Positions 1 to 61,312 of a DNA stretch of 61,312 nucleotides are shown here, one piece after another. The position numbers and the translations under genes are program-made. The first letter of the stretch is position 1. Every line of letters starts with the position of its first letter. This DNA comes from Asterionella formosa (taxonomy: Eukaryota). Below the pieces are notes generated by a model. It did not search any database. It was not told the DNA's origin and saw only the letters and a list, made by a program, of their open reading frames with translations. The DNA lies in contig NKIB01013244.1 in assembly GCA_002256025.1 (NCBI GenBank), positions 1-61,312 of the forward strand, given 5' to 3'.

Positions 1-460
1 CTGTTGAATATGTTGACGATATGAAGGCAAATGCTAAGAAATATGGAAAATGATAACAAATTTATTGTACCAGAATTTTACCGGTAGTACCAGTCAGAGT
101 ACCGGTAGTTGTAGATTTTCGTAATGAATCTTATAATTAATTAATTCTATAGCATTATTAGTTTTTGATGTTGTGCTACATGCAAAACTACCTTTTCTCG
201 AAAGACATATACCAGTATTATCCTACATACAGGTTACATGGTATGAAGCAGCGCGAATCTATCCTTCATGCATTGAATGCGAGTGACTATAGAAGTATCT
301 TAACAGGGTGAACCTCCAACACACTTCGTTTAGCGCCTTCAGACCCACAAGTCCATTCATTTTCATACACATATCCTCATTCATCTGCAATAAGATAATT
401 CAATTTGAAAGACGAGAGTGTGGTGCTGCTACAGACGAACTATTCCCATTATCCAAGCAC

Positions 461-2100
461 ATGTTATTGCACGTCGGTCAGCTCATCTGGGTGCGACAAG
501 GGAAGAACGACCATCATGCGTTTGTCCTGGAAGTACACGATGACGAAGTGAAGGTGCGTTGGGATGGGTACTGCGAGACGACGTTCGACTAGAACTGCAA
601 TCGAGGAGAAGGAAACGACAGAAACTTCTCATTATGGCAGAAGAAACTCCTTTTGTGCTTGCTGCGCGCACAGCTAATGGACTTTGCCAAGCGACAGCAA
701 TCACTCCGCTTCAACGGACTTTCCACGAGCAAATCAAGCCGAGAAGAAGTGGCCCTATCATCCCAGAGCAAGTCTTTAGCAACATTGACATCGGGCAAGC
801 TACTGACACCCTCGACCAAATCAATCCAGAAGAGCACAACAATGCTGGTCCAGAACAAGTATTTTGTAACGCTATTGAATCTCGGCAGGTTGCAAATGTC
901 CAGAATCCACCCAAGGATGAAGAAGATGACACCTTCTTCCCTGAACAACATTCTAGTTTTGCTTTAGGAACCCAGCAAGCGTCTGTCGGCCTCAGACAGG
1001 TTGTCAAACACGACGAGGCCCTGGCCGCAGTACCAGAACTCATCGAACAAGTACTTATTCCCGTTCGAACCAATCGGATCGGCATCTCGGTCAAATTGGA
1101 AGAAGAAGACCCCATTATCCACGGACAAGTAATTACCAGTGCTGGAACTCAGCAAGAAAATGGCCTCCTCTACCAGGTCAAGCACGAAGTGGACCATCCT
1201 GTTGTTACCGAAGACTTGAACGTTGTCGAAACCAAAGAATTTTTCAGCGCTAATTTGTCAGTCAATCACGAAGTTGATGAGCCTCGTGCCACACTTCAAG
1301 ATTCGTAAGATCAGGTGAAGCCTGAAGGGGTGCAGCTAGAACAAGAATCGTCCATCAATGGTGCTTAGCAAGCCAATGATGTATACTACAATCAAAACAT
1401 TGTCAAGGAGGAAGTTCCCGGGCTTTTATCGGAACTTAATTCTACCTTCATCGAAATCCAGCAGACACAAGCCCTTGACGAAAGCCTCGTCATCGACGAG
1501 AATGGTCCTGTAGTTCCCAAACGAGAAGCTACAACTGCTGGAATCGAACAATGGGAGAAATCTTCGTCAAGTATTGTTTCACAAGATCAAATGCAAACAT
1601 TTGTCCCTTCGATTCAACTATTGGATATCGCAACAGGTCGATCATGAGCTTGGATGAACAAAGTGGAGGCCACGCCAGAAAGGAAAGAGATTTTCTACAT
1701 TGGACGAGCTTGGCCTTAGTATCTTTGGACAAAGCGCCGCAGGAACTTCGACCAAACACGGTAGAACAAAAGTGAACCAAATCACCATGAACTATAAATG
1801 GAATAACCTTGCCAATTCATCTGACGAAGTACAAACCTTCTACGTTGGAGTTGGACCTTGTCGTGAAAAGATCTTATATGCTTTACTGACGCAACACTCT
1901 CCCATTGCACTGTTCTTTTCACCGAAGAATATTTGCTCAAGGAAACTTGAAACATTTATGTTGGACATTGGAAGGTAATTAGCTCAGACATCTTCCGCTT
2001 CCCTAGGATATTTAAGGGCCAACTACGGCAGGGAGTTGTCAAGTTTTGATTTGAACACGTAGACCACCGTATAGTGCAGGCATTAAATCGTGATATGTAA
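461..2100 (+). pseudogene. Disrupted gene: N-terminal Tudor-like barrel, acidic linker, C-terminal 'YVGHWKV' domain
   Basis: ATG 461 gives MLLHVGQLIWVRQG...VLEVHDDEVKVRWDG. A frameshift near 565 leads into WVLRDDVRLE. In-frame stops occur at 1306 (TAA), 1366 (TAG), 1948 (TGA) and 2047 (TGA), with further frame changes. Coding-like sequence continues to ...IVQALNRDM* at 2100. Confidence 0.65.
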
Positions 2101-2789
2101 ATCTCGCTGGTGGCGATTGAACTACCAATAGCTTCATGAAATTTTTTCGAGAAATCGTAGAGGTGGAATTAATTTTCATCAATGAGAATTTAAGGAAATT
2201 TCAAACTGTTGGCATACCATCGATTTTGCCTGGGGATATCACCGGTATTGCCGAATTTTCAAAATTGAAGCAAAAATTGCGATGAGAGTTTGGGAAAAGC
2301 CCCAGTTATATCCTTCAAAATGACACTGATGAAATAGGTACTCCCTTCTAATTTCAATAGGATTAGTATTAGGATTGGAGCTTCAAAGCCCACTGGAAAT
2401 ATTCAGAAGTGTTCGGTATTTTGGCATACTGAGTATTTTTAGGAAAAATGATTATCGCAGGTGAAGGACACTGATTGTTAAAAATAGGCAGCAGCCCTGT
2501 TTGCCTCGTTTCCAGTGTAGAATTTTCTACTTGGCTAATGCTATCTCTTCCAAGTTGTATGTTGGTTTTTTTTATGAGACCTTAAACGAAATGTAAGGCG
2601 CTCACATTCGAAAGGATTTCTTGCTTAGATTATAAATCGCTATCTTTTGGTAAAAATTAAATAATATTTGTAGAATTTCTTGTTTGGATTATATTCACCA
2701 CCTTCCTTGGTAAGTGAAATAATTTCTTGATTCCCATGTAAATTGGACACTTGATGACCTCAAAAAGCTCCGTTCGAAAATCTTCACTG

Positions 2790-4208
2790 CTAAAACTGCC
2801 ACCACCACTTTTTGCTCCCATCGTTAGAAACATCGCTCCCATTGTTAGAAGAAGTAGTCTCCAACACCCCACAAACAAATGACCAGGTACAGTAATTTGA
2901 TAAGCAGTCAGAGTCCTCATCACACTTCCCGCCAAGTCCCAATTTCGCTTCACAAAGGGGAGGAGCCAAACCTTCACAACGTTCAGATTCACAGTCCGAA
3001 TCCCACCTGCAGCTACAGTTATCATCCATTAAGCCGTCGGCATTGGAGCACTTAAACAATATGCAGGTACCGCTTGTGCAATCACTTGAGTCATTACATG
3101 GTTCGCATGAGCCCAATGTTTTGGTAATGCAGGCACCAAGCTCGCATCGTTTGGACTCGCAATCAGCGTCACTCCTACAATCGATAGCAATACAATGGTT
3201 GGGACCAAATTGTGTCAATGGGCCACACATGTTGGACTCACACTCCTTATCTTGTGAACAGAACGATCCGGCGATAAAACCATTGCTACGAACTGGATAC
3301 TTTCCATTGCCCATAAGAGCCTCTATCCGATCAAGATATGCAGTGCTTGAATGAACTTTTGAAGAAAGAGGCCCAAATGAGTCCTGGGAATCAAGACCCA
3401 TATATGCTATTCCCGTCGTGTCGTCGCTCAAGATAATCAGGTGACCAAAGGAAGCCGCGCCAAGACTTGGAGAAAAGGGGATCACATCGTACATGATGCC
3501 TGTGACTTCAGAGGTCATGGTATTCACAAAACGGAACCACCTTTCCGACGTGGCTACAGGGCAAGGTGCGAAAATAGCATCGGGTTGACCAAAAGTGATA
3601 ACGTAAGGGTTAAGATCTACAAGGATCAAACCAGCAATTGCAGCCACCGCACCTCCCTAATAGAAAGGTTACAAGGAATTTGATGAGAAGTTAGGGATGA
3701 TAGCAAGTACTTACGATACAATGTCAGGTATATGCAAGGTTATCCTTACCTGCGAATGACCGGTCAAAATAACACACTCATCTATGTTCGTACAAGTTTT
3801 GGCACATTCTCGAAGTTTGTCTTCAAATTCAACCACGTATGACGTCGAGTATGCATCAAAGTATCCGTTTCGAGCAGTGCAACATTGTTCTTTACCCCAA
3901 AGGTCAACGCACACATCGTGATTAGTGGGATCAAGATTTTGCTGCCAATCCATCCATGTCGTGGTTGTTCCACGGAAAGCACCAAAACAATAATCATGGC
4001 CACCGACAGACAGTCTGGCAAAGAGAGCTAGATCCGGTTCGTCAGTGAAAGAAGCGATTTCGATGTAATCGTCACCCGTAAGGTTCAGATTATAGGCAGC
4101 AACAGACAGTTTGGCAGATTCTTTGACCAGGCTCATGAACTCTTCGCTCAAGACGACGCTAGCTGAGGCATGGCCCAGCAGGAGGGGAGTAATGATAGCA
4201 AGCTTCAT
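2790..4208 (-). CDS. Secreted class-3 lipase with C-terminal Cys-rich (CxxDxDC) repeats; 2 exons (4208-3750, 3656-2790)
   Basis: Signal peptide MKLAIITPLLLGHASA; AFRGT motif. Removing GT-AG intron 3749-3657 builds the nucleophile elbow GHSQGG. TFGQP motif and repeated CxxDxDC modules follow. Confidence 0.9.
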
Positions 4209-4979
4209 CGTTACAATTTGAAATTGTTGACGAAACTAGAGAATTTTGCTTTTTCGGATTTCGTGTTGGCATCTTTATAAATAATATTTTGATGTGAAAT
4301 GATAATTTTTTTGAAGCAATATGTTCACATGATTGCAGGAGGACAACAAAGATGAGGATGATGATAAACAGTTCACAAGTTATATTTAAAATTCTTCGAG
4401 TTCAGCAATCCAGTCGTTTGTACCGCTTGGTATGTCCCCGCTTGTACTCTACTAGCTGTACCAGTACTTCGTTAAATGTGGCACTCCTATATACCGCTAT
4501 GTATGCTGTCACTTCATTCGTGTATACTAAACACGGATAATTTTTTTCGTCCTGCCCATCGTACATCGCTTATGCACACCGGCCCTCGGCTTAACCCTAG
4601 TTTGGAGAAAACGTCGCTAGGGTTGTAAAATCGGCATGGAACAGGGAGTTTGCTGCTATGAGTTCCCATGATTCGACTGTCCATTTGAATATTTGATTAA
4701 ATAGGAGTCGGCGCCAGATTTCCATTTTAAACAAACGAAAATGATATTTAACCGTTTATGATATATTTTCGATGCTGCATGTAGAAATGATTTTGTTCCA
4801 CGCCAAAACACATATATAAATCAGGAGTATGCCTAAATGAATGCTCATGATATTTTTTATCCGTTAATATTGAATCTTTGTTGCGGTATGTAGATTTAAT
4901 GTTTATCTACCCCCAAAAGGCATATTACTCTATACTCAAAGGCACATACCGGTATATAAACCAATTCCGGAGTAACGGT

Positions 4980-6250
4980 GTACCAGGGTTTCTTCATTAT
5001 GTTGAAATTATTCCTGTTCCTGGAGCTTAGAGGCATCTGTCTGGTCTGATAAACCCAGAAAGTGTGGGGATAGAAATATCATAGGGCATTGGAATGGATA
5101 TCTGGATGGGAATTTGTTTTGCGCTTTTGGCGAGAGTACCTCTTGGAGAAGGCAACAGGCTCTTGATTGCTAGGGGTTTGCTGTGCAGATGATAATTGCA
5201 TGACCTTTAACTGAAGGATATTTACTCAGACCATCAATTTGGCACCAACAACCACTGAGTAATGGAATAACAATATTTAATTGAGTGTTAGCAAGGGTGG
5301 AGAGTTGTTGCTGTAGATCAAGCCGGTTCATATTTTTGGAAGAGAACAAAAGCCAGTCATAATTGACTGGAGGTAGTCATTAAATTGATAAAGTTTAAGT
5401 ACTAGCCATTGGGGTGCGCATCGATAATGGATTGGAGAATGGTAGGAGGTGTGAAAGTTTATGCTAGTTCTACCTCGGACCATACATTCATCAAGAGTGC
5501 AGCCACCTCTGAGTAGGGATGTAAAGGCTTTTAAAAGTATAAAGTGGTTTAGCGAATGTATGGCATTGGGAAAAGAAGACTCCTTGGTGAGGGTTTCATC
5601 CGGTTTGCCTGGTACTGATTTCATGGCGGAAAATAATCATCAAAGGCTATGGCTGTAAGAACAATGAGGGAGTGGACCACATCAGCAATGTCAGCGGGAG
5701 AGTAGTAGGGTGGAACTGGAATGATGTGTGTCATAGGAATTCTAAAGAATAGCCAGAACAAGTGAAAGAAATGCTCTGGGGGAGCAGTGGGAGGTGTTTC
5801 TAGAAGGTCGAAATTAGGTGAGGTTGCTCTGTCAGAGTGCAGCGCTTGAGTGCTCTCCTTCTTTGTGACTGGAAAGGGCAAGGTAGCTATCGATGCCATC
5901 TGTTTTAGAATCACGCTTCTTAGCGTCATTGAGGTGGACTTGTATTCCTGAAGCCGGTAGTGGATGAGAGGGTGAAGGCAGAGGGATGGTGGTGGACGTG
6001 GGAATCGGCAAAAGGCGCTTGAAGTAGGCGCCGACAGAGGGTTGGGAGATGTTCAGCTTCTGTTGGATTTGGAGAGCGAAAGTTTTGGGTGGATCTGGAG
6101 GTAGCGGGTTTGCGAGCATGAGGATGTGGTGAGAGGGAAGAGGCGGATGAAGAGAGTGGGGGAGAGCCCGAGAGGGGCATAAAAGGAGAAAAACAAGCAG
6201 GTGCAACATGAAGAAGTCCATAACCCAGAGGTGATTTTGCTGCAATTCTG
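4980..6250 (-). mobile_element. Highly degraded transposase-like remnant, possibly Plavaka-type
   Basis: CpG-poor, stop-riddled coding-like fragments (FKRLLPIPTSTTIPL; AFTSLLRG; YLQSIMTG; IDGLSK; SGFI). Their order weakly recalls Plavaka transposases. Confidence 0.3.
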
Positions 6251-6693
6251 CAACTAAGAATGAACTCAGCTATACTGTAATATGTACACTAATAAACTAC
6301 AAGGAGGGAAGGGAAGCGTCAGGTATTTTCATAAATTGAAAGAAATCGTCACATCTAAATAGCACATCCAGAAATAGATTGCCAGATACTTCTAAAATAG
6401 AGATGCAGTTGCGAAATCTGACTACGATTGGTGGTCTAATATGTGATGCTGGTGGGCGTATAGTGTTGAACAAATCATAGTCATGGTGTTGAACAAATCA
6501 TTAGTCCAGCAAAGGTCCAGAGCTATAATTGCTCCAGGAAAATGACTTCATCAGCTCTTACCTGATTTCCGTTGTCTACCTCAAAAAAACATATCAACAC
6601 GAAAAATACTGTAGTTGGGACTTCTACCCAGAGTGTACCTCTCACTTGAGAAGTGATATCACACTACGTGATTGTGGTTTGATTGTACTCTAA

Positions 6694-8314
6694 CTAAGCA
6701 TAGGATATACGATGACCTGACATCTTGCTTCCATTGATGGGTTTCTTCGGTTTCCACTTGGATAGATCCACAGCTCCGTCAGCCCCGTCAGTCCCATCGC
6801 ACGAAAAACACCCAAACCCTGGGTGTTTCATAACTTGATAGTTAGTTTCTCCCATAAGTCGTCTCGTCTCATACAGATGCTTAGAATCTGGATTGAGCTC
6901 CTCGCGTTGGATATCTTCGAGTCGACAAAGCGTCTTTAGTGCCCCTTCGAAGTTTGCTTGGATCAGTTGCACATAGGCCACACTTCTTAGTGTTTTTGCA
7001 CAATCAAGTGAGCTCTCGGAGTAGGAATATTCTTGATTAAACAACAATTCTTCGTAGGTGGTCAAAGCTGCATCGAAACTACTTTGACAAAGATAGGAAT
7101 ATGCAAGATTGTCTAAAGTACTCAATACAAGTTTGTTGTCTGAGCCCAGAAGAGACCTTTGAATCTCTAAGGATGCACAGAAGGTTTGAATGGCTTGCCA
7201 GAATTCATTTTTCTCAAGCTCGATATATCCTGTGTAGATGGGCGCTGGTCGTTAGTAGAATTGTGGAGGGAATTGATAGAACCAATCGAGAAGGTTCCTA
7301 CCTTTGTTACACATCGTACTAGCCAAGGTTAAGAACCCTGGCCTCTTGGTTGGATCGGTAAAGCTAAATACATTCAGCTCTCCCAATGCGTTTTTTTGCA
7401 GACGAATCGACTTTTCAAAATGTTCTTTGCCTTCTTGAAATTTACCCATCTCGTAGTTGACACAACCAATGTTGTTTAGGACCTTGGCAAGCTTTAATTG
7501 ACTCTCTTCAATATCTTCTGGCAAGACAAGGTCTTTAGTTTCGGCCTTCCTAATTGCGAGAGCTTCAAAAAATACCAAGAGCGAATCCTCGTATTGTTTA
7601 AGCGACAATAAAATAATTCCGAGTTCGACTAGTGAATCCTAAAGGACCAAAGCAAGTGTTAGCTCGATGAAGTACTGCGACTAACAATATCCATACTAAT
7701 ATAAACCATACTCACCGCGACCATATGGTCTTCTGCGCCTAATGTTCGCTTTCGGATACGCACAGCTTCTTCAATGGCATCCCTTGCATCTTCCAATTTA
7801 GAAGCACGGAGGTTCGCTATTCCTACGTTGTGCAAGGCTGTTCCAACTCGTTCATTATATTCTCCAAATCTCTCCAGCATTCTTGCTAGAATACTTTCAA
7901 ATGTCATCAGTGCCTTGTTGAAATCGCCAGCCTAGACAAGTGTTAGAGAAATGAACGCAAGCAGTACATCTAAAGATCGGTTCGTTCGTCCCTAATACTC
8001 ACTCGTATCTGCTTACAAGCTTGTCCGTGTCGTTTTCGCAAATCTCTATCAAAGTTCATCGCGGATGTATATTCTTCCATCACATCAGTGTCGACGCTCC
8101 CCGAAAAGTCACTATGGTTGCTGCTGAAACGAGGACTATCATCGTCGTTTCTAGATGATCCAGTGTAGCTGGAAGCGGCACTTTCCCTTCTGTCGGAACT
8201 TGCAAACCTTGGAGTCAAGACTTTGGTCCCTTTCGTCACGACCCGCTTAGACTCCTTCGGCTCGACTGTTTTCGCCTTTTCAGCGGAAAGGGGCTTAGAT
8301 TTCTTGGGCCTCAT
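6694..8314 (-). CDS. TPR-repeat (kinesin light chain-like TPR) protein; 4 exons (8314-8003, 7931-7716, 7638-7302, 7229-6694)
   Basis: Three GT-AG introns (8002-7932, 7715-7639, 7301-7230) join the ORF pieces in frame. TPR motifs include GTALHNVGIAN, AKVLNNIGCVNY and STLDNLAYSY. Confidence 0.88.
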
Positions 8315-8479
8315 GGTGACTGTAATTGTTTCTTTTCTTCTCCTATTCACCCACCTTTTGATGGTCTATGTGTCGGCTGCTTGTAGCAATATTCGGCATG
8401 TCATATCTATGTGTTTTGTAGAAAGAAACAGTTTTTGAAGGGTAACTTGACGTTATTGTCTTAATCACATGAGGGTATG

Positions 8480-8654
8480 TACATTATACAGATGGTAATA
8501 AATACATCCTCGTCGAATGTTCTTCAATCCGCTGCAATTTAGCGACTTGACCCTTGCGTGGAAATATACATTATACAGATGCTCATGTATACTTCCTCGT
8601 CGAATGTTCTTCAATTCAGGTCCAATTTAGCGAGTTGACCTTTGCGTGGAAATA
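8480..8654. repeat. Two-copy 87-bp tandem duplication in a divergent intergenic region
   Basis: TACATTATACAGATG...TCCTCGTCGAATGTTCTTCAAT...TTGCGTGGAAATA starts at 8480 and again at 8567. Confidence 0.9.
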
Positions 8655-9084
8655 CTGTACCTGGTGAAGTTGTGCGAAGGTGGGCACAGGGCATGTCATC
8701 GCCATCTCTTCGTTTCTACTAGTTATAGCGTAGTTGCATCATAAATGAAACGGACGATCGTCGAGCCATGATTAATTAATTAAAGAAGGGCACATGTAAT
8801 GGAGTACATAGCACTGAGACATATATTAAATAATAATTTGTTTGCATAAAATAATAAATAGATCACACCTGGTACCTATTCCTCGTACAAATACATACAA
8901 ACAACGACTGGTATCACACATGCAAATTTACATACCAGTAGAGACCACCAGTAAATCCATCACCAACCTACTTTATATCATTTTTGCCAGGCCCTCAATT
9001 TCCAAAAAAGGACAATGTTGAAAGCCACCGCAACTGAGAAATTTTCATCTTTCAAGTGATTGCAACACATCTCTAGACATAAAA

Positions 9085-9525
9085 ATGGTTGATTCGTTAA
9101 ACAAATCACTACGAGGGCGGAGTCGAGTGCGAAACAGAAATGATGCAACAACTCAAGCTTCCGTGGATACGGAGGTTGGATTGAAAGGTCGTTTAAGAAG
9201 ATTCAGTCGAAGTATTGTCAACAGAAGTAGATCAAGCTCGATGACTCAAAACATTCGTAAGGTCATAAATGAACAAGAATCTAAACAATCTTCGAAATCA
9301 ACTTCTGAGTTAACTGTCGAAACACCCACAGGTGACATCCTTAAAGATTTGTATCGCCAAGAAAAGTCGCTTAAAGATGTAGAGAAGCTAAGTGTCATTC
9401 AAGAGTGTCATTCAGATGATGAACTGCAGTCAAGAGATGAATCAGCTGGTACGAAATTGGACGAGGAACAACTTCGTGATACTGGAACCAGTTCAATGTT
9501 TTGTATTGCATGCTGCGGCTTTTGA
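9085..9525 (+). CDS. Hypothetical 146-aa Ser/Arg-rich protein ending in a Cys cluster (CIACCGF)
   Basis: AAAAATGG start context, open frame, coding-like composition, no recognisable domain. Confidence 0.65.
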   Translation: MVDSLNKSLRGRSRVRNRNDATTQASVDTEVGLKGRLRRFSRSIVNRSRSSSMTQNIRKVINEQESKQSSKSTSELTVETPTGDILKDLYRQEKSLKDVEKLSVIQECHSDDELQSRDESAGTKLDEEQLRDTGTSSMFCIACCGF

Positions 9526-9774
9526 ACGTGGGTGAGTGTTGATGACCTAGCACGATCATCTGTACCTGTCGAAGGTTTCTCCGCAAAATTGGAGCCCTCT
9601 TGATGGACCAGCATTTCATGAGCGAAGTGAACATTCAACATTAACAATAAATTCGTCTCTCAATGACGTACCATTAAATATGAGTCAAACTATTCCGTCC
9701 CTTCGATTGTGTCAGCATTGTGGAATGGTCGAAGATAGAGTAAACCTTCACTAACAAATGGTTCAATCTCATAA

Positions 9775-11270
9775 TTTATTTTATTTTATTCTTACAATCA
9801 AGTTATCTTTCATGGACATGCCTAATTAAGGGCTTCGAACAAGCCTGTTTGGTCATCCCATAAGAGGGACAATGCATAGAATTTTCGTCTCGTACTATAC
9901 TGCAGGGTAGACTGATGGAATAAATATGGTCCTTGTCTATGGTTGTTTGTAATGTTATGTTTTGCTTCATTATACATATGCACAATTAATTCGTGTGGAC
10001 TACTGCATACATGCACTAGGTAAAATAGCATCATCAGAATGGTGCCTTATGCTTTCTCAATCTATAGACTGCTAAATGTATTTCAACTGTTGATAGTGGA
10101 TCATCATCAATGGTTGGTTTTGGGTCTTGGTGTGGTACTTAGAAGCGTTCCCCTTGTGAATCCATTGCAGTGTGAAGTTTGTCACACTCGCTCTATTCAA
10201 GTCCAAGTCCTTCTCAATATGGCTGATGTTGGTTCCTTGGTGACAATTCCCATTGATTTGTTGTACCATCCTTATTGTCTTGTTACCTATGCCTTGTACT
10301 TTACATCTTTTACATCAATGTTTGATTCAAGCTATGGTGCCACTTGAGTGATTCAGGGCCTGTCCGATTCTCCTTGCATTTGCCATCTGGGCAATTAGAC
10401 TCCATTTTCCTTCTGATTTCTAAGATTTCATTCGTTTGGTCCTGCTTTTAAAGGCAGTCCTGCAATACTTTTGTTCACACCACGAACTCTGCTTTCTACT
10501 GGTGGAGCAATGATTGAGAAACTTTCCCTTTTTGTACATAACAATGGTGTTGCTTCCCACATTACTAGCTGTCATCATAGTAGAATAATCTTGATTAGCC
10601 TATGAATACTATCATTTCGTTGTTGCTTGAATTGGAATGTTTTGAAGCCAGCCCATTTATCCAATTGAATATCACCACTTGCTTACACTTTGGATTTGAT
10701 CCTGGTTGGCTGCTTGTGCCTTTGTGGCCATTTCCAGTCCTTCAACCTGAAGAAAAAATTCCTAAATCCTTCAACTCTAACAATGCAATTAAGGTTCTCA
10801 TCCTATTGTTTTGGGAGTACCAAAAATGTTGAGTGTGATATTCAGGTCACCACTAATATAACTGGAGGCAGGCGGATGTAATGTTGAAACTGCTACCACG
10901 ACTGCTTGGATGTGATTGCTTGATAATCCAGTTTCCTCTCAAGGCGGGAATTATTATTCAATTTTTTGCCAAATTTCAGTTCTGTCTAGATTGTATTGGA
11001 ACACCATGTTTTGGCACCCTCACTGTTCCATTTCATGCTTACTAACTCTGAGTGTAAAGGAATCATGCCATAGTACGCAGCCACCCTCACCTTGATGTTT
11101 GCTTGCTGCTCCTGTGTTGTTATCCACTGAAAGTTGTAGCTACTCTTTCACAAATTGTGCATGTCAGTCAACATACAAAAATCCTCATTCACCAGGGCCA
11201 TCCTTCATCAAGTTGTCATGTCAAGTCAAGAATGTCCTTGTTGTGTCTGACACATTGTTCATGATCTCCA
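9775..11270 (-). mobile_element. Degenerate non-LTR retrotransposon (LINE): APE endonuclease and start of the RT region
   Basis: Minus-strand fragments appear in the expected order: ASKHQG (~11095), YISGDLN (~10850, APE GDLN motif), IDDDPLSTVEIHLAVYRLRKHKAP (~10045-10110, pre-RT 'EI..AV..L...KAP' motif). An A-rich tract lies at ~9775-9790. Many stops; CpG-depleted. Confidence 0.65.
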
Positions 11271-11675
11271 CATTATAGTGTGTACTCGGAGAGTACGTGT
11301 GTATGCATAAAATGATAATATCTAGAAATGTATGATTTTGTATATTTTCATATCATAGTTGGTACATAGAGGTAATTAATATATATGTATGGCCTGTTAC
11401 GACGGCTGTACAGTTGCAGTTGTGAACAACAATTATAAATTACATTTACTAATTATTCAGGTACGGTCGAGCGTGCGTGGATTGCATTTTGATGTACAAC
11501 AATGTATAAATACATACCTTGTTACCTACCGGCAGTACCTGGTGCTCCGTCGCATCCCATTTCTATCGTACGACCCTGCACGTATCCTTGTGGTTCATGT
11601 GATGGTCAACAAACAACAATAGCAACTGGCACAGGCTACCAGGGTACGACACCAACTGACCTGACAATCTACATC

Positions 11676-12541
11676 ATGTCTTGGAAGGCTGCTCTTTCGA
11701 GGCATTTGCCTGTTGTGCGGTTCTTCGCTTGCGTGGAATCTCCAGCAAGCAAAGGTGTTATGTAAGTGATTGATTTATATGCGGCCGAGAAGGAAGGATT
11801 GGCATTGACCCATTGATGGAGCGGCGGTGCCCTTATATTTTGTAGTACAAGGGGACTCAAGTTGTATTCGAAAAATCTGTCCCGCAGCTGACCCCTCATT
11901 TGATATTATGAATGCGCCCCACTCACGTCCCGATACCCCCACGCAGCTCATGGTATGCGAAGAACTACCAAGAAATCAAAATGCTCAATCCGAACCTCCC
12001 GTTTGGCCTCCGAACGACCGAAAACGCCATGCCAGCCATCGCCACGGACTTGGACTTTACAACCACCGACCTCGTGAAGTATATGCTACAAAAGAACCTC
12101 TTCGTCAATGAAAATGGAACCGCTGCGCCCGACCGGATCGAGGCCGCCAATGAATGGCTCAAGACTGACTGGGCCTTGCTCCGACGCGAGCGATGGGCGT
12201 CTCCGGGATTTGACCCTTGCAAACCTTATTTGGAAGAGGAAAATCCTGACTGGCGAAAGGACCCCAAAATTAGTCAGGACCTGGCGGTGTACCTGGCTGC
12301 ACAAGATACTGTGGATATGCAAGAGAAAACTATGATGAGTGGACCAAATAAGGAGTGGGAGCGAGCACAGAACAGCTTGCTCATGATGCAGCGAGTGGAC
12401 TTGTGGTGTGCTGGAGAAGCAGAAGTGGAGCGGGCCTTGCAACACTTGCTGGCACTGGGCAAGAGAGTGAATGAATACGAACCAGATCCACCTACTTTCA
12501 TTGAGGAGTATTTCCCTGGAGCACCTGACTTTCAGAATTAA
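11676..12541 (+). CDS. NDUFA2: Complex I B8/NDUFA2-like subunit (L51/S25/CI-B8 fold), 226 aa; 2 exons (11676-11761, 11947-12541)
   Basis: MSWKAALSRHLPVVRFFACVESPASKGVI | intron GTAAGT..CAG | SWYAKNYQEIKMLNPNLPFGLR matches the B8 N-terminal pattern. Confidence 0.75.
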
Positions 12542-12989
12542 ATTTTCCGAAACAACGGCCTTGTGGTCGATGGTGGATGACAAAGCGTACCACATAATTT
12601 ATTACAATATAACTCTCGAACCGTGTTTACTATAATACGGCGACGTTGCTGATTCCATAGCTGCTAACATTGAGCCGTTCTTTTCGAAGATACGCAAGCT
12701 ATGGTATCGGTACCAGAAACTTGCACAAATGGATTTCGATTGTTAGGAATTCATTAAATAGCGCCTTCAATTCCATGTCAAGGAGTTGCTCGACAAAATG
12801 GCTTCTTTAAACTTCATAGACAGAATAGGCGAGCTTATTAATGATTCATTTATTTTGAAGGTTAAAGAATATTCATATAAATGTTTTTAAATAGTAAAAT
12901 TTATCATTCGAAAATTGGAAAAATACAAAATAGCAAAATCAGGGCACAAGGGTGCCCCCTAGTCAAAAATAAAATCTTCGTGTAAGTCC

Positions 12990-13757
12990 TTAGACAGACT
13001 GTACTCGTTTTCCTCTGATTACTCTCTTGGCTTTACGGACGCCAGAGGTAATTGCGTCCTCAACTTGGCTGTAAGGCAAGAAATACTTGGTGACAGCGCG
13101 TTGAAGTTTCGCCCTTTCGGCTTCTTTGTGTGCCTTCTTCATCTCCTCTTCGGAGTATCCAAACTTGTACATCAACTTATCCTTTCTTACCCAGTAACTC
13201 ATCATGAGCTGTGAGGCGGAACGTCGCTTGCCTCGGAGACATTCATAATCATCCAACTCCACTGAGGCCTGTTCCTCATAGTTCCAATCCAATGAAATCG
13301 GTGGGCCATAAGAAACACTTGGATGGTCCCCAATGGTTTGATCGTATTCTCTGACAATGACAGAGGAGAAAGACACCGAATTTTTAACTCTGCAAAAATC
13401 AGAAGAATCCGAGAGTCCGGATGAAACTGATGTTGATCTGGTGATCTTCAGAGGTGGAAGGACTTTATAAGATTGCTTCCTGGTGCAAACCGGGATAATC
13501 TCGGAGGATGCTCTAATGATTGGCTTCACAAGAGTCGATTGATGGTGTGGTTCAACAACGTCTGAAGAAGCAACTTCTCTGCGAGCACTGTGGCCTTCCG
13601 TTCCAGAATCGGCGGAGGTCTCAATCAGAGAAAGCTCAGCCATAGGACACGAAATTGGTGTATATTGTTTGACCGGATCGACGCTGCTCATCATGCAGTC
13701 GTCGTCGTGGGCACCTAATTCCACATGTTGCTCAAAGATAGTAACGTTGGGACTCAT
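12990..13757 (-). CDS. Hypothetical protein of the diatom-expanded 'V.F..V.VREY...GDHPS...GPPISLDW.Y' family
   Basis: Intact 255-aa ORF containing VSFSSVIVREYDQTIGDHPSVSYGPPISLDWNY. Confidence 0.85.
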   Translation of the reverse strand: MSPNVTIFEQHVELGAHDDDCMMSSVDPVKQYTPISCPMAELSLIETSADSGTEGHSARREVASSDVVEPHHQSTLVKPIIRASSEIIPVCTRKQSYKVLPPLKITRSTSVSSGLSDSSDFCRVKNSVSFSSVIVREYDQTIGDHPSVSYGPPISLDWNYEEQASVELDDYECLRGKRRSASQLMMSYWVRKDKLMYKFGYSEEEMKKAHKEAERAKLQRAVTKYFLPYSQVEDAITSGVRKAKRVIRGKRVQSV

Positions 13758-14100
13758 TTTAGGAGAGGCAGAGAAAACTTTTCTTTTTAAATGTGGTTTA
13801 TTGTTTTTTATAAGAATTTTCTAAGTTTTTTCATTAGAAGGTTAAATGCTGAAGTGTAATAGCATGGTGTGTTGTATGTGATTGGGAGTCGGTAACAAAA
13901 GCAAGAAGGTTTTCTAAGCATGATAAGTGCCACGATTTTCTTGGGGAGGATGGTAAGGTTCGGCATTTTCATGATGACGAACTCGAGGAAAGTACCGGTC
14001 ATAAGGAGGCGGACATTCTAATACTGCACCGGTACCTGGTACCGAGGAGGTCGGAGCATTTTCTCTGTACCTGGTACATAAATACCGTAGATGCATTTCG

Positions 14101-14230
14101 GCAGTTGGTGATCCATAAATGCCACAATGATCTCCTCCTACGTACGGTGGGACCATTATCTACGTACATGAATATATGCATTGAGGCAGTAGGTGATCCC
14201 TACATGCCGTAATGATCTCCTATGTACGGT
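14101..14230. repeat. Imperfect ~45-bp direct repeat pair
   Basis: GCAGTTGGTGATCCATAAATGCCACAATGATCTCCT (14101) vs GCAGTAGGTGATCCCTACATGCCGTAATGATCTCCT (14186). Confidence 0.75.
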
Positions 14231-15003
14231 ACGGTGCCAGGTGATGTCCCTACTGGTAAAGACAATACTGAACAGCTTGTAAAATACTCATATCGACAAT
14301 CTAAACAATTTAACTTTCCTTAGGCGTTTTTAGTGACGAAACAATTGTTACCGGTACGGTACCAGTACTGTTAATTAGAGTTGATATTTATTCGGCCTTG
14401 CGGAGCTCATAAATAATTTCGTCACTCTGGAAGGGTTCGGCACTTGGATGGTCCACGTCATGCATTTATCAAGCATACCGGCGTGATTTACTCTCTTTTC
14501 ATAGATCAGCAACCTGGTACCTGGGCGGTACCGGCATTTAAATGGACTACGTCATGCAATTATCAAGCATTCCGGTACCGGCACTCGAGTTTCATTGGCT
14601 GATTCAACTGTACTGTCAGGTTGAGAATCGTGCGGGTGGCTAAGAACCTCCGGCAGTGGAAGGTAACTTCCGGAATTTTGGTGTTCTCATCCTCACTCAA
14701 ACAAAAATACATCACATGAATCATGCTGTCGTTGTGCTACACAGTGTGCCTGAATTCACTGTCCATATCTGCCTTGAAAACTATTACTGTACGTACTGTA
14801 GCGTTAAGGTTCCTACATTTGAACCCCTAGCTCGAGGTAGGGTTAAAAAGATTATATTAAATAAATGGATATCGCTACACGGAGCTTTCACCATTAGACA
14901 CCCTTTCCATATTCTTACCCGGTACATAACATACAGTCTCCGGACAACGTAGGGGTGTACGTCCACTCTTTATGTAGTCAGGATATAGGATCTGGCACGC
15001 AAG

Positions 15004-15097
15004 TGCAGAAAGGAACTTCGGTTTTTTCTCTCTCTATGCTAAAAAGACTAGGAAACTCGGGGAATAGTATAGTAAAAAACAGAAGTTCCTTTCTGCA
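15004..15097. repeat. 24-bp inverted repeat (MITE-like hairpin)
   Basis: TGCAGAAAGGAACTTCGGTTTTTT (15004-15027) pairs with AAAAAACAGAAGTTCCTTTCTGCA (15074-15097), one mismatch. Confidence 0.85.
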
Positions 15098-16057
15098 TTT
15101 CTCACCGGAAGATATATACTGATGCTATTTGAAGGTTTCCTATTTATTGAAATTGCCTTCAGACCCAGCCAACGTTGAGCTTTCATCATCCAAAAATTCA
15201 GCCTTTTCTACAGTATCCAAAATATCAGAATCAGAATGACCATAAGCCAAAACATCATCATTGGAATAGTACTCATGTGCCAGAATTCATAGTCATAAAA
15301 TCTTCTGTCCAAAAAATTCCATTGTAGGTGCCCGCTTGTTAAAGTGAGCTCATCTACGTAGTTAGGACTCGGAGTCAAACGATTCAAATGAGTCAACTTT
15401 GATGTACCAAGCTCTCATCAACCACACATTATACTTTGTTACTCCGACTATGATGAGCCGGACAATATAAGCTATTTCGGAAGACCGATAGTTTGAAATG
15501 AATGATCATGGTTAAATACCTATGATCAGTAAGTGTGAGATAGACATGGGTCTATCTATGATTGTATGTTCCTAGAAATGCAAACAGCATTTGGAGAATA
15601 GTTCGTTTGTTTTGTTCAAACAGAACAACCTAAACTAGATTAGTAAACTCACAATAAGAATATAGAAACGGAAAGAGAAACGAACGTCTCTATCTATAGT
15701 CTTCTTTGTCTAACGATATAGATCTATACAAAAGGTAATACTTTAACACCCGCTTCTAGATATATAATATGATTGGTCAAGCAAAGTGAATTACTTACCT
15801 CCATTTGATAGTAGGCCTGATCTGCAGCAGGGTGTTGCAAAACCTATGCCGGCCACACTTGATGCACACATATCTTTTTTTCTCTTGAGGTTTTTGTCTT
15901 GTTATAAGAATATGGTTACCGCAAATGTGGTCATTGTATTTTTTCGATGATGAATGCTTGCGTAGATAGTTGTAGAAGAATCCTTTTTCACGTGTATGGC
16001 CATTCTTGTGGTCAACAGCTCCTCCAGCATTGTTGTTTGTGATCATCATTTTGACTA

Positions 16058-16297
16058 AAAAGTCAATGAAATTTTATAGTACATTAAAGCTATCTAATAA
16101 CTGCACTCGGGTCCACCAAATAGATGGACACAATTAGTACTGGTTTTATTTGTCCGTATGGTACAACAGGACCTGTTGTCTTTTCGTCTGCCGTACCTCC
16201 CGGAACCCTAGGGAAAACATGAAAAAGACAGGTGGAGAATGCAGGAATCGAACCCGCCACCACAGTGGGTGTGCTGACCACTAAGCCATTCCCTTGG
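16058..16297 (-). mobile_element. tRNA-derived SINE-like retroposon with 15-bp target-site duplication
   Basis: TCATCATTTTGACTA at 16043-16057 and 16298-16312. The minus-strand head has A box TGGCTTAGTGG and B box GGTTCGATTCC. The uninterrupted repeat copy near 16455 shows the empty site. Confidence 0.8.
16233..16294 (-). other. Truncated tRNA-like head (His-GTG-like, 62 nt); not a canonical tRNA
   Basis: AGGGAATGGCTTAGTGGTCAGCACACCCACTGTGGTGGCGGGTTCGATTCCTGCATTCTCCA. T arm GCGGG/CCTGC and partial acceptor pairing are present; anticodon and variable arms are shortened. Confidence 0.7.
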
Positions 16298-16605
16298 TCA
16301 TCATTTTGACTAGTACATTGTAGTTTGTTTCATATGGGGGTTCATTCATGAGCAAGCAGCAAGTTGTCTGCTTCGAAATTAATTGTTGTATTATTGTTTG
16401 TTGCTATTCTGACTGTGTTTGATGATTCACTAAATGATGCTATTATCATGTGGTTGTTTGTGATCATTTCGACTAGTACATTGTAATTTGTTTCATATGG
16501 GGGTTCATTCATGAGCAGCAAGTCTTCTGCTTCGAAATTAATGGTTGTATTATTGTTTGTTGCTATTCTGCCTGTGTTTGATGATTTATTGAAGGATGCT
16601 TTTAT
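16298..16605. repeat. Two-copy ~160-bp tandem repeat
   Basis: TTCATTCATGAGCA at 16341 and 16504; CTGCTTCGAAATTAAT..TTGTATTATTGTTTGTTGCTATTCTG is repeated. Confidence 0.9.
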
Positions 16606-17347
16606 GATGGTATTGTGGGGGATGGGGGTATCCACCCCCATGGTGGGGAGGAGGTACCAGGTACCATTCAACAATAGCGCTATGTAGCTTCACCTGTATT
16701 CTCCTGGTACACTTTATGATATAGTAACTTACCGGAAGTATCTGTTTCCAATTTCCACATGGGCGGAACTACATCGCTGACCATCATACAGAGGTCAAGC
16801 CGTTTTCTCCATTCAAGTAAATTCACTCAGCAGCTCTAACTGCTTAACCCAGGAGGAGCAGGTTAATACTTACTTGTTTTATCATTCATAGCACCAGCTG
16901 TAAACTTGTCACGTTTGCTGGATATGCAAACAAGCTGTCTTCCAAGCAACTCTGTAATGGGTTGAATATTTCCACCACTTTCCATTATTGCAATCAATTG
17001 TGCTTTCCATTGATTGTTGCAGTGTTGATACTGACCCAGACACAATTTTTCAGTGCTCATTTAATTAACTGACCTGTGATCTATTTGCAGCAACCGTGTT
17101 GTCCTGATTTGATCTAGGCTATGTAAATCAATTGAACTGCCCTTGTCTACTTAAGCCCTTCAACTCTAAACAGTGCGGACATCAAGTGATGCACATCTCC
17201 AGGCCAAGAGCTAAAAATTTGAGCAAATTAAAGATTTGTTGACACAACCTTTCTTTACCAGAATTCTTATCCTTGATCTTGAGGTCTACCTCTGTAAATC
17301 TTGAAACACGCATGGAAATTCACATATCCTCAGATTATTCTGGCAAC

Positions 17348-18783
<1,436 letters not shown>

Positions 18784-19680
18784 TTATTGTTCCGTGAGAT
18801 ACTGTGAAGCTGCTCGTTAGAAAAGTAGAGTTAGAACAACAAGATTCGATGAGAATCATTCAATGGTGATGAACATGGCCTCACAATAATCCATCAATGA
18901 GGGATGGGACACTTGTGGCCATCACAGCCCGCGCTATCTGGAGTGATTTGAGGAGAGAGCGAGCGAGCACCGGTAGTGATGATGCTGAGTTGGAAGGTCC
19001 AATAAAAGGGCTATAACAGTACCGGTAGCTGATTTCTGACGTCACCACTCCTGGCGTGTCGAAGCGTTGTGCCAGTAGCTCACATTTTTTGGCCGAGAAT
19101 TTCTCACCGCAAAACTCTAATCTGCGAGACGAGCTGCAATTCACAACCATCTTGTCCCAGTAAATATTGGTGTTCCTGCAGCAACAAACTCAGTGATGAT
19201 TCTGAGTATTGCACAGGCATTACTAACTTCGCAATTTTACATGACTGGAATCCTGATAAGGGAGGAGGGACTACATGAAAACTTGATGTATTCATACCTG
19301 TGTTTTTCTATCCTTCCCAGGCAGCTAGCTTCACCAAAAACCGCATGAAGTACGCAACTCATCCAAAGCAAGTGATGTTTTGCAGATGCCATATGCAATG
19401 AAATGATTATACTGCTATCCAGTAAAGTTTTTTTTCTTTCTTGGAATCTGTCGCACCTCAAAGAGGATGGCAATGCCTGTTAAATGCACTGAGTTTAAAA
19501 TGATACATCATTTTATTGGTCTGCAACTCATCGAGCTATGCTCAAGACATTTCCAGAACTCATCAATTGAAGAATCATATGTTAGCCCAAATTACGATTG
19601 AGGCAAAAATCAATAAAAGGACATTGGGCAGCAACCTACATCATCCAGCTAAATATAATTAACATGAAAGATGAACTAGT

Positions 19681-20635
19681 CTAGAATCCATCCATTGGAT
19701 CAAGAAGGATTCCTCCAACAACAGCCGCAATGGCTAGAACAGCGAAGCCAACAGCAGCGAAGACAGCACCTCTTTGCTCCTCTTCAGTTTGCACCTCGAC
19801 CAAGCATTGGCAGACATCGCTTTCAACCTCACTTGTATCACATTCAGTAATACGATACACCCATCCTCCAGGAGTCGCCGTTGTATCCAAGAAACGGTAA
19901 ATTCCTCCATCTGCTCCCTTGGAAACAAGAGGACCCCAGTCGGCATAGCTAGCAATCACAGAAAAGTCTGTCGTCTTGGCCGGCCGACGCTTGATAATGA
20001 AACCCTTGCAATTCTTCTCTTCATTGGTAGCCCACTCAAGTTCAACACCTCCGCTGACTTTCTTCCAGTTCAATCCAGTTCCACTCAACTCTTGTGCCTG
20101 GCTATCGAAGTAAAGGTTGCCAGAGACGCTTCGAGTTTCTTCATCACGCTTTCGCCTGGCCTTGGCCTTTTCCTTCATGACCTGACGCATCTCATCTTCA
20201 TCCTTTTCTGAAATATTCATCCATGGAGCGAATTCCATTCCGCTTTCACTCGTCAACTTCGATATTGCCCTACTCTTTGCAAGTGCTGTTTGCACCATGC
20301 CTTCGACTTCGTCCTCTAGAGAAAGGGCGTCCTGGGGAGATTCGGGAGTCTTCGGGGCCTTCGTGGAAGTGGTCGCAAAGAAGGGCAATGGGTCCTCAGC
20401 CATGAAGCGGGCGACTAGAGTGGATACAAAACATACCGGTGGTTGGTTAGAGCGGTCGACGGAAAAAAGATGAGACAGGTCACGCAAAACAGTGAGCGAA
20501 TCTTCACAGAAAGTGATTTTCTGCAATGTCCAAATTTCGGAACCTACCATTGTTGCGCTTGGAAACAACAAACGCTCGAGGGCTAAACGCAGAAACTCCG
20601 GCAAGTAGGGCGACTGACGTGACAAAGAGCTTCAT
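19681..20635 (-). CDS. Plastid-targeted, C-terminally anchored protein with FN3/Ig-like domain; 2 exons (20635-20548, 20414-19681)
   Basis: Exon 1 MKLFVTSVALLAGVSAFSP is an ASAFAP-type bipartite signal. Intron GTAGGT..CTAAC..TAG spans 20547-20415. Then VELEWATNEEKNCKGFIIKRR...YRFLD...WVYRI and a C-terminal TM helix. Confidence 0.85.
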
Positions 20636-21039
20636 GTTCGTATTATTATTGCTTATTATACACAGAACTGTAAGCAATAGCTACGATCGATCAGGAGGCG
20701 ATGATGTGATGGTTGTGGGCGGAGGGACTCCTGCCTACTACTACCGGTATGGATGAACTATTAGCTCCATGTGATGACGCCTTGAATATATCGCTCGGTA
20801 TACATAGTACATACCGGTATGCGGGGTATATGTATTCACACCATGGTGGCGAACACGCACGTCCAAAACTACGCCGTCAGATGAGTTGTATGACGTCATT
20901 TGCGAAAAACCTTGGTCCACATGAATTTATTAAATACTCTACCGGTAGCTAGTACCGGTAGTAGGTGTAGTAAACGCCAGCGCAAAAATGAATGCAAGTA
21001 CCGGTAATATAACTGTTGCACAATACGTATGTGTATGTA

Positions 21040-21066
21040 TACCAGGTACCAGGTACCAGGTACCGG
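21040..21066. repeat. (TACCAGG)3-TACCGG micro-array
   Basis: TACCAGGTACCAGGTACCAGGTACCGG read directly. Confidence 0.9.
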
Positions 21067-22449
21067 CACCTTGGAAGGCCCGGACAAGAAAGGCTGACCT
21101 TCCATTCCAAACTTAACTTCTATAATGTTAAATTATCGTTCGTTAAATCCAAGTCGTGTTCTGATCATCAAAATCGTGTTCACCTACTGCTACTGGTAAT
21201 GGTATTCAGTAAACTGGAAGACGGTTTCCTTATACAGTTCACGAATCAGTAACTTCTACTAGTCATTGTCAGCAATTTCTAATTGTTGTCAGCTGATTTG
21301 GTATATGTAGTCACCAACTGGATCAGTAATCATAAACAAAAGAGTCAATCTGAAAATGTCAATGGACTATTAATTGATATTATTTAAATAGAGAATCAAA
21401 CAAAATTAGGTTTGACCTCGAGTGTTGCATACTGTGCAAGTGTCAAATCTGTTCATATCACCATTTTTCTGAATTGTGCATCTATATACTTCATGAAAAA
21501 ATGCGTCATCCTCGAGGACTCCCTTTTTTGTTGTCAATTTTAGTGTTTTTTAATTCTTTAATGATTGCATTGTCTATGTTGTGCTTAATTTATGTACCAA
21601 ATAGCAAAGCGTCGTCATTCTCATTTTTCATGGAGATATTTGTTTTTTGTCAATGCCCAGACAACTTGATGTAGTATTCTCCAGCTGTTCACAATGACTA
21701 CACTGTAGTGTTTAATACATAGAAATGAATCGCAATATCTAGGCTAAATAATTATATAGGAGCATCTACAAGGGCTACTTCGGGTACCCTGAGTATATCA
21801 TATATCCCAGCCATAGTAATAGCTAAGTGATATGTGGCTGATATGTATGATATTGCAAATATAGCGGTATTCTGGTAGGCGGTTGCATCAGGCATGATAA
21901 TGATTGTGACCATGATGTATATAGATATAATGTTACATATAAACATAGTATTGGCAAGACTATCGTGGGGTAGTGATTGTGTCTGTCCATGTATATAGTA
22001 CTTCATAGGCATAAGGGTCAGTCAGAAAATCTATTCGTTTTTGCAAGTTCTAGGCGTTGTCAGCATGTTACTACCTGCAAGTTGCGGTCATTTTGCTGAA
22101 GTAGACAACGTGACGCAGGACAGGCACTACAAAAATTTAAATAGAAAAAAATCGATTCTCTCTTTGAATTGACAGTATCACAACTTGTTAGTGACATAGG
22201 TATGGCTGGATTCATAATGAAAATCCATTGGGTAGTAGCCATCGTAGCTACCAGTACAATGACTGGAGTTGAAAAAGCAGACCATTGGGAAGGAGAAAAT
22301 GCGGAATCTGTACTAGAATGATCATTGGCAATATCTTCTCTGGTGACAGAAAGTGGCTTTGTCAGTAGGAAAGAAGACTTCCTTGTTGACGATTGAGGAT
22401 TAAAGTCAGCTCTGTTTCTTTTTAGATACTGTTTTGGCTGTTTGGATGA

Positions 22450-22738
22450 ATTTGTTGTACCCCATCACATCTCGAAGGTCAAGAGTCTTTTACCAATTCT
22501 TAATGAGTGTAATATTAATCATCTTGGTTTTGTTTCTGTATCCAGTGACTTTAAAGTAAACAAAAATACACTGAAGTTGCTGTAGGGATACCTGTTGGAT
22601 GAGCATGTCTTTTATCATCATCAATCTTCCCTTAACTTCGATGAAAAGATCAGCTGGAGTGATGCTTGCAACCCACTGCTCATTAAGTTTCCTTGGTGCA
22701 GAGTAACTTTCATTTTCTGAAGAATCAAATGATGCCAT
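22450..22738 (-). pseudogene. Degenerate copy A of an unknown repeated gene
   Basis: MASFDSSENESY...GYRNKTK...LIKNW*KTLDLRDVMGYNK; homologous to 24925-25194. Confidence 0.6.
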
Positions 22739-22741
22739 GAT

Positions 22742-22773
<32 letters not shown>
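22742..22773. repeat. (AAC)10 microsatellite
   Basis: Direct reading. Confidence 0.95.
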
Positions 22774-23288
22774 GCGCAAGTTGCTTACAAGTGATGAAAA
22801 GCACATTACATGATTAGCAATGATAAATGCTGTTGATCCCTCCTCCCGAAATTCTTTTTCATTATTGCCATTAGAGATAAAATTTCATTGATTAATTTAA
22901 TTACATGAAGTGAATTAATTTATAAGATGTGTGTTACCCAGTGCTGTATCTGCAGCAATACACACAGATACACATTTAGGAGCAATAAAATATGCATTGC
23001 TGGAAACAACATAACACCCAGATGTGTGAGATACAAAAAATTGGACCAAGCAACAAATTTTTAATTTTTTAAATCTCTGTGAAGACCTGCCCTTAGTTTT
23101 TTCAGGAGAAGGAATGAAGAGCTGCTGAGTATGTTATGTGTAATTGACAGCAGCAAATGAACAGCTTCAATGTAGGAGTACGACGTCGATGTTGATGTTA
23201 TGGCCCTGGGAGACATAATCAGGTATCAATGCTGATTGAAAACAATTATTATAATGAACAAGATTGAGTCAACTGCTTACAACAAGAT

Positions 23289-24212
23289 TCACTCACTTCT
23301 CCGAATTCCATTCCTCTTGCCATCATCAGTAAGTTTAAATTTTTCGATAATCATGTTCAAATAGAATGGTAGGCCAAGAGCATTCTTTTTCATGCTGTGA
23401 TTGATGGATGATTTCTTGGTTTCAACCAAACGTTTTCTTATCGAATCCGGAATGGCGGTACAATTTCCTAGCAAATGACGTTGGACCATGACATAACAAT
23501 TGTGCGGAAGTGGCTTCAAGTGATGTGGGTACGTGATTGCTCCTGTCGACATGGTATGGCTCATGGCGCAGAAGGAACATCGGATTCCCACATTTCCAAG
23601 AAGGATGTGGCGCCTGCCATTTCCAATTAATTGCTTCTCAACGTCTGCATTGGATGCTTCAAAGAGCTCTAGCGATGCGGTGAGGCAGAAATTAAATTCA
23701 GAAAGTCTGGCGCGTTCCGCCATTAATGATTTTGGTGCAAGCGAAATGCTTGTTTCTGTTACAGATTCGCGGGGATGACAGCATCGTGCGTGACCCCCGT
23801 AGGCTTGCGATGTGCTAAAGTCATTCTTGCCACAATTGGAACAAGTCCAAGGACCCGTTGAGTTTCTAGTTCCATCACAGCGACTCTGGTGATGAGCAAA
23901 TCCTGTCGGTGACAAAAAGTCCGTTCGATGACACATTGAGCAGGAGTACTCTTCTTTTGTTCCTTGCGACTTGAATTTACTAGTTGACATGGATTTCTCA
24001 GATTTGCGTCCTCGTTTCTGAATGCTACGCTCGTTTTCGTCAATGTATTCTTCATCATCATCGTCTAGATCATGGCTTGGACATGGAATAGCTTCTGTCC
24101 CTCCAGATTTCGCTCCACGTTCAGACGCAATGTCCAGTTTTCGTTTTGCCGTCGAAATTCTCTCTGGGACCAACAGATCGTTGGGCATTTCTCCCATTGA
24201 TGTCACTTCCAT
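23289..24212 (-). CDS. Putative zinc-finger regulator: two C2H2/C2HC-like fingers plus diatom-typical 'VGIRC.FC..GA..YP..H...C' domain
   Basis: CSMCHRTDF...FAHHQSRC; CSNCGKNDF...YGGHARCC; VGIRCSFC...GAITYP...QRHLLGNC. Confidence 0.85.
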   Translation of the reverse strand: MEVTSMGEMPNDLLVPERISTAKRKLDIASERGAKSGGTEAIPCPSHDLDDDDEEYIDENERSIQKRGRKSEKSMSTSKFKSQGTKEEYSCSMCHRTDFLSPTGFAHHQSRCDGTRNSTGPWTCSNCGKNDFSTSQAYGGHARCCHPRESVTETSISLAPKSLMAERARLSEFNFCLTASLELFEASNADVEKQLIGNGRRHILLGNVGIRCSFCAMSHTMSTGAITYPHHLKPLPHNCYVMVQRHLLGNCTAIPDSIRKRLVETKKSSINHSMKKNALGLPFYLNMIIEKFKLTDDGKRNGIRRSE

Positions 24213-24924
24213 GATAATGGTCGTCGTCCCTAGTCTACATCGTCTTTCTTGGAAGAAAGGGTGAGAGTTGGGAAATTTGGAAACCGATGTTCATCACGGT
24301 ATTACCCGGACACGGTCATCGGTTGGACTAAATAACGGAAAAGTGGCTAAAGAAACTGAAATGCCACGTCGCCGTCAGTGAAGGCAAAACAAGGAAAGGT
24401 GTCGAAGTAGATAATATTATAAATATATATATATAAATATAATATATGTGAAAAATATAAATATAATAAATGAGCAAATCATCCTTTAAGAATTATCTGG
24501 ATTACAGCACCGGTATACACAACTGCGTTTGAAGACTTTGTTCTGCTCAGTGTTGTTGTCTTAGTATTTTGATGGATCAAATTTTCAAGTTGTTGGTGAC
24601 AGTGATTGTCATTTCTTGCAATTTGGTGTAGGGGCACAATGGAATTTGCTAGATAAGAAGGAATTGGAAAGGACACATCTTTTCCATTTCGCATTTCCAA
24701 CCTTTATCCAGGGAAAAAGTACATAGTACTAGCTGATGCAGCTTACAGAGAAGCAAAAAGTGTGGAAGCAGATGATTGAGAAGGAGATTCCAAATCCGAA
24801 CTAGAGTTATTATCAAAGTCCTCAGTGGCAAGAATCTGATTTAATAAAGAAGGTGATTGTCTTGTTAATCTTTATTAGCCATTGGGAGGAGGTTTTTTCT
24901 GTCATCTGTTTTTGGTGATTGTTT

Positions 24925-25194
24925 CTTGTTATATCCCATCATATCTCAAAGATCAATAGTCTTAAGCCAATTTGCAATCAGTGCTGTGCAGGTTGCTTAT
25001 AGTAGCCTTGGTCTTGTTCTGTATTCAGAAGCCTTGTAGAAATTCGCCAAGGTCTTCAGAAGTTAACCTATATTTTTTATCTTGGTCAATTTACCATCAT
25101 TGTCTATTAAAAATTCACCAAGACTTGTCATTGCAACCCGCAGATCAACAAGTGTATTGTGAGATTCATTGTCAGAAGGATGATATGAAGCCAT
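24925..25194 (-). pseudogene. Degenerate copy B of the same unknown repeated gene
   Basis: MASYHPSDNESH...EYRTRPR...LIANWLKTIDL*DMMGYNK. Confidence 0.6.
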
Positions 25195-25824
25195 GAGAAG
25201 GAACAACAATAGCAAACACAAGTCATAAATTTTGCATTTGTAGAGAGGGGATAAAGCATGCATAATTATATATTATATGAATTGGGATAATAGTCACTGG
25301 CAATGCCTCAAATAATGTCTGTTGTGTCCGGTCAGACAAAGAATACCGGTAGTGTCTTTGTTGAAAATTTACTACACGAGATACACTACCGGTACTAAAT
25401 TAGCAAAAATAGTGTATCCTAGCTATTAGTGCTTCATCTGGGAACTACCTGGTAGTCTACAGTATTCCGAGTACAATACATGATACATATAGTGCTACAT
25501 ACGAATAGATTCGCATTTCCGCGATGCATCATGCATGCGAAAAATGTCTTGCTCGCAGGTACACAAACCCGGAGGAATTCAATACGACAGATACAAAAAA
25601 TTTGGCTGAGGATCATGAGAAACAAAATTCGACGAAAAGCAGCCAAGGCAGATACAAATTTTCGGTTTCTTTATATGACGATCACGCCTTTAAGAAAAGT
25701 ATCCGAGCATTCGTGGCCATCACTCTTTTGATCACTTTTGCCGCTCGAAGTTGGATCAATCATCCGCCCACCTCTCGGCACTCTGAAGTTCCTTGCGTAG
25801 GTTTCTGTGGTTGAGGAGAAATTG

Positions 25825-26301
25825 ATGCGCCTACGTCTGAATTCTCGAATCGCCTCGAGATCATGGATCGACGACATGCCTCGATGTTTCTCAGGTGCCG
25901 CCATTACAAAATCATTTGTTCCCAAACCCACTTGGTCGATCAAAGATCTCAAACTTACAGATCAGATTGATCCAGTATCACAAGAAGAACTTCAAATTCT
26001 CGCCAAGCGTTCACTCTTGGATGTACAAGCAATAGGCGATGATAGGCAGTTGCGCCAGGATTTGGCCAATATGCTCCATTGTCTCAATCAAATTCAGAGT
26101 GTTCCTCTCAAAGTCATGACAGCAGCGGAAATATATGATATCCCTCGAGGTGTATCCAAGGCTCCGTTGCGAACTGGAGAATCAACAGCCTCTGAAACGG
26201 CAGAAGCCAATCATGTTTTCAATTCCTTTTTACAACCCAAGACTATCAAGCAAGGCAGTTATGATTACTTTGCTGTCATAACGAAAATTGATGAGGTTTA
26301 G
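25825..26301 (+). CDS. gatC: GatC-like subunit of Glu-tRNA(Gln) amidotransferase, probably mitochondrial
   Basis: Arg-rich presequence MRLRLNSRIASRS; PTWSIKDL...SQEELQILAKRSLL...LRQDLANMLHCLNQIQSV...PLR...YF fits the GatC pattern. Confidence 0.65.
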   Translation: MRLRLNSRIASRSWIDDMPRCFSGAAITKSFVPKPTWSIKDLKLTDQIDPVSQEELQILAKRSLLDVQAIGDDRQLRQDLANMLHCLNQIQSVPLKVMTAAEIYDIPRGVSKAPLRTGESTASETAEANHVFNSFLQPKTIKQGSYDYFAVITKIDEV

Positions 26302-26615
26302 TGCAGATTAAAGACTGGATAGAGTTGTATGGCTTTTTCAATATTCAGCTAAATTCAATGGATGGGGCATCTCAGAACTATGAGTCTTGGTGGGATTTCT
26401 CCTGCGGTTTATGTCAAGATTAGGAAATTGCTAACATTATCCTGGATGAGAGATTATTATATAGTTAATGTGCTAATTTCGCTCTCATTTGCCATTACAT
26501 CATCGATATTCGCAAACATTATATAGGAAACTAGGTAAGCATTTACGTCATATTTCTTCCTGCACTTTGACAAGGCCTTCGAGCATTATGATCAAGAAAA
26601 ATAGACTACCTGGTA

Positions 26616-28491
26616 CTCCCTGTGTCCGAAAATAGTTGCATCGATTTTTCAAATTTCTCCGGGGCCATTTTGACTGCTACAATTTACTCCGGCTCAATTG
26701 CCCTACTGTGCAGCTTGCCCTTAGCTACAGAATCATGTATATACTATGTATAGAAAAATAAAAATTGGCAACTACATTTGAAAAAACAAGCGTTTTAGGG
26801 GCTTGTTCGATTTCCACTTTTGTGTCTCTCGAGCAAAATCAAGATGCCTGACCCCCCATTTTTTGCTACCGCCTCTTCTCAACAATCATACGAGAAGGGA
26901 TCTAACACTAGAAGACCGTCAACTTGTGTTGGATTATGGTTTATGGATCCTCAAAAGAGGACCTGATGGAGGCAACGAAATTGATGGTCAGCTTGTTTTA
27001 GTGCGTGGAACCGTTAAATATTTGGCGGGCTGGTTCAAAGTTGATAAAACAACTCTACAACGTATTTGGAACCCTGCACTCGAATCCTATTATAATGGTG
27101 ATACTGATGTGTTTGCATCGCCTTCCCGCAAATTCTTGGCTGGGCATCCTCTCAAATATAATCGCAAGGAAATAATTACAGCGATTGCAGATATGGTTGT
27201 AAATTAGTAGCAGCTGCGCTTGCCCTTCCAAAGTCAACAGTTTTTGATAATAGAGGGGAGGTATTACAACCGCACTCAAGTGCGCTGAAGCCAAAGCTTT
27301 TGGAGGAGGGTAAGATTTGTTGTTTTATGTATTGTATTGACCATTTACAATAAAACCATCCAGATCAAGAACATCCTTCCCCTGACATTGACTTCGACCC
27401 AGGACTTTTGCTCAACCACATTTGTTGTGGACTTGCAAAGTGATGGAGCTTCAGCAAGCAAGATCACTGGTACCATTATGTTCTCCTAGTAAATTGCTGG
27501 CTATGCTGGTGGGTAATGGTGCATTCCCATCTGCCTCCTGATGCAATTCTTGTTATCTGATTGGTGATGGACTGTAAACTGGTAGTTCCTGTTTGCAGCC
27601 ACGGCTGCAACATTTCAGCGGTTATGCCCTCAATGTCTATATACTGCTCATACACCAATTCCTAAGAGGACCCTCTGATGCTGCTGCTCGCAAGTTTTTT
27701 GGTATACTCCGCCTTTCCTAATTGATTGTTAAAATTTCTCAAGGGCAATTTTGATTCCTATGATTTTCTCCGGCTCAAATGCCAGTATGTGCAAAATCAC
27801 ATAAGCTACACATACATGTATTATAAATATTTAGTAAATTTAAAATTGGCAACTTTTTTAAAAAACGGTTTCGGCTTTTTCGATTTTCACTTAGGGCTAT
27901 CTCGAGCAAAGCAAAACGGGCCCATTTTTCTTCGAACCATCTTTTCTTAACATACATTCAAAGTAGGATTTATCAATAGAACCAAGGCAACTTGCGTTCA
28001 ATTATGGAATGCGAAAGTTGCGATGGCGGGAAGGACGAAAACGACGGTATGCTTTCTTGAGCAAATCACCGTTAAATATCCGGCGGTATGGTCAATGTGA
28101 GAGCAACTAAGTTAGAGAGTATACCGAACGACAGTTATTCTATTCACGTTATAATAATGATAGTGGCTTGTTGTATTCGGTTTCCCGGAAATATTTGAGC
28201 TGCCGGCCAGTATAAAACGGCATTTGGCGATGCATATGCACATGTACGCAATTCGTATGTGTGCAGTATGTTAAATTGGTTTCGCATAATTTATTTAGAG
28301 GCTATGTATAAATATTTTAAAACAGAGTACATGTTCACGTCTATGTAACTAATAACGAACGCATTTTTTCGAGAAGCCAATCCTCACGTAGAAAGATGTT
28401 ATGTTGGCTACGTAATCCTTTATATCCGAAAAGTCTAGACGCAAGTGGTGCCGGCGATTCGACACAATTATTTTCAACCAGGCAGAGGGAG
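26616..28491 (+). mobile_element. Internally deleted plant-type (DD39D/Stowaway-related) mariner element with both TIRs and TA TSD
   Basis: Left end TA|CTCCCTGTGTCCGAAAATAGTTG; right end CAATTATTTTCAACCAGGCAGAGGGAG|TA. Transposase fragments: RGTVKYLAGWFKVDKTTLQRIW and ALALPKSTVF...PHSSALKPKLLEEGK..FMYC. Confidence 0.85.
27707..28100 (+). mobile_element. Second, diverged left-end copy of the same mariner, nested within the first
   Basis: TA|CTCCGC..; shares CTCCGGCTCAA, AAAATTGGCAACT, TCTCGAGCAAA and ACCGTTAAATAT in the same order as 26616-27040. Confidence 0.75.
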
Positions 28492-28888
28492 TACCTGGTA
28501 CCAGGCACTCGTAGTAACAGGTAGTACGGTACCTGGTGCTCCCCATGGTCCCTGGAACTAGGTACCTGGTATAACAACTACACAACTACCATAGCGAACC
28601 AGGTTACCTTGCACATGCATGGTACTAGTACCAGTACTGCTACTTTCTTTGTGAAAGTTCGGCATTCATCCATTGTACTATTTTATTGTGTCATTGTAGT
28701 GGCCCCTTTTTTCCCTCCCCCGATATGGCACTGATTAGAGATCAGTTCCACCAATATACCGATATTTGCAAAGGCTCTATTCTGTGTGTAGTAGTATTGT
28801 TCTGTCCCCACTCCTAGTTCTTACTGAGCGAGAGTAATAAAACAGCCATCTCGACATTCCGAATTGGTGTCAGACATTGTGTTATATA

Positions 28889-30493
28889 ATGAGCCGACTG
28901 CGAAGCAGGAAACAGAAAACGTATCAGGCAGCATTCGAATGGCTTGTCGGAATCACTCTTCTCCTTGTTGCGATATTCTTTGAAGTTGGGAAAATGCCAC
29001 CATTGCAAAGCTCTTTGCAGTGCTCTCCCACATCACCACTACAAGTCAACGAAGGCTCCGTCGCAGCAGTAGAAAAGGTGATTCCTTGGACTCGGTCAAT
29101 GCAAGAGTGGGAGCCCCCGAAATGGATCGCTGGCTATGATTTGGAATCCGACTCAGTTTCCGAAGGAGACGTCACGACGATGGACACTAAGGACGATGAC
29201 ATTATGGAGTATCCTTGGAGTCGGAGTTTGCAAGGGTGGGAACCTCCGAAATGGATCACTGACTATGTGGAGTGGCACAGGAAATTGCGAGCGACTCATC
29301 CTGCGTTTAACGGGGATAGTGAAGCGGAAATACCCCCACTCTATGTTGTGTACTGCCGTGTTGACCGCGGAAAATTTGCAAAAACAAGAAAATCAGAATA
29401 TGGAGGCCTTCATGATCGGCTTGGATCGCTTCCCTTTGATTTATTCATGGCCAACCAAACGAAACGGCTTCTTTTCTATGTATGGGACACCCCCATGTCT
29501 CTTGAGACATTTCTTGTTCCAAATCGGCTAAATTGGAGCCTCGATATGAATCGCCGTGACTTCCGACTGCTACTCAAGTCCGCACCAAATTTTTTTAAAT
29601 CACCAGTACAACCATGGTTCGAAGCCTTTTGGACCGAGACAGTGCCAGAAGCAATTCGCAATGGTAGGAACCATAAAATTCCTGTTTTCGCATCCTTTGC
29701 AAATGCTCATAATAGTGAGTATCACTTGGAAACTGCTCTGAGAGAACTAGGGGAGACTGATATGATCCATAGAACACCCACTTTTGGTTGGATCTGGCAT
29801 GAATTGTTTAAGCCATCTCCAGGACTTGAAAGTTATCTTCAAGTAAGCAGAAATGCCATGAATTTGACCAAAGGCAGGTACACCGCAATTCACATACGAT
29901 TGCATTATCCAGTATTGACACAGGAAGCAAAGAAAAATGGGCTTGAGCTGAAGTCACATGATGATCCGAAGAAGTTCAAAAGTCATGGTTTTGATAAAGG
30001 TGATGGGGGCATTGTTTTCCAGGGAGACGGAAAGAAATTTGCAGTTGACATTGGACTCCATTCGGTTGAATGCGGAAGAAATTTGACTGAGAACGATGAG
30101 GAGCCATTGTACCTTATGTCTGACGCAAATTATTTGGCAGATTACCTAGGGCAACGAAGTCGTGGTGGCAGCCAAAATGGGGAAAGGAGTGATGATGAAC
30201 TGGATCAGCATGCTGACACACTACTTTCTCATGTCACTGTAGTGGCACGACCGGACATTCATCGGAGAAATCTTCACATTGATGGCCACATTGGTAATGC
30301 TACAGACTTTTTTCCTGTTTTCGCTGACTTATACCTGGCTATGGAGTCACGGTGCATTACCTTTGGTTATGGTGGGTTTGGACGATTTGCAAGGCAACTT
30401 ACCAACAATACGTGCTACTCACAACACCAGCTTTTTCTCCAAGGAGAATGGTATAAGGGGCATTCCCTCCATGATACATCCAACGTGTGTTAG
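28889..30493 (+). CDS. Type II membrane fucosyltransferase-like (GT-B) protein
   Basis: N-terminal TM; GGLHDRL, YTAIHIR, LYLMSD, ADLYLAMESRCITFGYGGFGRFA. Confidence 0.8.
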   Translation: MSRLRSRKQKTYQAAFEWLVGITLLLVAIFFEVGKMPPLQSSLQCSPTSPLQVNEGSVAAVEKVIPWTRSMQEWEPPKWIAGYDLESDSVSEGDVTTMDTKDDDIMEYPWSRSLQGWEPPKWITDYVEWHRKLRATHPAFNGDSEAEIPPLYVVYCRVDRGKFAKTRKSEYGGLHDRLGSLPFDLFMANQTKRLLFYVWDTPMSLETFLVPNRLNWSLDMNRRDFRLLLKSAPNFFKSPVQPWFEAFWTETVPEAIRNGRNHKIPVFASFANAHNSEYHLETALRELGETDMIHRTPTFGWIWHELFKPSPGLESYLQVSRNAMNLTKGRYTAIHIRLHYPVLTQEAKKNGLELKSHDDPKKFKSHGFDKGDGGIVFQGDGKKFAVDIGLHSVECGRNLTENDEEPLYLMSDANYLADYLGQRSRGGSQNGERSDDELDQHADTLLSHVTVVARPDIHRRNLHIDGHIGNATDFFPVFADLYLAMESRCITFGYGGFGRFARQLTNNTCYSQHQLFLQGEWYKGHSLHDTSNVC

Positions 30494-30884
30494 CGCAGGG
30501 TAAACAGTCGTTCGTTGTTAATCATTTTTCATGAAATTTAGGATTTTCTCAAGATTTCCAATGCTGTACTGTAAATATCGTTTTTTTGCTCCTGTTGCTA
30601 TATTATGTACAGTTATATACTATGTATTATATATTTTAGTAAATGCAACAGATAATGATGATATTTGAAATTTTTCGGGGATGGCCTAAGCTAATCTATA
30701 GAGTTCTCATCTCTACAATGTCATAGATAACTTTCGCTTTATAAAATAATGTACAAGCATGCACAGTTGAAATATGGGCATCTCTGGTCCTTGGGGATTT
30801 GCTGGCAGTTTACACAGGAGGGTGGAGGAATCTAAAAAAATTCGAAATATTTTCAAAAATGGCTCTTATCATTAACAATCTACC

Positions 30885-32429
30885 CTAACAAACATTTGTT
30901 TTATCATGGAGAGAATGCCCATTATACCAATCTCCTGCAAGGAAAAGTTGGTGCTGTGAGTAGCAGGTGTTGTTGGAAAGTTGCATTGCAAATCGTCCAA
31001 AACCACCATATCCAAATGTTATACAACGTGACTCCATAGCAAGGTACAAGTCAGCAAAAGCTGGGAAGAAGTCTGTAGCATTACCAAAGTGGGCATGTGC
31101 ATCAATGTGAAGATTTCTCTGATGAATGTCTGGTCGTGCCAATATAGTGACCTGAGAAAGCTGTGTATGCGCATGCTGATCCAGTTCATCATTTTGGGTG
31201 CCTCCACGGCTCTGTTGTACTAAGTAATCCACCAAATAATTTGCATCAGCCATCAAGTACAAGGGTTCATCGTCATTTTTACCATTCAATTTTCTCGCAC
31301 ATTGAATTGAATGGAGCCCAATGTCAACAGAAAAATTCTTTCCGTCTCCACTAAATAAAATGCCGCTATCACCTCTATCAAAGCTAATCTCTTTGAACAT
31401 CTTTGGATCATCGGCAGATTTGAGACGAAGGCGTTTTGACTTTGCCAAATCAATCAATCTAGGATAATGCAATCGTATGTGTATTGCAGTGTACTTTCCT
31501 TTGGACAAATTCATGGCCTTTCTGCTTTTCTGAAGGTACTTTTCAAGTCCTGGAGATGGTTTAAACAGCTCATGCCAGATCCAGCCAAATGTGGGAGATC
31601 TATGTATCATGTCAGTCTCCCCCAACTTTTTCAAAGCATTTTCCAAATGGTATTCACCATTGTGAGCCACAACAAACGATGCAAACACAGGAATGGCATG
31701 GTTCCTACCACGTCGAATAGCTTTGGGTAAGTTGGTGCTCCAAAATGATTCATTCCAAGGTTTTAGAGTAGGCGCATCAAAAAAAATTGGAGCCGCATTT
31801 AGTAGCATTCGGTGATTCCTCTGTAGCCTCCAATTTAGCCGATTTGGAACAAGAAACGTCTCAAGAGACATGGGGCTGTCCCATACATAAAGAAGGAGCC
31901 GTTTTGTTTGGTTGGCAATGTACAAGTCAAAGGGAATCGATCCCAGCCGGTCATGAAGGCCTCCATATTCTGATTTTCTAGCCGTGTGATTGCGGTCCCC
32001 TCCGCAGTATACAACATAGAGGGGTGGAATCTTTGCTTTCTTGTCACCATTGAAAGCAGGATGAGTCGATCTCACTTCCCTGTGCCAATCCATTTAGTCA
32101 GCGATCCATTTAGGTGGTTCCCACCCTTTCAAAGCCCGACTCCATGGATACTCCAAGTGGACTTCTTTTTTAGTGGTCACACCTGTGCGTGCAACTTTGA
32201 CGCCGCGTTTGTCATTTCTCCTGACAATTTCTCTATCAACGTGTTCAGCGTTGGTCCCAACAACTTTTTCTGGAGATTGTTGAATAGTTGAATCGATCAA
32301 TAAATGCGTAGTATTAGCCAGAAGAAACGTGATGATTCCGACAATGACAAGAGATGGCCAAATCTTGGTTCTCCATCGGTTCATTATTGCTGCTAATACG
32401 GATAGACGATATTTTCCTCTTGTCGCCAT
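30885..32429 (-). pseudogene. Inverted paralogue of the fucosyltransferase-like gene with one in-frame stop
   Basis: Same motifs. WIAD*MDWHRE (TAA at 32096-32094) aligns to WITDYVEWHRK (TAT) in the + copy. Confidence 0.75.
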
Positions 32430-32790
32430 GATGCAACAGTTTGCACTGTTCAAGACAAGACAAGGCAAGACTATGGACTGCAATTGGGGTTGTAATGTGT
32501 AAGAACCTGTTGTTGCTTCCCTAGCGTGTTAGCAAGTTGCTGAAATTTGCCCACCGGTAGTACATATTTGTTGACCGGTAAGTTTTATGGGGTTCTCGAA
32601 TGGCTGCAGGGTAATAATCCATACGGAAAACGTCCTGCCTTGTTCACATGGAAGTCAATTGATACACGTTTCAAAATTCGCAGCAAGGAAAAGTAAAGGC
32701 ACTATATTACTGGCGGGGTAAAATGCATTTACGCCAGCCTTCCCACCGAGGAAACTTTAAAAAGGGCAGCAGGAAACTGACATTTTGCTT

Positions 32791-33073
32791 AAATTTAAGC
32801 AGCGAACGTGAATCTTGCTGAAACTTAAGCAGTTCACGTTTTTTTGCTTAAACTTAAGCAGCGAACGTGACTCTTGCTTTGACGTAAGCAATATTTGAGC
32901 GTTACAGAAACCGAAACACGTTTTGGTTGGCTTTCTGTCCACTATTTCCAACGGCCTTAAGTACCAAACGCTTATTTATTTTCAACTTGATCACCAAATG
33001 TTTATTTACTTTTCACTTAAGCACCAAATGCTTATTTACTTTTTAACTGAAGGACCAAATGCTTATTCACTTT
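32791..33073. repeat. Two adjacent arrays of ~30-bp tandem units with a CTTAAGCA core
   Basis: AAACTTAAGCAGCGAACGTGA.TCTTGCT x3-4 (32791-32890); CTTAAGCACCAAATGCTTATTTACTTTT x4 (32956-33073). Confidence 0.85.
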
Positions 33074-34354
33074 TAAATGAATCTGCAAGGGTAATGAGCA
33101 CAAGCCAAGCCTCCACTGAAGCGTGCCAGCCCTTGCACAACACGCTATCATTATATATATAGTTCTGTATAATTAGCAAATAATATATAACCCCCCAAAA
33201 TAATTGCTGTTAATCGTGTTTCAGCACATTTTCCGGATGTCCCTGGTACAGAAGATTCATCAAACATTGCCTAAACAAATTAAAATACAGTTATTTAATG
33301 AATTAATCCTCTCTTCACCTAAATACCAGGAAATCTGTGTCATACGTTTACGAAATCTGTCATGAACAAATATGATCGTAAGAAAAATTTCGAATTGCTT
33401 CGTTTTCAGTCTTGTTGTTTCCTATCGAAGCGAGGACCAAGAACTGTTACCAGTCAGTCATTTCAAACTCCTTTCATTTTGCTGTGTAAGGCAGGCTGAC
33501 TAGACAGTCTGTGCTAGTATGATGACATGATACCTTTATGTAGAACTTACTGGTAGATATGTAACAGAATACCCTGTAGCTGCATAGCACTGATACATAC
33601 AGCCAATTTGTTCGGCAACTTCATTGCGCGTGGCTGGTGTAGCAAGGTTCGGTACACACTCCCTCCTCCGCCCTCCAAACTTCTAACTCACGTTTTATGC
33701 ACACGCCTTTCGAATCTCATCTCCCGATGAACAGCAACCAAGATTCGTGCCATGCCCTCCGGGGAGATATGGCTGGCTTTCGATTCCAAACAAACTTTTG
33801 GATGAGCGAAGCAATTTACTATGCCTTTAAATTGTCAGTCACTGAGACTCAAATAATGATTACGGGGTACCAATTACGGGTATGACATTTGAGTGCGGTA
33901 TTGAAGGAAACGAAGTGTTATCAGCTCACATTGTACTCTATGACCGGTAGGAAATTTCGGTCGGTGAACACGATTTGGATTTCAGAGAACACGATATGGG
34001 TTACCTGCTAGCTATGGAATCATACCAGGTACTGGTACCAGGTACCGGAACTGCTTTACATACATTTGTCCCGCGTGTAGAAACGTTAGGATTGTCGGTA
34101 ATGCACGAATGCATGCGCGCATGCTGATGTGAATTCCCATGAATTCAGTTGGCTGAATTTCTTGTTCACAGCAGGCAGGAATATGCCAAGAGAATATAAC
34201 TTGTTCAGGCGACTGATGTGTGTCGAGACAGCTTGCTTGATCTGATCACAGTCGTCAGCTACATACCTTTTTCAGTGTTCACTGAACATGCCCTCTCCTA
34301 CCACTGCTTTTCGTCTTCCTCAGTTCCGAAACGCTTAGACCTGCAATTTAAATC

Positions 34355-35500
34355 ATGAGTATAATCGCCCGGGCCGTCAATTATTGGAATCGCATTTCGA
34401 CAAGCGCATCAGCGTTGGTATTCGGCATACGATTAATGTTCCGTGTATGTACGTCGGATCACCTCTTCTTTGCTCTATATGAAGGTCCCTATTTTGCGCT
34501 TGGGACTCGTAAACATCTTTCCAGAGCGACCCCTGTATACATCTGCAGAGATGAGGAAATGTTAGACTTCGTTGATCTATTTTTTGGACTATCCTTTGAC
34601 CTGCTGAATCGACTAGAAGTCGACGGATTAGATGATCGGGCAATCGGAATGACGGACAAAATCTTGCAGTATTTTGTCTTGAATCGGCGGACGATTCTTG
34701 ATAATCTGACTATTGGACACTGTGGATGCTCGAACGAAAGCAATGAGCTAGTATCAACGCATGTATTATCGCAGGCGTTTTCAAGAATCAACGAATTAAC
34801 GGTGGACCTCCGTCGACGGAACCACTACAACGGACCAGATCTTCGATTTCAACAACAGTGCTTGACAGCGATAAATTCGGCAACCAATTTAGTCAAGTTG
34901 ACTCTCAAATATATATCTGGTATCAATTCGCGAAGTATTGCTGATATATTGGTCTCGAATGCAACTTTAGCGGAGTTTTCCTTTCATGGATCATTTACTG
35001 ATGACAACTACCTCACCACGATCATGCCCATCCTTCGAGATCACAAAACACTGCATACATTAGATTATTCCGACAAGCATATATTTCGTTATCCTTCACC
35101 GGCAACACGATCAACCCTGAAGATATTATGGGGCAACCATGTCCTGAAAAAAATCAATTTGAACCGCCACACACGCGACACAAATCCCACGATTGCATGC
35201 TTGGAGGATCGCAATATATTTCAGTGCAGTCGAATCTTGCGTAATGTGTCTGCTGAATCTCTGTGGCCCATGATACTTCACAAGGCAGGTGAACTCAATA
35301 CCTCCTTGTTGTTTTTACTCGTCAAAGAGAAACCGGAATTGTTTAATGAGTGCCGCAAACGTAGAGGCGGGATGTTAGTCAACGAGGAGAGGTCCACCAA
35401 GCGACCGCGGCTGACAGTCGGATTGAGTACACCCTCTCCAGTTTATAACAAGTGGAGAAGGCTCTTCCAAGGTGCAGCAACTGGAACGAATTTCTCATGA
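34355..35500 (+). CDS. RNI-like leucine-rich repeat protein (diatom-expanded type)
   Basis: NLVKLTL, SNATLAEFSF, DHKTLHTLDY, GNHVLKKINL; C-terminal LWPMILHKA...LLFLLVKEKPELF. Confidence 0.8.
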   Translation: MSIIARAVNYWNRISTSASALVFGIRLMFRVCTSDHLFFALYEGPYFALGTRKHLSRATPVYICRDEEMLDFVDLFFGLSFDLLNRLEVDGLDDRAIGMTDKILQYFVLNRRTILDNLTIGHCGCSNESNELVSTHVLSQAFSRINELTVDLRRRNHYNGPDLRFQQQCLTAINSATNLVKLTLKYISGINSRSIADILVSNATLAEFSFHGSFTDDNYLTTIMPILRDHKTLHTLDYSDKHIFRYPSPATRSTLKILWGNHVLKKINLNRHTRDTNPTIACLEDRNIFQCSRILRNVSAESLWPMILHKAGELNTSLLFLLVKEKPELFNECRKRRGGMLVNEERSTKRPRLTVGLSTPSPVYNKWRRLFQGAATGTNFS

Positions 35501-35559
35501 AGTTTTCGTCTTGTGAATTGATGCATTCCATGCATTTCTTTATAATGATACATAGATTC

Positions 35560-37400
35560 CTGCCTTAATGAAAACTTCAGGAGCAGTTGAATATCCCACC
35601 ATATGCTGCCTGTTCGGTGAGTGAAAAATGGAACAACCGTCTATAGAGACTAAATAAAAGTATGGGTTTTAGATTCTTGAAACTTGTTTAGTCAACTCCC
35701 AGTAAAGTCACATTTTGGCAAAAAATTTCACGCACTTGAACCTTTATGCACCCTGCCTCATTAAAAAGCCTTGTAATTTTTTTAAAGTGAACTCAACCTC
35801 GATCCAAAAATAGAAGGAAGGGATCCTGTATTTTTGCCAATGCAACTGTCTCGCCTCCATACATCCCTATCTGCAAAGTCTCAGTAGCAATGTCCAAAAA
35901 TGACTCTGAGAATTCATTGAATGCTTTTAAACCAGTATTATAACTCAGTTATTATCATTACAAAACAAGGTAGCCACCAGTGCATCCCAGAGTTCAAGTA
36001 GCTAATATGGGTATTCAATAGGCTACATATGTACCATGATATTATCTATTACACTATAGCTAGAAGCTACTGTTCCAGCTATCATGGTTGAAAGCATACA
36101 CATGTTGTTGGTTCCTAAGAATTATTTTGCAATAAAATATGCATGTTCAGCTGACAACAATATTTATTATTGCAGCACCATATTCTCAAGAGAGATAAGA
36201 AACGTTATTCACACATCCTATAGGAGGATCGCTTAATTCATGCCTCAGCAGAATACAAATATAATATACGTTCTACCTTCATAATGTCCAATGAACAGGT
36301 TTCTTGAGTTTCATGGGATATGCAATTGGTTATTGATTCTTAGTACTCTATACTAGATACAAAATACTGAGGGAGTGGCTTAGTGGTTTAGCACGTTGCC
36401 TTTGATCTGAGGTTGTGTGTTTTGATTCCCGCAATTTATTGAGAAGCAATTGTTGGGTTCGACTCCAACACTCCTTACCGTCCCGCACGTTGCCCCCTGT
36501 CTTGCGGGCCGGTGTGCAAGAAATAGTGGGTTGCCCCTCCCCTACAAGCAGCTTTGAAGCTTGTGCCGCCTTCCTAGGCGGTCGGAGTTTCCCCTAACAC
36601 TGAGGCTAAGACGATCACCTTTTGCGAAAGTTGATTGGTGGGGAATCCCCTAGCTACCTACCGGCCGGTAGTACGCTAACAAAACTAGGGAAGTACAGGT
36701 CTTGTCAGCAGGTAGCACAATGAAAATTTTGTTGTTTGGTTTTTCTATTTCATATTTTGCGCAAAAATAAGATATGAAGAACTTTCATTCTTGATTGATG
36801 ACTTCTAGAAGAAAGCATGATATTCTATATTAAAGGCCAGCTGCTGATGCCACATGCATAGTAACACACGACTTTTCATTAGAATAAGCCTCCATTCCAA
36901 GATCATCATTAATCACTCTAATTGAGTATTGAAGGCACTGCTGCCAGGTCCACCTAGTAGTGTTCCCCTTTGCTTCCTCCTGAATTAACTGCCTTAAAGT
37001 ACAAGCTAAATATACTATGCTCCTCTTTCTGAACATGAAGATTTCAAAGTCACTGCAGTATTCGTCTGCATCTCCTCTTCAACGACAATTTCAAATGGTT
37101 AGTTGGGATGTCTTTTGAGTTTATTTGAAAAGCTATAATTTTTCAAACAGAAATGCCTTTGAGATTGGCTTCATCTCCATGGATACTTTGCTTTGGGCAA
37201 CAATAGTTTCCTTGTGATTCAATGGAGGGAGTAACAGCTTCACTTGAGTGCACCAACTTGTTTCATTCTTTGTTGAGTGACTCACCTTCAGTTTATTCCA
37301 TCACCTCTTCACTTTTGAAATTCACTTTGAAGTTGAAATGTGCCCCCTAATAGTCGCCTCGTGGTGCTTGCTGTCTTTCAATGTATTAACGATAATGACT
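35560..37400 (-). mobile_element. Degraded transposase-like remnant hosting the second SINE-like element
   Basis: RWTWQQCLQYSIRVINDDLG fragment resembles NWTWENCC in the 43.2-44.9 kb transposase. CpG-poor with many stops; boundaries approximate. Confidence 0.4.
36370..36662 (+). mobile_element. tRNA-headed, GC-rich structured SINE-like element (or Pol III ncRNA)
   Basis: A box TGGCTTAGTGG; B box GGTTCGACTCC; acceptor-like AGGGAGT/ACTCCTT (36370-36476); then five or more hairpins and a TACCTACC end. Confidence 0.7.
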
Positions 37401-37721
37401 CTTTTTGATGATCGACTCTCGCTCCTTGAGTTGTTATAAGAATGCCGGAAAAGACAATACTACCGGTAGTACATACTGTATATAATACATGTCTGCCGGT
37501 AATAAACATCATAAAGAAAAATACCGGTATTATTTCCCCAACTTCGTTTACAACAATTTATTCCTTGTTCAATTTGCGCGATCATCTTCTGTATCATCCA
37601 TCCTCATCATCAGTCAGTTCGTTTGACCGTTTGCTGTTTTCATGCGACAAGCAAGAGATATATACCATAGTCAAGTCCTTCAGCACATGATCCCTTCCAT
37701 TGTGAATACATGTAACCAAAC

Positions 37722-39188
37722 ATGAAAGGATCTGAAAATTGGATAGCTTTGCTCGTTTCTGCAGTATACGTTATCTGTACTCTTTTACTATTATTGAAGA
37801 GTGATCCGCTAAAATCCGGGAATGCCATCCCATCAGAGGATTTATTTGACGAAGTAAAACGTACGGATACTTCAAGTCTGGCTTCGAAACAAATTCGCCA
37901 ATCCGATGGGAGCTTTCACGGACATCCTTTTTACTACACGGCGAAGGCGCTGCGATCCGAAGTTCGATGCGTGGGAGATAATTTTGGAGGCAATTCCTGG
38001 TATTATCAATCCTGTCTTTTTCGGGAAATGTGCTACGATTTGAACACAAAGGAATTTGTCATCTATACGGATCAAGAACCAATGAATCGAAGTGACATGT
38101 ATATTTCCACATCTCCTTACAACAAGACGGTATCTGGAGCTGGCCAGCCAGCCGCTTGGTTTGTCCAAGCATCGAGAGGCAAGTTTTTCCCCACTATTCG
38201 AAAGACGCAGTTGGAAGGGTACTATCGATTTCCAACTGACGTAGTCTGGCTACCTTACTTTCCTCAGTCGTCCTGCAATCCAGGACATCTTGTATGGGAT
38301 ACCTTTTTGCCACTTTATATTTTGATGGAAATCTTTGATATTAGCCATCTACAACCCCTCTTGTTTCAAATGTCTCATCCCCCTGATTCACTTTATCGAA
38401 AAATGCTGGATGACAACATGTGTCCGCAAAATTTGGAAAAATTCTTGCCTCTCATGGGGATTTTCAATTTATCCGGAGTTTCCAATGATACCTTTGTTGA
38501 CGCTGTCTTTCGAGAGAAACCAAAGTCCAGCTTAGTTTGCAGTCCAACATCTGCTGCTGGAATTGGTATGCTGACTGATCATGGCCTCAATAAACATGGA
38601 CAAGCTCGAGAGGATTATTTCAAGCCTCACAATCTGGGTCGCGCCTTGTTGATGAGAAGGTTTCGAGCATTTGCCCTTCGTAACGCAAATATCTCCGACA
38701 TTGGCCTTGGCGCGAACAGCACATTTATCCTGACTTTTAGTACTTTCAGCAGTGGGTCTCCTGAGCGAATGACATCATTTGTCAAGCAAGTCGATGCTAT
38801 CAGTGAAGCCTTTGAGGCGGATCATTCGATGGATATCATGATCAAACAAGTGTTGCTCCGAGAAATGACGCTAAACGAACAGATTTCTTTGTGCACGCAA
38901 TCTTCTATATTTGTTACAACTGGAGGTGGTGGAACAGTGACGGCCACTTTTTTGCCGAAGGGAGCAACACTAATCGTTTTTTATCATGAAACAGAAAAAG
39001 ATGGATTTCGAGTCCTGATGGATTGGGATTTGTGGAATAACTATGCTGAAATTAAGGTGCACTGGTTGCCCATCAAGAGCATGGACAATACAGAAGATTT
39101 GCAAGCTTTTGTCGAGCTAATAAAGCGTGAGATTCAAATTTTAAGGGAGACTTTGGGAGACGTGTGGAAGGCAACCAATATTGCATGA
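37722..39188 (+). CDS. Glycosyltransferase family 61 (DUF563-type) protein
   Basis: N-terminal TM; SCLFREMCYD; NPGHLVWDTFLPLY; EQISLCTQSSIFVTTGGGGTVTATFLPKGA. Confidence 0.85.
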   Translation: MKGSENWIALLVSAVYVICTLLLLLKSDPLKSGNAIPSEDLFDEVKRTDTSSLASKQIRQSDGSFHGHPFYYTAKALRSEVRCVGDNFGGNSWYYQSCLFREMCYDLNTKEFVIYTDQEPMNRSDMYISTSPYNKTVSGAGQPAAWFVQASRGKFFPTIRKTQLEGYYRFPTDVVWLPYFPQSSCNPGHLVWDTFLPLYILMEIFDISHLQPLLFQMSHPPDSLYRKMLDDNMCPQNLEKFLPLMGIFNLSGVSNDTFVDAVFREKPKSSLVCSPTSAAGIGMLTDHGLNKHGQAREDYFKPHNLGRALLMRRFRAFALRNANISDIGLGANSTFILTFSTFSSGSPERMTSFVKQVDAISEAFEADHSMDIMIKQVLLREMTLNEQISLCTQSSIFVTTGGGGTVTATFLPKGATLIVFYHETEKDGFRVLMDWDLWNNYAEIKVHWLPIKSMDNTEDLQAFVELIKREIQILRETLGDVWKATNIA

Positions 39189-41605
39189 TACAGCAATGGG
39201 GAATGTGATGTTGGAATAAGGCAAACGATGATTCTGAGATGTTCGACAAAGATGTACTCTGCCATGCATTTGGTAAACTAGTGCTTGGTTGATGACTACC
39301 TACTAGATTAGAGTGCAACAATCTTGGATCTTGTGAAATGTAATGTATGCAATATGGTGTCACACAACTCTCTCCAAGCCCAACCTATGACTGGATTGGG
39401 ATGATAAATATCAACTTTGCTAACTGCTTAATATAATCACTCTATTTTTTCTGAAGAGTTCGTGTTCATTTTTTTGTTTCAGCATATTACTGATATGTTG
39501 GAACTTATTGCTAAGAGCTAAAGTAAAGAATATTGTAAAATTAGATTCAGGTTTGCTCTCCATCACTGCAAAGTGATTTATGACCATGAAGAGCACTCAC
39601 AACCCTTTTTACATTGACCCTATATTTCTTGCGCATTTGTGGTTCAAGCTACTACTTTTAGAGACAGTGAACAAGTTGAATGGAGCTAACATGGTCCTGA
39701 TGAAAAATCAGTGTTGTAAAACTTGATATATAATCAGTCTTGTACCAAGCATTGGTACTCTCACATTTAGGGTAGTATGTGCCTTCATTGAAAACTATGA
39801 TTAATGGTAGCCATAAAGGCAACATGAGTAGAAATTGAGAAAAATATAACCTTTTGAATTTTGTCTTATGGGACAGACACTGATAAATGCATTTACATCA
39901 TGCTGTATGATTGTGATAATGCAAACATGTCAATCTTCACCTCCCACAATGTAACAGACGATTTCAAGTGACCAAGACTATGATAGTGAGTATCATATAA
40001 AATCATGGTAATGCATAAATACATGATTTTGATGGCTTTCATTTTAAAATATGCAATTTTACACATGCAACCTTTTGTGCTTCAAATGTTGTAGACAAAA
40101 AAGGCAATAGAAAATTATGGTAAAAAGAATCATTATCAGTCTTCGGATTCAAAGGTAAATTTATATCTTTTCATGCTGGCAATTAATTGATGAGGGGTCG
40201 ATTACTGTCATTTCGATTATCAACTTCTTCATTTCTTGGCGAATCTTAGCAGCATTCCAAACTTATATGGGTAGGAAATACCAATAACCTGACCACATCA
40301 TTTTTAGAAGTGGGCAAACTTGATGTGCATCCTCCTCCCTTCTCAGGGCTGGCTTTGTTGTACTACCTACTCCAAAGTTCCAGCCAAACAAACGTGGTAT
40401 CATCTGTTGCTCACATTTTTGCAGTTAGTGGCAACGTGAACGTTGGCTTCTTGTTTTTGTAATTGGCACCAAATTTCCATGGTTCTCACTGCAATCGTTA
40501 ATCACCAATTTGTTGATAAGTACCAATGCTCCCAGCCAATATCGAATAGATTGATTGCGCAGATAGTATAGAGGTAGAAGCACCTGGAACATAATGATTT
40601 ATAGACTTCGTTCTTCATCCCCTGGATGAAGGAAAACATTCTCTCACTGTATTTATTTTAGCCGGCAGGAAATGGGAACTGCTCTTGATCATCTGGTATC
40701 TCACTCACTTCTTGTCTATTTACATCCATCTTCTTTCTCATGTAAGCCACAATCGAAATCCAATGAGGAAAATAAAACTGATTTCCTATTGATGAGTGAT
40801 GGACAACAAAGAAGTTTGATTTGATTTCAGTCAAGAAGGGGACCCAGGCAAGGAAATGATAGACAAAATTTTCTGGCAATCCAACAATCAGCAGATAAAC
40901 TGGAACAGCTGAGGCGATTTTGAGATATTCAGATGGATGACTATGAGCAGTAATGGAGGAGGACCCAGATGTGATGTTCAGGCAAGAATGGAATGAGGAA
41001 TATGGGTCACCCATTGATCGGAATTTCCATGAATGGCAACATGTCAACAATCAACCCACAGATTCATCAGATTGCCATACAACCTCGCCAGTTGAAAGAA
41101 TAGCATTTACTGTAGCTTAGTAATAGACGGGCTAATTAGGAACTCATATATTTCTTAGGTCTACATGGATGAAACTGTACAATAAATTTTTTCCAAATTA
41201 GACAGAGAGTAACAACATAAGTAGTTATACTTCAGTGTCCTGGACCCCCCCCCCTGTACATTTTCTCGAGGAGGTTCTTAGTACCAGACACCCAATAATT
41301 TACTAGACATTGACAAATTAATGTGCGTTAATTCTGTTGGCCCTCGTAGAAACTGTTAGATAATTATTTACTAACTAGCTGAAAAATGCGATTCTTTTGT
41401 AGACTGGGTATATTTACGGGTAAATTCTATGTCATGTATACATAAATAGTGGGTGTGAGCATTGGGAGAATCCCGCCCTACATAAGTAATAATTACTTAC
41501 CTACAGCCTAAAATATTACTTAGAAGTACCCGATGGGCAAGGCATTGCCTTAAGCATTTCTCCTTAGAATCAATCGCTACTTATTCTTGTCACACGAGCT
41601 TTGAC

Positions 41606-42544
41606 ATGAGCTACGACATCGCTACACATCACTCTGCTGGTTTCGCTTGGCCTTGGGTAGACGTGGATCGAACCAGAGACGAACCATTACCCCCAGTGAC
41701 CGATGCCGATGACCGTCCTGCTGTACGAGACTTGATCGCAAAGCACTCAAAGGCTATTGAGGCAGTCCGTCATAATCTGGAAGGTGATCCTCTCTATGAT
41801 CCCAGTCGCCACGATGATTTGTGGGTGTTGCGCTTTGTTCTGAGTCACAAGAAAGTCAAACCAGCGACAGCCGCTGCAAAATCGACGCTGAAATATAGAC
41901 TTAAAAGGGGTTTTGACCAGCATGATATTCGTGCCGATTGGCCTGGGCCAAATTGCTCATTGGAATGTGTCCGAAAGTACTATTCCTGTCTCGACGATGA
42001 TGCGTTGGTCTTTAGCCTCCCGCACCCTGATCGTGGTATCGCAGTCTTTATTCGACTAGCTGGTTTTGACCAACGAAAGCTCGTAGAATTGTTGACTGTC
42101 GAGGAATGGCCTTTCTGGTACACTGCAGAATGGACCTTTCAGCAAGTAGATAGTATTACTCGGAGGACGGGGCGCTTGACAAAGACATTCCGCTGCGTCG
42201 ATTTAAATGGAATTCGTATGAAACAAATCGACCGTGAGAATATGAAACGGAATGGAGCCGCAGCAAAAGAGTTTGAAGACAATTATCCTCAGCTCTTGAA
42301 AGCACTCTATGTATGCAATGCTCCTTCTTGGATTCAGGCACCTTTTAAGTTGTTTCGCCCCTTGATGCCCAAAAGATTCTTGGAGAAATTTAATTTTGTT
42401 AATCCAGAGAATAAACAAAAAGATGCTCAGCTCTTTCTCAAGTTCATGTCAGCCGAACATGTGCCAACTCGATTTGGTGGTAATTATTCACAGTGGCCTG
42501 TTCCAGCTCAGATTATTACTGAGAAAGACATAACTGAACCATAG
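41606..42544 (+). CDS. CRAL-TRIO (Sec14-like) lipid-binding protein
   Basis: DDLWVLRFVLS; VDLNG; EDNYPQLLKALYVCNAPSWI; HVPTRFGG. Confidence 0.92.
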   Translation: MSYDIATHHSAGFAWPWVDVDRTRDEPLPPVTDADDRPAVRDLIAKHSKAIEAVRHNLEGDPLYDPSRHDDLWVLRFVLSHKKVKPATAAAKSTLKYRLKRGFDQHDIRADWPGPNCSLECVRKYYSCLDDDALVFSLPHPDRGIAVFIRLAGFDQRKLVELLTVEEWPFWYTAEWTFQQVDSITRRTGRLTKTFRCVDLNGIRMKQIDRENMKRNGAAAKEFEDNYPQLLKALYVCNAPSWIQAPFKLFRPLMPKRFLEKFNFVNPENKQKDAQLFLKFMSAEHVPTRFGGNYSQWPVPAQIITEKDITEP

Positions 42545-43229
42545 AGATTGGATTTTTTCATATGTCATGCTATCCTGGATCATAGCATGAACGATGATAA
42601 AATCAATGTTAAGGGGGGGGGGGGAGTGCAAGAAATACTTCATTTTGAGGCAAGCCGACAAAATTGTTTTTGGAGAAAACTTGTGACTAGATATAAAGTT
42701 GTTGTTTTATGGAGATAAAAATTGCATGTGGCCTAGACAAGGTTATCAAAACATTCACAATGTATTCATATGAGGACGAACAAATCTGTCGCTGTGTGAT
42801 TAAATTGATGCCCATACCTAATCTTGGCCTTTGTTTTGAGATTTGATGAGACACAGTGGCCATGGAGTGTGCTCCTTCCCATTTTTTGTATGAACAAGTT
42901 GTTTGAGGCAAGCTGAAAATATAAATGGGGAAAGATGATGTTACTCTGATATATACAGACTTACTCAAGGAAAGTATCAGTCATCACTTGTTTCCCCAGA
43001 CCTCTTGGATTTAAAAACCTACAAGCAGCTAGTTCCAAAATACCTGCTATCACAGGGTGCAGAGTGAGGAAATTATTTTATTCTCACTTCCACTTTAGTC
43101 TGAATTAGTTGAACCTGTTCGAGAGGTAGTTCTAAAATATCCACCATATGAGGGGATCAATAAATAACAATTCCAACTAATTGATTTGCGGAATGAATTA
43201 ATGCATGAGTTTGTTGTGGATCAAGAATA

Positions 43230-44870
43230 AGATCCAAGATTATGCACACACAGTGCTCCAGTTTGAAGATGATGCTAATGTTCTGCAGGTAGTCTATCCC
43301 ATATTCAACTTGTTTTTTCTTTTGATCACAGTGCTGGTCAAGCCAAGGAACAAATTGATGGCCTCAATCAGCTCCAAATGAATAAATTGTTTGGTGGAAG
43401 GAACTATTTAATAAAAGAAACAGTAATTGTTCCATTGAAGAGACAGCCAGCTGAGAAGTAGACGTCAGGGTTGTGATGGTAAATTTATTCGAGTTGGTCA
43501 TGTGACATCATCTAGTGGTAGTAGTACTTCACCTTGACTATTAGAGAAAGAATTTACTCTACATGGAAGTTTTGATTCCAACAGTCCAAATACTTTGACA
43601 TCACGAAAAAGGAGAAGGAATAGAGAACAAGTGAATGAAAGCTAGGCGGACTGATGCTTCATAAGAAATAGCAACTGGTTCATTACATCCAGCTAGAGGA
43701 CTCATCATTTGAGTGATTGTCCCCCCTGAAATCATCCAATCCTCCTATCAGCAACAACGAAATCCAGGAACAAATAACAGCAACAACATACTAGGACTCC
43801 CCTGAAGCCAAGGAAGTCTTCTACACCCTCCCAAATTAATCCACACTGTCTGCAATCGACAGCCAAATAGAAATCCTCAAACAAACAAATTACTCCAGCT
43901 TGGGATACCTCCTCCTATTGATTTAGAATCTCAGCCAACCAACTGAACCAAGATGACAATATCACCCATCACCATAGATGGACCATCCAAGAAAAATGCC
44001 AATACATTGCTCCTTCTCTCCAACTTTCAAAAGAAAATATGAATTGCTAACTGGACCTGGGAAAATTGTTGCACTATCACTGTCAATAGATTAACCAACC
44101 AAGGCTCACACTTGCCACACAGCATGCATGCACGAATTGGCTACAAGCAGTATTGCAATTTCCAAAAACACAGCAAGTTCCAAAGAGATAAAATTCCAAA
44201 GATCTGCCACCCTTCTTGCATGCCAACCCTGTTATGTGCATGAAAATTCAACACTACTATGCTACAACAACTTACTTGGATACTACCCTTTCCATCAAGA
44301 TGCTCTGGGAATACATACAGGCGATTGACCTGCATACCAGCACTGGTATATTCAACCTGCAATGAAACATTTGAGGAGGAAGAGGAGCAGAGGATCAGTA
44401 TTTCACTTGAATTGGACTCTGAGCAGCAGTACAAGTCAGAGTTGTGACAAATTCTAATCACACATGTACTTACCTGAGCCTGCATTAGCCCCACCACCAT
44501 ATGTTGCTGGATGACTTGACAAAGATTCTGATATGCATCAAGGAAGAAAGGATACTATGTAGATGGACATGAAAAATGTGCAACAATTCAATACCAATGG
44601 GAATTCTGCAAACTTTGTAAGGGTTTTTGGGAGCTTTGGACTTCTTGACAAATCAAGATTGCATCAAGAGCTACACATTGAATGTAAAGCAAGATGCATT
44701 TGGATTTATGCACAAAGAATTTTCCTTGAAGTTGTTGATTGGAAACTGTCCTGATTTTGAGGAAGAGGAGACACTATTGCAGTCAATTGGAAGGGAAATG
44801 GGAGTTCTTGTTGACTGAACACCAAAATGAAGTTGCAGGAGAGGGAATCAAGCATTCTTGAGGTTGCGCC
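43230..44870 (+). mobile_element. Fragmented Tc1/IS630-like DDE transposase remnants
   Basis: FFDHSAGQAKEQIDGLN..MNKLFGGR (~43320-43400); WTWENCC (~44055); LPPFLHANP; RKKGYYVDGHEK (~44545-44575); CPDFEEEETLLQSIGREMGVLVD*TPK (~44750-44825). Confidence 0.7.
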
Positions 44871-45058
44871 TATTCTTAGAATTTGTACAATTTCTGGTCG
44901 TATGTACCGATATTGATGAGAAGCGATCAACATGCAATACAAATACCATTATACGAAAAAATACGATCGGCACTAGCTGTTACTCTCAGAAAATGATAAG
45001 ATTGATTGGAGCAAAACAATTTCCGATATTATTGTATCGGCACTATTAATCTCACAAA

Positions 45059-45751
45059 ATGATAGGATTGATTGGAGCAACACTGACAATATTCGCCACC
45101 ACAATTGACGATGTCATTTGGCTCGTCCCATACGTCGCGTCAGGATCTCCTTGGATACGATTGATTCACATGACTACTTTTGTGGGTACTTTGGTCGCCT
45201 TGGCTGTGATGTGCGTCTTGTTGTCCACTGGGTTATTGCAGATCATGCCAATCGACGAGTCATGGATTCTAGGGGCCATTGGGGCTAGCCTTTGTTGGGC
45301 TATTGCGATTGGACTTTTCGTCAAAAAGTGGCTGAAAAAGCGACGGCGTGCATTAGCGCTTCAGCAGGAAATAGTACAACCAGACGAGTCGGGCCATGGG
45401 TATGGCGCTGTTGCGAGTCACGAGGAAGAGCATGCAACAGAAGTGATTTCCCGTCATGCTTCTCCTTGGGTCGTCATGTCCTTCACCTGTCTCGGTGCAC
45501 TTGATGAGATCTCATACTTTCCTGCTTTACTTGTTGGTCATGTCTTCACTGGATGGGAACTCATTGTGGGAGCCTTACTTGCCTCCTGCATCATGCTACT
45601 TGTTATTACAACGTTCCTGCCTACTTGTCAACCCATCATTTCATGGTTGGACCGGATACCGCTATATGCCATTGTTTGCATGTTTGCCATTATTTTGACA
45701 GTGAGCGCAATTATGGACAAGTGGAGTGATGGTTTGTTAAACTTGAGATGA
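45059..45751 (+). CDS. CadD/cadmium-resistance-transporter-like membrane protein (LysE superfamily)
   Basis: Two 3-TM halves with acidic motifs TTIDDVIWL and GALDEISYFP, separated by a hydrophilic loop. Confidence 0.7.
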   Translation: MIGLIGATLTIFATTIDDVIWLVPYVASGSPWIRLIHMTTFVGTLVALAVMCVLLSTGLLQIMPIDESWILGAIGASLCWAIAIGLFVKKWLKKRRRALALQQEIVQPDESGHGYGAVASHEEEHATEVISRHASPWVVMSFTCLGALDEISYFPALLVGHVFTGWELIVGALLASCIMLLVITTFLPTCQPIISWLDRIPLYAIVCMFAIILTVSAIMDKWSDGLLNLR

Positions 45752-45794
45752 CTTTTCGTTGAACTGATCATTAGCATAATGGTAAACCGACAAT

Positions 45795-47135
45795 TTATTG
45801 TTTTTCACTATTACTCTCCATAGTTCTATCGCTAGGAGCTACATCACCCGTAATCCCGGCCCGCTGTCGAAAGTACCTGGAACTACTCCCCTTCTCGGTT
45901 TGGTAATTTGTAGTCGCCGCCATGCCATCCCAAATGCCATCGTACTTTGTCTTTGTCTTTTTTCCTACATAACAGGTGCGATGCGGGTCGGCTCGTCTCA
46001 TGTCAGTAATAGGGGCAGGTGGGCATTGTACAAGATCGCTTACTGCGAGTCTAGCCTTTGTCATGACATCCAGGTCAATTGCTGCCAACTCTGCGTGGTG
46101 TTGTTCCAAAAGTGCCATCTTTTCGACCTCCTCTTTCTGAAGCAGTTTTCCTGCCGCAAGCTTCGCTTGAGCATTTTGACAGACAGCAATTTTTGCCTCC
46201 AACCGGCCTCTATGCTTCTTCTGAGATTGTGTCAAAAGTCGTTGCGAGGCAAGCTTGGTGAACCACAAGTAACGTAGTTGTGTTCGCTCATTTTCACTCA
46301 TGTCACCCTCAATCGCCGGATCGAGCGTAAATAGTTGGTGGATTACCAATGCTGCTGCTACTGATAGGTTCAAAGAATCTGCAAAGCCGCGTAGTGGAAG
46401 GTATACGCGAAGATCACTGGCTTGTAATAATTCTTCTGTACAGCCGACAGCTTCGGTCCCGAAGACAATGGCTAGTTTTGCAGGAATGAGGTCTGCATGA
46501 TTCCCTGAATGTTCCCCAAAAGATAGTGCCTCCTTAGTCAAGCATACCGCCTGTTGGGATAGATCGGTTGCCCATATAGTGTGGTTAGTGTCTCTAAGGG
46601 CCGTGATGCATTCAATGGTCGAGTGAAACTCCCTGACAGTCAACCACTCTGTTGCTTTTCTAGCAAATAGGTGGTGCATCTGTCGTTCTTTCAGCTCCGC
46701 TTCTGTCGACTTAACATATTGTCCCGTCTTTGAAATGTGCTCCTCTCCTTCACTATTTACGATTGGTGGACTAATGATCCACACATTTTGGACTCCAAGG
46801 GCTTCGGCAGTTCTCAAAATGGCGCTGTAATTGTGGTCGTTGGTGCAACGTTCAACGACAATGGTAATACGGGAGGTCCGTTTTAAGATGGCACCTTCTG
46901 CTTTTCGAATCATACGTTGGTCCAAGAGTGGAGAATCCATGAGGGGATGATTGGCTTCGTGATGAATGTCGTTGTCGCTGCGCGTTGGTGGCGCCTTGGT
47001 TGGTTCGCCTCGTGATGATTTCTTGTCGTTTTGTGGACGTTTTCTTGTCTTATGTCGTTGACCTAGAAAGTACTCCGTGAAGAGAATAAGGGATGCTGAA
47101 GCCAAAGCGCCGGCAAAGAATGCGTTTGAAGTCAT
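45795..47135 (-). CDS. SpoU/TrmH-family RNA 2'-O-methyltransferase with an N-terminal hydrophobic segment
   Basis: VVERCTNDHNYSAILRTAEALGV; IVFGTEAVG; LPLRGFADSLNLSVAA (SPOUT motifs). Confidence 0.92.
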   Translation of the reverse strand: MTSNAFFAGALASASLILFTEYFLGQRHKTRKRPQNDKKSSRGEPTKAPPTRSDNDIHHEANHPLMDSPLLDQRMIRKAEGAILKRTSRITIVVERCTNDHNYSAILRTAEALGVQNVWIISPPIVNSEGEEHISKTGQYVKSTEAELKERQMHHLFARKATEWLTVREFHSTIECITALRDTNHTIWATDLSQQAVCLTKEALSFGEHSGNHADLIPAKLAIVFGTEAVGCTEELLQASDLRVYLPLRGFADSLNLSVAAALVIHQLFTLDPAIEGDMSENERTQLRYLWFTKLASQRLLTQSQKKHRGRLEAKIAVCQNAQAKLAAGKLLQKEEVEKMALLEQHHAELAAIDLDVMTKARLAVSDLVQCPPAPITDMRRADPHRTCYVGKKTKTKYDGIWDGMAATTNYQTEKGSSSRYFRQRAGITGDVAPSDRTMESNSEKQ

Positions 47136-47430
47136 TTCGTTGTTGTTGGATCAATGGACTACCGGTACTGTCAGTCACCGTTTCGTCGTTGTTGATTGAG
47201 AATTGAATTTTGTCCTGCAATGAAAATTCTTTTTGCATTCAATGGCGGTGGCTACTGTTGCTAGCACGTCGGTCCAGCGCTGTTCGTTTGACACAGCAGT
47301 TCTTTGTGCTTGATGCTTGTGATGTGGAAGAATGGTCTTCTTCGTTTTCTTCCTGTTGAGATGTGATGTGAGGCTGTGGGATGGAGCACTTTGTTAACAT
47401 GCAATGATACTACCGGTATACTAAAGGTAA

Positions 47431-49150
47431 AAGGCCATTGCTTTCCGCGCCGGAAAATAACTCGTGACTTGAAATTTTTCCCGAAAACCATTCTTGGCCA
47501 TTCCTTGCTGCGTCGGAAACTTAAGTTTTCCGGGTTTCGATTTCCCGAAACTCAACTCAAACTTTTTTCAGCCATGTTGGGAAATTCGTCGATTTTCCTG
47601 ATGCAGACGATTTTCGTCGGAAACTTTAGTCACGTTTGGGAAATTGATTTCATACCCAAAAGCACCAGATAGTAGAATAACAATAAGTGGACTAGTAGTA
47701 GCTAGGCAGACTGACTATTCATTTATATTGCTTTAAAAACCAGGTGCAGTTCATGATTGTAATCAACAATTGTTCAGCACTCATCTGCCATGGCCTCCTT
47801 GTCCTCCCAGAGGGATTCTACTGATGATCCTTGGCAAGATATTGTCTACAATGTCATAGTCAATGATGAGATGTTGGACTTGATTGCTGAGGAGGATAAC
47901 TCAGACAATGAAGAAAAGACATTGGCGCTAACTGATGTTCCAACAAAGAAGAGGGCAAGGCGTGGTCAGTTTGGTCCTGAATCATCCAAGAGGTCATTTT
48001 TCTACTCTCAATACATTGTCAAGGACGACAAATGCATCGACAGGACATCTACAGTTTGCATATGGAACCCACTTTCAAGCCTAGGTTTAGTTTTCAGGAA
48101 CAGATTTCGGGTCCCCTGCCTACCAAGTCTTTGATTGACTCTGCAAGGAATATTCACCAGGTGAAGCTGATACCAGGCTTAATAGTGACAATAAGGGACA
48201 AGATTTGTATGATTGTCACATCCACCCACTCTCTGGTGGAATTCTGTCTCTATTTGCTTGCAGATGTCCTCCAAGTTAGTCATTTTGCAAGATGAAATTG
48301 AAACACCAAAATCAAAAATAGGAATCTTAAGACGAAGAGCTTTAATGAACTTCTTTTCTCTGTCACTGAGCAGCTTATTGCGTGCTTCGATTTGAACTGA
48401 AAGCCTCGCTCGAGTAGCAAGGATATCCATCGGTTCTTGGATACTAGACTGTTGATGATATTGTTATGAGAGAAAATTATAACAATGTAAATGACAATGA
48501 TAGCAAATGTCCAAATAAAATCGGCACGCCAATAGCACACACCAGTGTTGATGATGTTGCCTGTAGAGTAGTGTGTCAGGATCCATGGGCGCGCCAAAAT
48601 GTTAATAAATCAAGAAGTCAGCATGATAGAAAGGATCCAAAAGTTTGGTTGTTGATGATAAAACATCATCGTCAACAGAATCATCAATGGAATATTGAGG
48701 CATTGCCAACAACAGGAACAGAACTGCTCTCAATATTCACCAAGGTCACTTTAACCACCATCTGACGGAATTCTGGTGCAGTAGTAAGGAACAGCATTTT
48801 CCACAAAGTTTCTAGCAACCCCCAAAATTTAATTCCTTCACGGTAGGAAATGGCGTTTTTTTTGATTCGGAGAATCACTGCTGGGTTCGAATTCCTCAGG
48901 AATTGTAAAAATTTCTCGAATGCGATTTCCCGACTGGTAAGCAAGGGCCTTAAGACACGACTGAACAAGGGTGGCGGGGAGACTGCCTGCGAGTATTCTT
49001 GTGTTCGAAGCTTGGGAGGCGCAAGTAGAACAGGTTGACCGAACAAGCGGCGCCCCCGGTGTTTCAAGAAGGTCTATCTGCAAGGGCCTACAAAATCGAG
49101 TGCACAAGATTGCGAGTAGGCAGAATCCTCCCAAGTAGGGTCTTAACTAT
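47431..49150. mobile_element. Internally deleted PIF/Harbinger-like element: truncated transposase (+) and convergent degraded partner ORF (-)
   Basis: ORF 47790-48134 ends in FRNRFRVP, the Harbinger FRxRFR motif, after an acidic N-terminus. Degraded minus-strand ORFs span 48179-49134. A GGAAA/TTTCC-rich subterminal region starts GGCCATT at 47433. Confidence 0.55.
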
Positions 49151-49912
49151 GATAGGCAATTCACAACTGATCTATTGGTGCACTTTTCGCCACTATTTTG
49201 CCCTTTCAGCTAACATTGAAAACCTGCTTTACATTGTTTGTATGTTGGATGCAAACGAGCCAATTGCCTTTCATATAAGCAAAGCATATCTTGAATATTT
49301 CATACTATGCTCTGCTTTTGGATTACTACTCAATCCTGCAATTGCCCTTTATGTAAAACATATATTGCATATTTTATATGCTCTGTTTTTTGACAGCCAA
49401 ACTACCTTCAATATTTTCAACAGCCCCTAGATTTTATTGCCGAAATCGACTGCCATGTAGTGTCAATTCAACGAAAGAATTGATTATGCTCGATTTTGTC
49501 GTTTTGAGCTCCTGTCCTGCGTGACGTCCATTTCAGTAAATGCATTACCGCAACTTTCCTAATACCTGGTATTCCTACCTGGTACCAGGTACCGGTATGT
49601 CTTACCGGTAGCTACATGCATTACCATCTGGTACCACTGGTTATTTTGATGAATTATTAGCTATGTACCGGTATATCGCCCTGCTATAAAACTATATACA
49701 GTACATAAATATTATGTACATCAAGCTACCGGTATAATACTGCAACATATGAAAGTTCTACAGGTAAATAGTCTAACCTGTTTAAATCCAAACTTTGCGG
49801 TGCAGCCATTGCAGTCTGTTGTATTTATTCTAATGTGCTGATGCACACCTTCGCATTCTTCTTTTGTTTCAGCACTGTGCTCACTCACATTCTATTCTGA
49901 TCCATCGTCCGA

Positions 49913-52900
49913 ATGAAATCATCAAACGAAGAGAAAGCTAACTACCGGTACTCTCCACAGATGCGCTGGATTCCGCTTCCAGCGCAACAAGGGCCAGCTA
50001 CCGGACGTTCAATGACAGATCTTGAACATGTCTTGCTGGATGTCATCATTGCGAATGGTCAAGACATGTCGAAACTTGATGCAATAGTTAACGAGCTAGG
50101 TAGTATAAGCGAAAGAAAGATATCTACAGTAATCGATGAAGCATCAGAGCAACGTTATACGAAGGCTTGCCTTCTGCGATTCATGGGATTGACCTGTAAG
50201 CACTTTGGCGCCAAATTGGTTCGCTTCCGCTTGCTCCCGGCGCTCAATTCTCAAATTTTTCACGAGATGAGCTCTATTTTTGAGGTGTTCATGGACAGTG
50301 CCTGCATCAGAAACAAACTTGAATCGATTGAAGATGTACTTCGTTTGGATGTGGTTTTGAAAAAGTCAAAGAATTACCAACCACGCCAACGAACTTATGG
50401 CGGTTGCGCCAACAAGCTTTACATGATCGACCGCACCTGGATTCCAGCATTCATTGTATGTGTCACAAAGGTTGTCATTGCAATGCAGGATACAGCCATA
50501 ACGTGGGCTGCAGTAGTGGAGACGGTCACCGAAATCGTTGTTGAATCATTCTCCAACTTAGTGGGCGGCTGGATGGAAGCAGGCTTGTGCTTGGCGGCCG
50601 TTGTCTTGATGGAAGAACAAAATACGTTGGTTACTGGTCTGACCGCGAACACTGTCATTGCACTGATCAAGGATAACTTGTGAGTGTCTAACCGATGTCA
50701 TTTTCATTTGTTCGTCAACTTTTTTGTTTGCACTCACCGCAATGCCTTATAAACATAGCGCTTTCGCCTGCTTGCAAAAAGCTTCCAACATGGACAAATA
50801 TACTTGTCTAATGGTTTTTTTACAGAAGCTCACTTCCTTTCCTACTGCTGACGACCTGCAGAATCAATTTGAGGCAAAGTGTTATGATTTGATATTGCAC
50901 TTTGTCATAACGACTTTGAGTGCGACAGAACTTCTAAAGGAATTGGAAGGAAACTTGACGGCTCAAACTGAAACTAGCGTAACTACAGCAAATTCGATCA
51001 GCTGTCAACCCCATATTTCGTCTATCAGCTATTGCGTTATTCAACACGCTATTGTCACCTTGGCCTTGAACCGAAAAGATAAGTTTTTCCCTATAGCTCT
51101 TGCTATTGAAAAGTCTCCAGCCATCTCCGACCATGACCGTTGTCGCGTATGGTATCATTGGTTTCAGTACTTGGCGGCCTTTGGAGGTCTATTTTTGGAA
51201 TCTAGCGACAAGCAGTCACAAAAATACGACCAAAGGCGACACGACCTGACCACCACCACGCAATGGATGACCACGACGAGCTTGGATTTCTTTGCGAACC
51301 AATATATCACTTTGGTAGAGAAAGTAGACGCAAATCCCTTCGCAAATGATGATGAGAAACATTACATACGCCATGCCTCTCAGCAGACGGTTTTGCGGCT
51401 CTTCCTCAATCTTGGCAACACAGGCGGCGGAATAGCATCTGCCATACGAAGATTCTTGGAATGTTTCCCGTCGGCTTTCCTTGCCATGCCATGGGACAAC
51501 AACGACAATTCCTTGACCTCGGCCGCCATCATCTTTTTAGCGGAAATGCAAATTGCACCTCCAAGGTCATTAGTAAATACTGACGGTCTCGTGGATGTGA
51601 CCATATTTGAGAATCGCGCAATGATAAAGGCACAAGAGGAACAACTACTAGAGGAGCAACAATTGTTGGATCTAAGGCAACAGCAACTTATGTCATTGCA
51701 GTATGAAAAGGAGCAATTGGAGTTTGAGCATGCGAGAGATTTTGCAAGGGAACAACGTCGAACATGGCTTTCCGAGGGACTGCAGCAAAGTGACGAGGTT
51801 AGGAGAGCAGAAAGTAGACTCGTTGATATTCAGGATAGTGTAAGAGGAGTAGCCAGTTTATTTGTGTCCGAACAACACATGGAGAAGTTCGCTACAGTTG
51901 GATCGGATGAATTCGAGAACGACATGGTTGTTTTTGATGCAGACAAAGGCGATGAAAGCACATTCAATGAGTCTGGAGTGGAAAGCGAGGATGAAGCATT
52001 AGGCAATGAAGAACCCGTTGATGGTGATGAATCAGATAACGTAGTGGAAATCTTGGATTCCTCCGAGGAAGGGGAGAACGTTGTTGAAGGTGGCAAATCG
52101 GATGATGATCATGATGATGAGTATTCGGATGATTTCAATGACGACGACATGGAAGATGCGTCGCCTGATGATGCGGCAGAAGATATCAGCAGCAATGCGG
52201 TAGAAGTCGAAGTTGTTGGAGTTGAGGAAAATTATGACGACAATAGTGAAGAACATGTCGATATGAGTGATGACGTCGACGAATATTCTGAATCAGATCA
52301 AGGCGTAATGATATACGACGACGAGGTTGTTAACAAGGGAGTACATAACACTGTGGAAAATTTCGAGTGGAGAGATACCGACGAGGCTAAAGGCGCAGAT
52401 CCAGATAATACTGGACACGAGACTGGTGACGAAGGCAACGAGAAGACTTGCGACAGCACTGAGGAAGTCATGGACAGTGAAGAAAATGTCATAGAAGGAA
52501 TCCACGACGAAAAAACGAGTACTTTAGATCGTCTGCGAAAGGATCTCGGGGATACGGGCTCACAAGTGGATAATGGATATGAACCCGACACAGCAGCACA
52601 TACGGAAGGAGAGGTATCGGAAGAGTTTCAGACTGAGGAGGAAGACAACGATGATGAAGAAGGAGGATTCGCTGCAGGAGGCGACCGAATCATTCCAGGC
52701 GCCCTTGCGACCAAGTCTTCTTCCGCCTACTTCGTTGCCAATAGCTACTCCGACAATAATATGGACGCTGCTGACGAACAGACTGCGTCTGATGTGGGCG
52801 CAGAATCGTCCGAGATGGAAGAAGGCAACTCAATTCATCCAGGAAAGTATCAGACATCAGCACCATCGTCAACCCTGCCATTGTCAACTTTGATAGAATA

Positions 52901-55900
52901 TGCTCACTCCGCTCAGCGCTGCGGCGAAGGCGATCGCATCGGAGAGGAACTCGCCACCGATTTATGTCATAATCATTACATGCAGGAAGGAGAGAACGAG
53001 GTAGCTATCCAAAGAACGCTGGCAGGTGTGTTTGATCCACATAGCTCGCCTGATACAACTAATGATATTCTTGGAAGCACCAACATCGCATTTGACTTCC
53101 GCGGAGCAGTTAACAGGAATGCTAAGGCGATGAGCAACGATGATATTTGTTTCGAGGACGAGGTTGCCGCCGAGGCTGATATTGATACTGAACCGGAGTA
53201 TTGCGAGTCTCAGCCTGAGAGTGAATCAGTAGCCGAAAGGGACATTTCACTTCGCGAGGTCATTGACCAAAACAATTCTGATGCTACCGAAGTATTTCCA
53301 CCAAAATTCCATGATACCGCTATTGACACAAACAAGTCCGATTATGACGCGGACTCATCTGAAGCGCCTCGAATAGACGATGATGAAGTCATAGGTGACG
53401 AGGTGAGCATCGAATATTCGATGGATCCGCCCCCATCCAGACCTGCGAAAGTCACAAAAGAGAGAAGTGTCTCCTTCAAGCAAGAAACTGAGCTCGTTCA
53501 CCAGCAAATGCATCATCGCCAATTACAGGACAAACTGGAGGTTGCAGTTGGCACTGTTACTTCGTTGGCAAGCTCGTCAGATCCCATGATGAACGGCTTG
53601 ACTCAGTACGACGGACCCTTGCTCCCACGAGATATTCGTGAGATGCGTCTTGGAGGTAATCCAGCTGATGCTGTCGTCGACTCCGATACAGACTTACAGC
53701 AAACGACTGAAAGTATTGGAGTTGTTGAGTCCACCTTTGCAGATTCGAAAGATGGCAGCATTATTGTCATCGATAAATTGCCTCGAAACGAGGAATCTCA
53801 CCCAGTTTTGTCTGTAGACAATTCTACAATGGTTCAGACCGGAGACCCGAGTGATGACGGAAGCTTCTCGTTAGGGAACGAGGGTGTATTAGACAAGATA
53901 CCTGCCTTTGAACCGGTCCGTCAAACGTTCACCCGAGATCTGTCTATGACGATCCACACTGAAAATACTACCGAAGACCAGAATCTTGCCGTGGATTACA
54001 TTGCTGGCAGAGAAGAAATTGATGCATTGATGGTAAAGCACGTCAAAAGCGAGGAGGAGCGAAGCCAAAGTCTTAGAGTTTTCCGCGCACACGGCGACAT
54101 CCAAATTCATGAAACCGCCGGCACAGAATTGAAGCAAGGGCTTCAAGAATTGATTACCTTTGAGGAGCCATCCTTTTCTCATTCGAAAAATGACAATATT
54201 GATGTCATTGAGATGTTGCCTGACGAGGAGCTGTGTCAGTCAGTTTTTTCACGAGATCCTTCTACGATAGTTCCTACAGGAAACCTGAGTGACGATGGAA
54301 GGTTTTCCGTACAGAAAGTGGTTGCAGTAGACAAGCTGCCTGTTGAAATACCGGACCGCCCTGTGTTAGTCCGCGATCTGTCTATGATGATCTACTCTGG
54401 CAATACGAGTAACCAGCAGAGTCTTTCCATGGATGATATTGCGGTTAGAGGAGTAAACGAGAGCGTCGAAGGATGTAATGTTTCGATGGTAAAGGACATT
54501 GATTTTGGGGAAAAGGGAAGTCACGTGCCTCATGATTTTGCCGTCCATGACAAGGTAGAAGTAGCTATCGGCTCAAACTTGGTGCACGAGCAAAGCTGTG
54601 AATTGGATACCAAATCTGGCGCAGAAACCGGCATATATCAAGCCAACGAAGGAAGCTGTAACCTCTCCAAACCTTGGAGAGATGCCCTTGAGGACTTGCC
54701 CTCAACTGGAGTTAAGACTAACCGAAGTACATTTGAGTCTGACGAGAGCGATATCGCGGAGAACGATGCAGCTACATATAATGACTTTGTTGCACATCCG
54801 ATTGAGTCGACTGTTGACAAAGCTCTCACCTTGAGCTCAATATCAGGCCAGACTGCAGGACTCGACTTATTAGACCTAAGCACATCAGTTTCTGGGGCCA
54901 TTTTACCCGAAAAACGAGATCTCGAAGACAAGCTAACAACCAGGACAACAAAATCAGCAAGAAATGAAACATTACACGACAGTGACAGGGCTACTTCGCT
55001 TAAAGGGGACGAGAAAGCTGCGAATTGGAACAAGGGCATTGATAAAGTTGACTGTGCAATCATCAATGACGGGTGCGCTAGCGAGGAGCCGCTGTCGAGT
55101 TCTGCAGAAGTCTGCATTAGTCATGATACGTTCACAGGAGGCGCTTTGACAGTAGATTTAAACGAAGTGGCAAATATATCGTTTATTCAAGTCAGGGATG
55201 GCATGGCTGTTGTTGAGTCAGTTGCCACCTTGACCAGCTTCGACGCTGTCGCAAAAGCTCAAAAACAGGTTGACGACATGGTTGTGGTTAGTGGTATTGA
55301 TTCCGAAGATGTTGTTGGCTCAACGCTCGCTGAGCATGGCGATGTTCATTTGGACATGCATAGGACAGAGGAAAGCAATGCAAACACAAATTCCATTTTT
55401 GATGTGTCCCCCAAAGCGAACAAGGCAATTCTGGAGATCGTTTCTGGATCAGAAGAGCAAACTAGAGGTACTTGCCCAGACATTAAGCATACAATTGACA
55501 ACTCTCAAGTTCAACGGAATCAAAACGATACGATCATTTCAGCCCATCATGACGAAATCATTTTGCAACTGGACAAGCAGGGTGAAGCAAAGCAGGAGAG
55601 GGATATGGTGGCACCGAGAACACCAAAATCTCCCGAGGTTGCTAGTGTGTCAGTTGAAGACGTCGAATTCAGGTCGCCCATGCACCGATTTTTAACGACA
55701 GCAGAAGATGCTGTTGTGGGCGTTAAAAAGCTGTTGTCGCCGTTATCATTAAAGAAAGTACAGACACGCGAGCAAACAACGTATGATGCCGAAATTCCAA
55801 TACGCAAATCTCATCGTCGCCATCGTACGCCAACAAGAAGCGACTCCTTTGTTTGGTGTGATCCTATTCGACATCATGATGAGGTGGCACATGACCGACA

Positions 55901-57089
55901 TGAAAAGAGTCCTCCACTTGCTGAAGAAATCAAGTCTCCGACCAAGACAACTCGTTCAAGGAAGAGAGAACAAGATGAAGTCAATACTTTGGTTTCAAGC
56001 CAAAAGTTGACCAAGCGTGCGGCAGTGCCTTCTACGCGCACTCGCAAGACTGCAGCGTCAAAGGGCACCGTAGCAAAAGTTACACGACGAACTTCACTAA
56101 GAAGCATAGCTTCTGCTTCGAGCCATGCTGACAACGACTATCTTGGCAATGAAGTGCACACCGATATTGAAGGACGCTTGGTAGACTGTGGACCTGAGTC
56201 GTCACCGGCCTTATCATCGATTGCGCCATCCAGTATGGCTTCTAGTGGTGGATTACGCCGTACTCGTCGTACTGCAGGAATCACACCAAATTCTAAAGCA
56301 TTGCCAGGCACACTTTTGAATGATTTACAGCAAGAGTTGGTCTTGCCTAGAGTGGACGAAGAGTGTGAGGAGGACAAGAAAGAAGTGGAGTTGTCTCGTG
56401 TTCTGATGTCGGTCGATTTATTGTTGACAAACAACATTGACAAAACTGTTGGAGATAGATCTACTAGAAAAACTACGCGTGGCCGGGCTTCAAAAGCCCG
56501 CCACATCATTAAGTCAGTGGATTCTCCGTTGGAAAGCGAAAATATCGAAGTCAAGCCTCTGCTGGCCACCAAACCTACTCGAAAACGTTCAGCAAAGGTT
56601 TCCAAGACAGAAATAGGACAAACCATAGACACTGAAAGCCAGGAACAAACGGACCAGCCAAAGGAAGAAGCTAGGAGTACTCGAAGTCGTAGGAAAGGGA
56701 AAGGTGGGCCAGAGAAGGAACCAGATGAACCCCCCTCAAAGAGGCTTCGAGGTCGTATTGAGGAGAAAGGGATTTCCCCAGCGCAACATGAGAAAGAGAT
56801 TGTGGACAATATCAAAACACGTGGTCGAGGTCGTCCCAGAAAGCAGGTGGAGGGGAAGATGACGAAATCTGTTGGAGAATTACCCTCTATTGAAGAAAAC
56901 CCTGGAGAACAGCAAGTGGAAAGGGATGATCCTCCTCAGCTCAAGAAGCAAGTCCGCAGCCGTCGCTTAGAGGAAGTGACGACTACAAAAGCTCCTATCA
57001 CCCGCAAGTCCACAGGCAAGAGGAAAGTCGTCGATGATCATGAGCTATCATCTGTTGCCAGCCGAAGAAGCACTCGGTCTCGACGGTGA
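49913..57089 (+). CDS. ~2365-aa protein: helical N-terminus, coiled coil, long acidic disordered region, basic AT-hook C-terminus; 2 exons (49913-50679, 50759-57089)
   Basis: Intron GTGAGT..TAG (50680-50758) joins the two ORFs in frame (DNF-AFAC). RGRGRPRK lies near the C-terminus. Confidence 0.85.
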
Positions 57090-57938
57090 CTACAGGGTAG
57101 CATTTCGAATAACATATAGAAACTGTCCCTCTTGTCCCACATTTTTATGATCTCCTACAACACACAGAAATTATTTAATTGTTAATATAGCCCAAATGTT
57201 GTATGCATGGTGCACAATGAAATGGAAGCTCTCCAAAGGTCATTTTCTTTGTTGGCGATAGTATTAAAATCAGCATCACCATTCAGGATATGATCAGATC
57301 AGTGGAATATGCTGGCATCACATTTTTCATTGAGAATGACAAGGTACCAAACTCTCTGCAAAGCATGACCCCCCCCCCCGTAAGGTTCTTACATAGCAGC
57401 CATAGCTCGAGCTAGGACTAAAAAACAATTGATTCAAAATTGGTCTTTTCAACCATTGCCAAAATTTTGCTATTAGAATCATCACTATTTGCTGTACCAA
57501 AATGTCCCTGTAATTGGAATACTGGTAGGAATCTTGTGAAGGAATTTTTAGTCATAAAACTACATTATACCAATTGAGAGACGAAGCCAAGATAATTCCT
57601 GTAGGACTAATATATAACTACTTGGCCACAAATCTCACTGAATTAGCGATCCAGACTTGGTGTGAGTTAATGCGTGAAATCCACAGGAATAACCGATTCC
57701 TGCTTTCTTTTCCCACCCATAATCTCTCCTTTACCCCTCTTGGTAGCTAGATTACATGAGCCAGGTGCTTGACATTAATTTTTGGGACTATACTATCCCA
57801 ACGTCCCGCTCTGCTGCAGAAATCGAAGCAAAATCAGCAATGATTAGTTGTATTGTTGGAAATGGCGGAACTTCAATGCAATGTTGGTGCGTGCTTTGGT
57901 GCAACTTGCAGATTGCCCCTTGGGTGAAGTTCTTGTCA

Positions 57939-59612
57939 TTACCAACCTTCGGGCGACTCTGGACCAGCTGCCCTGTCGACTATTTGGGATGGATCAGAGC
58001 GTTTTGGTCGGCCTCTCCCACGCTTGACTGCTATCGGAGCAATGTCTGTATGCTTATCAACATATTTAGTTTCTAAGTCAAGGGTTCTTGGAGGAATAAG
58101 ATCAAAAGCTATTGCCTTTGGTGGGCCACTTGAACCAGTGTTGGCAATATCCAAGCTCGTCAAATGGTAACCTTCGACGGGTGTCTGAGTGTTGGAATCC
58201 CCTGTTTGAGATGTTAATGCCTTGGCGGTCCATAAATGCTCAATTTCATTGGGTATATTCACCAGACTAGAACGGCCCTGACATTGCAAAATTCGTCGAT
58301 TCTCGCTGGTAGCTTGAAGTTCATCCCCATTTTGGGGTAGTCCAACCAGTACTGCTATGCTTTCATTTTGAATTTCGTCAACAATGGCAGCTTTAACTTC
58401 GTCCATTTTCTGGGGTTCTGAACGTATTGGCCCAACAGGTACCGATATGGTTTCAATTGAGAAAATGTTGACTTTTGTAGTATTAGGTTCGTCCACCTTT
58501 GGGTGCCCTATACGATTTGTTCCAATTGGAACCTCGCTTTCTTGGGCAGCTTGAACTTCGTCCAGGTTGACGGCTTCTGAATGCTTGGGTTCAACAGGTA
58601 CAGATATGGTTTCACCTAGCATTTTGTCGCTGACACCATGGACTTTGTCCACCTTACGGTCTTCGGCAGCTTGAACTTCGTCTAGGTTCACGAGTTTTGA
58701 ATGCTTGGGTTCAACAGGTACATAAGTGGTTTCAACTAGCATTTTGTTGGTGAGACCATGGACTTTGTCCACCTTCTGGGATTCTGAAAGTTCTGGGAAT
58801 GTTCCACTTTGAATTTTATCTTTCTTGGAAGGTCGTCCTCGTTTCTTCTTCACCTGATCTGCAGAAGGCAACTCATCGAGAGAATCGGAAGATCGTTTCA
58901 AATTCTTTTTGGGAATCCTTGCTTGTTTTAGAGATTGAGCATTTGCGGCATAGCTGTTGCTTCGCTCTTGTTTCTTCAGCAGATCGGGAAAACCTGCTAG
59001 GGCAGTAATTGCGTCATCTTCCAAAAATCCTGACGCCATGATGTCACTGACTTCTTCAATAAGCGACGATATCTGGGTAGCGGAGTGGTCTCGGTAGCGT
59101 TCGTTGAGTGCTGTGGAAGGCACATACTGCTTTTTGCTAGATGACTTGCGGGAAACCTCATGAGTAGATACAAGTGGCAATTCTGATGTTGCTACTCGAG
59201 AACGTGCTGGGTATTCACGTAAAGAACCCAGCCTCGATTTTCGCCCTTGTTTGGTTAAAGTCTTTGAAGGATCTGAAGCCTTTGGCCGACCGCGTCTGGC
59301 TCGAGTTGGTGTAGACGCTGGGGCATGACCGTAACTTTCTTCGGAAATCTTCGCCAACTTCGAGTTGCTTCGTTTGACATCCATTACTGTTCCTGTACTT
59401 TCCTCCTGTGCCATTTTCATCTCTTCAATTTCAAGTTCGCCATCGAAATCACGAAGAGAAATGCTGATAACTTTGTTGATAAGCGAAGATCCAACGAGGT
59501 AATTATTGTTGGCGGGCTTGACTTGAATTCGCCATGATCCTATTTGGATAACGTGGCAAGTGGCATACTGTTCCTCTGGCTTCTGCTGTTGCACATGTTT
59601 GCGAGGCGCCAT
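57939..59612 (-). CDS. AT-hook protein with internal 40-aa repeats; 3' end uncertain
   Basis: MAPRKH start; RRGRPK, KRGRPSK, RGRGRPKR; KVDKVHG...VPVEPKHS...LDEVQAA repeats. A possible further intron starts at GTAATG near 57942. Confidence 0.8.
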   Translation of the reverse strand: MAPRKHVQQQKPEEQYATCHVIQIGSWRIQVKPANNNYLVGSSLINKVISISLRDFDGELEIEEMKMAQEESTGTVMDVKRSNSKLAKISEESYGHAPASTPTRARRGRPKASDPSKTLTKQGRKSRLGSLREYPARSRVATSELPLVSTHEVSRKSSSKKQYVPSTALNERYRDHSATQISSLIEEVSDIMASGFLEDDAITALAGFPDLLKKQERSNSYAANAQSLKQARIPKKNLKRSSDSLDELPSADQVKKKRGRPSKKDKIQSGTFPELSESQKVDKVHGLTNKMLVETTYVPVEPKHSKLVNLDEVQAAEDRKVDKVHGVSDKMLGETISVPVEPKHSEAVNLDEVQAAQESEVPIGTNRIGHPKVDEPNTTKVNIFSIETISVPVGPIRSEPQKMDEVKAAIVDEIQNESIAVLVGLPQNGDELQATSENRRILQCQGRSSLVNIPNEIEHLWTAKALTSQTGDSNTQTPVEGYHLTSLDIANTGSSGPPKAIAFDLIPPRTLDLETKYVDKHTDIAPIAVKRGRGRPKRSDPSQIVDRAAGPESPEGW

Positions 59613-60199
59613 CGTCAATGGAAGGCAGCAGATTATTATGGCGGTTCTTGGAGGGACGCTACCTTGATTGATGAACGAGGATGACAAGTTCGAAAGCTCC
59701 AAATATAAACAATGGTGCTGCCTGATGTTGGCTCGTCGATAAAAACATCATTAGTACATTTACACCCTGGTACATATGTCAGCAAATCCCCACACTAGCT
59801 ATCGTCTTGCTTCTCGATGAGAACTGTGGGTTTCTAAGTAATTTTTGGTAACTTTAAGTAATTTTTATTTAGGGGCAATATAGGGGCATACTGCATTTTT
59901 CGGGAGTCAATATGCATGAAAAATAGTCACAAAAGAATGACTGTAACAAGCATCGAAAAATTCGAGATGATGTTTTTAAACAACCCAAGTATGAAACGGA
60001 AATCAAAAGGTAAGAAGCAACAATGACAAGCAGGGAGTAGAATAATCAAATGATGCCACAGAAGAAACCAGCTCACTTTGTTCTTTAGTTTCTGTTTTTA
60101 TCACAGTAAGATATCTCCAAATTTGTTTGTCTAGGATTTCTATACACTCTTCAGTGTATTGTCACATGTTCAGATTGTCATTCAATGAAATACTTAGCC

Positions 60200-61000
60200 A
60201 TAATAATATAGTAAAGTTTGAATCCACCTTTTGAAATTGGGGACCCATCATACCACCCATGGCAAAGATTGTTAATAGAAATGACCCTGGAATTTTCTTC
60301 CTAGACATTTTTGTTAAAGCTGTAAGTCCTGCACTGTAAGAAGGTTTAGGAATGTTAAGATCACTTTGTCAGTCTAAATGTCCATTGATCAATCTTGCTA
60401 TCATTTCAAAATTAATTTTGGAAAAAATATTATGATATGGATTTTCCAACTTTGGTCTTGACCATGTCCAATGTAGGTAACTTTGTTGTTCCAAATGATT
60501 ATCACCAACAGTAATGGGTAGTTCCCTCTTACCATTCTTGTAAGGTTTTTATTCTTGGATATCTCCTTTTGTCCACCATTTTTTTGTTCTGGTACATCTG
60601 GATATGCTCGTTTGCTGAAGAATTGTTTCCAAACACCAGTAACAGATCTGTAATTGTACAGAGATTCAAGAATGTATGGCAACATTCCAATAAGAAATTG
60701 GTGTAGGGTTTCAAAAGGTGTAGCACCATGGACACCCTACCCTGTATATCACCACTGAAATAGTGGTTCATAAGTGCTGGAATAATGGTGTTTTGTGATA
60801 TTTGTCTACACCATTCACTATTTTCGATAAGCATTGTTCGAAAAACCATCTGTAATCTAGAACAAAAACAGAGCAGTAAGGAATCAGCTGGTATTCACGC
60901 TACGAAGGTTTTCTGGGGTCCCTTTTGGGAATTGTCAGGAAAAGATGCTATCACCATGGCAAAAGCAAATGATCATAGCGGTTCATGACAATAAGACATA
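60200..61000 (-). mobile_element. Degraded transposase-like remnant, possibly Plavaka-type
   Basis: CpG-poor fragments including FGNNSS and IPKPSYSAGLTALTKMSRKKIPGSFLL, which recall the Plavaka 'PR..F..G...L.....E..G' block. Confidence 0.35.
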
Positions 61001-61312
61001 GCAATCGGCATCATTGGCAACACAATGCAACATTATGAAGATTTTGAAAGGAAAAGAAGAAATAACAGGAAAACCCTGGAAATTACAGCCAATCAACAAC
61101 TCTAATTATGAATGCAACAATGAGGAAATTGCTGCGCTCTCTCCAATAATGGGCTGTTCGAAGTAAAGCTTGCCAAAGCCAGACAAATGCCACTACAATA
61201 TAGGAATGGAAAGGTGTAACAGCAGAAAATCCAAGAAGATTTCTCATTTGCGATGATATTGAAAGAACAAAACTAAGGTAATCAAGTCAAGCATGTGTAC
61301 ATTGGGGGGGGG

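Follow-up and report, generated by a model that had tools for sequence, protein, structure and literature searches.

What is the tRNA-headed, hairpin-rich element that begins at position 36370 of a 61,312-nt stretch of the diatom Asterionella formosa (contig NKIB01013244.1, positions 1 to 61,312, hereafter the window)? The initial annotation offered two readings, a second SINE (short interspersed element) family beside an element at 16294 with a nearly identical head, or a structured Pol III ncRNA, and it placed the element in a CpG-poor host transposable element. Here, we find that this part of the window is very probably a worn, dead copy of an abundant tRNA-headed SINE, which we call family A. 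The element at 16294 belongs to a sister family, B. The features on which the argument draws are given below, in window coordinates.

16057..16294, minus strand: SINE family B copy of ~234 bp with an 18-nt target-site duplication (TSD; 1 mismatch), used as the comparison element
36370..36725, plus strand: SINE family A copy, consensus positions 1-310 of ~363
36370..36479, plus strand: tRNA-like head with a duplicated T arm, from a sub-threshold tRNA-Sec alignment and the sequence
36376..36386, plus strand: A-box-like, putative internal Pol III promoter element, from the sequence
36419..36429, plus strand: first B box, decayed in the window copy (two substitutions relative to the consensus)
36435..36440, plus strand: internal T run, broken in the window copy and T6-7 in most copies
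36456..36466, plus strand: second B box, intact in the window copy
36490..36508, plus strand: two insertions (9 nt and 3 nt) private to the window copy, from the alignment and marker counts
36544..36645, plus strand: body hairpins 2-5, in the consensus, with no covariation among copies
36651..36671, plus strand: 21-nt insertion private to the window copy (marker in 1 of 78 family hits)
36785..37370, minus strand: old remnant of the 5' part of a transposase-like gene (27 candidates, 68-88% identity; translated matches to better-kept copies)

The SINE reading stands on the other copies in the genome. A search of the 68.4-Mb assembly with positions 36340-36720 returned 692 candidates, and all 40 that were scored matched (42 matches). 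Nearly all of these scored copies have their first base at the position corresponding to 36370. Aligning 29 other copies gave a consensus of ~363 bp, the 3' end of which is a fixed terminal motif followed by a short T run. Direct repeats scoring at least 9 at the element end flank 18 of 29 family A copies (two of the 18 have common flanks) compared with 2 of 150 mismatched-flank controls, and the TSDs are of variable length, 9-19 nt, slightly shorter than those of family B. Among the 30 best-scoring loci the mean divergence from the consensus is 3.5% at non-CpG and 13.8% at CpG positions. The element is short, non-coding and free of any ORF, its copies sit in unrelated flanks, and the loci selected by their tail include 5'-truncated copies. 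The proposal of a second SINE family is thus borne out by the dispersal of the copies, the sharp 5' start, the T-rich 3' end, the TSDs and the CpG-biased decay. A 17-nt head motif common to A and B has 203 exact hits compared with none for the reversed control, and the 29 distinct head-selected elements divide into 11 of family A and 18 with a B-type head. Because only about half of the best family A copies (14 of 29) have the exact motif, 'hundreds of copies' is a rough estimate and not a count. Two copies, L005 and L016, differ at the 3' end and have common flanks, and are probably one duplicated insertion. In the family A alignment, insertions in SINE copies are mostly of 3 nt (53 of 90) and deletions mostly of 1 nt (32 of 50); the excess of 3-nt insertions suggests a genome-wide bias to short duplications.

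The copy in the window runs on to 36725, beyond the end at 36662 that had been assigned to it. By alignment count it differs from the consensus by 16 substitutions, one 1-nt deletion and six insertions (9, 3, 3, 8, 3 and 21 nt), and it is among the more diverged family A copies. It is without the last ~54 nt of the family, that is, the 3' stem-loop, the terminal motif and the T tail; hence it is no longer usable as a template. No TSD was found within 1 kb downstream (the best score, 7, is at chance level), and no second copy of 36726-36790, considered as an alternative tail, was found in the genome. Of 78 distinct family hits, only the window copy has the marker for the 3-nt insertion by which hairpin 1 is completed, and the 8-nt insertion in hairpin 2 occurs in 2 of 78, the window copy included. 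A single 110-nt contig from an RNA library covers the first four insertions, differing by 3 substitutions and 1 gap, so these insertions are probably not assembly errors, as far as one low-depth contig can tell. We also considered the window copy as the head of a subfamily with longer hairpins and rejected this, given that no other hit among the 40 scored covered the entire 93-nt query and that the insertion markers are private or near-private to the window copy. The claim that the element is GC- and CpG-rich holds relative to its flanks (GC 0.53 versus 0.35-0.38; CpG observed/expected 0.63 versus 0.33 and 0.26), but its CpG ratio lies below the window mean of 0.75.

The surroundings contain a transposon on one side only. 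The downstream remnant at 36785-37370 is of the DDE class as judged by eye, and a Pfam search with it gave no hit. Upstream, positions 35600-36369 are single-copy and do not match the transposase found on the other side, on which grounds we rejected one transposable element interrupted by the SINE. Since the remnant is found on the downstream side only, the SINE borders a transposable element and is not inside a demonstrable one, and the host element proposed earlier is retained downstream and dropped upstream. A deletion that took the 3' end of the SINE would explain the junction with the transposase remnant. Elsewhere in the window, 43238-44827 is a decayed transposase remnant with several stops, related to that at 36785-37370, and 15188-15337 matches, in translation and at 58%, a frame in another repeat remnant, L283. 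Positions 28841-32528 hold tandem paralogous genes of no Pfam family (the first one was scanned).

The head is tRNA-like. Its 5' acceptor strand pairs with 36469-36476, which is followed by ACC, giving an acceptor stem that is intact (8/8) in the window copy. A permissive Rfam scan returned a sole alignment, tRNA-Sec at 36369-36477 (19.8 bits versus a 47-bit cut-off), which displays this acceptor pairing. In the family A head, alignment to a whole tRNA is followed by a second T arm and a second acceptor strand. The acceptor stem is retained in both A and B, with different bases at pair 1. For comparison with tRNAs we used 36 rows, from 30 loci for 62 genomic tRNA matches, with some isotypes left out. 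The closest of the 36 rows to the family B head is tRNA-Ala(AGC), with a score of 60 versus at most 48.5 for the others and one difference in the last 22 nt, and the B head folds as a compact cloverleaf. For the family A head tRNA-Ala(AGC) scores 51, with a top score of 58. On these scores a tRNA-Ala origin of the head is clear for family B, and we infer the same origin for family A.

Family B provides the comparison that makes the modular design visible. Its genome search returned 677 candidates, 40 of which were scored, and direct repeats flank 23 of 25 loci compared with 2 of 125 mismatched-flank controls. The similarity claimed for the two heads is real: 17 of 18 nt match between the head at 36370 and the 16294 element, and the two consensus heads reach a score of 57, with 31 the highest among 300 shuffles. 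The bodies are indeed unrelated (118 of 300 shuffles score equally high). What A and B have in common is the first ~25 nt, a B box and a terminal motif with 153 exact hits compared with 1 for the control. A third variant (L194, C613) combines a B-type head and the opening ~45 nt of the B body with a different rear part that ends in a T run; its body recurs in five other distinct places (L224, L197, L018, L221 and L039). The picture of a common head with swapped bodies is therefore upheld and extended by a third body type, in a design that is already well known, with module exchange a described property of SINE evolution in the accessible text of PMC4758252. The family B insertion site is also the start of a direct repeat of ~155 bp (16294-16450 and 16457-16609, 88% alike), which places the family B SINE at the edge of a local duplication.

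All the listed hairpin arms are present at their given coordinates, but the densely structured body that they were taken to indicate is not supported. Positions 36370-36670 fold at -98.3 kcal/mol with a z-score of -0.48, and 27 of 100 shuffles are equally stable; the opposite strand gives a z-score of -0.60 and the family A consensus -0.75, with local hairpins at consensus positions 159-256 (mean z -1.37). The stretch 36542-36650 reaches a z-score of -2.72, as one of four sub-stretches of the window tried and chosen after the fact. The right arm of hairpin 1 (36503-36508) includes the private 3-nt insertion and the loop of hairpin 2 is widened by the 8-nt insertion, and the hairpins of the window copy would owe part of their structure to the master and part to the insertions of this copy. 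Across 58 named pairs in 44 full-length copies, 4 pairs changed on both sides versus 4.9 in shuffles, with only 2 double-change cells in the body helices. A point against our reading is that the percentage paired and the number of double-change cells (18) exceed all but 4 of 500 shuffles. However, a single pair contributes 14 of the 18 cells, namely the one closing the GAAA loop near the 3' end of family A (U-G in 21 copies, A-U in 14, U-A in 4 and unpaired in 5; n = 44). This pair distinguishes subfamilies and would suit a recognition stem-loop at the 3' end, in the part missing from the window copy, and its covariation may go back to one or two inherited changes. Stems and loops take substitutions at similar rates (11.7 versus 13.0% at CpG, 3.4 versus 5.2% at other G/C and 2.7 versus 1.3% at A/T positions), which speaks against any protection of stems. 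RNAalifold on the 44 copies gave a covariation term of -0.39 kcal/mol and no consistent body fold. Rfam at the gathering score returned 0 matches in the window, and ARAGORN returned nothing there. Given that copies decay neutrally after insertion, the covariation test cannot speak against a fold that mattered in the master elements.

In search of a partner LINE (long interspersed element), a tail-motif hit without a SINE body (L162) led to a second, decayed LINE family. P0001, a homologue taken from a different data set (1 hit among 2599 candidates), served as a genome query and gave 41 matches, the longest of which covers residues 228-1734 at 45% with 12 stops. Parts of this LINE are RT-like and APE-like by Atlas features (0.96 and 0.97), RVT_1 is found on 15% of the members of the top cluster, and the nearest Atlas clusters are diatom; the gene content of the window, judged by eye, likewise looks diatom-like. 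Pfam and PDB sequence searches with the candidate protein gave no recognition, zf-RVT (E 0.016) fell below the cut-off, and motifs resembling RNase H and a zinc finger were seen by eye. The candidate may be Ambal-like, after a clade of non-LTR retrotransposons with the domain layout APE-RT-RNase H, the likeness being one of domains (APE and RT, with the RNase H-like and zinc-finger-like motifs).

The 3' end of this LINE matches the family B tail above all 100 shuffles at 4 of 6 loci (L260 and L275 do not match), and a non-circular profile built from protein-found loci only gives 32 bits, where the best of 300 shuffles reaches 9.5. About 50-90 nt of 3' end are common to family B and the APE-RT LINE, and both fold into a similar stem-loop; among further LINE stretches, 1 of 6 reached a tail. 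For family A the result differs. The non-circular profile did not hit its tail, and in the locus-wise comparison its tail scored no higher than shuffles. The best site of a LINE profile partly seeded from the tail pattern lies at the terminus of A and is reached by 22 of 2,000 shuffles. The A, B and LINE ends have the same short motif just before the 3' terminus, but in A the similarity to the LINE ends is limited to about 20 terminal nt. The suggested comparison with LINE 3' ends hence succeeded for the sister family, and for family A it yields a weak terminal motif that hints at a link to the APE-RT LINE. An RVT_1 search also led to a young APE-RT LINE, the L056 family (L056-L069 and L119-L139), with about 99% identical copies, open frames and a poly(A) end; it was rejected as partner, having no tail similarity to A or B. 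One locus of the L056 group lies beside telomere-like repeats. A 1058-aa RT frame at L138:3331-6507 (C10287) looks like a telomerase reverse transcriptase by eye.

How, then, do the possible explanations compare? If the element were a functional Pol III ncRNA with a body fold under selection, the dispersed copies being its pseudogenes, one would point to the intact second B box and complete acceptor stem of the window copy, to the acceptor stem kept in A and B despite different bases at pair 1, to the local z-score of -2.72, and to the contigs in four RNA libraries, including the 110-nt contig across the insertions of the window copy. However, the element as a whole folds no better than shuffled sequence, changes on both sides of a pair are no more frequent than in shuffles and nearly absent from the body helices, stems and loops accumulate substitutions alike, no Rfam family matches, part of the structure is private to the window copy, and the copy itself is one of the more diverged and lacks the 3' end. 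We therefore regard the ncRNA reading as very improbable. Still less credit, close to none, is due to a MITE-like non-autonomous DNA element or a piece of the neighbouring transposon: the element does abut the old transposase remnant, but its consensus has a tRNA-like head, a T tail and no terminal inverted repeats, its copies lie in unrelated flanks, and the variable TSDs of 9-19 nt and the polar ends refute such an origin.

A more serious alternative concerns the partner and not the nature of the element, namely that family A is a SINE copied by a LINE other than that of B, such as the relaxed L056 group or an unsampled subfamily. The short terminal similarity of A and its lack of a hit with the non-circular profile favour this, as do its different 3' stem-loop and slightly shorter TSDs, and the near-identical copies and open frames of the L056 family. 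Against it, L056 ends in poly(A) and has no tail similarity, whereas A ends in T, and the A, B and candidate LINE ends carry the same motif before the 3' terminus. Overall, we consider a different LINE possible but rather unlikely. The explanation that we hold with high confidence is that family A is a tRNA-derived SINE copied by a resident LINE, and that the window copy is dead. Master copies would be transcribed by Pol III from the internal A and B boxes of the tRNA-Ala-like head, and the reverse transcriptase of a resident LINE, most likely the APE-RT family that matches the 3' end of B, would bind the 3' stem-loop and terminal motif. The SINE RNA would then be copied into new sites by target-primed reverse transcription, with the window copy later gaining its six small insertions and losing its 3' 54 nt.

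One feature of family A sits uneasily with plain Pol III transcription. Of 30 family A loci, 23 have a T6-7 run at position ~66, 65 nt into the element; in family B, 24 of 25 loci have T5 at ~68. In the 15 tRNA rows read as nuclear (organelle-like contigs left out), T4-6 occurs within 20 nt downstream. Judged by these rows, plain Pol III transcription of family A should stop early. Family-like contigs were found in four RNA libraries, where all runs are assembled contigs of mixed samples with small word shares. Their cover is confined to the element and many contigs continue into other flanks, so they place family sequence in RNA libraries and say nothing of start, end, strand or level. A speculative joint reading, to which we give a low probability, is that the U6-7 tract 65 nt into the family A RNA is a leaky attenuator in a diatom SINE system, comprising A, B and the third variant, that depends on an Ambal-like, RNase H-bearing LINE. 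If this were true, most Pol III transcripts would stop as a ~70-nt tRNA-like RNA, pairing of the tract into the second T-arm stem would aid read-through to full-length RNA that the LINE can copy, and the second B box would have been selected because it aids read-through or re-initiation.

Compared with known systems, family A is largely conventional. In Repbase, tRNA-derived SINEs form the class SINE2/tRNA, according to the part of PMC5753468 available to us. By anatomy, family A is like them in its A/B-box head, unrelated body, short tail, TSDs, dispersed copies and lack of an ORF, but differs in the doubled T arm and B box, in the internal T6-7 and in its diatom host. Stringent SINE/LINE pairs are marked by shared tails and 3' stem-loops in the accessible text of PMC3747384. 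Family B resembles such pairs in the 50-90 nt of 3' end and the stem-loop that it shares with the LINE, and the stem-loop of A has one covarying pair; unlike them, A shares only the short terminal motif, and the LINE is of a divergent APE-RT type that Pfam misses. In mollusc SINEs, as far as the available text of PMC4758252 goes, heads, bodies and tails recombine among families, and internal T runs persist in families that have amplified; these runs are T4-5 with C as the next base, an arrangement proposed to favour read-through. The T5 of family B, with C next, fits this pattern, whereas the longer T6-7 of family A, with G next, differs and is harder to explain. For diatoms, the available parts of three sources (PMC5859163, PMC7466962 and PMC8147415) report software-assigned SINEs in Phaeodactylum tricornutum Phatr3 and Cyclotella cryptica, with 13 putative SINEs (1,454 bp) in Phatr3, and in these parts give counts without anatomy or partner LINE. 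No described diatom tRNA-SINE family or Ambal-SINE pair was found in the open-access literature searched.

Family A is thus no new kind of element, but a tRNA-SINE with defined ends and sister families in a diatom. Its defined ends and TSDs, its tRNA-Ala-like head, its sister families and a candidate LINE make it useful for annotation and for deriving presence/absence markers. Of some general interest is the way in which hundreds of full-length copies arose despite an internal T6-7 run, since this touches on Pol III termination in diatoms.
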